From: Bacteroidia bacterium
GTDB lineage: Bacteria > Bacteroidota > Bacteroidia > M30B66
NCBI GenBank assembly: GCA_965279035.1
Contig: OZ257142.1
Coordinates: 3,744,001 to 3,808,000 of the forward strand
DNA: 64,000 bases
Direction of reading: 5' to 3'
The notes beneath the pieces were generated by a model. That model made no database searches. It saw only the letters and a list, made by a program, of their open reading frames with translations, and was not told the origin of the DNA. The position numbers and the translations under genes were made by a program. Within the stretch, counting starts at the first letter, position 1. Each line of letters begins with the position of its first letter. Below, in pieces: positions 1-64,000 of this stretch.

Positions 1-238
1 CTACAATCACAGCATTCTTTTTGGCAGCCATGCTTTGCATCCATTGCATTGCTTCACCGCCCATTTCTTCGGCTTGTTGAGGAGCATTCATGCTAAATCC
101 CGTTGTAAACATTTCGGGAAGAACGATGAGATCGGGATGACCAATAATCAGTTCTAATCTCTTTTCAAGCCAGTCGAGATTTTGGTTACGATCCTGCCAA
201 AACAATCGCGTTTGAACCATGCTGATTGCTAAATTCAT
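1..238 (-). CDS. Nitrilase-family amidohydrolase (YafV/omega-amidase-like), 5' part only; runs off the window edge
   Basis: Hand translation of the minus strand from ATG at 238 gives MNLAISMVQTRLFWQD...DLIVLPEMFTTGFSM, the nitrilase-family PEMF motif. It lies directly downstream of the YbdL-like aminotransferase, a known pairing. Confidence 0.85.
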   Translation of the reverse strand, partial: MNLAISMVQTRLFWQDRNQNLDWLEKRLELIIGHPDLIVLPEMFTTGFSMNAPQQAEEMGGEAMQWMQSMAAKKNAVIV

Positions 239-241
239 AGA

Positions 242-1399
242 CTAAATTTTTAACAATTTTTCAGCAGCTTTTTCCAACTCATCCTGCTCTTTTGCAAAAC
301 AAAACCGTAGCAATTTATTGTCGATTACTTTGTGATAAAACACAGAAACCGGAATGGATGCAACACCATGTTCTATGGTTAATCGACGAGCAAAATCAAC
401 ATCTTTTTCCTGAGAGATTGCGCTATAATTTAAAAGTTGAAAATAGGTTCCGGCTGATGGCATAAAACTGAATCGTGAACCTTCAAATAGACGTAGAAAG
501 AAATCGCGTTTTTCCTGATAAAATGCAGGTAAATGAAGATATCGTTCTTTCTCCTTTAAGAACTCTGCATAAGCATACTGAATGGGAGTATTGACCGAAA
601 ACACTAAGTATTGATGCACTTTCCGAAATTCAACCATCAAATTAGCAGGTGCTAAACAATAGCCCAGTTTCCAACCGGTTGTATGATAGGTTTTTCCAAA
701 GGAGGAAACAATCACTGAACGCTGAGCCAGCTTTGGAAAACGAGCGACACTTTGATGTTCAAATCCATCAAATAAAATATGCTCATACACTTCATCACTC
801 AAAATTATGATGTCGGTATTCTGAGTGAGTTTCTCTAAACGTTGAATGTCGGCTGCATTGAGAAAACTCCCGGTAGGATTATGCGGTGTATTGATAATGA
901 TCATCCGAGTTCGGGGATTGATCAGCTTTTGAAATTCATTCCAATTGATCTTGAACGTTTGAGGATCCAACTGAAAGAAAACAGCTTTTCCACCAGCCAT
1001 TTCAATGGCAGGAAGATAACTATCATATGCAGGTTCAATGATAATGACTTCTTCTCCTTCTCTAACCAATGCATTAATTGCCGTGTACAATGCCTGAGTT
1101 GCTCCTGCTGTAATGGTAATCTCTGTTTCCGGATCATACACCATACTATACATTTCTTCAGTCTTGATCGCAATGGCTTCGCGCAATTCGGGAATTCCCG
1201 GCATAGGAGCGTATTGATTTTGGGCTCTTCTTAAGTGCTTTTCAACTAACGAAATTAAATCGGGCGAACAATCAAATCCTGGAAATCCTTGTGAAAGGTT
1301 AATTGCATTGTGTTCGCGTGCAAGCTTGGTCATTACGGCAAAAATGGACGTTTGTACCGCAGGTAATTTTGAATGTATAGTAGAGGAATACTTAGGCAT
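242..1399 (-). CDS. PLP-dependent methionine/kynurenine aminotransferase (YbdL-like, class I/II)
   Basis: Motifs AINLSQGFP, NTPHNPTG, SDEVYEH, SSFGKTYHTTGWKLGY. Start moved to MPKYSS (1399). Confidence 0.9.
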   Translation of the reverse strand: MPKYSSTIHSKLPAVQTSIFAVMTKLAREHNAINLSQGFPGFDCSPDLISLVEKHLRRAQNQYAPMPGIPELREAIAIKTEEMYSMVYDPETEITITAGATQALYTAINALVREGEEVIIIEPAYDSYLPAIEMAGGKAVFFQLDPQTFKINWNEFQKLINPRTRMIIINTPHNPTGSFLNAADIQRLEKLTQNTDIIILSDEVYEHILFDGFEHQSVARFPKLAQRSVIVSSFGKTYHTTGWKLGYCLAPANLMVEFRKVHQYLVFSVNTPIQYAYAEFLKEKERYLHLPAFYQEKRDFFLRLFEGSRFSFMPSAGTYFQLLNYSAISQEKDVDFARRLTIEHGVASIPVSVFYHKVIDNKLLRFCFAKEQDELEKAAEKLLKI

Positions 1400-1545
1400 G
1401 AAGAGATATCTGGAAAAACAAAAATAGCGAAGCTTCATCTAGAACGAAGTAGCGAAAGCTTGTTAAATCCTATTAATTTTAAACACGAGTTCTATGTATG
1501 TGGCTTTTAACTGTACTTTTATCGGATAAATCAAACCTTTTATAC

Positions 1546-2064
1546 ATGACGATTGACGATAAAATGGTTGTTTCGGTAAACTACCGTCTTACTGTAAGCA
1601 GCGATGGATCTTCACAAGAAGACCTCGTAGAAGAAACCAATTCAGAACAACCGTTCGTATTTCTTTTTGGGTCAGGTGGACTACTTGAAGAATTCGAAAA
1701 CAACCTGCGCGGATTAAAAAACGGCGATTCATTTGATTTTGTTATCAAATCAGAAAACGGTTACGGTGTAAATAACGATGAGAATATAGTGCAGATTCCA
1801 ATGGCTGCTTTTGTTGGTGAAGGCGAAGAGCTCGACCGCGAAATGGTTAGTCCAGGAAATTTTCTTCCGATGGTTGATGACCGTGGAAATCAAATGCAAG
1901 GATTGGTCTTAGCAGTTAACGAAGATCATATTGTGATGGATTTCAATCATCCTTTGGCAGGTAAAGACTTGCATTTTATAGGAAGTGTAAATGAGATCCG
2001 TAGCGCTACTGTCGAAGAACTTGCTCATGGCCATGTTCATGGAGAAGGTGGTCATCATCATTAA
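1546..2064 (+). CDS. slyD: FKBP-type peptidyl-prolyl isomerase, SlyD
   Basis: DFNHPLAGKDLHF motif and His-rich tail HGHVHGEGGHHH. Start at MTIDDK. Confidence 0.92.
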   Translation: MTIDDKMVVSVNYRLTVSSDGSSQEDLVEETNSEQPFVFLFGSGGLLEEFENNLRGLKNGDSFDFVIKSENGYGVNNDENIVQIPMAAFVGEGEELDREMVSPGNFLPMVDDRGNQMQGLVLAVNEDHIVMDFNHPLAGKDLHFIGSVNEIRSATVEELAHGHVHGEGGHHH

Positions 2065-2084
2065 TTCATTAGAATAAAAATCAA

Positions 2085-2116
2085 AAAGCCCGGTTCATGA
2101 AGATGTTCCGGGCTTT
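2085..2116. terminator. Probable bidirectional intrinsic terminator between slyD and the MarR gene
   Basis: AAAGCCCGG / CCGGGCTTT inverted repeat between convergent genes. Confidence 0.65.
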
Positions 2117-2168
2117 ATATTTTAGGACTTATCAGTCAAGTTTAAATCAAGGTTCGATGTGTTTGGGA

Positions 2169-2636
2169 TCAGCGAATTTTAATGCTTGATTCTCTGCCTT
2201 TATCTAATAAATGATTGAGCATAACAGCCTCTTCAATCGTTAAGGAATTCACTCCGAAAAAAAACTCGTCTTCTATTAAGTCAATTTTAGCTAGCAAATC
2301 CAATCCTTCTTTTGAAATTTTCACATCAACTGCACGTCTATCAATTGAACTTACTGAGCGTTCAACTAGATTTTTCGACCTTAATTTTTCCACAATTCGG
2401 GAAGCATTCGAGGCTTTATCAATCATTCGATTAATTAAATCATTTACAGTTGTTGCTTTGGGATGCTGACCGCGAAGGATGCGCAAAACATTGAATTGAG
2501 GTGTTGTCAACCCAAATTTCTTTAACACTTGTAAATGATGATGATTAATACAGCTTACTGTATACATCAAATTAATCGATGCTTTTTGATATTCCGTTTT
2601 AAACTTCGACTGGTGTACTTCATTTTCGATTCCCAT
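2169..2636 (-). CDS. MarR-family transcriptional regulator
   Basis: GLTTPQFNVLRILRG, SNASRIVEKL, DRRAVDVKIS winged-helix signature. Confidence 0.9.
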   Translation of the reverse strand: MGIENEVHQSKFKTEYQKASINLMYTVSCINHHHLQVLKKFGLTTPQFNVLRILRGQHPKATTVNDLINRMIDKASNASRIVEKLRSKNLVERSVSSIDRRAVDVKISKEGLDLLAKIDLIEDEFFFGVNSLTIEEAVMLNHLLDKGRESSIKIR

Positions 2637-2718
2637 AAAAACAAATTTATGTAATCACATTAAATGTACCTACATCAGTGAGATTTTTTATATCAATTCA
2701 AGTATTATCAAATGAATA

Positions 2719-4113
2719 TCAGTTCTTTATAAATGATTTAGTTGATAAACCATCTTGTCCTGCGATACGGATTAGATAATATCCTGCTTCCAAGTTCTGA
2801 ATATTTATTGGATTTAAATCCGAACCAGTCAAGCTGCCATTCAATAAACATTTACCCGAAATATCATAAATAGAATAAGTGTTTGCATTTTTAAAATTGC
2901 TTCTTAACATCACCTCAGTATTGGCCGGATTAGGATACAAGCTAATTTCTGAACTGCTTACATCAGACATTCCTGATATATCTACAAAATTCAAAAATTC
3001 ACGTCTATAATTATTCTGTAATGACAAGTTGTTATTGTTCCAGTTTTGAGCTTCAATTGTTATCAAACGAGATTCACCATCATAGGAATTCGTATAAGAA
3101 AAGAAATCTGATATGGTCCACGTAGAACCATCAAATGTTTCGTATTTGTCGATTATTATATTTTCAAAAGCATCGTATTCTATTGTTGTTCGATTACCAT
3201 CAGTCCAACTTTCACCATCCGAAGTTTCTACTAAAACAAACGAATTAAGACCATCCATTGTAGTTGTTTGTCTCTCCGAATTAATCCAATTAGGATCAAT
3301 GAAATTCTGAAGTATGTAATTGGCTGGTTCAATTTCAATTAAAATAAGTCCTTCGCCAGTCCAAACGATATCAATTGCCCGTTGATTTAAAACCCAAGAA
3401 CTTCCATTCCATGAATACAAATAAATAGTATCAGGTAAAACAGCAGATGAAGAATAAGCACAGTTAAACTTCAAATAATTTTCTAATACGCCAGGAGTAA
3501 CATTGGCCAAACGAAGTACAATTTCATCTAACTTGTTCTCAGGTGTATATGTTAAATTATAATCTGAGTAAGCAACCCAAGAACTATTCGTATAATCATA
3601 CGTCTCATAAGTTGCTGAATTGAGATTAGCACCTGTGTATAAATCAACTCGTCGTTGCCCATCATTCAACACCCAATTGCTTCCATCCCAAGAATATCCT
3701 TCATAACCTGTTTCTACTCCATTTGCTGAGTAAAGCGTTACTTGTTTTGAAACAAAATCATAATTACTTCCATTCCAATTTTCATACACAGTTGTTTCTA
3801 TATCTCCTGCAGCATTGTATGTATAACTAATACGCTGATCCGTTTGAGATATTGATTCATAATTCTCCAAACTTTGAGTTAATTTGGAATTATCATAACT
3901 ATAATCATTCGTATTGATCAGAGTCCAAGTTGATCCTTTTGAATCCCATTCGGAATAACGCTCTTGTCCTGGTCGCCAATCGGGAACTGATCGATCATGT
4001 GTTTTACGTATCGTGTTTTTAACAGCTAAAGGACTAACTTCCCGATTTTGGGATTGCGAATACAGCGTCAATGATGAAACTGAAATAAGAGCGATTAGTA
4101 GAGAATTTTTCAT
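2719..4113 (-). CDS. T9SS type A sorted protein with repeated Y-x-W-x-G-x-x-W units
   Basis: Signal peptide; recurring WDGSNW/WNGSSW-like motifs; C-terminal ISLYPNPA...GYYLIRI...KSFIK sorting domain. Confidence 0.8.
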   Translation of the reverse strand: MKNSLLIALISVSSLTLYSQSQNREVSPLAVKNTIRKTHDRSVPDWRPGQERYSEWDSKGSTWTLINTNDYSYDNSKLTQSLENYESISQTDQRISYTYNAAGDIETTVYENWNGSNYDFVSKQVTLYSANGVETGYEGYSWDGSNWVLNDGQRRVDLYTGANLNSATYETYDYTNSSWVAYSDYNLTYTPENKLDEIVLRLANVTPGVLENYLKFNCAYSSSAVLPDTIYLYSWNGSSWVLNQRAIDIVWTGEGLILIEIEPANYILQNFIDPNWINSERQTTTMDGLNSFVLVETSDGESWTDGNRTTIEYDAFENIIIDKYETFDGSTWTISDFFSYTNSYDGESRLITIEAQNWNNNNLSLQNNYRREFLNFVDISGMSDVSSSEISLYPNPANTEVMLRSNFKNANTYSIYDISGKCLLNGSLTGSDLNPINIQNLEAGYYLIRIAGQDGLSTKSFIKN

Positions 4114-4191
4114 AAGAATGGGTTTATGAAACAAATCTAATAAGCTAATTGGAAGTATTTCTATTTATAGGTAATAAACTCTAACATAACG

Positions 4192-5172
4192 CTATTTCAC
4201 ATTATTACTCCCAGCCACTTCGGCTTGATACCCAATACTATTCAACCATTCTGTATAGGAATCGGTAAAACCATGGTTGACAATAATCCGACTCGCTCCA
4301 CTTTCTTTCACTGCAATATTCAGTGATGGCCAATCAGCATGGTCCGAAAGTACAAATCCACGGTCGGCAGTTCCCATTCGTTTGGCTCCTCCAATGCCCA
4401 TCCAACCCGAAGCAACACCTAAAGAATATGGTTCTAATTGTTGCATCATGGGAGAATCGGACGAAATAAATGGTGTCATGACCAGTGCATTCCGAAATTC
4501 ACTCGAAGCTTGTCCTTGCTTTAAAACGCGCGTTTGTGGTAATTTAAATCCACTTGCACGAAGAACTTCATTGGTATTTTCGATTGCTTCATGAGCGTAA
4601 ACAGGACCAATCGACTGATCCAAATGAAACAACAAGCGCTGCGATTTCCCTAAGGAATATCCGTGCATTAAACTACAAATTCCTTGAGCTGCATTATTTT
4701 TCCACCAAGCATGTATTTCATCAAACACCTGAGCCTGCGATTTCCAACGATAAACAGGCAATCCAAAGGTTGATTCAGTAATAAAAACATCGCACTTGAC
4801 CGATTCAAATGCAGGAGAAAATCCATCATCCTCCAATTTATAGTCACCAGAATACACCCAAACTTCTCCTTTATATTCCACCCGAATTTGTGCGGAGCCA
4901 ATGGTATGTCCTGCCGGATGAAAGGAAAATTTCACTCCATTTATCATAATAGGTTCACCATATCCAATCGTTTCCAAGGGAAGATTTTTCCCCAAACGCA
5001 ATCGTAAAACTTCCGCCGAATCATGATGTGCCAAATACCCCAAAGAACCACCTCGTGCATGATCGCTATGCGCATGACTAATCAATGCTTTCTCAACCTT
5101 CCGCATTGGATCGAGGTAAACACCAGCTGGCGGACAATAAATCCCTTTCTCGTTAAACTGCAATAAATCCAT
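4192..5172 (-). CDS. Ligase-associated DNA damage response exonuclease (MBL-fold/beta-CASP)
   Basis: SHAHSDH, HPAGHTIGSAQ, ITESTFGLP, GYSLGK, LSDHADW motifs. Confidence 0.88.
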   Translation of the reverse strand: MDLLQFNEKGIYCPPAGVYLDPMRKVEKALISHAHSDHARGGSLGYLAHHDSAEVLRLRLGKNLPLETIGYGEPIMINGVKFSFHPAGHTIGSAQIRVEYKGEVWVYSGDYKLEDDGFSPAFESVKCDVFITESTFGLPVYRWKSQAQVFDEIHAWWKNNAAQGICSLMHGYSLGKSQRLLFHLDQSIGPVYAHEAIENTNEVLRASGFKLPQTRVLKQGQASSEFRNALVMTPFISSDSPMMQQLEPYSLGVASGWMGIGGAKRMGTADRGFVLSDHADWPSLNIAVKESGASRIIVNHGFTDSYTEWLNSIGYQAEVAGSNNVK

Positions 5173-5231
5173 TCCGACGTAACATTACAAAAAACACGCG
5201 TCGATATTGATTCGAAATGTATTTTTGAGCT

Positions 5232-5633
5232 ATGAATAAAATCGAACATCTCGGCATTGCCGTTCGCGAACTTTCCAAAGCGCAAGAACTCTTCAACCTT
5301 CTTTTAGGAAAGGAATCCTATAAAGTTGAAAGCGTAGAACGCGAAAAAGTCAATACGTTATTTTACCAATTGGGTGAAAGTAAAATCGAACTGCTCGAAA
5401 GCACTGATCCCGATGGAACCATTGCAAAATTCATCGAAAAACGTGGCGAAGGTTTTCATCATGTTGCTTTTTCTGTCGATAATCTTCGAGAAGAAATGAC
5501 ACGACTTAAAAATGCAGGTTTTGAACTTTTAAATGATGAACCTAAAACAGGAGCCGACAATAAGATCATTTGCTTTCTTCACCCAAGATCAACAGGTGGA
5601 CTTTTAGTAGAACTTTGTCAGGACCTAGCCTAA
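5232..5633 (+). CDS. mce: Methylmalonyl-CoA epimerase
   Basis: IEHLGIAV, KIELLE, GEGFHHVAF, FLHPRSTGGLLVELCQ. Confidence 0.92.
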   Translation: MNKIEHLGIAVRELSKAQELFNLLLGKESYKVESVEREKVNTLFYQLGESKIELLESTDPDGTIAKFIEKRGEGFHHVAFSVDNLREEMTRLKNAGFELLNDEPKTGADNKIICFLHPRSTGGLLVELCQDLA

Positions 5634-5716
5634 AATATCCCACAACATAATACCTAAGAGGTAAGATTAATTCAGGGAATTCTTCTAATTTTCCGACCTC
5701 ACCTGACCAATGCATC

Positions 5717-7006
5717 ATGAAATATCAAGCAATCGATTCTGCACTGTATATTGAAAACCGACGTCGCTTTACTGCGAAGATGAAACCGAATAGCATCGCC
5801 GTTTTTGTATCGAACGATGAAATGCCACGTAGTGCAGATGCAACTTATTTCTGGAGACAAAATCCCGATTTGTTTTATTTATCTGGCATCGATCAGGAAC
5901 AAACCATCCTCATTCTCTTTCCCGATTGCCCCAATCCTAAAATGCGGGAAGTTTTATTCTTACGTAAAACCAACGAACATATTGCCGTTTGGGAAGGACA
6001 TAAATACACCAAAGAAGAAGGCAAAGCAGCATCGGGTATCGAAAATATCCTTTGGACAGAAAGTTTCGAATCGACCTTTCATGTCTTGATGACCTATGCC
6101 AATACAATATACTTAAATCAGAACGATCACGATCGGGCAAGTACCCTTGTTCCTTATAACGAATTACGTTTTGCACAAGAAGTTCAATCTAAATATCCGC
6201 TTCATCACATCGAACGGAGTTCACCCATTATGCATGCACTTCGAGCTATCAAATCACCTCTCGAAGTGGCTTCCATGCAAACTGCCTGTAACATCACCGA
6301 GAAAGCCTTACGTCGTGTTTTAGGCTTTGTAAAACCAGGTGTTTGGGAACATGAAATCGAAGCAGAAATTATTCATGAATTCATCCGCAACCGCGCAACA
6401 GGTCATGCTTACAACCCGATTATTGCTTCAGGACCATCGGCCTGTGTTTTACATTATGTAGAAAATAACCGTCAATGCAAAGCGGGCGATGTAATTCTTC
6501 TCGATTTTGGTTCTGAATACGGCAATTACAACTCTGACCTTTCGCGCAGCATACCTGTAAGTGGACGATTTACGACTCGTCAACGTGCAGTGTACGATGC
6601 CGTTTTACGCGTAATGAAATTTGCAACCAAACTTCTTCGTCCCGGAACTCAGTATGAAGAATATGTTTCGCAAGTTGGACTCGCTATGGAAGAGGAATTA
6701 ATTCAACTTGGTTTGTTGAATGCTGCTGAAGTGAAAAATCAAAACCCCGATTCTCCTTTATACAAGAAATACTTCATGCATGGCGTTTCACATTACCTCG
6801 GACTCGATGTGCATGATGTGGGTTATCGCTATGCGCAATTTCAAGCAGGAATGGTGTTCACCTGCGAACCCGGTATTTATATTCCTGAAGAAGGTTTAGG
6901 TATTCGTCTCGAAAACAACATCCTTCTTACCGATGGTGGAAACATCGACCTCATGGCAAACATTCCACTCGAAGCTGAAGAAATTGAAGATTTGATGAAT
7001 CATTGA
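5717..7006 (+). CDS. Xaa-Pro aminopeptidase (M24B)
   Basis: AMP_N domain; CVLHY, DFG, DLSR, HGVSHYLGLDVHD, TCEPGIY, GIRLENNI. Confidence 0.92.
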   Translation: MKYQAIDSALYIENRRRFTAKMKPNSIAVFVSNDEMPRSADATYFWRQNPDLFYLSGIDQEQTILILFPDCPNPKMREVLFLRKTNEHIAVWEGHKYTKEEGKAASGIENILWTESFESTFHVLMTYANTIYLNQNDHDRASTLVPYNELRFAQEVQSKYPLHHIERSSPIMHALRAIKSPLEVASMQTACNITEKALRRVLGFVKPGVWEHEIEAEIIHEFIRNRATGHAYNPIIASGPSACVLHYVENNRQCKAGDVILLDFGSEYGNYNSDLSRSIPVSGRFTTRQRAVYDAVLRVMKFATKLLRPGTQYEEYVSQVGLAMEEELIQLGLLNAAEVKNQNPDSPLYKKYFMHGVSHYLGLDVHDVGYRYAQFQAGMVFTCEPGIYIPEEGLGIRLENNILLTDGGNIDLMANIPLEAEEIEDLMNH

Positions 7007-8212
7007 TCAATATTCTTGATCCCCTTTTAGGTAATTCGGATAACGGATTGAATGTACTTTTTTCACTTCCTCCATAAGTAATTTACGGAAGGGTTCAATA
7101 TTCTCTTTTTCAGTTGCTGAAATAAAAATGGCTGGTGCATTATTCTTTGCCATCCAGCTTCGCTTCCAATCTTCCAATGAGAAATTCTCTCTCAAAATCG
7201 GCGAAAGATCATCTTCATCTTTCTTCACATACGAAAACGCATCAATCTTATTAAACACCATAATGATGGGCTTATCCATGCTTTTGATATCAGTCAAGGT
7301 TTCATTCACAGCTGCGATATGATCTTCAAAACTAGCATGCGAAATATCCACCACATGAATCAAAATATCGGCTTCTCGCACCTCGTCGAGCGTAGATTTG
7401 AACGATTCAATTAATTGTGTAGGTAGCTTCCGAATAAATCCAACTGTATCGGAAAGTAAAAACGGAATGTTCTCCAAAACTACTTTCCTCACTGTAGTAT
7501 CTAAGGTTGCAAACAGTTTATTCTCTGCAAACACGTCCGATTTACTCAACATGTTCATGATCGTACTCTTGCCTACATTGGTATAACCAACCAAAGCAAC
7601 ACGTACCAACTCGCCCCTACTCTTGCGCTGCGTAGCCATCTGCTTGTCGATATCCCGCAAACGCTCTTTCAACTTGGCAATCTTATCTTGAATAATCCTA
7701 CGGTCGGTCTCAATCTGACTTTCTCCTGGACCACGCATCCCAATTCCTCCTTTTTGACGTTCCAAGTGCGTCCACATACGCGTCAATCGTGGTAGCAAAT
7801 ATTGATATTGAGCAAGCTCTACTTGAGTTTTAGCGTGTGATGTCCGTGCTCGTCCAGCAAAAATATCAAGAATCAGATTATTCCGATCCATCACTTTGAT
7901 CTTCGCTTCTCGTTCAATATTTCGAAGCTGCGAAGGCGATAATTCATCATCGAAAATGATCAAATCAATCTCGTTGGCTTCAACATATTCCAATATCTGC
8001 TGCAGTTTACCACTTCCCAAAAACGTCTTGCTATCAGGACGATCCATCTTTTGTGTGAACCGTTTCACAGGAATCGCCCCAGCTGTTTCTGTTAAAAATT
8101 CAAGCTCATCTAAATATTCATCTAGCAGCTCTTCACTTTGATTTCGCGTAACTAAACCAACAAGCACTGCTCGTTCAGGTTTTTTATTGGGATTATAGGG
8201 AGTTTTCGACAC
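7007..8212 (-). CDS. hflX: Ribosome-splitting GTPase HflX
   Basis: ELSPSQLRN, QVELAQ, GMRGPGE, GYTNVGKS, LFATLD, DTVGFI, NKID. The probable start is GTG at 8212, just after a TACCTTTG promoter box; the ORF track starts at 8245. Confidence 0.95.
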   Translation of the reverse strand: MSKTPYNPNKKPERAVLVGLVTRNQSEELLDEYLDELEFLTETAGAIPVKRFTQKMDRPDSKTFLGSGKLQQILEYVEANEIDLIIFDDELSPSQLRNIEREAKIKVMDRNNLILDIFAGRARTSHAKTQVELAQYQYLLPRLTRMWTHLERQKGGIGMRGPGESQIETDRRIIQDKIAKLKERLRDIDKQMATQRKSRGELVRVALVGYTNVGKSTIMNMLSKSDVFAENKLFATLDTTVRKVVLENIPFLLSDTVGFIRKLPTQLIESFKSTLDEVREADILIHVVDISHASFEDHIAAVNETLTDIKSMDKPIIMVFNKIDAFSYVKKDEDDLSPILRENFSLEDWKRSWMAKNNAPAIFISATEKENIEPFRKLLMEEVKKVHSIRYPNYLKGDQEY

Positions 8213-8244
8213 AGGCAGCAAAGGTAACAAAATAGCGGGTTTCA

Positions 8245-8354
8245 TTGGGCGTGCCCACTATGTGGTCGTGTCTTCGCCTCATAGTCCTATCGTGAGCCAT
8301 AGCCTTGGCGAAGGCTCACGATGCGGGCTAGTTCCGGCTCAACCACTCACGCAA
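8245..8354 (-). ncRNA. Flavo-1-like structured RNA/repeat, copy A
   Basis: Minus strand reads TTGCGTGAGTGG...ACACGACC-hairpin-GGGCACGCCCAA, the same architecture as the copies at 23591 and 54884. Family name recalled from memory, not searched. Confidence 0.6.
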
Positions 8355-8775
8355 GCTTTTGGGTACTATAGTCCATGGTATCCAAATCGAAAATCCAAGA
8401 CTCAATGCCGCATCACACTCTAGTTCAACTAAATAAACCCTCAAACTTACCAACAGGCTGGTTAATAACTAGCCGTTATTAAACGTTTATCATCGGGTAG
8501 CTATGCCAGATTTTCTTTTTCTTTCAGCCGGTGGGTGGCTCGTGGTCGGCCTCCCGCGAGCGTGAGGACTTTTTGAGTATTGACAGCCTCTTGCGAAGAT
8601 TTTATTTTTTAGATTCTTTCAAATTCGATCAAAAATTCCTTATTCCCTTATTCCTTAATTTTGAAATTCTTTACCAATAATGTGTAAAGCCTTGGTTTAG
8701 AACATACTTTAATTTTATCTAAGCAAAACAAGCAATCTCCTTTCCCGTTAATTTAGCCATCTACCCTTCCTGATT

Positions 8776-9381
8776 ATGGCTGTTCCTCAAATGCTTCCAC
8801 TTTTTCCTTTGGGTGTTGTTGTGCTCCCTGGCGAAGAATTTTACTTACATATTTTCGAACCTCGTTACAAACAACTCATCGAAGAAGCACGCGATAAAGA
8901 AATTCGCTTCGGAATTCCATTTGTAAAAAACGGACAAATGAAAGAATTCGGTACGGTTGTTAAATTGAAAACCATCTTTTCTGTTTATCCCGATGGTGAA
9001 ATGGATATTTCTGTTTTAGGAGAATCGATCTTCGAAGTTCAAGAACTCATCTCACCTTATCCCGAAAAACTTTATAATGGAGGAATTTGTTGGGTAACTC
9101 CTATCGAACAAGCCGAAAAAAAAGACCTGCTTCGCGTTCGTCCACTTTTACTCGAATACCTTCAATTAAAAAAAGGTGAACCTGTAAAACTTAATCCCGA
9201 TCGACCAATTACAAGTTTCGATGCGGCCATTTTACTAAATCTTCCACCTGAACAAAAATACCTTCTTATTCAACTTCCATCTGAAAAAGAACGTATCATT
9301 TGGCTTCTGAATGAACTCAAAATCCTGCTTCAATCCAGAAAAATGGAAATCCAGTTGCAACAAAATTATTTATTCAACTGA
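8776..9381 (+). CDS. Lon protease substrate-binding (N-terminal) domain protein
   Basis: LPLFPLGVVVLPGE...LHIFEPRYKQLI; no ATPase or protease domain. Confidence 0.88.
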   Translation: MAVPQMLPLFPLGVVVLPGEEFYLHIFEPRYKQLIEEARDKEIRFGIPFVKNGQMKEFGTVVKLKTIFSVYPDGEMDISVLGESIFEVQELISPYPEKLYNGGICWVTPIEQAEKKDLLRVRPLLLEYLQLKKGEPVKLNPDRPITSFDAAILLNLPPEQKYLLIQLPSEKERIIWLLNELKILLQSRKMEIQLQQNYLFN

Positions 9382-9464
9382 TTTTTTCTAAAAACCTGCT
9401 TGTGTTTGTCCGAAAGATTTTCTTTCTTTGCGCCCCTCAAATAAATATCAAAACCGAATAGGTT

Positions 9465-9698
9465 ATGTCAAAAGTTTGTCAGTTGACCGGAAAGCACGCG
9501 ATGTCAGGAAATAATGTTTCCTTCTCTAACCGTAAAACTAAACGCCGTTTCAACCCGAATCTGGTTACTAAAAAATTCTTCATCCCAGAAGAGAATGCTT
9601 GGATTACTATCCGTCTTTCTACATCTGCCTTAAAAACAATCGATAAAATTGGTATTTCTGCTGCTTTAAAACGCATGGAAACCAAAGGAGAATTATAA
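9465..9698 (+). CDS. rpmB: 50S ribosomal protein L28
   Basis: MSKVCQLTGK...GNNVSFSNRKTKRRFNPNL...KTIDKIG. Confidence 0.97.
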   Translation: MSKVCQLTGKHAMSGNNVSFSNRKTKRRFNPNLVTKKFFIPEENAWITIRLSTSALKTIDKIGISAALKRMETKGEL

Positions 9699-9723
9699 TA
9701 TTCAACCCTTTTTTGTTCTCTTT

Positions 9724-9752
9724 AAAACGCCACCTCAACAGGGTGGCGTTTT
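9724..9752 (+). terminator. Intrinsic terminator after rpmB
   Basis: AAAACGCCACC / GGTGGCGTTTT stem followed by a T-rich run. Confidence 0.75.
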
Positions 9753-9807
9753 CTTTTCCATTTCCCGTAATCCTTTATTAAATCCGCATTGCGCTTTATA
9801 TTGCGAA

Positions 9808-11352
9808 ATGTTTCGACAATTTTTATATCTCCTCATTTTCGGCTCCAGTAGTTTATTTGCACAAGCCGATCTTCAATTTGTTCACCTCAGTATTGTTCCA
9901 GATTTTGAAAAACAAAGCATTCGTGGAACCGTCAATCAAACTTGGCTTATTCATCCAAGTGATACAATCATCGAATTAGAACTTTTTCCAGAATTCGACA
10001 TTCAAACACTTAAACTAAATAACAAGTCTGCATCTTATATTAGAAAAGAAAACGCCATCATCATTCCATTAAAAGAACATTCCTCTAGTATTCAAATTTC
10101 AATTCAATATTCAGGAATTCCTCATCAAGCTGTAAAACCTCCTTGGGATGGTGGTTTTATATGGAAGAAGGATGCAAATAAACAACATTGGTTAACAGTT
10201 GCTTGTCAAGATGAAGGCGCACAACTTTGGTGGCCAGCACCAGCTAACTATAGCGACGAACCCGAATCAGCACTAATAACTTGCACCTATCCCGACAATT
10301 TGTTTTTCAAATCCAATGGAAAACTTTTTCAAGACAGGAAACACTTAAATAATACTAGAACAACGACTTGGAAAGTAAGCAGCCCAATAAACACCTATAA
10401 CATCACTTTAAACATTGGCAACTATGCACAATTATCCGATACACTGCTCCAAGCAAATGGTAAAATCCTACAACTCAATTATTATCCACTTGCATATAAC
10501 AAAGACAAAGCTTTAAAACAGTTTACACAAGTAAAGCCTATGCTTCGTTGTTTTGAATCGTATTTTGGGCCCTATCCATTTTTCAACGATGGGTATTCAA
10601 TTGTTGAAACTCCTTATGCTGGTATGGAACACCAAAGTGCTATCGCTTATGGAAACGGGTATGTTGATGGATACAATGGGAAAGATTATTCTGCTATTGA
10701 TGTTTGGTTCGACTTCATAGTAATACATGAAACGGGACACGAATGGTGGGGAAATTCTGTAACTGCTGCATCAAAAAAGGATTTTTGGTTACAAGAGGCT
10801 TTTTGCACTTATGCCGAATACGTATATGTGAAATGTCGTTTTGGAAACGAAACAGCCGAGCGTTACATCAATGCTAAAAAGCGCCTCGTTTCAAACAAAT
10901 CTCCAATTATGGGTGAAGAAGAAAGTGGAGTTGATATGTATACCAAAGGTGCATTGATGATTCATACCATGCAGCAATTTGCTTCTTCAGAGGAGGAATG
11001 GTGGAAAATAATGAAAGAATTTGCTTTAGAATTTCGTTGGAAATCCATCACTTCTGATCAGCTGAAAAATTGGTTCTCTATGAAAATTCCAGGTTTAGAA
11101 CCTATATTTTTTGATCAGTATTTAACTTTAGCAAATCCTCCAATATTGGAATATAAAATCAATGGAGATTCAACTATAAACTTTCGCATTAGCAATGCAC
11201 TTCAGAGCTTTAAAATTCCCATACAATGGCAAAACAAAAAAGGTGAATCATATCTAACTTGGGCTGGTGGTGATTCCCAAACGTTGAAAATTAATGGCTC
11301 TCCAATGCTTCCAAATGAAAATGCAGCTTATTTCATCCTAAAAACCAGATAA
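9808..11352 (+). CDS. M1-family zinc aminopeptidase, exported
   Basis: Signal peptide; PYAGMEHQ exopeptidase motif; HETGHEWWGN...FWLQEAF; MYTKGA. Confidence 0.88.
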   Translation: MFRQFLYLLIFGSSSLFAQADLQFVHLSIVPDFEKQSIRGTVNQTWLIHPSDTIIELELFPEFDIQTLKLNNKSASYIRKENAIIIPLKEHSSSIQISIQYSGIPHQAVKPPWDGGFIWKKDANKQHWLTVACQDEGAQLWWPAPANYSDEPESALITCTYPDNLFFKSNGKLFQDRKHLNNTRTTTWKVSSPINTYNITLNIGNYAQLSDTLLQANGKILQLNYYPLAYNKDKALKQFTQVKPMLRCFESYFGPYPFFNDGYSIVETPYAGMEHQSAIAYGNGYVDGYNGKDYSAIDVWFDFIVIHETGHEWWGNSVTAASKKDFWLQEAFCTYAEYVYVKCRFGNETAERYINAKKRLVSNKSPIMGEEESGVDMYTKGALMIHTMQQFASSEEEWWKIMKEFALEFRWKSITSDQLKNWFSMKIPGLEPIFFDQYLTLANPPILEYKINGDSTINFRISNALQSFKIPIQWQNKKGESYLTWAGGDSQTLKINGSPMLPNENAAYFILKTR

Positions 11353-11431
11353 TCAAGTCCTGCGATTCTAATGAAATTCAGATTTAGAGAATATTTTTTC
11401 CTATTTTTACCGAAGCAAAAAACCATCATTG

Positions 11432-13612
11432 ATGTTAAAAATCAAAAAACACTTTTTCTTCCCAGTTTTTCTCTTACTGGCTTCCTTTTCGTTTACTAAT
11501 GCTCAAATAACCTTTACAGTTCAACCTGCAACAAATTTGGTTCAGGATGTACTTGTCGGAGCTGGGGTTCAAGTGAGCAATATTACCTCTGGTGGTGACA
11601 CTGCCCAAATTGGTCGATTTACAGGTGGAAATCTTGTAAATCTTGGTGTTAACAACGGAGTAGTAATGACTACTGGAAATCTAATTACTCAATCCGATGC
11701 AACTGACATTTCGTTTATTGGTCAAGCTGCTAATAACGGAACAATTAGTTCAGCTAGTGATAATACAACTGATCTAACTGATGATGCAGATTTAAATGCT
11801 ATTATCAGTAGTTATGGTGCTACAGCAATTACCAATAATTTAGCTGTTCTAGAATTCGACTTTATCCCTTCTGGAGATTCTGTTGCTTTTAATTATGTAT
11901 TTGCTTCTGAAGAATACAATGGATTTGTATGTTCTCAGTATTTCGATGTTTTTGGATTTTTCATTTCTGGTCCAGGCTTTAATGGTCCATTTTCCAATAA
12001 TGCAGAAAACATTGCCATTGTTCCAGGAAGTTCCCCTGTTTTGCCTGTGAGTATGAATACAATAAACAGTGGAGTTAGTGATGGTGGTGACTTTTGTCCT
12101 CCAAATGGATTAAACAATTCCCAGTTTTTTGTTGATAATAGTGCTTCAACGAACTTTGGTCCTTATGGGTTTACCACCATTTTAACTGCTCAAGCAACAG
12201 TTCAATGTGGACAAACATATCACATCAAACTCATCTTAGCCAATGGCTTTGACACTGCTTTTGATTCTTGGGTGTTCCTTCAAGCAGAAAGTTTCAGCTC
12301 AAGCGTACCTAATTTCACAGCAACAAACTTATTACCCGATAGCTCAGTAATTGAAGGTTGTCTATCTGGTAATTTAGTATTCACTCGTAATATTACTGAT
12401 GAAGAATTATCAATTCCAATGAATTATTCTGGAACTGCTACTTTTGGTGATGATTACACTGGACTTCCTGATACTATTACATTCCCTGTTGGAGTTGATT
12501 CCTTGTTTTTCACACTCGTTCCAGTAAATGATGGAATTACCGAAGGTACTGAAATCGTAATTTTCACGTTCAATGTACCCAACGAATGTGGCGACACTGT
12601 TACCGTCTCAGATTATCTTAAGATTAAAGACCCGTACGAACTATCAATTACAACACCCGATCCTGTTTTAGATTGTCCAGATCCAAACTATACAGTAGGC
12701 GTTCAAGTCTCTGGTGGATATCAACCTTATAGTTATTCTTGGGACTATAATAATTTGATCACACCAACGATCAATATTCCAATTTCAAAAACTGACACCT
12801 TCATTGTTCAGATTCACGACGTTTTGAATTGTATTTTGAATCAATATACCGATACAGTTATTGTTACTTTAAATTACGATTCACTTCAAACTGCATCACA
12901 GTCAAGAACTATTTGTAAAGGACAAACTACTCTCCTTAGTCCTTTAGCTCAATTTGGACTAGCTCCTTTTACTTACGAATGGGTAAACATTACCAATACA
13001 GATACTACAACTGTATACCCTTCAGATACAACAGCATATGTTTACATTGTTACGGATGCATGTAATATTTCTTCTCAGGATACTTTCTTTGTAAATGTTC
13101 CTGATTATGATGACTTAATTGTAACTGTTACCGATACAACAATTTGTAAAAGAGGAACAGCCGAACTCTATTGTTCAGTTACAGGTGGAGATGGGAATTA
13201 CACCTATTATTGGTCAGGTCCGCCAGTCATTGTTCCGATTACAGATTCAACAAGTTCTGCTTCACCCGAAGCATCAGTCATTTATTGGATTGATGTATAT
13301 GATGGTTGTAATACTGTTTCAAGCGATACCATGCATGTTGATGTTCAAAGTTGTGAACTACAAGTTGGAAATGCATTCTCACCAAATTCCGATGGGAAAA
13401 ATGACTTCTTTGAAATTAATAATATCCTGTTCTATCCAAACAATACAGTATTCCTTTATAATCGTTGGGGCAAGAAAGTTTTAGAACAATCAAGCTATAA
13501 AAACAATTGGGCAGGCGATGATAGTGTAACTTCTGGCACTTACTATTACGTTGTTGATCCAGGAGATGGTACCGAATTGCTTAAAGGTTATGTAACTATT
13601 TTCAAGAACTAA
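11432..13612 (+). CDS. Choice-of-anchor L domain protein with T9SS type B (gliding motility-associated) C-terminal domain
   Basis: VLEFDFIP...YVFASEEY...DVFGFFISGPG...YHIKL (choice-of-anchor L); C-terminal NAFSPNSDGKNDFF...YNRWG...GTYYY...GYVTI. Confidence 0.85.
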   Translation: MLKIKKHFFFPVFLLLASFSFTNAQITFTVQPATNLVQDVLVGAGVQVSNITSGGDTAQIGRFTGGNLVNLGVNNGVVMTTGNLITQSDATDISFIGQAANNGTISSASDNTTDLTDDADLNAIISSYGATAITNNLAVLEFDFIPSGDSVAFNYVFASEEYNGFVCSQYFDVFGFFISGPGFNGPFSNNAENIAIVPGSSPVLPVSMNTINSGVSDGGDFCPPNGLNNSQFFVDNSASTNFGPYGFTTILTAQATVQCGQTYHIKLILANGFDTAFDSWVFLQAESFSSSVPNFTATNLLPDSSVIEGCLSGNLVFTRNITDEELSIPMNYSGTATFGDDYTGLPDTITFPVGVDSLFFTLVPVNDGITEGTEIVIFTFNVPNECGDTVTVSDYLKIKDPYELSITTPDPVLDCPDPNYTVGVQVSGGYQPYSYSWDYNNLITPTINIPISKTDTFIVQIHDVLNCILNQYTDTVIVTLNYDSLQTASQSRTICKGQTTLLSPLAQFGLAPFTYEWVNITNTDTTTVYPSDTTAYVYIVTDACNISSQDTFFVNVPDYDDLIVTVTDTTICKRGTAELYCSVTGGDGNYTYYWSGPPVIVPITDSTSSASPEASVIYWIDVYDGCNTVSSDTMHVDVQSCELQVGNAFSPNSDGKNDFFEINNILFYPNNTVFLYNRWGKKVLEQSSYKNNWAGDDSVTSGTYYYVVDPGDGTELLKGYVTIFKN

Positions 13613-13668
13613 TTCAACTTTTCAGAATTTGCAGGCGCCCACCGTGGCGCCTGTTCTGTTTTAATAAA

Positions 13669-15492
13669 ATGCGTAAATCCCTTTTCTTTCTCCTTACAAT
13701 TTTCCCTGCTCTTATGTTTGCTCAGGATTCACATAGTTGCGCTCGTCCACAAGAGGTTACTTTAAGTCATTTGTCCTTAAAACTTAAATTGAATTTTGAG
13801 AAAAATATAGCAACTGGAATTGCTCAACTTACCCTTTCTAGAAAGCCCGGTTTTAATGAGATTTGGATCGATACGCGTCAATTAAATATTGAAGGAGTAA
13901 TAGATGAAAATGGGAATAAATTAAATTTTGAACTTCAACCTGAAAAGCCTTGGCTTGGAAAAGCGTTGAAAATTCAATTGAATGATAATACGAAATCGGT
14001 TGTTATTGCCTATTCTACAACTCCTGAATCGGCTGCACTGCAATGGTTAAAACCAGAGCAAACAGAAGGAAAAAAATATCCGTTTTTATTTACTCAAGGA
14101 CAAGCTATCTTAAGCAGAACTTGGATTCCTATTCAAGATAGTCCTGGAATTCGTTTTACTTGGGATGCAGAAATTACAGTTCCGAAAGAATTAATGGCGG
14201 TTATGAGTGGTAATAATCCTCAAGAAAAAAGTGAGGATGGTGTCTATAAATTTCGAATGACTCAGCCAGTTCCGGCATACCTCGTTGCCCTAGCTGTTGG
14301 TGATTTGCAATTCTCTTCATTAAGTAATCGAACAGGAGTTTATGCAGAACCAACCATGCTCAGCAGAGCTACTTCCGAATTGGAAGATTTAGAAAAAATG
14401 GTGGTTGCTGCCGAATCGCTTTATGGTCCTTACCAATGGGGAAGATATGATGTGATTGTTCTTCCTCCATCATTCCCTTTTGGTGGAATGGAAAACCCAA
14501 GGCTTACATTTGCAACTCCTACCATCATCGCTGGTGATCGTTCATTAACTTCACTCATAGCGCATGAATTAGCACATAGCTGGTCAGGTAATCTCGTCAC
14601 CAATGCAACATGGGATGATTTCTGGTTAAATGAAGGCTTCACCGTTTATTTCGAACGAAGAATTATGGAGTCCTTATATGGAAAGGATTATTCAGATATG
14701 TTGGCTGTTTTGGGTTATCAAGATCTCCAAGAAACACTCGAGGAATTAGGTCCTCAATCAGTGGATACCAAACTCAAATTGTCATTAGAAGGTCGCGATG
14801 CGGATGATGGGATGAATGATATAGCCTATGAAAAAGGCTGTTTATTTTTAGTTTCTATCGAAAAGAAAGTTGGACGCCCTGCTTTTGATGCTTTCCTAAA
14901 AGGATATTTTAAAGAATTTGCTTTCAAGTCGATTACGACCGAAGAATTCATCAAATACCTAAATCGACAACTAAAAACTCCCGAGGGCATACAGTTCAAT
15001 GAGCAAGATTGGATTTATAAACCAGGAATTCCGGCAGGTGTTGAAGCTCCCGTTTCTACTAGATTCCAACAAGTGGATGCAATTTTAGCTTCGTTTGTTT
15101 CAGGAAAATCTCCTGCTGTTGGATTGTATGTTACTGGCTGGACAACACATGAATGGCTTCAGTTTTTGCGTCATTTACCTGCAACTTTAACTCAAGAACA
15201 AATGAATGATCTTGACGCTAATTTTGGATTTACACGATCTGGAAACTCAGAAATCCAATTTGCTTGGTTCATGGCCGTTATTCCTAATTCATATCTACCT
15301 GCAGATAAAGCGCTAGAAGCATTTTTACTTCGCGTTGGAAGACGCAAATTCGTGTTACCACTCTATACGGCAATGCTTAAACAAGATCGTCTAGCTGAAA
15401 AAGCAAGAGAAATATACAAAGAAGCAAAAAAAGGATATCATGCGGTTACTGTTCAGACCTTAGATGAACTCTTTGAAAAAAAGAAAAAATAA
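13669..15492 (+). CDS. M1 aminopeptidase, leukotriene A4 hydrolase-like
   Basis: PPSFPFGGMENPRL, AHELAHSWSGNLVTN, WLNEGF, AYEKG, VGRRKF. Confidence 0.93.
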   Translation: MRKSLFFLLTIFPALMFAQDSHSCARPQEVTLSHLSLKLKLNFEKNIATGIAQLTLSRKPGFNEIWIDTRQLNIEGVIDENGNKLNFELQPEKPWLGKALKIQLNDNTKSVVIAYSTTPESAALQWLKPEQTEGKKYPFLFTQGQAILSRTWIPIQDSPGIRFTWDAEITVPKELMAVMSGNNPQEKSEDGVYKFRMTQPVPAYLVALAVGDLQFSSLSNRTGVYAEPTMLSRATSELEDLEKMVVAAESLYGPYQWGRYDVIVLPPSFPFGGMENPRLTFATPTIIAGDRSLTSLIAHELAHSWSGNLVTNATWDDFWLNEGFTVYFERRIMESLYGKDYSDMLAVLGYQDLQETLEELGPQSVDTKLKLSLEGRDADDGMNDIAYEKGCLFLVSIEKKVGRPAFDAFLKGYFKEFAFKSITTEEFIKYLNRQLKTPEGIQFNEQDWIYKPGIPAGVEAPVSTRFQQVDAILASFVSGKSPAVGLYVTGWTTHEWLQFLRHLPATLTQEQMNDLDANFGFTRSGNSEIQFAWFMAVIPNSYLPADKALEAFLLRVGRRKFVLPLYTAMLKQDRLAEKAREIYKEAKKGYHAVTVQTLDELFEKKKK

Positions 15493-15532
15493 AACATTCC
15501 AATCCCATAGATTTGCAAAACAGACAAGAATT

Positions 15533-16048
15533 ATGAGCTTAGAAACAACTTCGTTTAAAGGAAGACCCGTAGAATTACTTGATGAACTTCCTGGAATCAA
15601 TCAAGATGCATTCGATTTCACTTTTGTTAAAACCGATTTAACAGAAAGCAGTCTATATGATTATGAAGACAAAGTGAAGGTATTAATCGCCGTTCCAAGT
15701 TTAGATTTGGGTGTTTGCCAAAGAGAAACTCGTCAATTTAATGAGCGCTTATCAGCTAAAAAAGGTGTTGTAGGTATCGTCGTTTCAAAAGATCTTCCTT
15801 TTGCAATGAAACGTTTTTGCGAAACAGAAGGCTTAGAAAATATCGTTAGCGCATCCGATTATCGTTACCTTGATTTTACACGTGAATACTGTACAGAGAT
15901 GGTAGATGGTCCTTTGAAAGGCCTTAGCGCACGTGCAGTTTTTGTAGTGGATGGCAATAACAAAATCCGTTATGTTGAATTAACTCCTGATATTACTGTC
16001 GAACCCAATTACGATAAAGTTTTAGAGGCTGTTGATCAATTACTTTAA
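15533..16048 (+). CDS. tpx: Thiol peroxidase (atypical 2-Cys peroxiredoxin)
   Basis: PSLDLGVC, SKDLPFAMKRFC, LSARAVFVVD, EPNYD. Start at MSLETT. Confidence 0.9.
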   Translation: MSLETTSFKGRPVELLDELPGINQDAFDFTFVKTDLTESSLYDYEDKVKVLIAVPSLDLGVCQRETRQFNERLSAKKGVVGIVVSKDLPFAMKRFCETEGLENIVSASDYRYLDFTREYCTEMVDGPLKGLSARAVFVVDGNNKIRYVELTPDITVEPNYDKVLEAVDQLL

Positions 16049-16066
16049 TCTCATTTTCTTTAAAAT

Positions 16067-16093
16067 AAAAAAGGCGCTCAAAGCGCCTTTTTT
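16067..16093. terminator. Bidirectional intrinsic terminator
   Basis: AAAAAAGGCGCT / AGCGCCTTTTTT between the convergent tpx and PfkB genes. Confidence 0.8.
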
Positions 16094-16112
16094 CATGGAA
16101 TTATTTTTAAAA

Positions 16113-17039
16113 TCACCCAACAAGTGAGATATCAAATTGAACTAAGTCAATGAATTGTTGAACGCGTTCATCCACTTCGTTGGCACTCAAGTTCTGAATC
16201 CTTTCTGTTCCAAATTTCTCTACACTGAACGAAGCCATAGCGGAACCAAAAATTACTGCTCGTTTTAAGTTATCGAAAGAAATATCTTTTGTTTCAGCAA
16301 TGTAACCTATAAATCCTCCAGCAAAGCTATCGCCCGCACCTGTAGGGTCAAATACTTCTTCGAGTGGAAGTGCTGGAGCGAAAAATACCTGATCATGATT
16401 AAATAATAATGCGCCATGCTCCCCTTTCTTAATAATCAAGTATTTAGGGCCAATCGCCATGATCTTCTTTGCAGCTTTTACTAATGAATATTCCCCTGAT
16501 AATTGACGAGCTTCTTCATCATTAATCGTAAGTACATCTACATTTTTAAGCAAAGACAACAAATCATTAAGTGCTATATCCATCCAAAAATTCATGGTAT
16601 CAAGCACTACCAGTTTAGGGCGGGTTTTAAGTCGATCAAGAACCGTTTGTTGAACTGATGGAGCTAAATTTCCTAACATTAGAAATTCGCAATCTTGATA
16701 CTCTTCTGGGATCACAGGATCAAATGTTGCCAAAACATTTAACTGAGTATCCAAGGTATCACGACTATTCATATCGTTATGATATCGACCACTCCAAAAG
16801 AAAGTTTTCTCGCCTTCCTTTATTTGAAGTCCACTTGTCTTCACTCCACGTTTTTGCAACATTTCAATGGCAGCATGGGGAAAATCGTCTCCAACTACCG
16901 ACACTAAATTGATGTTGTTTTTAAAATAGGAAGCTGCCAGACTTATAAAAGTTGCAGCTCCACCTACAATTTTATCGGTTTTACCGAAAGGTGTTTCAAT
17001 GGCATCAAAGGCCACTGTTCCAATGACTAAAAGACTCAT
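16113..17039 (-). CDS. PfkB-family carbohydrate/nucleoside kinase
   Basis: GTVAFD, VGGAAT, INDEEA, DPTGAGDSFAGG. Confidence 0.9.
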   Translation of the reverse strand: MSLLVIGTVAFDAIETPFGKTDKIVGGAATFISLAASYFKNNINLVSVVGDDFPHAAIEMLQKRGVKTSGLQIKEGEKTFFWSGRYHNDMNSRDTLDTQLNVLATFDPVIPEEYQDCEFLMLGNLAPSVQQTVLDRLKTRPKLVVLDTMNFWMDIALNDLLSLLKNVDVLTINDEEARQLSGEYSLVKAAKKIMAIGPKYLIIKKGEHGALLFNHDQVFFAPALPLEEVFDPTGAGDSFAGGFIGYIAETKDISFDNLKRAVIFGSAMASFSVEKFGTERIQNLSANEVDERVQQFIDLVQFDISLVG

Positions 17040-17048
17040 GTTCAGTTT

Positions 17049-18245
17049 TTATTTTTTATTAGGATAAACACGCAATGCCTCTTGAAGGATAATCACTGCA
17101 CGTTGTAAATCACTCACTTTTAATACATATCCAATGCGAACTTCATCTTTCCCCGCTCCAGGACTTGAATAAAAACCTGTTGCAGGAGCTAACATGATCG
17201 TTTCATTTTCAAATTGAAAATCTTCCAATAACCACTGACAAAAATGGTCAGAATCGTGAATTGGTAGACGAGCCATAGCATAAAAAGCACCCGTTGGTTT
17301 TGGACAAAAAACTCCGGGGATTTTATTGAGTCCTTCAATTAATACATTGCGTCTAGCAACATATTCATGAACTACATCTTCGAAATACGAATTAGGTGTT
17401 TCTAAAGCTGCTTCGGAAGCAATTTGTCCAAATGTAGGGGGACTTAATCGTGCTTGAGCAAACTTCAAAGCTGTTTGCATTACCTCTTTATTTCGGGTAA
17501 CCAAAGCTCCAATGCGAGCACCACACATGCTATATCGTTTTGAAACCGAATCAATCAAGATTACATTTTGATCAATACCTGGCAACTGCATTGCAGAAAA
17601 AAAAGTAGAGCCATCATAACAAAACTCACGATAAACTTCATCAGCAAAGAGATACAAATCGTACTTCAAAATAATATCACGTAGTTTCTCTAAATCTTCA
17701 CGTGAATATATCATTCCCGTTGGATTTCCTGGATTTGAAATGATAATCGCCTTCGTTCTTGGTGAAATCAAGGCTTCAAATTCTTCAATTGGAGGAAGTT
17801 GAAAACCAGTATCAATACTCGTTTTTACTGGAATTACTTTAGCTCCAGCTGTACAAGCAAAACTGAGGTAATTTGCGTAAAATGGTTCAGGAATAATAAC
17901 TTCATCACCTGGATCCATGCAGGTCATCATGGCCATTAATAATGCTTCAGAGCCTCCCGTTGTTATGAGAATTTGCTCGTGATTCACATCGATGTGATTT
18001 TTTTGATAATAGTCCGCAAGCTTTCTACGGTATGATTCAAATCCTGCGCTATGGCTGTACTCTATAACTTTAAGTTCAGTATTCCGAATTGCATTAAGCG
18101 CAACCTCAGGTGTTTCAATATCGGGTTGACCAATATTCAAATGGTAAATCTTAACACCTCTTTTTTTTGCAGCTTCTGCAAATGGAACGAGTTTCCGAAT
18201 GGGAGAGGAAGGCATTGCCTGTCCTTTAGCTGATATACTTGGCAT
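17049..18245 (-). CDS. PLP-dependent aspartate aminotransferase-family enzyme
   Basis: LNIGQPD, SNPGNPTG, ADEVYREF, DSVSKRYSMCGARIG. Confidence 0.9.
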   Translation of the reverse strand: MPSISAKGQAMPSSPIRKLVPFAEAAKKRGVKIYHLNIGQPDIETPEVALNAIRNTELKVIEYSHSAGFESYRRKLADYYQKNHIDVNHEQILITTGGSEALLMAMMTCMDPGDEVIIPEPFYANYLSFACTAGAKVIPVKTSIDTGFQLPPIEEFEALISPRTKAIIISNPGNPTGMIYSREDLEKLRDIILKYDLYLFADEVYREFCYDGSTFFSAMQLPGIDQNVILIDSVSKRYSMCGARIGALVTRNKEVMQTALKFAQARLSPPTFGQIASEAALETPNSYFEDVVHEYVARRNVLIEGLNKIPGVFCPKPTGAFYAMARLPIHDSDHFCQWLLEDFQFENETIMLAPATGFYSSPGAGKDEVRIGYVLKVSDLQRAVIILQEALRVYPNKK

Positions 18246-18306
18246 AAAACAAAAAACCCCGACACTAAGTCGGGGTGCAAATATGAAAATTTTTAGGGAT
18301 CAAACT

Positions 18307-18783
18307 TTATTTTTCAAGAGGAGCCATTCCACTTTTCTTTTCTGGCATTCCTGCATCAGCTGGCGGCTGTTCAACATTCCCCTTAATGTAAATCATTTTG
18401 GTTCCTGTTTTATCCTTAGCCATGTTCTGAATGGTAAGCGTTACGTTTTTGTTGATAGCGCCTGCACGTTTCGTATCGTAACTTACTTTTACAACTCCTG
18501 TTTTACCTGGTCCAATTGGTTCTTTTGGCCAATCAGGAACTGTACAACCACAGCTACCACGTGCATTAGAAATTACAAAAGGTTCTTTACCAGTATTTTT
18601 AAATTTGAATTCACATGTTCCATCAGCACCATTTTTAATGGTCCCGTAATCATGCGTTTCTTTTTCAAATTCAATAGCAGGAGTCCAGTTTTGTTCTGTA
18701 GAAGCTGGCTGCTGTGGCGCCTGGGCATGTAGAGCAACGAAGCCCATTGCCAGAAACGCCATCGATAACAGGGATCGTTTCAT
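18307..18783 (-). CDS. DUF1573 domain exported protein
   Basis: Signal peptide; HDYGTI...FKFKNTGKEP...GSCGCTVPDW. Confidence 0.88.
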   Translation of the reverse strand: MKRSLLSMAFLAMGFVALHAQAPQQPASTEQNWTPAIEFEKETHDYGTIKNGADGTCEFKFKNTGKEPFVISNARGSCGCTVPDWPKEPIGPGKTGVVKVSYDTKRAGAINKNVTLTIQNMAKDKTGTKMIYIKGNVEQPPADAGMPEKKSGMAPLEK

Positions 18784-18893
18784 TTTGGTGTAATTAGAGA
18801 TTATTGATTAGACAAATTTAGTTTTTTCTTTTACGTTTTCTATAATGATCCATCAATTCCTAAACTGAATGAATGAATCATGAAGAACTCACT

Positions 18894-19328
18894 TTATTTT
18901 GCTGGCTCTGTTCCTGCCGATTTTGGTGTAACAGTACCTTTAATCGTGATTTTTGAGGAACCAGTTTTTTCTTTATTGACACCGCTCACAAATGTAACTG
19001 TAACTTCTTTAGAAAAACTTCCTGGACGACCTTCTGAATTAAATCCTACTTTGATTTTTCCTGTTTTTCCAGGTGCGATAGGTGTTTTGTCGAATTCTGG
19101 AGTTGTACATCCACATCCAGCTGTGGCATTTGTAACTACGATAGGTTCTTTTCCAGTATTCTTAAATTCGAATTCTGTATTCACTTTGGGACCTTCTGGT
19201 ATTTTACCGAAATCGTGCTCTACATTGGTGAATTTTGCTGTTGGTGTCCAATTTAAATCGGTAGTTGCTGGTTGAGCTGCTAAGGTCAGACTGCCCGAGA
19301 AGAGCAGCATTGCGAAGATTTTTTTCAT
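18894..19328 (-). CDS. DUF1573 domain exported protein (tandem paralog)
   Basis: Signal peptide MKKIFAM; HDFGKI...FKNTGKEP...AGCGCTTP. Confidence 0.88.
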   Translation of the reverse strand: MKKIFAMLLFSGSLTLAAQPATTDLNWTPTAKFTNVEHDFGKIPEGPKVNTEFEFKNTGKEPIVVTNATAGCGCTTPEFDKTPIAPGKTGKIKVGFNSEGRPGSFSKEVTVTFVSGVNKEKTGSSKITIKGTVTPKSAGTEPAK

Positions 19329-19555
19329 AAATAGTCGTTTGAATTTCGCGGCGCCCCCAGCAATTACCAAGCCAAAAATCGATAGGCAAATAGGGGTTCC
19401 AATTGGATTTTAATAGATTTATTAAAACTAGAATATGACCTATTGATAATTGCTTTCATCCAAAGTATTACTGAATACAATTTTATAAGTAGAACCATCA
19501 ATTGGCTGTTTCCTACTTAGCTAAATCGTCTATTTTTGCCTTCCCAAGAAGAATT

Positions 19556-22192
19556 ATGGAAATTCCTACAAAATACACCCCTACAAGCACCGAAGACAAA
19601 TGGTATAAACGCTGGATGGATAGCGGATGCTTCCGTTCTGTTCCAGATGAACGTGAAGCTTTTACGATCGTCATTCCTCCACCAAACGTAACGGGTGTGC
19701 TTCATATGGGACACATGCTGAACAATACCATTCAAGATGTATTGATTCGACGTGCTCGTATGCAAGGAAAAAATGCTTGCTGGGTGCCTGGAACTGATCA
19801 TGCATCCATTGCTACTGAAGCAAAAGTGGTTAGTAAACTCCGTGCTGAAGGAATTGAGAAAAACAACCTTAGTCGCGAAGAATTTCTCAGCCATGCTTGG
19901 GAATGGAAAGAAAAACATGGAGGAATTATCCTCGAACAACTTAAGAAACTTGGGGCTTCTTGCGATTGGGAACGCACCAAGTTCACCATGGATCCGCCAT
20001 TAAGCGAAGCCGTTTTAGACGTATTCATTGATCTACATAAAAAAGGTCTTGTGTACCGTGGAGTTCGTATGATCAATTGGGATCCTTCTGCTCAAACTGC
20101 TCTTTCCGATGAAGAAGTAATCTATAAAGAAACTCCTTCGAAACTCTATTATGTTACATACTATACCGAAGACAAATCCGATTCGGTAACCATTGCTACT
20201 ACTCGACCGGAAACGATTTTGGGTGATACCGCCGTATGTGTGCATCCGGATGATGTGCGTTTTCGACATCTCGTTGGAAAAAAAATCATGGTACCACTTA
20301 TTCAACGCGCCATTCCAGTAATTGCCGATGAATATGTTGATCGCGAATTTGGAACAGGTGCGCTAAAAGTTACTCCTGCGCATGATGTAAATGACTACAT
20401 GCTTGGTATCAAGTACTCACTTCCTGTGATTGATGTAATTGCAAGCAATGGAACGATGAGTCAAGCCGCTACCTTATATATTGGGGAAGATCGTTTTGCT
20501 GTTCGTAAGCAAATTGTGATCGATTTAGAAGCAGCTGGTCATCTTTTGAAAACCGAAGAAATTATCAATAAAGTTGGTCATTCGGAAAGAACAGATGCGG
20601 TTATTGAACCACGCTTATCCTTACAGTGGTTTGTAAAAATGGGGGAAATGGCTCGTCCTGCTTTGGATGCTGTGAACTCAGGTGCTGTAAAATTATATCC
20701 TGCAAAATTTGTCAATACCTACCGCCATTGGATGGAAAACGTAAAAGACTGGTGTATTTCTCGTCAACTTTGGTGGGGACAACGTATACCAGCTTGGTAT
20801 GATGGACAAGGCGATTTTGTTGTTGCTAAAACTGAAGCTGAAGCTATTGCAGCCTATGCTGAAAAAGGGAAGACTTATACTACTGGCCAAATCCAACAAG
20901 ACGAAGATGTACTTGATACGTGGTTCTCAAGCTGGTTGTGGCCTATCTCGGTTTTTGATGCAGAATTTGTAAATAAAGCAAAGTCGGAGTGGAATGCCGA
21001 TTTGAAGTACTACTACCCTACTCATGATTTAGTAACAGCTCCGGAGATTTTGTTTTTCTGGGTTGCACGGATGATCATGGCAGGAATGGAATACACTGGC
21101 GAAGTTCCTTTTAGTAATGTGTATTTGACTGGTATTGTTCGCGACAAATTGGGACGTAAAATGTCGAAATCATTGGGGAATTCTCCTGATCCTATCGATT
21201 TGATTCATACATATGGAGCCGATGGCGTACGTATGGGAATGTTGCTCACATCACCAGCGGGGAATGATTTACCATTTGATGAAAGTTTGTGTGAACAAGG
21301 TCGAAATTTCAACAATAAGATTTGGAACGCCTTCCGTTTAGTAAATCAATGGGAAGTGGCTGATATAGAGCAACCTGAATCGGCAAAGCAGGCGATTGCA
21401 TGGATGAATGAACGTTTGAAAGAAGAAGTCGCCAATGTAGAGGAGCTCTTTTCAAAATATCGCATTTCAGAAGCCTTGATGAGTTTGTACAAATTGACCT
21501 GGGACGATTTCTGTGCTTGGTACTTGGAAGCTGTTAAACCGGCTTACCAACAACCTATCGATACGGCAACACTTGAATCGACCAAACGATTTTTTGAAGA
21601 TATTTTACGCTTGTTGCATCCATTTACGCCATTTGTAACCGAAGAGATTTGGCATTTCTTGGCAGAACGTGAAGAAGGTTCGTATTTGATGATGGATCGT
21701 CAGCCAGCTATTACACCTTATGATTCAAAACTAATTCAACAGTTTGAGCAAACCCGAAATACCATTGCGGCAGTGCGTAATTTTAGAAATGAAAAAGGAA
21801 TTTCACCCAAGGAAGCATTACAATTAAGTTGTAGCACACGAACAGCTTCAGCAGCTCTTCCTTTCATGGCCGTTCTTACTAAGTTGGCGAATATTTCGGA
21901 AGTGGATTATGTGACTGAAAAGCCAAGTGGTTCGTTTCAATTGATGGTAGGAACCGATGAGTTTTTCTTACCAGCTAACGAAAGCATGGATTTGGAAGCG
22001 GAACGAGAAAAGCTGGAAAAAGAACTGGTTTACACACGTGGATTCTTGGAATCGGTATTGAAGAAATTGCAGAATGAGCGATTTATGGCCAATGCCAAAG
22101 CGGAAGTGGTAGAAAGTGAACGGAAAAAAGAAGCAGATGCTATCCAGAAAATTAAAGCATTGGAAGAACAATTGAGCTCTTTGGTAAATTAA
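19556..22192 (+). CDS. valS: Valine--tRNA ligase
   Basis: [13 protein letters not shown] (HIGH-like), [16 protein letters not shown]-terminal coiled coil. Start at MEIPTK. Confidence 0.97.
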
Positions 22193-22286
22193 ATTCGATT
22201 AGAAAATTGAAAGCATCCGAATTACTTTGATGTAAAACGGGTGCTTTATTATTTCAACACATTTGCAAGAACTCTGTTTTAATAGC

Positions 22287-23117
22287 ATGAAAATAGGTTT
22301 TTCTCCTTGTCCGAACGATACCTTTATTTTTGATGCCTTCATCAATAAGAACATACAGCCTGAGCTTCATTTAGAACCTTATTTAGCAGATGTTGATGAG
22401 TTAAATCGAAATGCAATTGCAGGAAAATTAGAGATTAGCAAGATTTCTTTTGGCGTTTTAACGGCAGTTTCGGAACAGTATCAAGTGTTAGATGCGGGAA
22501 GTGCTTTGGGATTTGGATGCGGTCCATTGCTTATATCACGTGAACCAATCTTAGCTGAAGCGGAAAAAATCAATCCCTTAAAAATTGCTATTCCTGGGAA
22601 AAGTACAACAGCGAATCTTCTTTTAAGTATGGCATTTCCAGCTGCACTAAACAAGGAAGTGTATGTTTTTTCGGATATTGAAGAGGCTGTTTTGAGTGGT
22701 AAAGTAGATGCGGGTTTGATTATACACGAAAACCGATTTACCTATCAGAAAAAAGGCTTGCACAAAGTGATTGATTTGGGAGCGTATTGGGAAGAGCAAA
22801 CCGGTTTACCTATTCCTTTGGGATGTATCGCAGTTAAACGTAATCTGCCAGAAGAATTAAAAAAGAAGATTGGATTGGCCATTCGTAAAAGTGTGGAAAT
22901 GGCCTTTGCAAATCCAGAAGGAACGATGAAGTATGTAGCTGCACATGCGCAAGAAATGGAAACAGATATAATGAAACAGCACATTGCACTATACGTGAAT
23001 GAGTTTAGCGTTTCGTTGGGAGAGAAAGGCAGAGCAGCGATTGAACGCTTAATGCTAGAAGGAAAAAAGGCTGGATTAATTCCGGAAATTAGGCAATCTC
23101 TTTTTGTTGATCCATAA
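22287..23117 (+). CDS. mqnD: 1,4-dihydroxy-6-naphthoate synthase (futalosine menaquinone pathway)
   Basis: GFSPCPNDTFIF, ALGFGCGP, IIHENRFTY, PIPLG, HIALYVNEFS. Confidence 0.92.
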   Translation: MKIGFSPCPNDTFIFDAFINKNIQPELHLEPYLADVDELNRNAIAGKLEISKISFGVLTAVSEQYQVLDAGSALGFGCGPLLISREPILAEAEKINPLKIAIPGKSTTANLLLSMAFPAALNKEVYVFSDIEEAVLSGKVDAGLIIHENRFTYQKKGLHKVIDLGAYWEEQTGLPIPLGCIAVKRNLPEELKKKIGLAIRKSVEMAFANPEGTMKYVAAHAQEMETDIMKQHIALYVNEFSVSLGEKGRAAIERLMLEGKKAGLIPEIRQSLFVDP

Positions 23118-23436
23118 AAGCAAATGGAGGCAATAGAATTTCGACGACCGCTCGTGTTGCAATAGCTCCAAAAAGATGAGGAAAGAAGCCCGATCCATCG
23201 TCGGCAGCTTCATAAATAAGTGGAACATTGATTAAGGTAGTATCGATTTTAAGGATACAGACTTTATTGATGTTTTTGGAGAAGAACCGTTTGAGAGTGG
23301 CAGGGAGTTGTTCATAACGTGAACAATGAATATATCCTTCGTTATCGAGAGAACTTGATTCGTATTCGGGAAGTTCGGATTGAGAATTCCAATCGGAAGT
23401 ATTTGCAATGTGGTAAATAAAACGCGGTGCTGCCAT
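23089..23436 (-). CDS. DUF952 domain protein
   Basis: IYHI...SLDNEGYIHCS...FPHLFG. Start codon uncertain. Confidence 0.85.
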   Translation of the reverse strand: MAAPRFIYHIANTSDWNSQSELPEYESSSLDNEGYIHCSRYEQLPATLKRFFSKNINKVCILKIDTTLINVPLIYEAADDGSGFFPHLFGAIATRAVVEILLPPFAFMDQQKEIA

Positions 23437-23590
23437 GTTGATTTGCATTGCAAAATTAATGAAAGCAGCGAGTTTATTCATAGAATCTCAATTTAAATAT
23501 GAACTGAATTTTAGAAATTCCAGGTTTGTTTTTCTCATTATTCGAGTGATTTTTTTTAAGACTTACTAGATGATTTATATGAGTGGAATA

Positions 23591-23730
23591 TTGCAAAAGC
23601 GATTGGAAGGGAAGCGCCAAAGGCGATTGTGCAAAGCACCGGAGCGTATGCGTAGCCCTGAAAAGCGCGGTGCCAGCATGTACTAAAAAATCGCATTGAG
23701 CAAAAGAATTCTATGCTGGCATTTGCCCAA
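23591..23730 (+). ncRNA. Flavo-1-like structured RNA/repeat, copy B (divergent)
   Basis: TTGCAAAAGCGAT...AGCGCGG-GCCAGCAT/ATGCTGGC hairpin-ATTTGCCCAA, with compensatory changes relative to copies A and C. Confidence 0.5.
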
Positions 23731-23822
23731 GTAAAAGAGTTTATCTGTAAGTTTCGAACTCAATACGTAAGAACCCAAAATTGGAGCGTTCGTAGAAGGC
23801 GCTAAACTTTAATCTGCTACCC

Positions 23823-25007
23823 ATGAGTAAATTCCTTACGCGAATTTTTGTAGTCGAAGACAATGAGTTCTTCAGCCAGTTGATCAAGCAAAAGCTGGAA
23901 ATGAATGATCAAAATGAGGTAACGCTTTTCCATAATGGAGAAGATTTTAGAAGTAACCTGCATTTAAATCCTGATATCGTTGTTCTGGATTATAATTTAC
24001 CGAATACAACAGGAATTGATTTATTGAAAGAAATCAAGAATTTTAATGAGGAGATAAAAACGATTTTGCTTTCGGGACAAGAGAAAGTGGATATCGTGAT
24101 TGAGGCATTTGAAAATGGTGCCGAAGAATATATTAAAAAGGACGATAATGCACTTCAAATGCTCGATTTGAAGGTTCAGAAGCATAGCGGAAGTGTGAAT
24201 TTGAGAAAAGAAGTTGATACACTTCGTGAACAGATTATTGATCGAAATCGCTATGACCGCATTATTGGAGAAAGTCAAGCCATATTAAAAGTGCTTCGTT
24301 TGATTCAAAAGGTGGAGAAAACTAATATGCTTGCCTTGATTACTGGCGAAAGTGGAACCGGAAAAGAATTGGTTGCATCGGCGATTCACTATAATTCGGC
24401 AAGAAAAAATCGTCCATTTGTAGCTGTGAATGTGGCTGCGATTCCGGAAGATTTGATGGAAAGTGAATTATTCGGACATGAGCGCGGCGCCTTTACAGGA
24501 GCGGATAGCAAGCGTATTGGTAAATTTGAAGAAGCCAATGAAGGCACTATTTTCCTCGATGAAATTGGGGAAATGGATATACACATGCAGACTAAATTAT
24601 TGCGTGTATTGCAAGAAAGTAAAATCACTCGATTGGGTTCGAATAAAGAAATTCCTTTGAATGTTCGTGTGATTGCTGCAACAAATAAAAATCTCGCACA
24701 ACGCGTGAAAGACGGGAAAATGCGTGAGGATTTGTACTATCGTTTACAAGGATTTTTGATTCATTTACCACCGCTCAGAGAACGCGATAATGATATTTTA
24801 TTGTTGGCGAAAAGCATGCTTCGAATTTTTTGTGATGCGAATCGAATGCCTGTGAAAAGTTTTTCTTCGGATGCCTTAAAAGCGATGATGAAGCATCCTT
24901 GGAGCGGGAATGTCCGCGAGTTAAAAGCATTTATAGAACGAGCAGTATTGATTTCTGATAATGATATTATTGAAGAAGAAGATTTGATTTTTTCGCAGGA
25001 TATTTAA
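23823..25007 (+). CDS. Sigma-54-dependent response regulator (receiver + AAA+), lacking the C-terminal HTH
   Basis: VVEDN / VVLDYNLP receiver domain; GESGTGKE, ESELFGHERGAFTGA, FLDEIG, REDLYYRL, WSGNVREL. The ORF ends right after the AAA+ domain. Confidence 0.92.
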   Translation: MSKFLTRIFVVEDNEFFSQLIKQKLEMNDQNEVTLFHNGEDFRSNLHLNPDIVVLDYNLPNTTGIDLLKEIKNFNEEIKTILLSGQEKVDIVIEAFENGAEEYIKKDDNALQMLDLKVQKHSGSVNLRKEVDTLREQIIDRNRYDRIIGESQAILKVLRLIQKVEKTNMLALITGESGTGKELVASAIHYNSARKNRPFVAVNVAAIPEDLMESELFGHERGAFTGADSKRIGKFEEANEGTIFLDEIGEMDIHMQTKLLRVLQESKITRLGSNKEIPLNVRVIAATNKNLAQRVKDGKMREDLYYRLQGFLIHLPPLRERDNDILLLAKSMLRIFCDANRMPVKSFSSDALKAMMKHPWSGNVRELKAFIERAVLISDNDIIEEEDLIFSQDI

Positions 25008-25029
25008 TACGTTTTTTTTAAAATCTCAG

Positions 25030-25063
25030 TCCCTAGTAAATTAATTTTTACTGGGGATTTTTT
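25030..25063 (+). terminator. Probable intrinsic terminator after the sigma-54 activator
   Basis: TCCCTAGTAAA / TTTACTGGGGA stem followed by TTTTTT. Confidence 0.65.
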
Positions 25064-25194
25064 ATTTCTAGAGATCGCCAAAAAAATAGAATTAAATACA
25101 ATGAATGCCAATTTTAAATATCTGATTTTCAAAAAGATAATCTCCTGAAAATTGAATTATTCCATTACATTTATTAGATATTAAATCGATAAAA

Positions 25195-25617
25195 ATGAAA
25201 AATCAATTGGATAATAAAACGATTGGAATTTGGATGGATCATCATGAGGCAAAATTGATGTTGCCCAATGATTCACATTTAAGTAAGGAAGAGATTCTTT
25301 CGGATCATGATAGCAGAATTCGAATTGATGGTGAGTCGGGCGATGGGATGAAGTTGGGATCGAATCGTTCGACCAATAATGAATATTCGAAACATCAAAT
25401 TGAGCAACATGATATTCACGCTTTTTTCAAAAAGATAGCCGATCGTGTTGAAGCCTTTGATCGCATTTACATTTTTGGACCAACTACTGCTGCCAGTGAG
25501 TTTCAACATTTTTTAGAAGGAGAAAAACGATTTTCGAATACACTTATTTCAACAAGTAAAGAAGATTATTTGACTGATGTTGAAATTCGAGAAAAGGTGA
25601 ATTCAAAAGTCTGGTAA
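25195..25617 (+). CDS. Conserved hypothetical protein, possibly eRF1/host-attachment-like fold
   Basis: GIWMDHHEA N-terminus and IYIFGPTTAASEF resemble bacterial eRF1-like proteins. The fold assignment is inference. Confidence 0.55.
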   Translation: MKNQLDNKTIGIWMDHHEAKLMLPNDSHLSKEEILSDHDSRIRIDGESGDGMKLGSNRSTNNEYSKHQIEQHDIHAFFKKIADRVEAFDRIYIFGPTTAASEFQHFLEGEKRFSNTLISTSKEDYLTDVEIREKVNSKVW

Positions 25618-25714
25618 GTATTTTAGGAATTCACAAGATGAATTTTTTCGAATAAAAAACCCCTGATCTTTCGGAGGAGGGCCTTGGATCAGGGGTAAAC
25701 GTGATGGTTTGGAT

Positions 25715-26197
25715 TTACATTTCATCCTCTGGTGGAGGCGGGCCTTTGTGACCTGATTGTTTCATTCGTTTGAGAAGCGTCAATTTAAAATCGTGTTCTG
25801 CTTTATAGAGAAGTGCTATTTTTCGAGCTGGAATAACTTTCTTTAATTCTGCTTGGTATTTCCGGTGGAGATCAGTGATTTTCTGTTGATTTAAAATATC
25901 GTCTTCCAGTGCTTTTTCAACTTCTTTATCATTCATGCTCATCAGGTTTTCGTTTGTTGAGCGTCGAAGCTTGTTCATGTCTTTTTTTACTCGATCAAGC
26001 TCATCGGTAAATTGATTATAAACGGGCCAAAATTTCTGTGCTTCATCGGGTGTTAGAGCTAATTTTTGTGTGATAAAAGCGATACGTTGTGCTTTTATTT
26101 TTTCTCGTATGTTGTCTTTTTGTGCAAGTGCCGGAACACTTAGCAATAAGAGTAAAAGGAAAAGTGGAGATTTCATGTGATGGTATTTTAAATTCAT
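25715..26197 (-). CDS. Periplasmic Spy/CpxP-like helical protein of an ECF sigma operon
   Basis: Signal peptide; KIKAQRIAFITQKLALTPDEAQKFWPVYN. Third gene of the ECF operon, with an ATGA overlap. Confidence 0.75.
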   Translation of the reverse strand: MNLKYHHMKSPLFLLLLLLSVPALAQKDNIREKIKAQRIAFITQKLALTPDEAQKFWPVYNQFTDELDRVKKDMNKLRRSTNENLMSMNDKEVEKALEDDILNQQKITDLHRKYQAELKKVIPARKIALLYKAEHDFKLTLLKRMKQSGHKGPPPPEDEM

Positions 26198-26652
26198 TCG
26201 GTGATATAAGAATCATCCATATCGTGATCCCTTAAGTATGATCTTATTGAATCATTTTCTGATGAATTCAGTTGCGATGTGTCGTTAGAAATTGCCATGT
26301 CGGTGCTTTCTAGTATGTCGTCTAATTCTAATTCATCGATAAATCCTTCTTGGTAAACGTAAGTTGAAATTTCATCATCGGTAAGTGGATCGGCTGGTCC
26401 ATTTAACAATCGGTATCCAAAAACACCAGCGATAACAAGCATTACAGCGGCTGCTAAAAGTGGAGCAGGTTTTAATAGGGATGGAAATGGGAACCGTTTT
26501 ATTTTGTTCTCTTCTTTGATCCGTTCTTCGAGCTTTGCTGGAAAACGGTCGAAGTATCCCTCGGGAACCCTAAATGGATTGCCTTTGGGCAGTCCTTCAG
26601 GAAAATAATCCGGTGTTTCTTCGTTGTTCATTTGCGCTTCTGATTGGTTCAA
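26194..26652 (-). CDS. Putative anti-sigma factor (single TM)
   Basis: NPFRVPEGYFD motif, one TM helix, acidic C-terminus; directly downstream of the ECF sigma gene. Confidence 0.7.
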   Translation of the reverse strand: MNQSEAQMNNEETPDYFPEGLPKGNPFRVPEGYFDRFPAKLEERIKEENKIKRFPFPSLLKPAPLLAAAVMLVIAGVFGYRLLNGPADPLTDDEISTYVYQEGFIDELELDDILESTDMAISNDTSQLNSSENDSIRSYLRDHDMDDSYITE

Positions 26653-26663
26653 TATCGTTTGGT

Positions 26664-27212
26664 TTAATCTTGCTTCATAAATTCTTCAATCTTCTTTACA
26701 GCATGGTGAAATGAGGCTTTTAAAGCGCCGACAGAAGTGCCCAAAATCTCTGACATTTCTTCGTATTTCATTTCTTCAAAATATTTGAGATTGAAAACAA
26801 GACGTTGTTTATCGGGTAAAGTCAAGATGGCTTGTTGCAATTTCATTTGAATGCGTTCGCCACTGAAATAGGTGTCTGTCTCTAAATTCTGAGAAAGTTG
26901 ATATTCTACATCTACCATTGGTACCATGAACCGTTTCTTTTTATTGTTTAGAAACGTGATGCATTCGTTGGTGGCAATCTTATATAGCCAAGTATATATT
27001 TTTGAGTCCTCGCGAAAATTATCGAGTGCTCTAAATGCTTTGATGAACACGTTTTGAAGTAAATCATCGGCATCGTCGTGGTCGAGCACCATTTTGCGAA
27101 TATGCCAGTATAAGCGTTGTTGATATTGGCGCACGAGCAGGTTGAACGCATGATTTCGCGTTGCTGCTTTCGCAAATAAATCCAATAATTCCCGGTCGCT
27201 TAATTCTTCCAT
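26664..27212 (-). CDS. ECF-type RNA polymerase sigma factor
   Basis: DADDLLQNVFIK, TWLYKIATN, LPDKQRLVF, YEEMSEILGTSVGALKASFH. Confidence 0.93.
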   Translation of the reverse strand: MEELSDRELLDLFAKAATRNHAFNLLVRQYQQRLYWHIRKMVLDHDDADDLLQNVFIKAFRALDNFREDSKIYTWLYKIATNECITFLNNKKKRFMVPMVDVEYQLSQNLETDTYFSGERIQMKLQQAILTLPDKQRLVFNLKYFEEMKYEEMSEILGTSVGALKASFHHAVKKIEEFMKQD

Positions 27213-27242
27213 AGGATAAGACTCCGGTCGAGCTTCGAATGC

Positions 27243-28202
27243 TTATCGACGACGAATGGCAGATTCTGCGGCTTCGATGATGTTTACAGTATCTAAACCG
27301 TATTTCACCATCAATTCTTCAGGGGTTCCACTTTCGCCGAAGCTATCGTTTACAGCTACCATTTCCAACGGTCTTGGTAAAGTGCGGGAAAGTAGTTGTG
27401 CTATACTATCCCCCAATCCTCCATTTCGTTGATGTTCTTCGGCCGAAACTGCGCATCCGGTCTTGCTGACCGACGCAATGACTGCCTCTTCATCGAGTGG
27501 TTTAATTGTATGAATATTTATTACTTCTGCATCGATTCCTTTCTCCCACAAAGCTTCTGCAGCTTTTAATGCTTTCCAAACCAAATGACCTGTTGCAAAA
27601 ATGCTTACGTCTTTCCCTTCTTTCAGAATCAGTGCTTTTCCAATTTCAAACTTCTGATCTGCAGGTGTGAAGTTAGGCACTTTGGGACGCCCAAAACGTA
27701 GATAAACTGGACCTTCATAATCGGCAATGGCAATGGTTGCAGCTTTGGTTTGGTTGTAATCGCAGGGATTTATCACCACCATGTGAGGCAACATTTTCAT
27801 CAAGCCAAGATCCTCGAGAATTTGATGTGTTGCGCCATCTTCACCCAAAGTTAAACCGGCATGCGAGGCACATATCTTTACATTTTTCCCTGAATAGGCA
27901 ACACTTTGACGAATCTGATCATACACGCGTCCAGTTGAAAAATTTGCAAATGTTCCAGTAAATGGAATCTTTCCTCCAATGGTTAATCCGGCTGCCATTC
28001 CAATCATATTGGCTTCTGCAATTCCTGCTTGGAAGAATCGCTCAGGAAATTCTTTAACGAAGGCATCCATCTTTAACGAACCAATTAAATCGGCACAGAG
28101 TGCTACAACATTTGGGTTACTTCGTCCAAGTTCTAAAAGTCCTGCTCCAAATCCAGAACGTGTATCATTTTGATCGGTGAAAGTAAAAGGTTCCATAAGC
28201 AT
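27243..28202 (-). CDS. Transketolase, C-terminal subunit
   Basis: GIAEANM, RVYDQIR, GEDGATHQ, GPVYLRFGR, HTIKPLD, EEHQ. Confidence 0.93.
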   Translation of the reverse strand: MLMEPFTFTDQNDTRSGFGAGLLELGRSNPNVVALCADLIGSLKMDAFVKEFPERFFQAGIAEANMIGMAAGLTIGGKIPFTGTFANFSTGRVYDQIRQSVAYSGKNVKICASHAGLTLGEDGATHQILEDLGLMKMLPHMVVINPCDYNQTKAATIAIADYEGPVYLRFGRPKVPNFTPADQKFEIGKALILKEGKDVSIFATGHLVWKALKAAEALWEKGIDAEVINIHTIKPLDEEAVIASVSKTGCAVSAEEHQRNGGLGDSIAQLLSRTLPRPLEMVAVNDSFGESGTPEELMVKYGLDTVNIIEAAESAIRRR

Positions 28203-29722
28203 TATTTTAAAACAACCTGTTGAGAGGTTCCTGGTTGAACGATGAAGTTTTTTTCAATAGTGAATAATGTTTCTCTCACCCCTTTTCCGCGAAACACTGC
28301 CTTGTATTTTCCGGGTTGCAATCGAATGACTTCTTGCTGAGAATTTTCACTCAAGTTGCACACCCAAACCATTTGTCCTTTTTCTTCCATTAAAATGCTT
28401 GCAACACCTTGCAATGGAAGTTGAAAATTGACAGTTCCTGGCTCATCTATTTTTACTGTTGTTGTGTGACTTTGAGCAATATCGACAGCTTTCAAATTCG
28501 TACGTGGAAGCGTGAGTATTTCGAGATCATATTTCCCAACAATCAACTTGCGTGTGTCTTTGAACGACATAACATCCAAAGTATTCATATCTCCCGCTTT
28601 ACGAATGATACACTGCAAATCGCGGTAAGTCATGCCTTCGCCTGCTTTGAGATTTAGAAATCCTTGGGGAGCATCAATGGGAATGATGGTGTGTTTTCCA
28701 GCAATAAGCTGTACATCTTTTTTCTCTACAGGAGGCAATGTATGCACGACAATGCGATAGGTATTTAAACCATCAATTCGTAATGTATCGGGTACGCCTC
28801 GGTTGTTCATTGTGTGAACAAAATTGTAACGTACTAGATTGGTCTTTTGATCGTAAAAAGTCATTGCCACATCGGTTTCGGTAGGCTTGCCGCTTTTATC
28901 CAATAAACTCACCTGGCAGGTAGTTGTGTTCATTACTTGGGTAATGATGATATTCAAAACTTGCTTGAATGAGCTTTCGCTGGAAGCATCGTAAAAATTC
29001 CCAATACAATTGAACGAATTGGTGATTTCAGGATCCATTTTCCCAACGCCTACAATGAAAGGACGAAGCACGATTCCTTTGCTTTGAAGTGCAGCCGAAA
29101 TTGCACAAGGATCGCCTCCACATTCTTCTTTTCCATCGGTAATGAGCAATACGATGTTGCGAGCTTTGGTATCTGGAAAATCTTTTGCGCAAGCCTCGAG
29201 TGAAAGGGCAATGGGTGTAGTGCCACTCGGTGTTAATTTGTTGAGTTTATTCTTAATCAAGTAACCGTTATCACGAGCAAATGGCACCTCGAGTTTGGTA
29301 TCGTCGCAATCTTGTGGTGGATATTTTTTTTGATGTCCGTAGCAACGAAGTGCTAGTTGAACATTCGGTTGGCGACCCAGACTATCGACCATCGAGCTCA
29401 CCAACTTCTTAGCGATGTTGTATTTTGAATCGCTTTCCCAAATACCAAACATGCTATTGGAGCAATCGAAAATGAGCAAAATGCGTGTGAGCAGCGGAGG
29501 AGCGGGCGCTGTTATAACTGGTTTTGCAGTAGTTCGTGTTTGTGCTGGAGAAAGAAAAGGGATTAGTATTAGAAGGAAGCCAAGGCTTAGGGATAGAAAT
29601 GGAAAGCGTTCTCCCTTTTTTGGGGAGAACAGCTTGGAATGAATAGCCCGATCCGCAGGGGAAGCCCCAAGAAATCCTGGAGTTTCCTTTACTGAATTAA
29701 GATGAAGGGCTTTTTTTAACAT
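28202..29722 (-). CDS. Exported von Willebrand factor A domain protein
   Basis: MIDAS motif DCSNS, GTTPIA, LLITDGKEECGGDPC; hydrophobic signal segment ending SPAQ. Start uncertain. Confidence 0.85.
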   Translation of the reverse strand: MLKKALHLNSVKETPGFLGASPADRAIHSKLFSPKKGERFPFLSLSLGFLLILIPFLSPAQTRTTAKPVITAPAPPLLTRILLIFDCSNSMFGIWESDSKYNIAKKLVSSMVDSLGRQPNVQLALRCYGHQKKYPPQDCDDTKLEVPFARDNGYLIKNKLNKLTPSGTTPIALSLEACAKDFPDTKARNIVLLITDGKEECGGDPCAISAALQSKGIVLRPFIVGVGKMDPEITNSFNCIGNFYDASSESSFKQVLNIIITQVMNTTTCQVSLLDKSGKPTETDVAMTFYDQKTNLVRYNFVHTMNNRGVPDTLRIDGLNTYRIVVHTLPPVEKKDVQLIAGKHTIIPIDAPQGFLNLKAGEGMTYRDLQCIIRKAGDMNTLDVMSFKDTRKLIVGKYDLEILTLPRTNLKAVDIAQSHTTTVKIDEPGTVNFQLPLQGVASILMEEKGQMVWVCNLSENSQQEVIRLQPGKYKAVFRGKGVRETLFTIEKNFIVQPGTSQQVVLK

Positions 29723-29751
29723 GAGTATCTGAAACGATTTACTAGGCTGGC

Positions 29752-30597
29752 TTAATAATCACCGAGGGTTTCCTCTAGTTGTCCGAGTGCCAGTGCCAAT
29801 TGTTCATCGTTAGGTGCTACACCATGCCATTTATGTGTCCCCATCATGAAATCAACGCCTGACCCCATCTCAGTTTTCATAAGAATAACGACAGGTTTGT
29901 CTTTTCCAGTATGTGCTTTCGCATCATCGAGTCCACGAACAACGTCTGCCATATCATTTCCGTTCATCGAAAGAACAGTCCAGCCAAACGCTTCCCATTT
30001 TCCACGAAGATCACCAAGAGAAAGAACTTTCTCCGTAGGACCATCGATTTGTTGTCCATTCACATCTACCGTAGCAATGAGATTATCTACCTTATTTGCT
30101 GCTGCATACATGGCTGCTTCCCAAATCTGACCTTCTTGCAATTCGCCATCACCATGTAAGGTATAAACCAATTGCTTGTCCTGATTGAGTTTCTTTGCTA
30201 AAGCAGCTCCAATTCCCATGGACAAACCTTGACCAAGAGAACCAGATGCAGCACGAATTCCTTCTAAGCCTTCTTCGGTTGCTGGATGTCCTTGTAAACG
30301 GGAGTTAAGCTTTCGGAACGTTTTTAGTTCGGAAACAGGAAAATATCCGCTACGTGAGAGTACGCTATACCAAAGGGGTGAAATATGTCCGTTGGATAAG
30401 AAAAAAAGGTCTTCTCCAATACCATCCATAGAAAATGGTGAAGGCTGATGTTTCATCGTGTGGAAATACAGCGCCACCAGATAATCGGTGCAGCCAAGAG
30501 AACCGCCCGGGTGACCAGAATTAACAGCATGTACTTGACGGAGAATGTCGCGTCGTACCTGAGAAGCAGTACGTTGAAGTTCGGAGATGGAAGCCAT
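29752..30597 (-). CDS. Transketolase, N-terminal (TPP-binding) subunit
   Basis: SGHPGGSLG, LSNGH, LQGHP, GSLGQG, GDGELQEGQIWEA. Start at MASISE. Confidence 0.93.
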   Translation of the reverse strand: MASISELQRTASQVRRDILRQVHAVNSGHPGGSLGCTDYLVALYFHTMKHQPSPFSMDGIGEDLFFLSNGHISPLWYSVLSRSGYFPVSELKTFRKLNSRLQGHPATEEGLEGIRAASGSLGQGLSMGIGAALAKKLNQDKQLVYTLHGDGELQEGQIWEAAMYAAANKVDNLIATVDVNGQQIDGPTEKVLSLGDLRGKWEAFGWTVLSMNGNDMADVVRGLDDAKAHTGKDKPVVILMKTEMGSGVDFMMGTHKWHGVAPNDEQLALALGQLEETLGDY

Positions 30598-30804
30598 GGG
30601 ACGAAAGTACATCGGCAAATGGGCTGAGGCAAGAAGATGCAGGGAGGATTTTAAAGGAGTTTTGAACGAAAAGGTGAATAAGTTTTTTGAGGTAAAAACT
30701 TGCAAATACCGAAAACTACGTAGCACGTTTCCGAAATCCTACGGATAAACGAATAGGTACATCCGGCGCACCTTTGCTGTATTAACGGACAACCTAACAA
30801 ACCT

Positions 30805-31965
30805 ATGAAAACACCACTACTTTTTTCGATTGCTTTCATGACAGGATTAAGCTTAAATGCCCAATCATGGAGCCTAACTTCAGCACCACAAACCGAGACG
30901 TACACTACCGGTGCAGCATCTGCAGCTGGAACCAGTTTATATGTTGGTTCTTTTAATGGAATTGTGCGTTCTATCGACAATGGACTCACTTGGGAAGTAA
31001 TCACCGTTCCCGGTTTTGTGCAAGATGTTGATGCTGCCAACAGTGATAAACTCGTTTGTATTGCAACGAATGCTGCTTATGTATCAACTGATAAAGGAGC
31101 AACATGGACCAATTCGGGTGTGAATGGAAGTAAAGCTGTTGTTTTAGATGAGCAACATGTGCTGGTAACTGACGAAATCTCAACTCAGTTTTACAGCAAC
31201 GATTTCCTAAGTACATCGGCGGCAAGTGCCACAGCACCACGAATTGTATCGGGTGTACTTAATGGAAGTATGGCAATTCTAGGTTCGTACGGATCGAGCA
31301 TTTACACGAGCAATGACTATGGTGCAACGTTCGCGACTACTGGATATTCAGGCTTTGGTGCAACAACCGTAACTGCAATCGCGAAAGGACAAGGAAACAC
31401 CTATTTTTCGATTAATAGCGGCGGTTTGCATAAAAGTACCGATGGCGGAATGACTTGGGCGCAAGTAACGACAGGATTGTTCGGTCAGCACCGTGATTTA
31501 ATTTCTGATGCTAATGGAAATCTCTACTTAATGCTTTCGAATAAAGTGTACCGTTCGATTGATAATGGTCAAAGTTTCCAAGATGTTTCGGTTGGATTAC
31601 CTGTTGATGGAAACTACTGCAACGATTTAATGATTACTGGAGATGGTAGTATTTTCGCGGTACTTAGCTTATTTGGAACACCAGCTCAAACTGGGATTTA
31701 CAAATTCACTCCTGAAACTGGAGTTGGAATTCAAGAGGTAAAACAGGCTACGTTTCAAGTTTATCCTAACCCAGCTAGCAATCAAGTAAACGTTCAATTG
31801 AACAAGGAAGCTAAAACAGCTCAATTGTTTGATGCTACTGGACGAGTAGCTAGAACATTTGTAATTCAAAATCTAACACAACAGTTCGATTTAACAGGAC
31901 TTGAAGCGGGAATGTATGTGCTTTCAGTTGCTGGACATCGTTCACAAATGCTCAGTATTCATTGA
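30805..31965 (+). CDS. T9SS type A sorted beta-propeller (BNR/Asp-box repeat) protein
   Basis: Repeated SxDxGxTW boxes (SIDNGLTW, STDKGATW, STDGGMTW); VYPNPA...GMYVL C-terminal domain. Confidence 0.85.
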   Translation: MKTPLLFSIAFMTGLSLNAQSWSLTSAPQTETYTTGAASAAGTSLYVGSFNGIVRSIDNGLTWEVITVPGFVQDVDAANSDKLVCIATNAAYVSTDKGATWTNSGVNGSKAVVLDEQHVLVTDEISTQFYSNDFLSTSAASATAPRIVSGVLNGSMAILGSYGSSIYTSNDYGATFATTGYSGFGATTVTAIAKGQGNTYFSINSGGLHKSTDGGMTWAQVTTGLFGQHRDLISDANGNLYLMLSNKVYRSIDNGQSFQDVSVGLPVDGNYCNDLMITGDGSIFAVLSLFGTPAQTGIYKFTPETGVGIQEVKQATFQVYPNPASNQVNVQLNKEAKTAQLFDATGRVARTFVIQNLTQQFDLTGLEAGMYVLSVAGHRSQMLSIH

Positions 31966-32112
31966 TTTTCGATGTGTTTCGACGAGGATGGTTGTGAACA
32001 TCCAGAAGGCCTGGGAGAAATTCCGGGCTTTTTTATTTGACGGATTTATTTGAGGAGAATTTGAAATAGCAGATGAATTCCACGCGAATAGATATTTCGC
32101 ATCTTTACCGCG

Positions 32113-33369
32113 ATGAACCGTGGTCAGCTCAAAACACTGATATTCATTTTTTGCTTCCTGTTGATGGGAATCCGGCTGCTTAACATTCCGGCAACCGAAC
32201 GCGATCATGTATATGGTGATGGTTACAGCGATATCAACACCTTATCGGCAACTCGTTTTTTTCATGATTCTGGATTTGTAAAAACAGCTTTTTTGCCCGT
32301 TCATGGTTATCCTGAATCGCATCCAACAAAAGTCTACACACACTATCCGGCATTGCCCGATATTCTCGATGGATTTACTGCCACAGTGTTAGATTCGACC
32401 GATGAGCGAGTCTTGCGACTATTTCCATTTTTACTTTCTATTTTCTTTTTCTTCCTCATTTATCGAGTATTAAACGATTTAACTAAGAACACTGAAAACG
32501 CTTTTGTTGGAGCGAGTTTGCTGGTACTATCTAATTATTTTATTGCTTGGGGCGATAACCTACATCAACATTTGTATGCTGAACTAGTCAAGTGGTTATT
32601 TATTGGTTTGCTCTATCGCTATCAAGAATCGAAACGAGAATCACGTAGTTCATTTATTGGTTTGCTTGTGTTGATGATGATTGCCGTGAATATCTCCTTT
32701 GAATTACCTGTGTTTTTAGGTGCCGCTAGTGTTGGATTTGCCTTTATCTACCAGAAAAACATGTTCACACGCGAAACCATTGGCTTGTTTGCCGCATTGT
32801 TGCTTGGTTTCGGTTTGCACATCATTCAAAATGTACTGTATTTTGGAACACTCGATTTGGCAATGGAGGACATGAAAAACGCCTTTGTGTTTCGAACCAC
32901 AGGCGCTGAAGATGTTGGCTATATTCCCGAAAAGCCCTTTTCAATCCTACACGATGGCTGGAAAATCCCCATTGAATGGTTCAATCGTATGGAGCGCTAT
33001 TATGTGCTTCCCGGTTGGTTTCTTTTAGCCACTTGCTTTTGGTCGATTCCCAATTTACACAAACAAAATCCCCGTTTATTTTCGATTGTTATTGCCTTGT
33101 TTATTGCTTCAGCCGCTTGGGGTTTTGTCATGCCTCAACATGCATACGTACATCTCTTCACCAATAAGCACTTCGGACTTTGGGTTGGATTAATCATGTG
33201 CATTTCCCTTCCATTTTATTGGAATGTGGTTAAGCAGCATTTTCAACAAAAAAATAAAGCAATGATTTTCCTTCATGTTGGATTGATAGGTTATGCAGCA
33301 ATTATGTTCATCACTCAACAAGTTGTGGGATTGTGGTGGAAACATGGGTTTGGTGTGCTGGTTAGTTAG
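32113..33369 (+). CDS. Polytopic membrane protein, probable GT-C (ArnT/PMT-like) glycosyltransferase
   Basis: Many TM segments; YTHYPALP motif in the first periplasmic loop followed by RLFP. Confidence 0.6.
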   Translation: MNRGQLKTLIFIFCFLLMGIRLLNIPATERDHVYGDGYSDINTLSATRFFHDSGFVKTAFLPVHGYPESHPTKVYTHYPALPDILDGFTATVLDSTDERVLRLFPFLLSIFFFFLIYRVLNDLTKNTENAFVGASLLVLSNYFIAWGDNLHQHLYAELVKWLFIGLLYRYQESKRESRSSFIGLLVLMMIAVNISFELPVFLGAASVGFAFIYQKNMFTRETIGLFAALLLGFGLHIIQNVLYFGTLDLAMEDMKNAFVFRTTGAEDVGYIPEKPFSILHDGWKIPIEWFNRMERYYVLPGWFLLATCFWSIPNLHKQNPRLFSIVIALFIASAAWGFVMPQHAYVHLFTNKHFGLWVGLIMCISLPFYWNVVKQHFQQKNKAMIFLHVGLIGYAAIMFITQQVVGLWWKHGFGVLVS

Positions 33370-33398
33370 TGTGCTCCCTTCGACAAGCTCAGGGAGCG
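33370..33398 (+). repeat. Single REP-like half unit of the 56.1 kb repeat family
   Basis: TGTGCTCCCTTCGACAAGCTCAGGGAGC, identical to the start of the 86-bp unit at 56143. Confidence 0.75.
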
Positions 33399-33488
33399 GT
33401 AATACCCGAGCGCATTTTCGAGAATTGACAATCTAACCTAAAATTACTCCCCCATTAAACTATCTTTGCGCCCATTTTCAGAAAAACT

Positions 33489-34589
33489 ATGGCACTTAAA
33501 TGCGGTATTGTCGGATTACCAAACGTTGGGAAATCCACTCTTTTTAACTGTTTGAGCAACGCAAAAGCACAGGCAGCCAACTTTCCGTTCTGCACCATTG
33601 AACCGAACGTGGGTGTGATTACCGTTCCCGATGAACGCATGACTGAGTTGTCCAAATTTGTTAAGCCTGAACGCATTGTTCCTACCACGGTTGAGATTGT
33701 TGATATTGCAGGTTTGGTGAAAGGTGCTTCCAAAGGAGAAGGTTTAGGAAATCAGTTTCTTGGAAATATCCGCGAATGCGATGCGATTTTGCACGTATTG
33801 CGTTGTTTCGATGATGATAATGTGGTTCACGTGGATGGTCGCGTAAATCCAGTAAGTGATAAAGAAGTAATCGACCTAGAACTTCAATTGAAAGATTTAG
33901 ATACTGTTGAGAAACGACTTCAAAAAGTGGAGAAGTTGGCTAAGACGGGCGATAAAGACGCTAAACGTGCGCATGATATTCTTTCTCAGTATCGCGATGT
34001 TTTGTTGAAGGGTAAATCGGCAAGAAGTGTCGTGTTGGACAAACCCGACGATATTGAATTTGCTAACGATCTGTATTTATTGACGAATAAACCGGTGATG
34101 TACATCTGCAATGTAGATGAAGCATCTGCCAAATCAGGAAATGCCCATGTGGAAGCTGTTCGTGCTTCAATTGCTGATGAGAATGCTGAAATCCTAATTA
34201 TCACTGCAGCTATGGAAGCCGAAATTGCTCAACTCGAAACCTACGAGGACAAAGTAGCTTTCCTAAGCGAAATTGGTTTGGAAGAGCCGGGTGTGAATAA
34301 GCTCATCAAAAAAGCGTATCACTTGCTAAATCTTCAAACGTACTTTACTGCAGGTGTGAAAGAAGTGCGCGCATGGACCATCACTACAGGCATGAAAGCT
34401 CCTCAAGCTGCTGGAGTAATTCACAGCGATTTCGAGAAAGGATTTATCCGCGCGGAAGTAATTAAATACCTCGATTTTATCAAGTTTGGTTCTGAAGCTG
34501 CTTGTCGCGAAAATGGTAAGCTTGCTGTCGAAGGAAAAGAATATGTGGTGCAAGATGGCGATATCATGCACTTCCGTTTCAACGTATAA
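33489..34589 (+). CDS. ychF: Redox-regulated ribosome-binding ATPase YchF
   Basis: GIVGLPNVGKSTLFN, ANFPFCTIEPN, DIAGLV, TGS domain, YVVQDGDIMHFRFNV. Confidence 0.97.
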   Translation: MALKCGIVGLPNVGKSTLFNCLSNAKAQAANFPFCTIEPNVGVITVPDERMTELSKFVKPERIVPTTVEIVDIAGLVKGASKGEGLGNQFLGNIRECDAILHVLRCFDDDNVVHVDGRVNPVSDKEVIDLELQLKDLDTVEKRLQKVEKLAKTGDKDAKRAHDILSQYRDVLLKGKSARSVVLDKPDDIEFANDLYLLTNKPVMYICNVDEASAKSGNAHVEAVRASIADENAEILIITAAMEAEIAQLETYEDKVAFLSEIGLEEPGVNKLIKKAYHLLNLQTYFTAGVKEVRAWTITTGMKAPQAAGVIHSDFEKGFIRAEVIKYLDFIKFGSEAACRENGKLAVEGKEYVVQDGDIMHFRFNV

Positions 34590-34591
34590 GT

Positions 34592-35257
34592 TTATTCGCA
34601 GTTTTGGATGTAGGTAAATTCGCCTATTCCAACTTCGTATGCTACCAAGTAGCCCAATCCAGGTAATTCGGTATAGGCACAACCGGCATCTAAGTTTATA
34701 TCGTACTTATTCTGTTTAATGATTTCGGTATACGGTCGAGGTGTGTGACCATGTATGATTTTTCGATGTCCAATACGTTCGGGATCGATTTCCATTTTGC
34801 GTATCCAACGCATCGCATCGATATCGGCAAATAAATCACGTTTCGAAAAATTTAATCCGGCATGTACGAAAATGCATTCCGGTGTTTCGAAATACATCTC
34901 GCTGTATTGAATAAATTCTCGGTATTTAATAGGAATCTCAAGCACCGACGAAACACCAAAACTGTTGAGTGTGTCTTGTCCGCCGCAACGCCGCCAGTAT
35001 TCCATTTGATCGGAACTGTAGTAAGCCGCAATCATCAATTCTTCGTGATTTCCCTGCAATACATGAACACGAACACCTTCATTTTTCAAAGCGAAAATTT
35101 CATCAATTACGCCTTTGGTATCAGGGCCTCGATCAATTAAATCGCCCAATACAATGAGCTGATCTCCTGATTGAATCTTTAATTTAGCTCGCACCAACTC
35201 ACGAAATGTGCGCACACATCCATGAATATCTCCTATTGCAAATTGACGAGCTGACAT
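34592..35257 (-). CDS. Metallophosphoesterase (PPP-family Ser/Thr phosphatase-like)
   Basis: GDIHG, GDLIDRG, GNHE, VHAG, HGHTP, NLDAG. Confidence 0.9.
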   Translation of the reverse strand: MSARQFAIGDIHGCVRTFRELVRAKLKIQSGDQLIVLGDLIDRGPDTKGVIDEIFALKNEGVRVHVLQGNHEELMIAAYYSSDQMEYWRRCGGQDTLNSFGVSSVLEIPIKYREFIQYSEMYFETPECIFVHAGLNFSKRDLFADIDAMRWIRKMEIDPERIGHRKIIHGHTPRPYTEIIKQNKYDINLDAGCAYTELPGLGYLVAYEVGIGEFTYIQNCE

Positions 35258-35315
35258 TAATATCGGTTTCTTTAATAACGCTGCAATATCGGAATTGGAT
35301 TTTTAAATGAGCAAT

Positions 35316-35903
35316 TTATCGGTTCGATATACAATTTAAAAGTTCCTGAATGGTTGTTTGACCTTTGTCTTTGTTATACCATTCCTGCATCGCCAAACCG
35401 ATTTCTTCCTTTGCTCCACCTTGTGTTTTAATCGACTTAGCTAATTCTACTGCAGGCAATGGACGAGGTCCCCAATGCCACATCACCTCAAATGTATCGG
35501 GATTCATCGAAATCAATTTTGGAATCGCTTTTCCTCCATTGGTAAGAAACTGATCCATCAAATCAAGGTGCTCATCGCGTAGCACAATACGTAGTTCAAT
35601 CGTCGCACTTTGTTCTGACATACGCACCATGATAGGTAACAATTGGGCAGCATCGCCACACCAAGCTTCCGAAATCACTACCCATAACTGACGCGGCGTT
35701 TCTGCAAGAGCGGTAACAACTTCCGAATCAAACTTCAACGTTTTGTAAACACGCTTCGATCGATGCAGATTCAATTCAGTAAAATGAATATGTTCTTCGG
35801 TTTGTTCTCCTGTGGTTTGTTTGTCGGCCACCAATTGCTCCATGAGCGCCATATAACGCTCCCAAGTAAAAGCGTTCCTAATAAGTGTTGAATTCAAAAG
35901 CAT
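35316..35903 (-). CDS. Thioredoxin-family protein
   Basis: SEAWCGDAAQ, FLTNGGKAIPKL, WGPRP. Confidence 0.85.
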   Translation of the reverse strand: MLLNSTLIRNAFTWERYMALMEQLVADKQTTGEQTEEHIHFTELNLHRSKRVYKTLKFDSEVVTALAETPRQLWVVISEAWCGDAAQLLPIMVRMSEQSATIELRIVLRDEHLDLMDQFLTNGGKAIPKLISMNPDTFEVMWHWGPRPLPAVELAKSIKTQGGAKEEIGLAMQEWYNKDKGQTTIQELLNCISNR

Positions 35904-36016
35904 GGCGCAAAGAACAGCAAACTCACTCAATGCAAGAATGACTTTTATCACGGATAGAAGAATTACGACCGCTTCGCTCTATGAATACTTCGCTTGAGAT
36001 TTTGCTGATTTTAACT

Positions 36017-36224
36017 ATCCGCACCCTCGGACTGAAGTCCGAGGCTACTATAATCCAATTCAAAAATTCTAGATTCAATTGACCCTAATGCTTCAAATTA
36101 CCAATCGGCACCCTCGGACTTCAGTCCGAGGCTACGAATCACACATGCCAGATTCGATAGATATACCATACAGCAAATTGCTGATCAATAACATCCGCAT
36201 CCCCGGACTGAAGTCCGAGGCTAC
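36017..36224 (-). repeat. Three GTAG-type REP palindromes
   Basis: 32-bp copies at 36017-36048, 36104-36135 and 36193-36224. Minus strand reads GTAG-CCTCGGAC-loop-GTCCGAGG, and the loop flips orientation between copies. Confidence 0.8.
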
Positions 36225-36373
36225 TAGGTCAATTTAGCTAGATTGAGGTCAGGGTGAAGACACGAATGCACGTCCTTCCAAAATTTTCGTACATCGTACA
36301 TCCCCCTTCATTTCGTTAATAATTCTCTCCTTTTCCCGCTTTCGCTTCAATTCGCAATCCTTATTTTTGCAAC

Positions 36374-38257
36374 ATGGCTGAAAATACAGATAGCACATAC
36401 AACGACGATTCCATTAAATCCCTCGACTGGAAGGAACATATCCGCCTCCGTCCTGGGATGTATATTGGGAAATTGGGCGATGGTTCTTCGCTCGATGACG
36501 GGATTTATGTATTGCTGAAAGAATCAATCGATAACTGCATCGACGAATACGTAATGGGTTTCGGGAAGAAAATCGAAATCACCATTAAAGATCGCATGGT
36601 ACGTGTGCGCGACTACGGACGAGGTATTCCGCTCGGTAAAGTGGTCGATGTAGTGTCGAAAATCAACACGGGTGCGAAGTACGATTCGGTAGCTTTTAAG
36701 AAATCGGTTGGTTTGAACGGTGTCGGAACCAAGGCGGTGAATGCACTTTCGAGCTATTTCAAGGTGCAATCGGTACGTGATGGGAAAATGAAAATGGCGG
36801 AGTTTGAGAAAGGAAATCTCACCAACGAAACCGCTGTTACCGATACCAACGATAACAAAGGAACACTTGTTCAGTTTTTTCCGGATGAAGCCATATTCGG
36901 AAACTACAAGTTCATCAGCGAATACGTAGAGAAAATGCTCTGGAATTATGCTTACCTCAACACAGGTTTGAGCATACATTTCAACGGACAAGTGTTTAAG
37001 TCGGAACGTGGATTATACGATCTACTAGAGCAAAACCTCAGTGGAGAACCGCTTTATCCGATTATTCATCTGCGTGGCGAGGACATTGAAATTGCCATGA
37101 CGCATGGTAACCAGTACAGCGAAGAATATTATTCGTTTGTCAATGGTCAGCATACAACCCAAGGTGGGACACACCAAGCAGCATTGCGCGAAGCGGTTGT
37201 GAAGGTGATTCGTGAATTCTACAAGAAAGATTTCGATGCGAATGATGTGCGTCAATCCATCATTGTTGCCATCAGTGTGAAAGTAGTTGAGCCGGTGTTC
37301 GAAAGTCAGACTAAGACCAAACTCGGTTCTCAAAACATCGCTCCCGATGGACCTGCCATTCGTACGTTCGTTATTGATTTCCTCAAAAAAGAACTCGATA
37401 ACTACCTACACAAGCATGCCGATGTTGCTGAAGCATTGTTGCATAAAATTCTACAGAGCGAAAAGGAGCGGAAAGAACTCAGCGGTATTCGTAAGCTGGC
37501 ACGTGAGCGCGCTAAGAAAGTAAGTCTACACAACAAGAAACTCCGTGATTGTCGGGTACATTACAACAGCAACCACGCAGTTCGTCTCGATACAACACTC
37601 TTTATTACCGAGGGAGATTCGGCATCTGGTTCCATTACCAAAAGCCGCGATGTGAATACACAAGCCGTATTCAGCTTGAAAGGGAAACCACTCAACTGTT
37701 ATGGTTTGACCAAGAAAATCGTTTACGAAAACGAAGAATTCAATCTCTTGCAAAGTGCCCTCAATATTGAGGATGGCATGGACGATTTGCGTTACAACAA
37801 CATTGTAATTGCTACCGATGCCGACGTCGATGGGATGCACATTCGTTTGTTGATGATTACGTTTTTCTTGCAATTTTTCCCCGATTTGGTGAAGAACGGT
37901 CACTTGTACATTTTGCAAACGCCGCTATTCCGTGTGCGTAATAAGAAAGACACGTATTACTGTTATTCCGAAGACGAGCGTCGCGAAGCCATTGTGAAGG
38001 TAGGCAAGAACCCCGAGATTACCCGATTCAAGGGATTGGGAGAGATTTCGCCAGACGAGTTCAAGCATTTTATTGGAAAGGACATTCGCCTCGAACCAGT
38101 GATTTTTAAACGTGAGGAGAACCTTCCGCAACTACTCGAATTCTATATGGGTAAAAACACACCCGATCGTCAGCTTTTCATCATTGATAATCTCAAGGTT
38201 GAGAAGGATTTGGTGGAAGAAGAAAAAGCCGCTCCTGTTGCTGAAATCGAAGAATAA
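36374..38257 (+). CDS. parE: Type IIA topoisomerase B subunit, DNA topoisomerase IV subunit B
   Basis: [53 protein letters not shown]; short Bacteroidota ParE-type sequence. Confidence 0.88.
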
Positions 38258-38289
38258 AATAACACCTGATAACTAAAACTTAAGTTTAC

Positions 38290-39070
38290 CCTACAGCATC
38301 CCCGGATTTCAATCCGGGTTTTTTTGTAGAAGTTAACCTGAAACTCTTTATTTACCCTGCAAGTTCCCCGGATTGAAATCCGGGGGTGCCGAAATGTAGA
38401 AGCTGAGATACGTTGAAGTTGAACAACACTCTTTAGATTTCAAAAGAAGGTGGAGGAGGTTATAGTAGAAAAGAAAAAAGCCACTCTTGTATCGACATTT
38501 GAAGTATAACCTACAGCATCCCCGGATTGAAATCCGGGGTTTTTTGTAGAAGTTAAACTGAAACTCTTTATTTACCCTGCAAGTTCCCCGGATTGAAATC
38601 CGGGGGTGCCGAAATGTAGAAGCTGAGATACGTTGAAGTTGATCACTCTGCTTCTGATTTCTAAAGTTGAAATCCGGGGGTGCTAGAATGCCGATGCTGA
38701 GATACGTTGAAGTTGAACAACACTCTTTAGATTTCAAAAGAAGGTGGAGGAGGTTATAGTAGAAAAGAAAAAAGCCACTCTTGTATCGACATTTGAAGTA
38801 TAACCTACAGCATCCCCGGATTTCAATCCGGGGTTTTTTGTAGAAGTTAACCTGAAACTCTTTAGTTACCCTGCAAATTCCCCGGATTGAAATCCGGGGG
38901 TGCCGAAATGTAGAAGCTGAGATACGTTGAAGTTGATCACTCTGCTTCTGATTTCTAAAGTTGAAATCCGGGGGTGCCGAAATGTAGAAGCTGAGATACG
39001 TTGAAGTTGATCACTCTGACTCAGATTTCTAAAGTTGAAATCCGGGGGTGCTAGAATGCCAAAGCTGAGT
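38290..39070. repeat. Nested tandem array of REP-like palindromes (BIME-like mosaic)
   Basis: Long units start at about 38290, 38510 and 38804 (220 and 294 bp apart), with an internal 74-bp subunit in variable copy number. Core palindrome CCCCGGATT(G/T)(A/C)AATCCGGGG. Confidence 0.9.
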
Positions 39071-39352
39071 TACGTAGTAGAAGAACACTCCGCTAGGAGA
39101 TACGAGTGTTTAGTTTTGGAAACTCGGAAAAACTAAAAACGTGTCCTTTGAGGCTTTAAATGGAAGTTCTTAGTCCTTCGATTTGATTGATATTTCTTTG
39201 CAAATCACTCTAATTAGAAAAATAAACTATCCATTTCTAGCAATTCGCTTTTTTCTTACTTCCGAAATTGAAGATTAGAAATTAATATTCTTTAGAGAAT
39301 ACCCGTTTTTAAAAGCATTTAGAAAATCAAAAGTTCGCAAAAAGGTTTCTTC

Positions 39353-39364
39353 TTACATCTGTAA
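39353..39364. promoter_or_regulatory. Palindromic operator, cassette 1 (TTACATCTGTAA)
   Basis: Same motif and same spacing to the promoter box as at 41876 and 44475. Confidence 0.65.
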
Positions 39365-39441
39365 TGAAGAGTGATTCTGAGGTAATGGAATAGGCAACCG
39401 CTTTTTGCCTTTTGTCGTTGAGCAATCCAAAACCTTATCCT

Positions 39442-39945
39442 ATGGGAAACCTCAACGTTTTTCTATCATTTAATCGCCTTATAAAAATCGGATTCATTGG
39501 AGCCGGTCTTTTACTATTCGGCAATACGTCTCAGGCTCAAACGCCACAGACATTTAAAGTTGTTCCGCCATCAGAAGCAAAACCGCTTTTGAAAGATACG
39601 GTGGACAATTTCCTATCCTTTTCACCAGTATATGTAGAAGGCAAAACCTATTTACGTTGGTTGGTTGAGAACGATAAGAAAGACGGCGTTTTCATTGTGG
39701 AACGTTCGGCCGATGGCGAGAAGTTCGATGCACTTGGTTTTAAAGACCGAGTGGGAACAGACAAAAGTGTCAATTTGTTTTATTCCTGGGTGGATGATGC
39801 TCCTCCTGCAGGCGCTGCACATTACCGTATTATGCAGGTAGGTGTAGATCACACATTTAACTACTCCGATGTAGTGCGTGTGAAAACTGCTGCAGCAGCA
39901 TCAACGGGTGGTAGCGCAAGCTCTACGCCTGAACAAGGTAAATAA
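39442..39945 (+). CDS. Small exported Ig/FN3-like protein, cassette 1
   Basis: Signal peptide ending SQA; SFSPVY...RWLV...VERSADG...YRIMQVG...YSDVVRV domain; paralog of 41964 and 44580. Confidence 0.8.
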   Translation: MGNLNVFLSFNRLIKIGFIGAGLLLFGNTSQAQTPQTFKVVPPSEAKPLLKDTVDNFLSFSPVYVEGKTYLRWLVENDKKDGVFIVERSADGEKFDALGFKDRVGTDKSVNLFYSWVDDAPPAGAAHYRIMQVGVDHTFNYSDVVRVKTAAAASTGGSASSTPEQGK

Positions 39946-39965
39946 TCCCACAAAATCCAACCAGC

Positions 39966-41735
39966 ATGAAACAACGTTTACGTTTAGGTAATCGTCTGAA
40001 TAACCGACTGCGCGCTCGATTGAGAGCAACAGCTATGGTTTTCACGATAGGCGCTCTGGTAGCAAGCATCTTCTTTTTGTATGAGTTTATCGGGAATGTA
40101 ACAACAGGCCGAGCTCAGAAATTGGAAGAACAGCTTCACCCAAAAGCAGGCGTAATGGAAGGATTTGCTGGGCGGAAAAAAATCAGCATTCATCCTGAAA
40201 AACTTCCCAAAGGAGAAACATTAAAACAATTTACTGTACTAGTTAGCCTTCGTTTGGATGAGCTAAAACTGGCAGCAGATGGTGGAATGGTTTCAGGTCG
40301 TGATGGTGAAGATATCGTGTTTACAGCCATCGACGGAACTACCATTTTACCATTTCAAATTGAACGTTTCGAACCAGCTAGCGGAAAACTTCTTGCTTGG
40401 GTGCGATGCGAAGAACTGAGTGCTCAACAAAATGAATTCTATCTGTATTATGGAAAATCGGAAGCTGTAAGTGAAGCTTCTAAAAATACGTTTGCTGATC
40501 CGTATCGTGCGGTATGGCATTTCAACCGTGGATTTCAAACCGACGGACCAAATCCTTTAGCGGGTGAATATCACGGTGTGAAAGATGAAGAAGGTCGATT
40601 TGCTGCTGCGAAAGATTTTCTCGCCTTCGAACAAGGACAAGCAGCTTTCGAAAAAAATGAAGAATTGAATTTCTCTGGAGATATTTCAGTATCGGCTTGG
40701 GTAAAAACAAGGGGAAGCGCATTCGACCAAACAGTCATTTCGAATCTTTCTCAAAATGGAGGATTTAGTTTATGGATTGATGATGAAAATCGTCCTGTAT
40801 TTGAAATTGCGAATACATCAGGTAAGGTTGTCACATTGAATAAATCGAAAGGTGGAAACCCTTTAGAAAAAGATACCTGGTACCAACTTACGGGTGTGTA
40901 TTCTGCAAAATCTGATTCCCTCTTACTGTATGTGAATGGAAAAGTAGATCGCAGTATGAAAGCTGGATTGGCTTATGCAGCTGGAGATCGTATAAATATT
41001 GGTGTTGCTCCAGATCAGGAAAGCAGCTTCTTTAATGGAATTATTGATGAAGTTCGGATTGCTGCAAAAGCTTTATCAGAAATAGAAGTAGCAACAACAT
41101 GGATTTCAGAATCTGATCCTGAAAGCTTTTTCAGTATTGATGGGAAGGAAGTATTTAGTGCATCGCCACGCATTGTGCAATATGGTGCTTTGGAAGTGAA
41201 AGAAAATTCTGGACATGTTGTACTTAACTGGCAAACGACCAAAGAGAATAACCTCGATTTTTTCAACCTAGAACGCTCATCCGACGGAGTTCATTTTACA
41301 AAAGTAGCCTCCAAACTTGGCGCTGGAAACTCGGAAGAAACACGCAATTATTTTCTGATAGATCCTTCTCCCATTTATGGAGAAACCATTTATCGTATAC
41401 GTTCAACAAGCTTTAAAGGCGAAAGCGATGTGAGTCGTTTGTTGAATGTCCATGTGGATGCGCCTGCTACAGCTCTAGGAATTCGTAGCGTAGAACCCAA
41501 TCCATTTAAAGAGCAGTTTGCTGTAACCTATCGTTCGATGAGCGAAACAGCCATTCAAGTAAAACTAACAAGCATCAGCGGACAAGTGGTTCATTCCACT
41601 TCCATCGACCCGAAAACGAATATCGACAACCTGTTCGAATTTAAAGAAACAGCTGCATTGCGTCCAGGCATTTACTTTCTGAGTTTGACTCAAGCGGATG
41701 AACAAAAAACAGTAAAACTGATCAAACAACTCTGA
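39966..41735 (+). CDS. DUF2341 + LamG + Ig-like + T9SS type A CTD protein, cassette 1
   Basis: Arg-rich N-terminus plus hydrophobic helix; DIVFT...FQIERF...AWVR...YLYYG (DUF2341-like); SVSAWVK...WYQLTGVY...LYVNG...FNGIIDEVRI (LamG); PNPF...PGIYFL...VKLIK CTD. Confidence 0.8.
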   Translation: MKQRLRLGNRLNNRLRARLRATAMVFTIGALVASIFFLYEFIGNVTTGRAQKLEEQLHPKAGVMEGFAGRKKISIHPEKLPKGETLKQFTVLVSLRLDELKLAADGGMVSGRDGEDIVFTAIDGTTILPFQIERFEPASGKLLAWVRCEELSAQQNEFYLYYGKSEAVSEASKNTFADPYRAVWHFNRGFQTDGPNPLAGEYHGVKDEEGRFAAAKDFLAFEQGQAAFEKNEELNFSGDISVSAWVKTRGSAFDQTVISNLSQNGGFSLWIDDENRPVFEIANTSGKVVTLNKSKGGNPLEKDTWYQLTGVYSAKSDSLLLYVNGKVDRSMKAGLAYAAGDRINIGVAPDQESSFFNGIIDEVRIAAKALSEIEVATTWISESDPESFFSIDGKEVFSASPRIVQYGALEVKENSGHVVLNWQTTKENNLDFFNLERSSDGVHFTKVASKLGAGNSEETRNYFLIDPSPIYGETIYRIRSTSFKGESDVSRLLNVHVDAPATALGIRSVEPNPFKEQFAVTYRSMSETAIQVKLTSISGQVVHSTSIDPKTNIDNLFEFKETAALRPGIYFLSLTQADEQKTVKLIKQL

Positions 41736-41875
41736 TTTGTCAAAAAATCGAAGATGCACGATCAAATCACTAAAAACTTACAAATAAAAACAACAATAAC
41801 CTCCTTGTAAAGCGATCAAAACTCAGGGCTGACAGGCATAGCAGAAAGAAAGAGAAAGCACATCCACACAATAAC

Positions 41876-41937
41876 TTACATGTGTAATGCAGCGAATCAC
41901 CTTCGGAATTCTACCCCAAACACCGCCGATATCTTTG
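41876..41937 (+). promoter_or_regulatory. Palindromic operator TTACATGTGTAA (41876-41887) and -7 box TATCTTTG (41930-41937), cassette 2
   Basis: Palindromic arms TTACA/TGTAA; consensus Bacteroidota TAnnTTTG box 26 nt before the ATG. Confidence 0.7.
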
Positions 41938-41963
41938 ACGTAAGCAATTGAAAAACACACACT

Positions 41964-42455
41964 ATGAAACGTAATTACTTTTTTTCTTCTTTGATCGCAG
42001 GGCTTGTAATGCTCTTGGCAGGATTTCAAGTAGAAGCCCAAACAGTTTCACATACAGGTTCAGCCTTATTAAATAAGAATTCCTTAAAGCAGGATTCTGC
42101 CAATACGTTTATTTCATTTTCACCAGTATATCTCGATGGGAAAACCTACGTTCGCTGGCTAGTGAAGAACGATAAGAAAGACGGCGTTTTCGTTGTAGAA
42201 CGTTCTGAAAATGGAACTGATTTCGAAGCTCTTGGATTCCGCGACCGTGTAGGAACTCAATTATTAGTCAACCTCTTTTATTCATTCGTCGACGAAGAAC
42301 CTCTTCCGGGTGATAATCATTATCGTGTGATGCAAGTAGGTGCTGATAATACATATCGCTATAGTTCAGTAGTAAAAGTTCATACACCAATTGAACCGCG
42401 TCAGGTTGGATCATCAGCCAATGCCGACGCACCAGTTCCAGCACCAACTAAATAA
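41964..42455 (+). CDS. Small exported Ig/FN3-like protein, cassette 2
   Basis: Signal peptide ending VEA; aligns without gaps to the cassette 1 and 3 small proteins. Confidence 0.8.
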   Translation: MKRNYFFSSLIAGLVMLLAGFQVEAQTVSHTGSALLNKNSLKQDSANTFISFSPVYLDGKTYVRWLVKNDKKDGVFVVERSENGTDFEALGFRDRVGTQLLVNLFYSFVDEEPLPGDNHYRVMQVGADNTYRYSSVVKVHTPIEPRQVGSSANADAPVPAPTK

Positions 42456-42478
42456 TTCCACCATCAACCTCTTTTCAT

Positions 42479-44239
42479 ATGAAAAAGCGTTCTACTAAAT
42501 TAGTAACCAAGGTAAAAACTAAGGTAAGACTACAGCATCGTTTGCGTTTTGTAGCGGTGGCAGGTGCATTTGCACTAGGAGTTTTCTCTGTTGCATTACT
42601 TTACAATACCATTGGAACAAGTAATCAATCGATTGCCAACAATAAATTCAATGGAGTTGAAACACTAGCTGAATATAAATTCAGAAAGCAACTCAATTTG
42701 GATGCTTCACAACTTCCTGCGGGAGAAGCTCTAAAAGATTTTCCGGTGATGGTAAACATCAAGGACGATGATTTACGTTCGGCTTCAAACGGAGGAAAAG
42801 TAGTGAGCGAAAAAGGAGCTGATATTCGCTTTACCAAAGCCGATGGAGTTAGCTTACTCGACTACGAAATTGAGTCGTACAATGCCGTTACAGGTGAGTT
42901 GATTGCCTGGGTGAAATTGGATGCTATCAGCGATAAAAAAGCTGAACCAGTATTCCTTTATTTCAGCAATAAGTTTGCGGCCGACGAAAGTTCTCAAAAT
43001 GCTTGGAACAAAACCTACAAAGGTGTTTGGCATTTGAAAGGAGCTTTAAACTCAAAGATTCCTCATTCAAATCAATATTCTCAAGAAGTTAAAACAGACG
43101 GAAGTAAAGAAGTGTATGTTGCTGCAGAGAAAAACTCTAGTCAGTATGCTTGCTTGAATACTCCCGAAGATGTTGATATTACTGGCGACATAACACTTTC
43201 AGCTTGGGTATACATTACTGATAAGAAAGAACAAACGATTATTTCCAATCAAAGTGGATTTAATGGTGGATATCGTTTAGGAATTAACAAAGATCATCGT
43301 GTTGAATTCCAGGTTCGGAATCAAAATGCAGAGCCGGCTTCTATCGAAGGAAAAGAAGGTACCGAGTTAATGAAAGAACAATGGGTTCATGTTGCAGCTG
43401 TGTATTCGGACGAAGGAGATTCGATGGCAACTTACATTAACGGAAAGTTGGAGCGCTCCATCAAAACGGATATCAGCATGGCTGGTAGTACAGAAGCACT
43501 TCAAATAGGCAGAGAACCTTCTCGTAAAATTTTCTATTTCGGTGGAAAAATGGATGAAGTTCATATTAGCAATATTGCTCGCAGTACCGCTTGGTTGAAT
43601 GCTGAATATGCAAGTCAACTGAAGCCAAAAGAATTCTTGAAAGCAGGAGTTACTGAAGCGATCGTTCAACAAATTTCAATGAGTTTACTCACGTTCGACG
43701 GTGAAGCTCAAGGCAGCACCGTTGAATTAAAATGGCTCACCGCGATGGAAATTGAGAATGATCTTTTCACAATTGAGCGTTCATCCGACGGAGTAAATTT
43801 CGCATCCATTGGAACAAAACCAGGAGCTGGAAACAGCAATGAAGTGTTGAGTTATAGCTATCGCGATAACAAACCTTTGATAGGAACCAATTACTACCGA
43901 GTAAAACTAACAGGTGCCACAGGTGAAGAGTATTCGATGATTACTCCAGTAAATGTTGAATCGGCTGGAGAAGAAGATATCCGTATATCGGCAGCACAAC
44001 CCAATCCTTTTGTAAAAGACTTTAAAGTTGACTATGTAGTTCCCAAAAGCGGAATTGCTAAAGTAAAACTGATGAGTGTAACAGGCGAAGTGGTAATGGA
44101 AGAAGAAGTTACTTGTGAAAAAGCATCCCCACGTCAATTCATTTTTAAAGATGATCAAGGATTAAAGCCTGGCGTGTATTTCTTCAGCGTTGCTCAACAA
44201 GAAGAAACCAAAATGGTGAAACTCATCAAACGAATTTAA
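42479..44239 (+). CDS. DUF2341 + LamG + Ig-like + T9SS type A CTD protein, cassette 2
   Basis: Basic N-terminus plus TM; DFPVMV...DIRFT...YEIESY...AWVK; TLSAWVY...WVHVAAVY...YINGK...GKMDEVHI; PNPF...PGVYFF...VKLIK. Confidence 0.8.
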   Translation: MKKRSTKLVTKVKTKVRLQHRLRFVAVAGAFALGVFSVALLYNTIGTSNQSIANNKFNGVETLAEYKFRKQLNLDASQLPAGEALKDFPVMVNIKDDDLRSASNGGKVVSEKGADIRFTKADGVSLLDYEIESYNAVTGELIAWVKLDAISDKKAEPVFLYFSNKFAADESSQNAWNKTYKGVWHLKGALNSKIPHSNQYSQEVKTDGSKEVYVAAEKNSSQYACLNTPEDVDITGDITLSAWVYITDKKEQTIISNQSGFNGGYRLGINKDHRVEFQVRNQNAEPASIEGKEGTELMKEQWVHVAAVYSDEGDSMATYINGKLERSIKTDISMAGSTEALQIGREPSRKIFYFGGKMDEVHISNIARSTAWLNAEYASQLKPKEFLKAGVTEAIVQQISMSLLTFDGEAQGSTVELKWLTAMEIENDLFTIERSSDGVNFASIGTKPGAGNSNEVLSYSYRDNKPLIGTNYYRVKLTGATGEEYSMITPVNVESAGEEDIRISAAQPNPFVKDFKVDYVVPKSGIAKVKLMSVTGEVVMEEEVTCEKASPRQFIFKDDQGLKPGVYFFSVAQQEETKMVKLIKRI

Positions 44240-44263
44240 AATCAACCCTAACCTCAACTTTGG

Positions 44264-44298
44264 AAACCCCGACGATCAAATTCGCTCGGGGTTTTTTT
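44264..44298 (+). terminator. Intrinsic terminator after cassette 2
   Basis: AAACCCCGA / TCGGGGTTT stem with a T run. Confidence 0.75.
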
Positions 44299-44474
44299 AT
44301 GGTCGTATGCAGAATTTGAGATTTTTTTAGTGAAATCAAATCAATCATTCATTGGAGCGTAAAAACTTACGTTTTAGGAATTTGATTTTTTGAGAGGATG
44401 ATTTCTACAATCCTTCGCTGATAAGGGATTCCGAAATAAAAAAAGCGGTATTGTGCCGCATACAAACTATTTTC

Positions 44475-44536
44475 TTACACCTGTAGCGGACCTGCTTCAA
44501 ACGGACAAACACAGGGCAACGTCCGATATAGCTTTA
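44475..44536 (+). promoter_or_regulatory. Operator TTACACCTGTAG (44475-44486) and -7-like box TAGCTTTA (44529-44536), cassette 3
   Basis: Spacing identical to cassettes 1 and 2. Confidence 0.6.
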
Positions 44537-44579
44537 CGTATCAAATAGAACATTCTACGGCCCTAACCTGAGATACCAT

Positions 44580-45071
44580 ATGAAACCCGACCATTCGAAT
44601 ACACCCAAAACCATTGTGCGAGGATCCTTAGCAGCATTGCTTCTAGCATTCGGAGGATTATCGGCCGAAGCCCAAACGAAAATGGGCAAAGGTCTCACGG
44701 GTAGCGCACAATTAAAACCCGATGATCAAAATGCGATTTCCTCGTTTTCGCCCGTCTATAATAACGGAAAAACGTTTATCCGATGGCTAGTTACAAACGA
44801 TGAAAAAGACGGGATTTTTATCGTTGAACGCTCTGCCGATGGTACTGAATTCGAAGCATTAGGCTTTAAAGATCGTGTAGGCTCGCCCCTGTGTGTGAAC
44901 TTGTTTTACTCCTTCATCGATGAAGCACCTATTGCCGGACAAAGCTACTACCGCATCATGTCGGTAGGTACAGATCAAACCTATACATACAGCGACGTTG
45001 TTCGAGTACGAACCGATGTTCAATCCAATACACCACCGACCAATAGTGCTTCAAACGAAAATGGACAATAA
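44580..45071 (+). CDS. Small exported Ig/FN3-like protein, cassette 3
   Basis: Signal peptide ending AEA; same conserved domain as 39442 and 41964. Confidence 0.8.
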   Translation: MKPDHSNTPKTIVRGSLAALLLAFGGLSAEAQTKMGKGLTGSAQLKPDDQNAISSFSPVYNNGKTFIRWLVTNDEKDGIFIVERSADGTEFEALGFKDRVGSPLCVNLFYSFIDEAPIAGQSYYRIMSVGTDQTYTYSDVVRVRTDVQSNTPPTNSASNENGQ

Positions 45072-45162
45072 TTAAGCTTGAAACTTCCTTCCTCAGGCGT
45101 CGTATCAACTAAATCCGACGCCTGATGATTGCTTTTTAGATGGCTAGAATCTTTTGCTATTA

Positions 45163-46545
45163 ATGAAACGAAAACTACAACTCCGTACAAAAACCAAAGT
45201 CAAGCTGAGAACTTCGGTCAAGCTGGCATATGCAGGTGCGGCTTTGTCGTTGATGCTCATTGGTGGATGGTTAATCTATTCCAATTTCGGAACTTCAACC
45301 GATAGTATCGCCAGTAACGAATCAACATTACCTGATTTCAGTTGGAGACGTAAAATCAGTTTTGGGAAGGAATTAATCAAAGGCAACGAAACGCTGTTGA
45401 ATTTTCCAATGTTGGTACAACTCAGCGATCCAGATTTCAAATCGGTTGCAAATGGCGGAAAAGTTATTCATCCCAAAGGCTATGATTTTCGTTTCACCAA
45501 AGCCGATGGAATATCCATTTTCCCAACTCAAATAGATCATTACAATCCCAAAACAGGTGAAATTTCTGCTTGGGTTTTACTCGATACTTTATCAGAAAAA
45601 AGCTCAAACGAGTTATTCGTTTATTACAGTAATGCAACTATTCGAACTGAATTGCCCACCGTTTTATGGAACGATTCATTTCGCGGAATGTGGCACATGA
45701 ACGATTTGCATGCTTCCAACAACCGTAAACTACGCGCTACCATTCAAGGAACAGCCGAAGCAACAGGTAAAATTGGTTCTGCTCGATTGTTTGATGCAGC
45801 TCGTCAAGACGCTGCTTTCTTTCCATACGTGGAGGAAATTGATTTAAAAGCTGATTTCAGTTTATCGGCTTGGGTGTATTTGAATGAAAGTGGTCGTGAA
45901 CAAGTGATTCTTTCAAATCAGGGCGATCGTCCGGGTGGATATCGTTTGTTTATTGATAAGGAGAATAAAGTGTGTGTCGACTATTTGAATGCTGCTGGCA
46001 AACGAATTTCTACAGCCAATGTGAGTGGTGGTGAAACGCTTGAGAAAGCACGTTGGTATTATCTTGCAGCTACTTATTCTGTTAAAGAGAATATGGTTCA
46101 CACGTATGTGGATGGCTTATTAGATCGCAGTATTATATCGCTAGATGCTCCAGGAAACACGGCTTCGGTTTTACAAATTGGACGAGATCTTTTTCAAGAG
46201 AAATCCTATTTCAACGGAATCATTGATGAAATTCGCATTTCTTCACAGGCACATTCTCAAGCATGGATTGCTACTGAATTGTACAATCAGAATGTTGGAA
46301 AACTCTTGTTCACCTTAGGAAATGCCGAAGAACTTTCGCTCGATTTAGCTTCTGTAAAACGGAATAAAGAAGGTTTGAATAATCAAAACGCAGCAAGTCA
46401 AACTCAACAAGAAAAAGCCAATACCTTGCGTGCACAAAAATCTCCATCTACTGGAGAAGCGCCGTCAACCTTGACAAGTAGCACAGAAGCTATTCAAGCA
46501 AGAATGAATTCGATTCGCCGCGTGGCGAAAGAAAATAGCAAGTAA
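45163..46545 (+). CDS. DUF2341 + LamG protein without T9SS CTD, cassette 3
   Basis: Basic N-terminus plus TM; NFPMLV...DFRFT...SAWV...VYYSN; SLSAWVY...WYYLAATY...FNGIIDEIRIS. Ends in a Q/S/T-rich tail instead of Ig + CTD. Confidence 0.78.
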   Translation: MKRKLQLRTKTKVKLRTSVKLAYAGAALSLMLIGGWLIYSNFGTSTDSIASNESTLPDFSWRRKISFGKELIKGNETLLNFPMLVQLSDPDFKSVANGGKVIHPKGYDFRFTKADGISIFPTQIDHYNPKTGEISAWVLLDTLSEKSSNELFVYYSNATIRTELPTVLWNDSFRGMWHMNDLHASNNRKLRATIQGTAEATGKIGSARLFDAARQDAAFFPYVEEIDLKADFSLSAWVYLNESGREQVILSNQGDRPGGYRLFIDKENKVCVDYLNAAGKRISTANVSGGETLEKARWYYLAATYSVKENMVHTYVDGLLDRSIISLDAPGNTASVLQIGRDLFQEKSYFNGIIDEIRISSQAHSQAWIATELYNQNVGKLLFTLGNAEELSLDLASVKRNKEGLNNQNAASQTQQEKANTLRAQKSPSTGEAPSTLTSSTEAIQARMNSIRRVAKENSK

Positions 46546-46596
46546 AATTTCTACTAAGAAATGAGAAGGGATGTATTGAAAAATGCTTCCCTTTTT

Positions 46597-47604
46597 TTAT
46601 TTGAATGAAACCGTTTTCCCAAGCCATTCGAGTGCGGTACCGTTAAGCAAACGATTTTTTTGAGATTCACTTAAATTCATGTTTTTTATCAGCGTGCCCG
46701 GAATGACTTCGCCAAGCGGAAAAGGATAATCTGAGCCCAAAGCGATGCGCTCAACTCCAGCAAAATCAATCAAAAAACGCAAGGCTGATTCATCGTGAAC
46801 AAGACTGTCGAAATACAAACGATTCAAGTATTTTTCGGGGCTGATGGCATTGTCGATAGCCACTAAATCGGGGCGACACTCGAAACCATGTTTGATACGA
46901 CCCAGTGTTAACGGAAACGAACCACCACCATGTGCAAACGCCACACGTAGCTTAGGTAATCGCTCAAAAATTCCACCGAATATCATAGAACATATTGCAC
47001 GCGAAGTTTCGGCAGGCATCCCAACTAACCAAGGCAGCCAATAGCGCTGAATGTCTTTTTGTCCAAACATTTCCCATGGATGCACAAATACAGCTGCTCC
47101 TAATTCTTCAGCAGCCTGGAATATTTCGAAGAATTCGGGTTCATTCAAATTCAGCTGATTGACATTGCTCCCAATCTGAATTCCAGCCATTCCTAATTCC
47201 TTCATGCAACGTTCCAACTCACGAATAGCCAGTTTGGGCGATTGCATCGGGATTGTTCCTAAACCAATAAATCGATCGGGATAATCGCCCACAATGCCTG
47301 CAATATGATCATTGAGAAATTCCGAAACAGCCAAGGCATCTTCGCCCTTTGCCCAATATGAAAACATCACCGGAACAGTACTTAATACCTGCATATTCAC
47401 CCCATGATGATCACATTCGTGGATTCGTGCTTTCGGATCCCAGCAATTGTTCTGCACCTCCCGAAAAAACTGATCATCCTTCATCATCCGTGCACAGCAA
47501 GGCTTGTGATGATCGAGATGAATAAAACCACCATACCCAAATCGCTCCTTGAAATTAGGAATGTGTTCGGGAAGAATATGGGTGTGGATGTCGATGGTGA
47601 ACAT
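46597..47604 (-). CDS. 2-amino-3-carboxymuconate-6-semialdehyde decarboxylase (ACMSD, amidohydrolase family)
   Basis: [54 protein letters not shown]; neighbour of the 3-hydroxyanthranilate dioxygenase gene. Confidence 0.9.
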
Positions 47605-47642
47605 GCTGATGTGTTGATGTGTATTCTAGGACTTATGCAAGT

Positions 47643-48623
47643 CTATGCAGCGTATTTTTTTAGATCAACATAGGGTGTTTTTCTTTTTACGACAGCAAAT
47701 ACTCTTGATACAAGTTTGTTTTTGACTGCATTGAGTGCACAATTATAATGTTTTCCTTCCTGGATTTTACGCTCCATATATTCTCTCATTTCGGTGTTAT
47801 TTAATACTGCCGAACGCGCCGCCATTGTTAATACTCCATTGATTTTTCGATTTGATCTTCTATCGGTTTGTGTTTTCCCTTTTATGGATGTTCCTGATGA
47901 TTTTTCGAATGGAGCTATTCCACTATAACATGCATATTGACGAGCATTGTCGAAGTATTCAAAGCCATTTGTTGTGGCGATTAAATACCAACTCGACACT
48001 GGTCCAACTCCTTTTATAGATTGAACTAATTCGTCGATTTGACGAAGATTATCATCTGACTTTATCAATGATTTGATTTCCTCTTCTACCAGTTTAAGTT
48101 TATCGTTAAAGGTCTTTAACAGATCCGTTTCGATTTGAAAAACTATATCTACACCAGTGGTTTTTGATGAGTTCTTAAGTCTGTTTTTGATGCCTATCTT
48201 CTCTTTTTCCAGATGCGAACGCATACTCAAGAGCTTTCTCAGCTGCGCTACAGCACTCTTTGATAGTACCGTTGGGCTAAGCTGTTCTGCATGTAATGCA
48301 ATGAAATTTGCGATTCTTTGGGAGTCTATCTTATCATTTTTGCCTCGCTGAAGTCCAATAGAATACTTAATGTTTAAGGAGGATTCCATGTAAAAACAGA
48401 TCTTCTTTTCACTCAAAAACACAGATAAATCCTCGCTATAAATACCCGTATGCTCAAAGCAAATGGCCATCGATTTTACACTCACTTTCAACTGCTTTAA
48501 CCAAGCAAGCATCAGTGTATAACCATCGATATCATTGCTAAAGACGTTGTGCTGAGATTGATTATGTAAATAAACATCCAGCGTTAATTTTGACACATCA
48601 ATGCCAATAAAGTTCTTCTTCAT
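47643..48623 (-). CDS. IS110-family transposase/recombinase
   Basis: DEDD RuvC-like residues in GIDVSK, CFEHTG and KNDKID; C-terminal SIKGVG and GIAPFEKSSG motifs. Confidence 0.95.
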   Translation of the reverse strand: MKKNFIGIDVSKLTLDVYLHNQSQHNVFSNDIDGYTLMLAWLKQLKVSVKSMAICFEHTGIYSEDLSVFLSEKKICFYMESSLNIKYSIGLQRGKNDKIDSQRIANFIALHAEQLSPTVLSKSAVAQLRKLLSMRSHLEKEKIGIKNRLKNSSKTTGVDIVFQIETDLLKTFNDKLKLVEEEIKSLIKSDDNLRQIDELVQSIKGVGPVSSWYLIATTNGFEYFDNARQYACYSGIAPFEKSSGTSIKGKTQTDRRSNRKINGVLTMAARSAVLNNTEMREYMERKIQEGKHYNCALNAVKNKLVSRVFAVVKRKTPYVDLKKYAA

Positions 48624-48639
48624 ACTTTTGTTTTTAAGT

Positions 48640-48790
48640 GTTGCTCTTGGCTAAAACCTTTAATAGATCTCGAAGTCTAAAATTCTAGCTGGCCATTAAC
48701 AACATGGTTAAAGGAAACGGGGACTCATACACACCTTAGGGATTTAAAGACCTAGCTGATGAGATAGTTCACCCCGTTTCTTTGTTTATT
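48640..48790 (-). ncRNA. Putative IS110 bridge RNA (target-binding loop 48714-48780; donor-binding loop 48648-48695)
   Basis: Two stem-internal loop-stem modules whose loop strands match the insertion target and the element's circle junction. The transcript ends are estimates. Confidence 0.75.
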
Positions 48791-48834
48791 TTCAGTCAAG
48801 ATATCTCAACTAAAATAATAGTGCAAGTCTAAAG

Positions 48835-49142
48835 GCTGGTGTGTTGGTGTGCTGATGTGTTGATGTGCTGGTGTGCTGATGAATGATGTGCTGGTGTGTT
48901 GGTGTGCTGGTGTGCTGGTGTGTGCTGGTGTGTGCTGGTGTGCTGGTGTGCTGGTGTGCTGGTGTGCTGGTGATCCCGATAGCTATCGGGAGGTGTGCTG
49001 GTGATCCCGATAGCTATCGGGAGGTGTGCTGGTGTGATGATGAATGATGTGATGGTAAATGGTGTGTTAGTGAGCTGATGGAGATTTGATGAAAGTTGAG
49101 GTTAGTTAATCAGCACATCAACTAATAAGCACATCAGCACAT
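48835..49142. repeat. Degenerate 8-bp microsatellite (GTGCTGRT) with embedded 18-bp palindromes and inverted copies at the far end
   Basis: GTGCTGGT/GTGCTGAT/GTGTTGAT units; TCCCGATAGCTATCGGGA at 48974 and 49005; inverted ATCAGCAC copies at about 49109-49142. The array continues at 47603-47621 on the other side of the IS. Confidence 0.9.
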
Positions 49143-49145
49143 TAC

Positions 49146-49661
49146 TTAAGGTTTCTCCATTACCGTTCCACACTTCTTGCACGTTCTCAATTCTTCGGAG
49201 CCATAAAATTTATTCATTACGGGAGGAAGTTGGGTGACGATATCGGAGACGTGGAGGAATTCTTCGTAGAGCTTGTTGCCACAGGATTCACAGAACCACA
49301 TGAAGGCATCGTCTTCTTGCTTAGCACGAACTAATTCTACCACTAAACCAACCGTATTTTCAGGGCGTTGAGGAGAATGAGGTGTGCGACCGGGAAGCAT
49401 AAAGATGTCGCCTTCGTTGATATGAATATCGACAGGTTTGCCATCTTCGATGATTTTTAGTATCATGTTCCCTTCTAGCTGAAAGTAAAATTCTTCGCTT
49501 TCGTTGTAGTGGTAGTCTTTTCGTTTGTTGGGACCACCTACAACCATCACGATAATATCGTCGGCAGTTTTGAATACAACCTGATTTCCAACAGGTGGTT
49601 TGAGTAAGTGGCGGTTTTCGTCGATCCACTTTTTAAAGGAAAAAGGACGCTGGATTGGCAT
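49146..49661 (-). CDS. nbaC: 3-hydroxyanthranilate 3,4-dioxygenase
   Basis: LKPPVGN, VGGPNKRKDYH, EEFYFQLEG, PHSPQRP, and rubredoxin-like CxxC...CxxC. Confidence 0.93.
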   Translation of the reverse strand: MPIQRPFSFKKWIDENRHLLKPPVGNQVVFKTADDIIVMVVGGPNKRKDYHYNESEEFYFQLEGNMILKIIEDGKPVDIHINEGDIFMLPGRTPHSPQRPENTVGLVVELVRAKQEDDAFMWFCESCGNKLYEEFLHVSDIVTQLPPVMNKFYGSEELRTCKKCGTVMEKP

Positions 49662-49705
49662 ATGCTGTATTTTTGAGGCAAGGTAATAAAACCTGAATTT
49701 GTCTT

Positions 49706-50494
49706 ATGGAACTAAATCTCGCAGGAAAAACAGCGCTGGTATGCGGCAGTACACAAGGAATTGGACGTGCTTGTGCCCGTGAATTGGCCGAAGCAGGTGC
49801 TCATATTGTGCTTCTAGCCCGTGACGAAACACGTTTAAAAGAGGAAAAAATCGAGCTCGATCGCATCAATCACCTCAACAACGACTACCTCGTTGCCGAT
49901 TTTAATGATTGGAGACAAGTAGAATCGGTGGTCAAAGCATTTATCGCCAAACGCAATCCCATTCATATTCTCGTGAACAACAATGGAGGTCCGGCTGCTG
50001 GTCCAATTACCGAAGCACGCCCCGAAGCATTTGAAGCGGCATTTACCCAACATCTTTTATGCAATCAGGTATTGGCTCAAGCGGTGTTGGAGGAAATGAT
50101 AAAAGCTGATTATGGTCGAATCATCAATATCATATCGACTTCGGTAAAAGCACCATTGCATGGTTTAGGAGTTTCGAATACTATCCGTGCTGCTGTGGGA
50201 AATTGGTCGAAAACCTTAGCGAATGAAGTAGGGAAATATGGCATTACAGTGAATAATGTATTGCCAGGAGCAACAATGACGGGGCGTTTGTCGCAGATTA
50301 TTACAAATAAAGCAGCAAGAACTCACCAAGAAATTGCGGTGGTAGAAGAAGAAATGTTGGCAGAAATTCCCTTGAAGCGTTTTGCCAAACCAGAAGAAAT
50401 TGCTCATGCCGTAATGTTTTTAGCTTCGTCTGCTGCTGCGTATATCAATGGTATTAATTTACCCGTTGATGGTGGAAGGACGGGGAGTTTGTGA
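49706..50494 (+). CDS. SDR-family oxidoreductase
   Basis: CGSTQGIG, ILVNNNGGP, SNTIR, VNNVLPG, LPVDGG. Confidence 0.9.
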   Translation: MELNLAGKTALVCGSTQGIGRACARELAEAGAHIVLLARDETRLKEEKIELDRINHLNNDYLVADFNDWRQVESVVKAFIAKRNPIHILVNNNGGPAAGPITEARPEAFEAAFTQHLLCNQVLAQAVLEEMIKADYGRIINIISTSVKAPLHGLGVSNTIRAAVGNWSKTLANEVGKYGITVNNVLPGATMTGRLSQIITNKAARTHQEIAVVEEEMLAEIPLKRFAKPEEIAHAVMFLASSAAAYINGINLPVDGGRTGSL

Positions 50495-50545
50495 TGTGCT
50501 GATGATCCCGATAGCTATCGGGAGATGTGCTGGTGTGCTGATGTA
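50492..50545. repeat. Short copy of the GTGCTGRT microsatellite with the 18-bp palindrome
   Basis: GTGCTGAT...TCCCGATAGCTATCGGGA (50506-50523)...GTGCTGGTGTGCTGATG. Confidence 0.8.
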
Positions 50546-50648
50546 ATATATGTTTTGGTGATTTGGAAATTTGATAGCTATCGGATTGAAAATGAAACTG
50601 ACACGTAGGTTGAGTTAGAGATGATTTGAGAATTAAATAAAATATCGG

Positions 50649-51074
50649 ATGAAATTAATAAGTCATGTTTTAAATGGGTTGATCGTTTTGATTTCCACTG
50701 CAGGAAATGCACAAGGCATTGAAAAAACCTATCGTGGACAATGGGGAAGTAGTTTTTGGACCTTTGAATTTCATGAAGATAAAACCTACAAACGCACATC
50801 GGGCGGGCATTATGGAAATACGATTGTGGAAGGGAAATACAGGATATACAACGATACACTGGAAATAATAAATGGATTTGAGAATTCGAGTGGAACAATC
50901 AACCGCTATTATGTAATGGATGGGGATCGAATTATTGATTTAACACTCTTGTATGATTATACGATTGCAGAAGGGTTTCCAATCAGTTATAAGAATAAAC
51001 GAGTTCGTGTAAAAAATAAAGAAGGCGGCAAAGTTGAATACCACTATGTTCCTGAGAGTTTGTTGACCAAATAA
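50649..51074 (+). CDS. Hypothetical exported protein
   Basis: Signal-peptide-like N-terminus (GNA-Q); beta-rich body; no recognised family. Confidence 0.6.
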   Translation: MKLISHVLNGLIVLISTAGNAQGIEKTYRGQWGSSFWTFEFHEDKTYKRTSGGHYGNTIVEGKYRIYNDTLEIINGFENSSGTINRYYVMDGDRIIDLTLLYDYTIAEGFPISYKNKRVRVKNKEGGKVEYHYVPESLLTK

Positions 51075-51119
51075 TTGAATTATTTTGCCGTTCTTAATTG
51101 CTAATCGAAAACATATTTC

Positions 51120-51740
51120 ATGAAAAATAGCTTACTCATTTTTTGGATATTCTTCACTTGTGCATCGTTTGCGCAAACCAGAACTCATGGTGATAGTGCT
51201 TGGTACGAAGGCCGATATCGCTCTCAAGAAGAGATGAAAGAGATTCGAAAAAAAGAAGCAAAGGAAAGATTTGAAACCTGGTTTATGCCCGGATTGGGAT
51301 ATTCGATCTATCAACCCAAGCAAAGCGATTCTACTGGAAGTTTTTCGGGATTAACGGTTGAATATCTCATTTACGCCAATGTGGATATGAACGATGATCC
51401 GGGTCCAAGTCACGTTCGTGTGTATTCGAAATTGAATATTTTAAATAGCGATCGAAAGTCGATCAACTCGATGTTTATGTATACGATTGGATTGGACTTA
51501 TCTTTAGAGAAAAACCCGAAACGACAGTTTTTAATACCCTATTTCGGATTAGAATTTGGCGGAATGTCGCAAAAGCAATTTGGTACTGGAATTCAGTTTA
51601 CACCTACGTTTGGATTGCATCTTTTGTCAAAGAAAAACATGTTTATTAACATTCACGGAGGATATATTTACCCAATCAATAATTTCGAAATGTTACAAGG
51701 ATGGTACGGTCAAGCAGGCTTGAACTTCGCACTATGGTGA
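51120..51740 (+). CDS. Hypothetical outer-membrane beta-barrel-like protein
   Basis: Signal peptide; alternating aromatic strands (IPYFGLEFGG, INIHGGYIY); ends GLNFALW. Confidence 0.6.
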   Translation: MKNSLLIFWIFFTCASFAQTRTHGDSAWYEGRYRSQEEMKEIRKKEAKERFETWFMPGLGYSIYQPKQSDSTGSFSGLTVEYLIYANVDMNDDPGPSHVRVYSKLNILNSDRKSINSMFMYTIGLDLSLEKNPKRQFLIPYFGLEFGGMSQKQFGTGIQFTPTFGLHLLSKKNMFINIHGGYIYPINNFEMLQGWYGQAGLNFALW

Positions 51741-51895
51741 GAAATAAGTTGTGAATAAGGAAACATGATCATGAAATAAATAAAATCTGGATTCAATTTA
51801 AATGCAAAATGAATATGCATTTTGTTGCAATAAATATTTTAATTGCTTCGAGAAGAATATTTTCTAAGCTTAGAATTGGATAGAATACATTGAGT

Positions 51896-52324
51896 TTAAT
51901 AAACTTCCTCTTCCAATAGTTTTTCTTCTCTTTTCATTTTTCTATAGTGAAATAGTTGTTTTAATAAAGGCTGAATTAAATCTTCTCCTTTTTCGCGAAT
52001 TGCATCAGCATTTTTCGTTGTGACATTGGTAACAACTGATTGAGTAATGAATCCCAAAAGCATTCTTAATGGATTGATTGAATTCCCCCACAATGCTTTT
52101 TTAGCTAGTACTCCCGTAAGTGAACCAATAGCAAAATTGCCAATTCCATCCTTCATTTTTGGTAATTCCATGACATTTTGGAATGCTTTTTTGAGGATGT
52201 TCATAGGTTTTAATTCATCAACTATTTCTTGAAACTGAGCATTTAATTCTGTGAATTGAATATCCCGTGTCGATTCCAATTCAGTGATACGAATTTTTAA
52301 AGATTTAATTGAATCAGTTTTCAT
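51896..52324 (-). CDS. Hypothetical protein of the YtxH/holin-like stress cluster
   Basis: N-terminal coiled coil, LKPMN, GSLTGVLAKK, NPLRMLLG; last gene of the cluster. Confidence 0.7.
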   Translation of the reverse strand: MKTDSIKSLKIRITELESTRDIQFTELNAQFQEIVDELKPMNILKKAFQNVMELPKMKDGIGNFAIGSLTGVLAKKALWGNSINPLRMLLGFITQSVVTNVTTKNADAIREKGEDLIQPLLKQLFHYRKMKREEKLLEEEVY

Positions 52325-52386
52325 GTGACTAATTATTTAATAATTGATAAATAATTTTATTGCTAACGGGAATTTTAATAAATGAA

Positions 52387-53353
52387 TTGAATTAGTAGTT
52401 TAGTCAATATTGATTTCTTTAATAATTTAGGGCAATCAAAAGATACAATATGAATGCACAATTTAAAAGCCTTTCATTATTTGATTTTCAGGCTCAGTTT
52501 CCAAATCAAGAAAGTTGTTACGCATATTTGGCAAATTTGAAATGGTCAAATGGTTATTCCTGTCGACGATGTAAGAACAAAAACTTTTGTAAAGGCATTA
52601 GTCTTTACGAGCGGCAATGCACTGTTTGCAGGCATTTAGAATCGCCAACATCTGGAACACTGTTTCACAAATGTAAATTTTCAATTCTGAAGGCTTTTTA
52701 TATTGTTTTCTATGTATCAACTAGCAAGAAAGGAATAAGCAGTACTGAGCTAAGTAGAAAGCTTGATTTGGGGCAGAAGACTTGTTGGTTGTTTAAACAA
52801 AAGGTTATGAATGCAATGAAAAGCAGTAAGAAAAATCCAATGAAAGGGAAAGTTGATGTTGATGAAACATATGTTGGAGGACAAGATGATAAATCCATTG
52901 GAAGAAATGAAGGAAAGAAAAAAGTTGTAGTTCTAGCCATTGAAAAGAAATCAAGAGGCGTATCAAGATTCTATGGGAAAGTTGTGGCGACAGCTAACAA
53001 AAAGAATTTGAGTGAATTTATGAGGGATCATATTGCTCCCAATGCGAATGTTAGAACTGATAAATGGGCTGGATATAAAGGCTTGGAGTCTGAATTTCCG
53101 AACCTAATTCAAGAAAAGTCTGAGAAGAAAGGAAGGAATTTTAAAGAACTCCATCGAACAATAATGATGTTTAAAGCTTGGCTTAGAGGTGTCCATCATT
53201 CTGTTAGACATTTACAGCCTTATATTGATGAGTATACATATCGATTTAACAGGCATAAAATGAATGAAGGAATCTTCGAAAATCTAATGATGAGAATGGT
53301 AAAAGCAGAACCATATACTTATAAAATGATTATTGCTTAAATGACTAATTCAA
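52387..53353 (+). mobile_element. IS1595-family insertion sequence
   Basis: 23-bp imperfect terminal IRs (52387-52409; 53331-53353) and 8-bp direct repeat TAAATGAA at 52379-52386 and 53354-53361. Confidence 0.93.
52450..53340 (+). CDS. IS1595-family (ISXO2-like) DDE transposase
   Basis: N-terminal Zn ribbon (CRRC...CTVC), GISSTELSR HTH, VDVDETYVGG, RTDKWAGY, LQPYIDEYTYRFN. Confidence 0.95.
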   Translation: MNAQFKSLSLFDFQAQFPNQESCYAYLANLKWSNGYSCRRCKNKNFCKGISLYERQCTVCRHLESPTSGTLFHKCKFSILKAFYIVFYVSTSKKGISSTELSRKLDLGQKTCWLFKQKVMNAMKSSKKNPMKGKVDVDETYVGGQDDKSIGRNEGKKKVVVLAIEKKSRGVSRFYGKVVATANKKNLSEFMRDHIAPNANVRTDKWAGYKGLESEFPNLIQEKSEKKGRNFKELHRTIMMFKAWLRGVHHSVRHLQPYIDEYTYRFNRHKMNEGIFENLMMRMVKAEPYTYKMIIA

Positions 53354-53658
53354 TAAATGAATTTTTAAATATTAAAATAAAGAGTGTGACAAGCACATAG
53401 AAACAAGCAACTATAAAAAAACCATAATATAGTGTACCAAAAGCCGATCCGATCCAAATTGCAGCACCAATATTTATCATGGTTAAAACAATTAAAATGG
53501 ATACAAAAATTATAAGCCAACTAGCTAATGAAGAGAAAAGCTCCGCTGATTTTCCAATTGTTTTTAATTGTATTAATTCGACATTGGTTTTAGTATATTT
53601 TTCTCCTTTTTCAAAGAGTGATTCCATTAAAGTTGCTTGATTTTCCATGTGACATCTA

Positions 53659-54159
53659 TTATTGAACTGTATAATGAAATGTAATTGAAATACTACCATT
53701 CGTAATAGTTATGATATTATTTCCTCCCTGTGAAACAGGATTAAATGTACCAGTAGCAATTACTTCATCGGAACTTAGTAAATCAACATCAATCAATTGA
53801 TATTTCCACGTTTCATTTGTGAATTGTATATTGCTAATTGGCGTGAGTGAAGTAGCAAATACATCTGAAATTACATTGGTAGAATTATCAAATCCAGAAT
53901 TTGAATTCTTTCCGAAATTCAATTTTAAATCTGGACCTGATAAATCAATATCCCATTCTGTCCCAGCTGGATTAGTAGTAGGAACGTTGGAGATATCAAT
54001 TGTAGAAGCAAAGCGATATTGACATCCAACATTTTTCTTCGCATCAGAGTCATAATTGTTGGCTTGAATATCTGTACAGCCTTCTTTCTTTGTACAACTC
54101 GTTGTAAAAACGGTTCCAGTTGAAAGCAAAAATGCAACAATTAAATAATTTAATTTCAT
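53659..54159 (-). CDS. Hypothetical lipoprotein
   Basis: Lipobox TTSC followed by KKEGCTD...ANNY...A...GCQY. Confidence 0.7.
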   Translation of the reverse strand: MKLNYLIVAFLLSTGTVFTTSCTKKEGCTDIQANNYDSDAKKNVGCQYRFASTIDISNVPTTNPAGTEWDIDLSGPDLKLNFGKNSNSGFDNSTNVISDVFATSLTPISNIQFTNETWKYQLIDVDLLSSDEVIATGTFNPVSQGGNNIITITNGSISITFHYTVQ

Positions 54160-54183
54160 CCTATTTTTGAGATTAAGTGAATA

Positions 54184-54489
54184 TTATTTTTGAGCCATCT
54201 GTCCATCTTTTTCATGGATTTGATTTTTAAAATCAGATTTCATTTCTTGGGCTTTCATTTTCCCTTTATCCAATAAATCTTCAGCATTGTCTTTTACATC
54301 TGAATATTTACGTTCCATTTGATCTAAAAAATCATTGAATTTGCCGCGAAGATCATCGGTTAAATCTTCTCCTTTTGACATAATTTTTTTCCGTGTATTA
54401 ACTCCTTTATCGGGAGCAAATAAAATTCCTAAGAAAGCACCTGTGGCTAAGCCAGCAAGTACACCTAATACTACTTTTCCTGAATTCAT
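54184..54489 (-). CDS. YtxH domain protein
   Basis: LGVLAGLATGAFLGILFAPDKGVNTRKKI followed by a charged helix. Confidence 0.9.
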   Translation of the reverse strand: MNSGKVVLGVLAGLATGAFLGILFAPDKGVNTRKKIMSKGEDLTDDLRGKFNDFLDQMERKYSDVKDNAEDLLDKGKMKAQEMKSDFKNQIHEKDGQMAQK

Positions 54490-54883
54490 GATGTTTGTTT
54501 ATTAATTAGTTTGAATGGATTTATTTAAATTTTTCTTCCTAAAAAATTTAAGATTTATGTGCCTTTTTATTTTTAATGAATCGTCATTTTAATTCAAATG
54601 AATTGATTTAAACCAAGTATCATTTAGTATTGATTCACAAATTAATATTCAACTGGAGGAAATTTATTTTTAATATTTCCATTGAATCAAAGGTGATATT
54701 CAAATACTGAATTCATATTATATTTTACTCACTAAATATTACGCTATTCACACACTGAATTTAATTTTCGTAAAGCTGAATTTTAAATAGTAACGATGTA
54801 ATTCAGATACATTAAAATATGCTGGATTATTTAGAGTTTCAAATTCAGGAAATGATTTATAATGCAGGAAGTTTATCACTGTG

Positions 54884-54998
54884 TTGCGTGAGGGATGTGA
54901 AGGGCTTGGTCCCATTGGGACGGAAGCGAAGCGTACCCCGTAACAGCCCGACCTTGTTGATGTGAAGTGAAACGAAACAGCAATAAGGGCACGCCCAA
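54884..54998 (+). ncRNA. Flavo-1-like structured RNA/repeat, copy C
   Basis: TTGCGTGAGGGAT...AGCCCGACC-hairpin-GGGCACGCCCAA. Confidence 0.65.
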
Positions 54999-55001
54999 AA
55001 A

Positions 55002-55955
55002 TCAATGGGCCAGAGATGCTCGTTTTAAACGGTCGTTGATGGCTAAACCTAGTCCGATGTTGGGAACTGGTTCGGCGAGAATGAGATTTGTTGCACGCTC
55101 GTCGGCTAGACGCAAATAAGCAAACAAGTTGATAGCTGCTTCGGTGATGGAATTTTTTGGACTCAAAAGCAGTTGCAAATCCTTCGGATAATTATTCAAA
55201 AACTCGGAATAACGAATAAGAATTGGGGTTTCGGAACGATGAGTCTCGAGTAGTTCGGGGATGTTACCGAGTAGCATTTTCTTTCGTGGAGCATAATGCA
55301 CATCGAGCATTCCAGGTGCTTGAGGATTGGAACTATGCGAACGCAGTTGCACTTTTCCGACGACAGCTTCAATATCTTCGAGTGAAAGTCCACCTAAACG
55401 GAAAACGGTGATTTGCCCATCAACTAAGCCAACTATGGTGCTTTCGAGTCCCACGGAACAGTTGCCACCATCCAATATGAAGGGGATTTTTTCACCCAAT
55501 TGATCGTTCACATGTTGGGCAGTAGTTGGACTGATGTACCCAAACGGATTGGCACTTGGAGCAGCCAAAGGGAAATCGAGTTGCTTGAGCAATTGCAGTG
55601 TTAATGGGTGATTGGGAATTCGCACTGCTACATGAGGCAAACCGCTGGTCACTAAATCGGGAATGTTGGGTTTTCGTGGCAAAAGCAAAGTCAGCGGACC
55701 TGGCCAGAATTTTTCTGCTAAAGGCATGAGTGCATCCGGAATGGACTGAGCAAAATCGGAAATGCGTTCGATTGCCGAAATATGAACGATAAGTGGATCG
55801 AATGATGGACGCTGCTTGACTTCGAAAATTCGTGCAACCAATGCAGCATCGTATGCATTCCCAGCTAATCCATATACGGTTTCGGTTGGAATTCCAATGA
55901 TGTTGTTTTTCAGGTGAATTGCCGCCTGTTGAATATCCGACTGGATGATTGCCAT
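55002..55955 (-). CDS. L-threonylcarbamoyladenylate synthase (Sua5 type, with C-terminal domain)
   Basis: PTETVYGL, KQRPSFDPLIVH, FWPGPLT, AAPSAN, GLESTI, APGML...HYAP, GLGLAINDRL. Confidence 0.93.
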   Translation of the reverse strand: MAIIQSDIQQAAIHLKNNIIGIPTETVYGLAGNAYDAALVARIFEVKQRPSFDPLIVHISAIERISDFAQSIPDALMPLAEKFWPGPLTLLLPRKPNIPDLVTSGLPHVAVRIPNHPLTLQLLKQLDFPLAAPSANPFGYISPTTAQHVNDQLGEKIPFILDGGNCSVGLESTIVGLVDGQITVFRLGGLSLEDIEAVVGKVQLRSHSSNPQAPGMLDVHYAPRKKMLLGNIPELLETHRSETPILIRYSEFLNNYPKDLQLLLSPKNSITEAAINLFAYLRLADERATNLILAEPVPNIGLGLAINDRLKRASLAH

Positions 55956-56142
55956 GGGGCAAAGGTAATTGATGTGCTGGTGTGATGATTTGCTGGTGTG
56001 CTGTTTATTTCTCGGAAGGTTGTGACTGAAGGTTTATACTGATAGATCCTTTATGATCGGATTGAAAATTTGAAGATTTGGAGTTGGTGATTAAATAGTT
56101 GAAGCAACAAGTTGAGCATGTCAAAGCATGCTGATATGCTGG

Positions 56143-56402
56143 TGTGCTCCCTTCGACAAGCTCAGGGAGCAGGGTTTCTCTCCCAAAAGTCCGAACGCTG
56201 AGCCTGTCGAAGCATGCTGGTTAGTTAATGTGCTCCCTTCGACAAGCTCAGGGAGCAGGGTTTCTCTCCCAAAAGTCCGAACGCTGAGCCTGTCGAAGTG
56301 TGCTGGTTTGTTAATGTGCTCCCTTCGACAAGCTCAGGGAGCAGGGTTTCTCTCCCAAAAGTCCGAACGCTGAGCCTGTCGAAGCGTGCTGGTTAGTTAA
56401 TG
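56143..56402. repeat. Three tandem 86-bp BIME-like units
   Basis: Units start at 56143, 56229 and 56315; each has CTTCGACAAGCTCAG and the inverted CTGAGCCTGTCGAAG. Confidence 0.92.
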
Positions 56403-56440
56403 TAAACTTTAGTTCAATTAAATGCTACTTTTGAAAACAG

Positions 56441-56857
56441 ATGCGCGGCTTATTTTTCCTACTATTTCTTTTTGTTATAGGTGATGTGTGTGTGGCGCAG
56501 AGCGATGTGGACGCCTTGATTCTTGCTAAAGAAAAAGAGCATTTAAACGAGGGAAAAGCTACCGTATTTTTAAAACGTGAGGATTGGAAAAGTCTCGATC
56601 CATTGGTGCTTTCTGCTTTGTTGGTGTTGCAAGGGTACAAGACATTTGTTTCGGGCGATTTGGGATCGAGTTGTCGGTTCAATCCTAGTTGTTCGGCCTT
56701 TAGTGCAGCTATCATCCGACAAAAAGGATTTATTCCTGGAATACTATTGACAGCCGACCGACTTATTCGCTGTAATCCGCAAGCAGAATACGATCACAGT
56801 CAACATTTGATTAATCAGCAAACTGGCAAAATTGAAGATGAAGTGGCTGATTATTAA
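56441..56857 (+). CDS. YidD-like protein with an N-terminal signal peptide
   Basis: YKTFVS...SCRFNPSCS...GILLTADRLIRCN is the YidD Cys motif. Confidence 0.78.
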   Translation: MRGLFFLLFLFVIGDVCVAQSDVDALILAKEKEHLNEGKATVFLKREDWKSLDPLVLSALLVLQGYKTFVSGDLGSSCRFNPSCSAFSAAIIRQKGFIPGILLTADRLIRCNPQAEYDHSQHLINQQTGKIEDEVADY

Positions 56858-57602
56858 TTTGTGCTTGCTGTGCGGTAGTTTAAAAGCTTGTCCAGATAGC
56901 AGCGAAGTTGGTTTTTTAAAGCATTTAGCACAAGAACAACTATGGACAGAACGCATCGCATTCATAGATCAACATCGTTCTGATACCTGTTCGCGTTGGT
57001 TATTGGAACGAGCATGGACAGAAGCACAGCGTAAGCAAGAAAATAGGTGTGATTCTATTTTTCACAGTATTTCATTTTCAAGGGCACAAAGTCAGGGTTT
57101 TGGTGATTTCTACCGTTTGTATTTGTTTCGAACGCGCCAGTTAGAAAAGCTAAAGCAGGATAGTTTATTAGGTTCTGATGCTCGTTATTGTTTGTCTTTG
57201 TTGATTGAAAAAAATCCAGTTATGCAAATGGATAAACGCTTTGATCGACTTCATTCAATTCATACTGAATTTGTGAAACTGAAACATAAATCAGTATTGT
57301 TGGCTGGAATGTTTTCGATTATTCCGGGTTTTGGGAAATTGTATTGTGGTTATCACAAACAGGCGCAAATGAATTGGATTGTTCAAGGTGGATTGGGAAT
57401 TATTTTGACCGAAATCATCCTCGAAAAGGGCATTGACAATGGACTATTCTATTCTGCGGCTGCATTAGCAGGAACATTTTGGTTAGGTTCTATTTACGGA
57501 ACGATGCGTTCATTAAAAAAAGAAAAGAAAGACCGGCTCGATGCCTTATATCTGGAAATTACTGATCGTTTTTTATCTGCTTACGGGAATTACCCTTTCT
57601 GA
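56838..57602 (+). CDS. Hypothetical exported helical protein with C-terminal TM segments
   Basis: Signal peptide; KSVLLAGMFSIIPGFGKLYCG followed by hydrophobic segments; overlaps the YidD-like gene. Confidence 0.65.
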   Translation: MKWLIINLCLLCGSLKACPDSSEVGFLKHLAQEQLWTERIAFIDQHRSDTCSRWLLERAWTEAQRKQENRCDSIFHSISFSRAQSQGFGDFYRLYLFRTRQLEKLKQDSLLGSDARYCLSLLIEKNPVMQMDKRFDRLHSIHTEFVKLKHKSVLLAGMFSIIPGFGKLYCGYHKQAQMNWIVQGGLGIILTEIILEKGIDNGLFYSAAALAGTFWLGSIYGTMRSLKKEKKDRLDALYLEITDRFLSAYGNYPF

Positions 57603-58320
57603 AGTAAAAGCTCAGGATAAAAGCAGCATTCCAGCGGAATTACTTCGACTGGAACAATCGCTATGGAACGATTCGGTATCTCCTCAAACGAAAGCTCAAA
57701 CACAATTAGCCAAGCTTCAACTGTATGCTCTATTGCAGGATTGGAATGCCTTGTTAAAAGGTGCTAAATTGATTCAAACTTCACATCTTTCGGAAAATGA
57801 ACATGGGGAATTTGAACGTCTGTATCTCCTCGCCTATCTGCAAAACGGACAAACACATTTAGCATCTGCTCGCATAAAGAAATTTGTCCCACAGAACAGC
57901 GACACGAATTTAATTTTACTACGTGCGATGGTGCACATAGAGAATTATTATTGGGAAGGATTTGCTGAAGAATTGGGGAGAATAGACAGTATTTGGAAAA
58001 ACAAAGCTTTAGATATTGCTTCGATGCCCGAATATTCTGAAGATAAAGAAGCTCATTGGTTACCCGGATATTATTTCAAGAATGGACGATTTTTTAAAGG
58101 TGGAATATCGTTAGGAATTCATGCTTTGCCACCAGCGATTATCGCTTCTGCCATTTTAGTTAGTATTCCGATAAGTGGTTTTGTGTTGGGTGGATATTTA
58201 GGGTGGCGAATTTATGGTTCCGAAAAAGATGCTATTGAACAAGCTCATGAAAAAAGAAACCGGCAAGCCGTTCTTAAAAAACAACTTGCCGGTTATGATC
58301 TGCTGAAACAGATAAAATAA
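57541..58320 (+). CDS. Hypothetical exported helical (TPR-like) protein with C-terminal TM segments
   Basis: Signal peptide ending VKA-Q; helical middle; hydrophobic C-terminal hairpin. Confidence 0.6.
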   Translation: MPYIWKLLIVFYLLTGITLSEVKAQDKSSIPAELLRLEQSLWNDSVSPQTKAQTQLAKLQLYALLQDWNALLKGAKLIQTSHLSENEHGEFERLYLLAYLQNGQTHLASARIKKFVPQNSDTNLILLRAMVHIENYYWEGFAEELGRIDSIWKNKALDIASMPEYSEDKEAHWLPGYYFKNGRFFKGGISLGIHALPPAIIASAILVSIPISGFVLGGYLGWRIYGSEKDAIEQAHEKRNRQAVLKKQLAGYDLLKQIK

Positions 58321-58321
58321 A

Positions 58322-59929
58322 TTATTCGATTGTCATTCGACCAATACGATATTCAGATGCTTTTCCACGCGATGTGCAGCAGCCTTTTTTGGTATGTGAT
58401 GCATACACAATGGCTTTGCTTTTTCCCATACGATCGGCATCACGGAAACTCATAATATAATCGCGCTTTTTATCATATGGAATGATTCCAGCTGTTTCAT
58501 ACGTTCCATTTTCATTCATCGTAACCATCACTGGAATGGTATATTTTGCCGATTGTGGAGCAGCTTCTTTATCGTAATTCCCTTTCGTTAGATTATCGAT
58601 ATCATCGTTAAAAAAGATGTACAAATTATTATTGTATAACGTTGCGTAAAATGAATTGTACGCTCCACCATCATTGGTTGACACTTGCTTTTTAGGAATT
58701 ACATCTTGCCAAATAATTTCACCCTCGGGAGAAACATTCATAATTAAAATGTCATTATCGTGATAATAATAGGTAGTTGATGAAGCTCCATTTTGCGAAT
58801 ACGTTGTAACAACCACCACGTAATTTTCTTCAAACAATACATAACTACCACCATCGGGTTTTGCAATTACATCGCGCAAATCAATATTCGCCCGTAAATC
58901 CTGATTCCGTTTCTTTTTCGATTCACTGTTATTCATCTTATGAATAATCTCTGTCGAAAATTCCTGAGAATGCTCTGCTGAAATTTCTCCCGTTTTATAA
59001 TCCAACTTATAAAAGAAGGTTCCTTCGGCAGCTGAACGACGTTTCGTTTTACTAAAAGTTCCAACGCAATACGCATTTTGATCTTCATCAAATCGAAGGT
59101 TCAAATCACGAATAAATACATTTTTCAAATTCATTTCGAAATCCTTCACTGTTCCCTCAGCAATGTCAATATTCATTGCCTTTACAAGCACTTCGGGATC
59201 ATCTTTCTGACGTTCCTTTTTAGGGATGTAGATTTTGTACAAAGCCACCAATTTTTTGTCTTTGGTGAGATAATAATCATACATGTCGGCATTGCGATTC
59301 TCATACGGCATTTCAATTTCCACATTATGCAATGCTTCTAAATTAATGTCCCAGATTTTCACAATGAATTTATCGTTCTCGTCTTTTCCAGTTTTAGGTT
59401 GACGAAACATATAAATCATACTCGAATCTTGAGAAATTCCAAAGTAATGTGATACAGACCAACGACGTTCTTCGAACTGCTCAATTTCTCTCGAAGCATC
59501 CAAAGGAGAACCTTCTAAATCATATGATTGAGCATAGTATGTTTTGATTTTTTTATCTTTCATGTAATAGATAACTATCACTTTGTCTTTGATGATATAG
59601 AATCGTTCATAGTAGTAATCATAATTCTTTTTGTCTTTCTTCCGCTTATCAATGTCCTCGCGAGAGTACTTTTTGGCCTTGCCACCAATTTTCGCACTCT
59701 TACCTAATGTCAATTCACGATAGGTTTCTGGCTTCATGTCTTCTTCACTATATGAAACCAAGTAAACAACATCATTTTCGACACTTACAGAATACAAATG
59801 TCCATTCTTAGATCCGATGATGTATTTACCTTTATCAAAGGGTTTCAAATAATCGCTCCATGCTAAGTCAACTTGTGCAGACAAGATTCCTGATACTAAG
59901 AGTAAAAAAATGAGTAGATTTTTTTTCAT
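58322..59929 (-). CDS. Hypothetical exported beta-rich protein
   Basis: Signal peptide; long open frame; GEIIWQDVIPKKQ...LYIFFND segment; no confident family. Confidence 0.65.
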   Translation of the reverse strand: MKKNLLIFLLLVSGILSAQVDLAWSDYLKPFDKGKYIIGSKNGHLYSVSVENDVVYLVSYSEEDMKPETYRELTLGKSAKIGGKAKKYSREDIDKRKKDKKNYDYYYERFYIIKDKVIVIYYMKDKKIKTYYAQSYDLEGSPLDASREIEQFEERRWSVSHYFGISQDSSMIYMFRQPKTGKDENDKFIVKIWDINLEALHNVEIEMPYENRNADMYDYYLTKDKKLVALYKIYIPKKERQKDDPEVLVKAMNIDIAEGTVKDFEMNLKNVFIRDLNLRFDEDQNAYCVGTFSKTKRRSAAEGTFFYKLDYKTGEISAEHSQEFSTEIIHKMNNSESKKKRNQDLRANIDLRDVIAKPDGGSYVLFEENYVVVVTTYSQNGASSTTYYYHDNDILIMNVSPEGEIIWQDVIPKKQVSTNDGGAYNSFYATLYNNNLYIFFNDDIDNLTKGNYDKEAAPQSAKYTIPVMVTMNENGTYETAGIIPYDKKRDYIMSFRDADRMGKSKAIVYASHTKKGCCTSRGKASEYRIGRMTIE

Positions 59930-59962
59930 TCTGATTAGATTTGTTGCGAATATAAAACAAGC

Positions 59963-60643
59963 ATGAATAACTTTTTTCTCCCACTCATAATTTTAGTTGC
60001 CTTGTATAATCAGGCTTCAGCACAGGTTGTAAAAATTAGAGAGCGCACTGATACTGAATCGCATAAAGAAGTAAAAGAAGCTAAATTCTATACAAAACGT
60101 CAAATTCAGGTTGATCCACTTTGGATGATTCGTGGTACTATGATGGTATCGCTTGAGCACACAATTGGTGATTTATTTTCGGCAAGAGTGAATCTTGGAG
60201 TGTGCACGCGCGACTACATGGACAATATTTTAGTAGATGGACCACTTTCCAGCTCATCGATAAACTACTTAGGCAATACTCCACAATTAGCTTACGGACT
60301 AGAAATGCGCTATTATTATAATGAGAATGCTTCGTTCGATAGTCCCTATTTCAGCCTAGGATTTTCCCGCCGCTCCTATCAATACCGTGTTAGAACAAAT
60401 TATACTATCTACAATCAATACGTTGAATCTGCTCCGACGGCTAAAAGCTTCGATATTTATGCACGTTATGGTTCTACTTTGACAATCTTGGAAAGAGAAA
60501 AATCAACTCTATTGTTTGAATATGGCTTTAGTGTAGGGTTTTCGATTGATAAGTATAGTACGTTTAATGGTCAATACATGAGTGCTGATAACACGATTAA
60601 TCGCTGGTTGCTACCTCATGCTGGTTTAGGGTTTACATTTTAA
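59963..60643 (+). CDS. Hypothetical outer-membrane beta-barrel protein
   Basis: Signal peptide; amphipathic strands (GLEMRYYY); terminal Phe in AGLGFTF. Confidence 0.65.
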   Translation: MNNFFLPLIILVALYNQASAQVVKIRERTDTESHKEVKEAKFYTKRQIQVDPLWMIRGTMMVSLEHTIGDLFSARVNLGVCTRDYMDNILVDGPLSSSSINYLGNTPQLAYGLEMRYYYNENASFDSPYFSLGFSRRSYQYRVRTNYTIYNQYVESAPTAKSFDIYARYGSTLTILEREKSTLLFEYGFSVGFSIDKYSTFNGQYMSADNTINRWLLPHAGLGFTF

Positions 60644-60714
60644 TTCAGGAAATTCGCCTTTTGCTGAACATGTGAATTATACGGCTGTTTGAGTAGCTTC
60701 CTTATCTTCGCAGC

Positions 60715-62796
60715 GTGCGTATTTATCCTGATGACAGTATTGCCCGATTTGAATTTGATCGTATTCGAACTACGGTAGAAAGCTATTGTCGTAGTTTGGG
60801 TGGAAAAGAATTAGCACAAACACTTCGTCCCGATTTTGAATATGATCCTTTGTTGGTTCAGTTGCGTCGAGTGAAAGAATATGTGGATGTGCAGCGCAGC
60901 GGAAGTGGATTTCCAAATTCAACGTTTCCAGAAATACGTCGTGAACTGAATTTGCTTGCCGTTGCGAATTCGATGTTGCAAGAAAAACAGTTGATGAATA
61001 TCCGCGAAGTGTCGGATGTGGTGAACACACTTTTGCAGTATTTAAAAGATAAAAAGACCATTCTACCTGCGATTCATGGGATTTTCGAACCCGTTTATTT
61101 CACCAAGGAAATTATCGATGCCATCGATAAGGTGCTCGATCCATCAGGAATTGTAAAATCATCCGCCTCGCGAGAATTGGCTGATATTCGTAAAGACCTC
61201 GCCCATTCGAGACGCGAACTCGATAAAGTGTTTCGTGCCCAAATTCAAAAACTGAAAAAACTTGGCTGGCTTGCCGATACCGAAGAAACTGTTTACAATG
61301 GTCGTCGTGTTCTTTCAGTTCTAGCCGAGCAAAAACGCAGCGTGAGTGGTTTGATTCAAGGCAGTTCCGATACAGGGAAAACTACCTTCATCGAACCCAT
61401 CGAAACTGTTGACCTCAACAACGAAGTATTTGAACTCGTCCAACAGGAACGCCGTGAAATCATGCGGATTCTTCGCAATCTCACACAGGAAATACGTCAT
61501 CATCATACCTTAATCAGCAATTACGAATTGGTTTTATGTGAGTTCGATTTCAACCGAGCTAAAGGCTTGTTGGCTATTGAGTTGGATGCGACAATGCCGA
61601 ATGTCGTTCGCACATCACAAATACGATTGCTGAATGCACGTCATCCAATATTAGTATTGCAAAATCGTGCTTCTAAGAAACCAGTCGTGCCAATGAGTTG
61701 CGAACTGGATCATCAAAACCGCTTGCTCATAATCAGTGGACCAAATGCAGGTGGAAAATCCATCACGCTAAAAACCATCGGACTGCTACAAATGATGATT
61801 CAAAGTGGTCTACTCGTTCCGGTTTCAGAACAAAGTGAGATTGGCTTTTTCCAACGTTTGTTCGCCGATATTGGTGATAGTCAGTCGATCGAATACGAAT
61901 TGAGTACGTACAGTTCACGCTTGACAAAAATGAAATACATCTTGGAGTTTGCCGACAAAAAAACCTTGGTGTTAATTGATGAATTCGGAACCGGAACCGA
62001 TCCTGAATTAGGCGGCGCAGTAGCAGAAGCGATGCTGGAAGAATTGTCGCGACGACGGACATTGGGCGTTATTACGACACATTACATGAATATCAAACTG
62101 GCAGCTGATCGCTTAGATGGAGTTCGGAATGCCTGTATGTTATTCGATGATGAGACTTTACAGCCGATGTATCAATTGGTGATTGGACAGCCGGGAAGTT
62201 CATACACATACATCATTGCAGAAAAAACCGGATTGCCAGTGGCGATAATCAATCGTGCGCGAAATCTCACTTCTAAAGACAAAGTAACACTCGATCGGAT
62301 GTTGCAACAATTGCAAAAGGAGCAACAAGAGTTACGAAAATTGCTTCAGATTTTAGATGAGAAACAGGCTGTTGCCGATAAATCAAAATCGAAATACGAT
62401 GAGCTTCACGAAAAAATGAAGCTGAAGATGGAGAGCAAAAAAGCTACTCAAGAGGAGTCGGGAAAATTGATTGAGTTGGGGAAAAAGCTTCAATCGATCA
62501 CCAAAGAATGGGAAACGGCTAAGGATAAGAAGCCCATTTTTGCCAAGTTGACAAAGATTTTATCAGCCGAAAAGCTCAAGAAAATTGATAAGAAACAGCA
62601 GCTTAAAAAGGAAAAAATCAAAGCTCAAGTGCTGGAGAAGAAAAAAGCTGAGATAAAAGTTGGCTCGAAAGTCAAATTGCTCAGTGGCCGACAAACGGGC
62701 ATTGTAGAGGAGATTCAAAACAATCGGGCACGTGTCATTTTCGGAAATTTGAAAACCCTTGCCAGTTTAGAAACCTTAGAAGTAGTGGAAGATTAA
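60715..62796 (+). CDS. MutS2-family ATPase ending at a KOW-like domain (no Smr domain)
   Basis: SDTGKTTFIEP, ARHPIL, ISGPNAGGKS, DIGDSQSI, LSTYSS, IDEFGTGTDP, ITTHY; GTG start. Confidence 0.9.
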   Translation: MRIYPDDSIARFEFDRIRTTVESYCRSLGGKELAQTLRPDFEYDPLLVQLRRVKEYVDVQRSGSGFPNSTFPEIRRELNLLAVANSMLQEKQLMNIREVSDVVNTLLQYLKDKKTILPAIHGIFEPVYFTKEIIDAIDKVLDPSGIVKSSASRELADIRKDLAHSRRELDKVFRAQIQKLKKLGWLADTEETVYNGRRVLSVLAEQKRSVSGLIQGSSDTGKTTFIEPIETVDLNNEVFELVQQERREIMRILRNLTQEIRHHHTLISNYELVLCEFDFNRAKGLLAIELDATMPNVVRTSQIRLLNARHPILVLQNRASKKPVVPMSCELDHQNRLLIISGPNAGGKSITLKTIGLLQMMIQSGLLVPVSEQSEIGFFQRLFADIGDSQSIEYELSTYSSRLTKMKYILEFADKKTLVLIDEFGTGTDPELGGAVAEAMLEELSRRRTLGVITTHYMNIKLAADRLDGVRNACMLFDDETLQPMYQLVIGQPGSSYTYIIAEKTGLPVAIINRARNLTSKDKVTLDRMLQQLQKEQQELRKLLQILDEKQAVADKSKSKYDELHEKMKLKMESKKATQEESGKLIELGKKLQSITKEWETAKDKKPIFAKLTKILSAEKLKKIDKKQQLKKEKIKAQVLEKKKAEIKVGSKVKLLSGRQTGIVEEIQNNRARVIFGNLKTLASLETLEVVED

Positions 62797-64000
62797 TTCC
62801 CCAATAAAGTAACCGTTCCTTTTTCTTCGAATGCTTGATCTTTAATATCGGTTCCGGTGATGATGAAGAAGTAAGTCCCATCAGGCATTTTCTCCGAATT
62901 GTACAATCCATCCCAACCAGCACTCACGTTTTCCCATGAATACAATTGTTTTCCCCAACGAGTAAACACGCGTGCTTGAAAGGTTTTTACCGCATTGTGC
63001 TTCACTTGAAATAGATCGTTAAATCCGTCAGAATTAGGCGTAAACACATTCGGAACAAACAATACTAATTTATCACTCAGCACCTTGATTACACTAGAAC
63101 TGCTGTCGATACAGCCTGTTGAATTACTCACAACCAGCTCCAATACAAAGGTTCCTGAATCAGGGAAACTGAGAGTTCCTGGTGCTGTAAAACTAATTGG
63201 ATCACCGTTAAGAAACCAAGTGTAGGTTTCCCCATTCACACTTTGATCAGTCACATTTACCGGTAAAACCACATAGCCCGAATCGACATCGGTACTAAAG
63301 TTAGCGGTAACAGGAATTCCTGTAATGATGATTTGATCTGTAGCTGTATTGCATTGTCCAGCTCGAGTTAGGGTATATGTTCCAGGCGAATTTACCGAAA
63401 TGGAATTGGCGTTAGAACCTGTATTCCATGAGTTATGATCGCTTGCATTGGAGATTAATTCAATGGCTTGTCCACTGCATAGCGATGTGTCGGAAGGTGG
63501 GATTATCATGGCAGTCAAAAGTCCGACTTGCTGAATAATAATTTCCAATGGCTCACTTTCACAACCACCTGAAGTGGCAGTTACATACAGTGTATCATTA
63601 TTTAATGTGGATTGATAACTTAATCCTGTTGTGAGAATAGTGCTTAGACTTTCGTCAGAATACCAAGTGATTGGAGAAGAACTGCTTTGTACACTCGCCA
63701 AAGGAATTGGATCAACTTCACAAAATGTTAGCAGTGTATCGCCTGTAGGAATAGCAACCACCGAAAATTCAACAGTTACACCTGTTGTATCGGAATAACA
63801 ACCTTGCTCCGATTGTACGACATAGTACCCTGCATTTTGTCCGTTTGTGGGAGTGATCGAGCTTCCGTTTGATAAAAATGTTGTGAGCGATGGATCAGAA
63901 TACCAAGAAACTGTAGCATTTTGATCTGCAATAATGCTCAATGCATTGGGAGTTTCACCGTTGCAATAAACGGTATCACCCGAAATAAAAATTGGTGAAA
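62793..64000 (-). CDS. T9SS type B (gliding motility-associated CTD) surface protein with Ig-like/PKD repeats, 3' part; begins beyond the window
   Basis: VSWYSD/ITWYSD Ig repeats, a PKD-like domain, and VPNVFTPNSDGFNDLF...FTRWG...WDG...DGTYFF...KGTVTL. Confidence 0.85.
   Translation of the reverse strand, partial: SPIFISGDTVYCNGETPNALSIIADQNATVSWYSDPSLTTFLSNGSSITPTNGQNAGYYVVQSEQGCYSDTTGVTVEFSVVAIPTGDTLLTFCEVDPIPLASVQSSSSPITWYSDESLSTILTTGLSYQSTLNNDTLYVTATSGGCESEPLEIIIQQVGLLTAMIIPPSDTSLCSGQAIELISNASDHNSWNTGSNANSISVNSPGTYTLTRAGQCNTATDQIIITGIPVTANFSTDVDSGYVVLPVNVTDQSVNGETYTWFLNGDPISFTAPGTLSFPDSGTFVLELVVSNSTGCIDSSSSVIKVLSDKLVLFVPNVFTPNSDGFNDLFQVKHNAVKTFQARVFTRWGKQLYSWENVSAGWDGLYNSEKMPDGTYFFIITGTDIKDQAFEEKGTVTLLGN

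What the first reader, a model, noticed from the sequence alone, without database searches (positions are those of the whole stretch)
47603..48860. IS110 bridge RNA programmed against an 8-bp microsatellite; all four guides can be read from the sequence
Seen, in transposase (minus) orientation: the reconstructed empty target is CACACCAGC|ACATC and the circle junction (donor) is CTAGAATAC|CTTTA. The non-coding end folds into two stem-internal loop-stem modules. Module 1 has a 9-bp outer stem (48714-22/48772-80) and an inner stem (48737-40/48751-54). It carries CAUCAGC (48761-48755), matching the left target, and GGUGUGU (48735-48729), complementary to the right target GCACATC with two G:U/T wobbles. 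Module 2 has an outer stem (48648-53/48690-95) and an inner stem (48664-67/48676-79). It carries CUAGAAU (48688-48682), identical to the left donor, and UAAAGGU (48662-48656), the exact complement of ACCTTTA across the junction. Established: IS110 recombinases such as IS621 use a bispecific bridge RNA with this left/right guide polarity. Inference: this is a Bacteroidota bridge recombinase guided to the host's GTGCTGRT simple repeat, which gives it many intergenic landing sites. Target and donor share only one identical base at the crossover (GC versus AC), unlike the identical 2-nt core of IS621.
Basis: partly seen in the sequence, partly recalled or inferred. Interest (0 to 1): 0.85.

Follow-up and report, generated by a model that had tools for sequence, protein, structure and literature searches.

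The report
Bridge-RNA insertion sequence targeting a microsatellite
An intact IS110-family jumping gene carries a two-loop guide RNA whose loops match its own joined ends and the host's 8-base simple repeat; it is a cleanly documented new member of the known bridge-recombinase family, not a new kind of system.

Summary
Window 47621-48834 (minus strand) is a 1214-bp IS110-group insertion sequence. It has a 211-nt non-coding left end, a 326-aa DEDD/Ser recombinase and a 22-nt right end, and the source organism holds about four identical copies.

The left end folds into two stem/internal-loop/stem modules.
- **Module 1, the target loop,** covaries with the flanking DNA in three lineages (window type, L001, L016), always at the same offsets.
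- **Handshake dinucleotides** are also present.

The target, CAYCAGC|ACAYC, is a unit of an 8-bp host repeat that is abundant in three related genomes.

The first core base differs between target (G or T) and donor (A). All 7 left junctions keep the target base and all 8 right junctions keep the donor base. That is the expected result if the top strand, cut 3' of core position 9 as in IS621, fixes the junction sequence. A Chondrinema element with 36% recombinase identity shows the same difference, so the trait is probably clade-wide.

Verdict: a new member of a known kind, of modest interest. RNA expression and recombination activity were not tested.

The parts
47621..48834 (-). Whole IS110-group insertion sequence (1214 bp), counted to include the right-hand copy of the core (AC).
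   Evidence: Junctions were located. In the source run the repeat unitig 47618-48838 has depth 748 against 165-197 in the flanks, which implies about 4 copies, all sharing CAGC|IS|ACA.
47643..48623 (-). Recombinase gene, 326 aa, with an N-terminal RuvC-like DEDD domain and a C-terminal Tnp domain.
   Evidence: PF01548 (E 2.5e-16) and PF02371 (E 2.2e-18). NCBIfam NF033542 'IS110 family RNA-guided transposase', 169 bits against a cutoff of 140. IS621 8wt6 E 1.5e-22 and ISCro4 9t56 E 1.6e-25. D9, E57, D97, D100 and S243 align with IS621 D11, E60, D102, D105 and S241 (catalytic residue names).
48624..48834 (-). Non-coding left end (211 nt) that encodes the predicted bridge RNA.
48790..48815 (-). 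5' hairpin ahead of the two guide modules. It is not conserved in L001 or L016, which carry a longer insert here.
   Evidence: Minimum-free-energy fold; alignment.
48714..48780 (-). Target-binding module: a 9-11 bp outer stem, a 17-nt 5' loop strand, a 4-bp inner stem with a 10-nt cap, and a 14-nt 3' loop strand.
   Evidence: The stems are almost invariant, so covariation gives them no support (0 of 15 pairs change on both sides).
48755..48763 (-). Left target guide (9 nt, CUCAUCAGC). It has the same sense as the last 9 nt of the left flank, and its last two bases are the target core.
   Evidence: Identity to the left flank is 7/9 (8/9 with wobble) in the window, 7/9 in L001 and 9/9 in L016. 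Over the last 7 nt it is 6, 7 and 7 of 7. Non-cognate pairs score 2-4 of 7.
48729..48735 (-). Right target guide (7 nt, GGUGUGU). It is complementary to core + right target on the top strand.
   Evidence: Together with the next two bases it pairs 9/9 (8 Watson-Crick + 1 G.T) with the right junction in the window and L001, and 9/9 Watson-Crick in L016.
48727..48728 (-). Handshake dinucleotide of the target module (AU). It is complementary to donor positions 6-7 (AT of CTAGAAT).
   Evidence: the position rule comes from Hiraizumi 2024.
48640..48703 (-). Donor-binding module: two-part outer stem (GUUGUU/AGCAAC and UGGC/GCCA), internal loop, and inner stem UAGA(C)/(G)UCUA.
   Evidence: All 5 pairs that change on both sides lie in this outer stem. 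Overall 92.7% of cells are paired, against 39-53% when the 3' partners are slid by 1-3 columns.
48682..48688 (-). Left donor guide CUAGAAU, identical to the last 7 nt before the right-end core. The following UU does not match the donor core AC.
   Evidence: Invariant in the 5 complete left ends. The right end reads CCTAGAATAC in 8 of 8 copies.
48656..48662 (-). [quoted passage not shown] The next U (48655) can pair with A at target position 7.
   Evidence: Position 7 of the left flank is A in 7 of 7 left junctions.
47621..47642 (-). Right end (22 nt). It holds a CTTG (TTTG in 6 of 8 relatives) ending 17 nt before the element end, then the left donor CTAGAAT and the core AC.
48824..48831 (-). 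TAGACTTG, a 7/8 match to the Bacteroidota -7 box TAnnTTTG. It lies 20 nt downstream of the right-end TTTG once the ends are joined.
   Evidence: consensus quoted in PMC2483708. This is a consensus match only and was not tested.
48835..49034 (-). Host 8-bp repeat array (CACCAGCA and variants, with a 31-bp unit holding the palindrome TCCCGATAGCTATCGGGA). It forms the left flank and offers 12 more wobble-compatible target sites.
47605..47620 (-). Right flank (16 nt, the remainder of the repeat) between the element and the ATG of the downstream amidohydrolase gene.

Best explanation
Window 47621-48834 is a complete and probably active IS110-group insertion sequence that works like IS621.

Its left end is transcribed into a bridge RNA of roughly 150-190 nt with two internal loops. 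[quoted passage not shown] The 3' module does the same for the joined element ends (CUAGAAU and UAAAGGU, then U).

The DEDD/Ser recombinase cuts the top strands 3' of the shared C (core position 9) and swaps them. This places the element between ...CAGC and ACAY... of the host's 8-bp repeat.

What is shown: the sequences, the fold, the guide/flank covariation, the conserved catalytic residues, the multiple identical copies, and the abundance of the target motif.

What is inferred from the family: that the guide is RNA, that a circular intermediate forms, the order of strand exchange, and a promoter at the circle junction.
For: 1. Protein. Both IS110 Pfam domains are present. NCBIfam NF033542 scores above its cutoff. 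The protein aligns over residues 4-318 with IS621 and ISCro4, and all five catalytic residues are conserved.

2. Anatomy. There is a long left end (211 nt), a short right end (22 nt), no inverted repeats and no target duplication beyond the core.

3. Target loop covaries with the flanks. The 7-nt left guide/flank pairs are CAUCAGC with CACCAGC, TATCAGC x2 and CATCAGC x2; AAAUAGC with AAATAGC; AUCUAUC with ATCTATC. Cognate pairs score 6-7 of 7, non-cognate pairs 2-4 of 7. The right guide plus handshake pairs 9/9 with the right junction in all 3 copies where both are known. The offsets from the module start (19 and 45 nt) are the same in all three lineages.

4. Within one metagenome-assembled genome (G003) there are two right-guide variants: G in L004 and L011, A in L005 and L012. 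These fit the two kinds of right flank seen there, ACATC once and ACATT twice. Left and right ends could not be linked.

5. Donor loop. [quoted passage not shown]

6. Structure. 92.7% of 150 cells are paired, against 39-53% for slid controls. Five pairs show compensatory changes.

7. Activity. There are about 4 identical copies in the source run, at least 4 insertions in G003, and an intact ORF.

8. Target supply. ATCAGCACAT occurs 37, 39 and 16 times in G003, G002 and G001, against 2, 0 and 3 for the reversed control. The window holds 16 wobble-compatible 12-mers.
Against: - No RNA evidence: no RNA run holds the stretch.
- No Rfam family matched.
- The fold z-score is only -2.0.
- The stems of the target module never vary, so they have no covariation support. 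RNAalifold prefers to pair the two guide strands of each loop with each other.
- Only three independent guide lineages could be collected, and just 5 sequences went into the structure count.
- Single 7-mer matches to flanks also occur by chance elsewhere in the element.
- No exact empty site was recovered. The only hint is a contig from a relative below 95% identity that joins 47605 to 48942.
- The two bases of the left donor guide that should face the core (UU) do not match AC.
- Target and donor cores differ in their first base, unlike IS621.
Confidence: 0.9

Rival explanations
1. Same element, different crossover chemistry. Both strands are exchanged, but the stagger covers only the single shared C (a true one-base core), rather than the junction sequence being fixed by the top strand alone.
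For: The junction sequences place the exchange point within one base of the shared C and cannot separate the two models. The IS621 structures do show bottom-strand cleavage.
Against: In IS621 the top strand is cut 3' of position 9. The bottom-strand product is left unligated, with mismatches next to the core. Two preprints report top-strand-only or single-strand transfer (abstract and passages read). The right target and right donor guides here both keep a base opposite position 8, as in a two-base core.
Confidence: 0.3
2. The element is a genuine IS110, but the loop/flank matches are coincidental. On this view target choice is made by the protein, or by DNA homology with the repeat-rich flanks.
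For: Chance 6-7 of 7 matches exist elsewhere in the element. The targets are low-complexity repeats, which raises chance similarity.
Against: In L001 and L016 every changed guide base (3 and 5 of 7 on the left strand; all 5 right-target-pairing bases on the right strand of L016, which fall to 1/5 Watson-Crick against the window's flank) matches that copy's own flank at the same offsets. The Chondrinema relative shows an 8/8 left guide match. The family mechanism is established experimentally.
Confidence: 0.03
3. The window copy is a fixed, no longer mobile relic, and the guide matches only record a past insertion.
For: No circle junction or polymorphic empty site was seen in the contigs laid. 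Contigs cannot show rare forms.
Against: The ORF is intact with all catalytic residues. About 4 copies show 0 differences across the 1221-nt repeat unitig in the source run. Near-identical copies sit in different flanks in other genomes.
Confidence: 0.07

Closest known systems
IS621 (E. coli), the reference IS110-group bridge recombinase and its 177-nt bridge RNA (Durrant 2024, PMC11208160; Hiraizumi 2024, PMC11208158)
   Same: - Same two protein domains, with all five catalytic residues aligned.
- Bridge RNA in the left end: 5' hairpin, then target module, then donor module.
- The 5' loop strand has the sense of the left half including the core. The 3' loop strand is complementary to core plus right half over 7 nt and is followed by a 2-nt handshake.
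- Inserts into a dispersed host repeat.
- Non-canonical rG.dT pairs occur in the natural complex.
   Different: - The recombinase alignment is weak-to-moderate (83.8 bits, E 1.5e-22; identity not computed).
- The core is N-C rather than C-T. Its first base differs between target (G or T) and donor (A).
- The right donor guide is a contiguous 7-mer, not 9 nt pairing discontinuously with 7.
- The left donor guide does not match the core.
- The host is apparently Bacteroidota, so any junction promoter would be of the -33/-7 type rather than sigma-70.
ISCro4 transposase (PDB 9t56)
   Same: It is the best solved-structure match (E 1.6e-25, residues 4-318).
   Different: Only the protein was compared. 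Nothing about its RNA was examined here.
ISPpu9 / ISPpu10 (Pseudomonas putida) and other IS110 members that insert into REP elements
   Same: The target is a multi-copy intergenic host repeat, which gives many identical landing sites (abstracts seen in the listing).
   Different: Here the repeat is an 8-bp tandem microsatellite with interspersed 18-bp palindromes, not a classical REP hairpin. Those papers were not read beyond their abstracts.
IS1111-group elements with seekRNA (Siddiquee 2024, PMC11187229)
   Same: The logic is the same: two short RNA segments pair with opposite strands of the target, and there is no true target duplication (passages read).
   Different: In IS1111 the RNA lies downstream of the gene, in the right end, and the element has subterminal inverted repeats. 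Here the RNA is upstream and no such repeats were seen.
CazIS110-1 (Caloranaerobacter azorensis) top-strand copy-out/paste-in model (bioRxiv 10.1101/2025.10.25.684509)
   Same: The junction pattern here fits inheritance of the top-strand product: the left junction keeps the target's first core base and the right junction keeps the donor's.
   Different: There is no experimental link. Only the abstract and passages of the preprint were read.
Chondrinema litorale plasmid IS110 (WP_284686060.1; L031, L032, L035)
   Same: - Conserved GGGGUGAACUA at the start of the target loop and conserved right donor CTTTAG.
- The left guide GGACUGCC equals the left flank 8/8.
- The first core base also differs between the left (CC) and right (TC) junctions.
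   Different: - 36% recombinase identity.
- The target is different.
- The right guide matches its two right flanks only 6/7 and 5/7.
- Here the right donor guide fits the left-junction core better than the circle-junction core.

Membership tests
IS110 family, IS110 group (bridge recombinase with bridge RNA) | Recombinase with an N-terminal DEDD RuvC-like domain and a C-terminal Tnp domain bearing the catalytic serine | tested here: met
   PF01548 and PF02371. NF033542 at 169 bits against a cutoff of 140. D9, E57, D97, D100 and S243 align to IS621 D11, E60, D102, D105 and S241.
IS110 family, IS110 group (bridge recombinase with bridge RNA) | Long non-coding left end upstream of the gene and short right end (the reverse of IS1111), with no terminal inverted repeats | tested here: met
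   The left end is 211 nt and the right end 22 nt. The ends carry a direct repeat (TAGACTTGCA), not an inverted one. The group rule comes from Durrant 2024.
IS110 family, IS110 group (bridge recombinase with bridge RNA) | Site-specific insertion with no duplication other than the core | tested here: met
   7 of 7 left junctions end (G/T)C|CTTTAG and 8 of 8 right junctions read AATAC|A. The restored motif ATCAGC+ACAT is abundant in the host genomes.
IS110 family, IS110 group (bridge recombinase with bridge RNA) | RNA with two stem/internal-loop/stem modules, target module first | tested here: met
   Fold. 30 pairs are 92.7% paired, against 39-53% for slid controls. Compensatory changes occur only in the donor outer stem (5 pairs), and the target stems are invariant. 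Only 5 sequences were used.
IS110 family, IS110 group (bridge recombinase with bridge RNA) | Target-loop strands covary with left (bottom-strand) and right (top-strand) target | tested here: met
   Three lineages with fixed offsets. Cognate pairs score 6-7 of 7 and non-cognate pairs 2-4 of 7. The right guide plus handshake pairs 9/9 in 3 of 3 linked copies.
IS110 family, IS110 group (bridge recombinase with bridge RNA) | [quoted passage not shown] | tested here: met
   CUAGAAU equals the left donor 7/7, and UAAAGGU is the complement of AC+CTTTA 7/7. Both the loop and the ends are invariant, so there is a match but no covariation.
IS110 family, IS110 group (bridge recombinase with bridge RNA) | Handshake guide bases pairing with position 7 of the other DNA | tested here: met
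   The A after the right target guide faces T7 of the donor. The U after the right donor guide faces A7, which is present in 7 of 7 left flanks (rule).
IS110 family, IS110 group (bridge recombinase with bridge RNA) | Identical core dinucleotide in target and donor, included in all four pairings (as in IS621) | tested here: not met
   The target core is GC (6 junctions) or TC (1), and the donor core is AC (8). Only the second base is shared. The left donor guide has UU opposite the core. Hiraizumi 2024 notes that the first core base is the less conserved one, so this is a feature of IS621 and not clearly a requirement for family membership.
IS110 family, IS110 group (bridge recombinase with bridge RNA) | Promoter rebuilt across the circle junction | tested here: inconclusive
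   (T/C)TTG-N20-TAGACTTG would form across the junction in 8 of 8 right ends, against the Bacteroidota consensus TTTG / TAnnTTTG. The sigma-70 scan found 5 sites against 4.1 expected. The normal spacing of the two boxes is recalled from memory, not checked.
IS110 family, IS110 group (bridge recombinase with bridge RNA) | The RNA is expressed and is required for excision and insertion | not testable with these tools
   No RNA run is listed for this stretch. This needs bench work.
IS1111 group (seekRNA in the right end) | Guide RNA downstream of the gene, and subterminal inverted repeats of 7-17 bp | tested here: not met
   The right end is only 22 nt and the guide modules lie upstream (definition).

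The most novel reading that the evidence does not exclude
In this Bacteroidota clade the first 'core' base is never shared between target and donor. Across at least 9 independent insertions the left junction always keeps the target base and the right junction always keeps the donor base, with no exception among 7 left and 8 right junctions. That would be a natural-history signature that only top-strand information survives bridge recombination in the wild (copy-out/paste-in or top-strand transfer), because a symmetric two-strand exchange across a two-base core would leave mixed outcomes. A second possibility is that the guides place wobble-capable U and G exactly at the two degenerate positions of the host repeat (CAYCAGC|ACAYC). 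One RNA would then read every variant unit of a microsatellite.
Probability: 0.4. Interest if true: 0.5.

Novelty: new member of a known kind. Interest (0 to 1): 0.35.

Why it matters
It adds a compact (1214 bp, 326 aa) and apparently active bridge recombinase from a phylum where none has been characterised. All six guide elements can be read from the sequence, and three natural guide/target pairs already show that it can be reprogrammed.

Its mismatched first core base gives a built-in marker for which DNA strand's information ends up in the product. That question is currently debated for IS621 and CazIS110-1.

For genome biology, it shows an 8-bp microsatellite serving as a multi-copy landing pad, in the way REP elements do for IS621 and ISPpu9.

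Tried and rejected
- **Own genome.** Not held, so other copies in the source organism could only be inferred from unitig depth.
- **Rfam.** Nothing relevant at E up to 10. The best hit was a spurious snoRNA match in the microsatellite.
It returned 5 loci, 4 of them useful.
It returned 10 loci, of which only L016 and L017 belong to this subfamily. The other 8 are 24-30% relatives and were not analysed.
- **Viral contigs.** A 16-nt pattern gave 4 chance matches with no bridge RNA around them. An 18-nt pattern gave none.
- **Order-level genome searches.** 24 genomes around G003 and 146 around G001 gave no further copies at E 1e-60 and 1e-70.
- **Plasmid collection.** Only relatives below 40% identity were found. 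The second Chondrinema element (L033/L034) was looked at, but its ends were not resolved.
- **Protein search.** 13 clusters at 56% identity or above, almost all metagenomic, two of them on contigs of 143-219 kb.
- **RNA evidence.** No RNA holder is listed for the stretch.
- **Empty site.** A contig from a relative in run X6 joins 47605 to 48942, which skips the element. It has a 30-nt side and 7 other letters in its 147-nt laid piece (about 95% identity), so it is only a weak hint.
- **Sigma-70 promoter and terminator scan.** Not above the shuffles.
- **Supplements.** I therefore do not claim that the unequal core is unpublished.
- **Model rejected.** A model with AC duplicated on both sides (target ATCAGC-AC-ACAT) is rejected because 0 of 7 left junctions carry AC before CTTTAG.
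Full report
**Observation.**
- A 326-aa ORF lies at 48623-47643.
- It is preceded by a 211-nt non-coding stretch that begins CTTTAGACTTGCAC at 48834.
- It is followed by 22 nt ending CCTAGAATAC at 47621.
- The 9-bp stem GAAACGGGG/CCCCGUUUC, the inner stems and the four 7-mers sit at the stated coordinates.
- RNAfold recovers the first module and part of the second. The z-score is -2.0, and 7 of 200 shuffles fold as well.
- The only correction concerns the outer stem of the second module. UGGC/GCCA plus a further GUUGUU/AGCAAC helix fits better.

**The protein and the element.**
- The ORF has both IS110 Pfam domains (PF01548 and PF02371).
- It passes the NCBIfam equivalog 'IS110 family RNA-guided transposase' at 169 bits against a cutoff of 140.
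- It aligns over residues 4-318 with the solved IS621 and ISCro4 recombinases (E 1.5e-22 and 1.6e-25).
- D9, E57, D97, D100 and S243 fall on the IS621 catalytic residues D11, E60, D102, D105 and S241 named by Hiraizumi 2024.
- No whole genome is held for the window.
- Laying the contigs of the source run shows a 1221-nt repeat unitig (47618-48838, no differences) at depth 748, against 165-197 in the flanks. This means about four identical copies. All share CAGC before the element and ACA after it.

**Related copies.** Scans of public genomes and metagenomes gave a small set.

| Locus | Recombinase identity | What is held |
|---|---|---|
| L001 | 75% | complete copy |
| L016 | 67% | complete copy |
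| L002 | 89% | right end only |
| L017 | 93% | right end only |
| G003 (one MAG) | about 90% at DNA level | four left ends (L004, L005, L011, L012) and three right ends (L010, L013, L014) at contig edges |

- L006-L009, L015 and L030 are re-fetches of the same places and were not counted.
- That leaves 7 distinct left junctions and 8 distinct right junctions, from at least 9 insertions.
- Every left junction reads (G/T)C|CTTTAGACTTGCAC. Every right junction reads CCTAGAATAC|A.

**The target loop.** In all copies the 5' strand of the first internal loop is 17 nt and the 3' strand 14 nt.
- The last 7 nt of the 5' strand are CAUCAGC in the window type, AAAUAGC in L001 and AUCUAUC in L016.
- The corresponding left flanks are CACCAGC, TATCAGC (twice) and CATCAGC (twice) for the window type, AAATAGC for L001, and ATCTATC for L016.
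- Cognate identity is 6-7 of 7, and 9 of 9 over the full 9-nt guide in L016. Non-cognate pairs score 2-4 of 7.
- On the 3' strand, bases 2-10 pair with the right junction (donor positions 6-7, core, five flank bases) at 9 of 9 positions in each of the three copies where both are known. The window and L001 each have one G.T pair.
- The window's G pairing with ACATC, against L001's A pairing with ACATT, is a compensated change.
- All five right-target-pairing bases of L016 match their own flank (ATTTA); against the window's flank they score only 1/5 Watson-Crick.
- G003 holds both right-guide variants (two of each) and both kinds of right flank (ACATT twice, ACATC once). Its left and right ends could not be linked.
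- Copies in runs X5 and X6 carry the A variant.

*Control.* Scanning each whole element for its flank 7-mers shows that 6-7 of 7 hits also arise elsewhere by chance, including an exact one in the window's ORF. A single copy would therefore prove little. The weight lies in the identical offsets (19 and 45 nt from the module start) in three lineages, and in the many changed bases that all follow their own flank.

**The donor loop and handshake.**
- CUAGAAU is identical to the 7 nt before the final AC of the right end.
- UAAAGGU is the exact complement of AC+CTTTA across the joined ends.
- Both loop strands and both ends are invariant in every copy, so this is a match without covariation.
- The geometry follows IS621 as described by Hiraizumi 2024 (passages read). 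There, a 7-nt right guide pairs with positions 14 to 8, and two handshake bases then pair with positions 7 and 6 of the other DNA after strand exchange.
- Here AU after the right target guide faces AT of the donor.
- The U after the right donor guide faces A at target position 7, which is present in 7 of 7 left flanks.

**Structure.** On five left ends, the two-module structure has 92.7% of 150 cells paired, against 39-53% when partners are slid by 1-3 columns. Five pairs change on both sides, all in the donor outer stem. The target-module stems never vary and so say nothing either way. RNAalifold, left to itself, pairs the two guide strands of each loop with each other. In the family model the protein holds these loops open.

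**The core.**
- The left target guide ends GC (UC in L016), exactly as the left flank does.
- The right target and right donor guides both end GU, which pairs with AC.
- The donor core is AC in all 8 right ends.
- So only the second base (C) is shared. The first base is G or T in the target and A in the donor.
- The right target guide meets the target core through U.G (U.T in L016) before exchange, and meets the incoming donor core perfectly afterwards.
- All 7 left junctions keep the target's base and all 8 right junctions keep the donor's.
- This is what follows if the top strands are cut 3' of position 9, as in IS621, and the top-strand product fixes the sequence.
- That fits three published remarks. 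Bottom-strand products of IS621 are unligated and mismatched next to the core (PMC13626964). IS621 mainly excises a single strand (bioRxiv 2026, abstract). CazIS110-1 integrates mainly by its top strand (bioRxiv 2025).
- A one-base stagger would give the same sequences, so the two cannot be separated here.
- Hiraizumi 2024 already notes that the first core base is the less conserved one.
- A Chondrinema litorale plasmid element with 36% recombinase identity has the same architecture. Its left guide GGACUGCC equals its flank 8/8, and its right donor CTTTAG is conserved. Its core is CC on the left and TC on the right. The inequality therefore looks like a clade trait and not a peculiarity of this copy.

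**The target.**
- GTGCTGRT occurs 29 times in the window against 2.5 expected. It forms an 18-copy array next to the element.
- Allowing rU.dG and rG.dT, the guides read CAYCAGC|ACAYC. The window has 16 such 12-mers, all on the minus strand and 12 of them in the adjacent array. About 0.03 would be expected by chance on my own arithmetic.
- The restored motif ATCAGCACAT occurs 37, 39 and 16 times in G003, G002 and G001, against 2, 0 and 3 for the reversed control. It often recurs at 8-bp spacing.
The caveat is that most array units in the window need one wobble in the left guide.

**Promoter (inference only).** A (T/C)TTG ends 17 nt before the element end in 8 of 8 right ends, and bases 4-11 of the left end read TAGACTTG. 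Joined, this gives TTTG-N20-TAnnCTTG, close to the Bacteroidota -33/-7 consensus quoted in PMC2483708. The usual spacing is recalled from memory, not checked. A sigma-70 scan finds nothing above shuffles.

**Comparison and novelty.**
- Every defining feature of an IS110-group bridge system that sequence analysis can test is met, except an identical two-base core.
- Durrant 2024 predicted bridge RNAs in 85.7% of IS110 elements and analysed thousands of guide/target pairs. I could not see its supplementary tables.
- The subfamily is small and almost wholly metagenomic: 13 clusters at 56% identity or above.
- I file it as a new member of a known kind. The unequal first core base is a modest, possibly useful variant.

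**Limits.**
- There is no RNA or activity evidence.
- Only three guide lineages were available.
- No exact empty site was found.
- The host phylum is inferred only from the record titles of relatives.

Noticed in passing
window 48961-49034; L010 about 240-270: A 31-bp tandem unit joins the 8-bp repeat to an 18-bp palindrome (TCCCGATAGCTATCGGGA). The same palindrome, again beside CAGCACAT-type repeats, flanks a copy of the element in a different metagenome-assembled genome (G003). This looks like a REP-like intergenic repeat family shared across these Bacteroidota.
   Followed up: partly
window 46597-49661: The element and the repeat array sit between a 3-hydroxyanthranilate 3,4-dioxygenase gene (49661-49146) and an ACMSD-like amidohydrolase gene (47604-46597). 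All are on the minus strand. The element ends 16 nt before the amidohydrolase ATG. Its right end carries a TAnnTTTG-like box (TAGACTTG; TAAATTTG in relatives) reading outward, so it may drive or uncouple the downstream gene.
   Followed up: no
window 47633-47642 and 48822-48831: A 10-nt direct repeat, TAGACTTGCA, lies near both ends of the element. In relatives the right-end copy reads TAAATTTGCA. It may supply both promoter boxes at the circle junction.
   Followed up: partly
window 38373-39051 and 56113-56403: Two unrelated tandem repeats: a 294-bp unit (2.2 copies, 95% matches) containing 74-bp sub-repeats, and an 86-bp unit (3.4 copies, 93% matches).
   Followed up: no
window 47643-48623 (protein residues 128-251): There is a weak NCBIfam hit to the TIGR-Tas RNA-guided endonuclease model (E 1.4e-4, 21.9 bits, far below the cutoff of 100). 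A preprint in the listing reports a link between IS110 and Nop5-family proteins; that this weak TIGR-Tas hit reflects the same kinship is my own recollection, not checked in any call.
   Followed up: no
L031/L032 628-885; L033/L034 about 1-246: Two distinct Chondrinema litorale plasmid IS110 elements (35-36% identity to the window protein) begin with the same CTTTAGGTTTG / CTTTAGATTTG left end. The right-donor sequence therefore seems conserved far beyond this subfamily.
   Followed up: partly
window 50496-50543, 55970-56003: Further short arrays of the same 8-bp repeat contain unoccupied, guide-compatible sites (CATCAGCACATC at 50504). All are in the same orientation as the occupied one.
   Followed up: no
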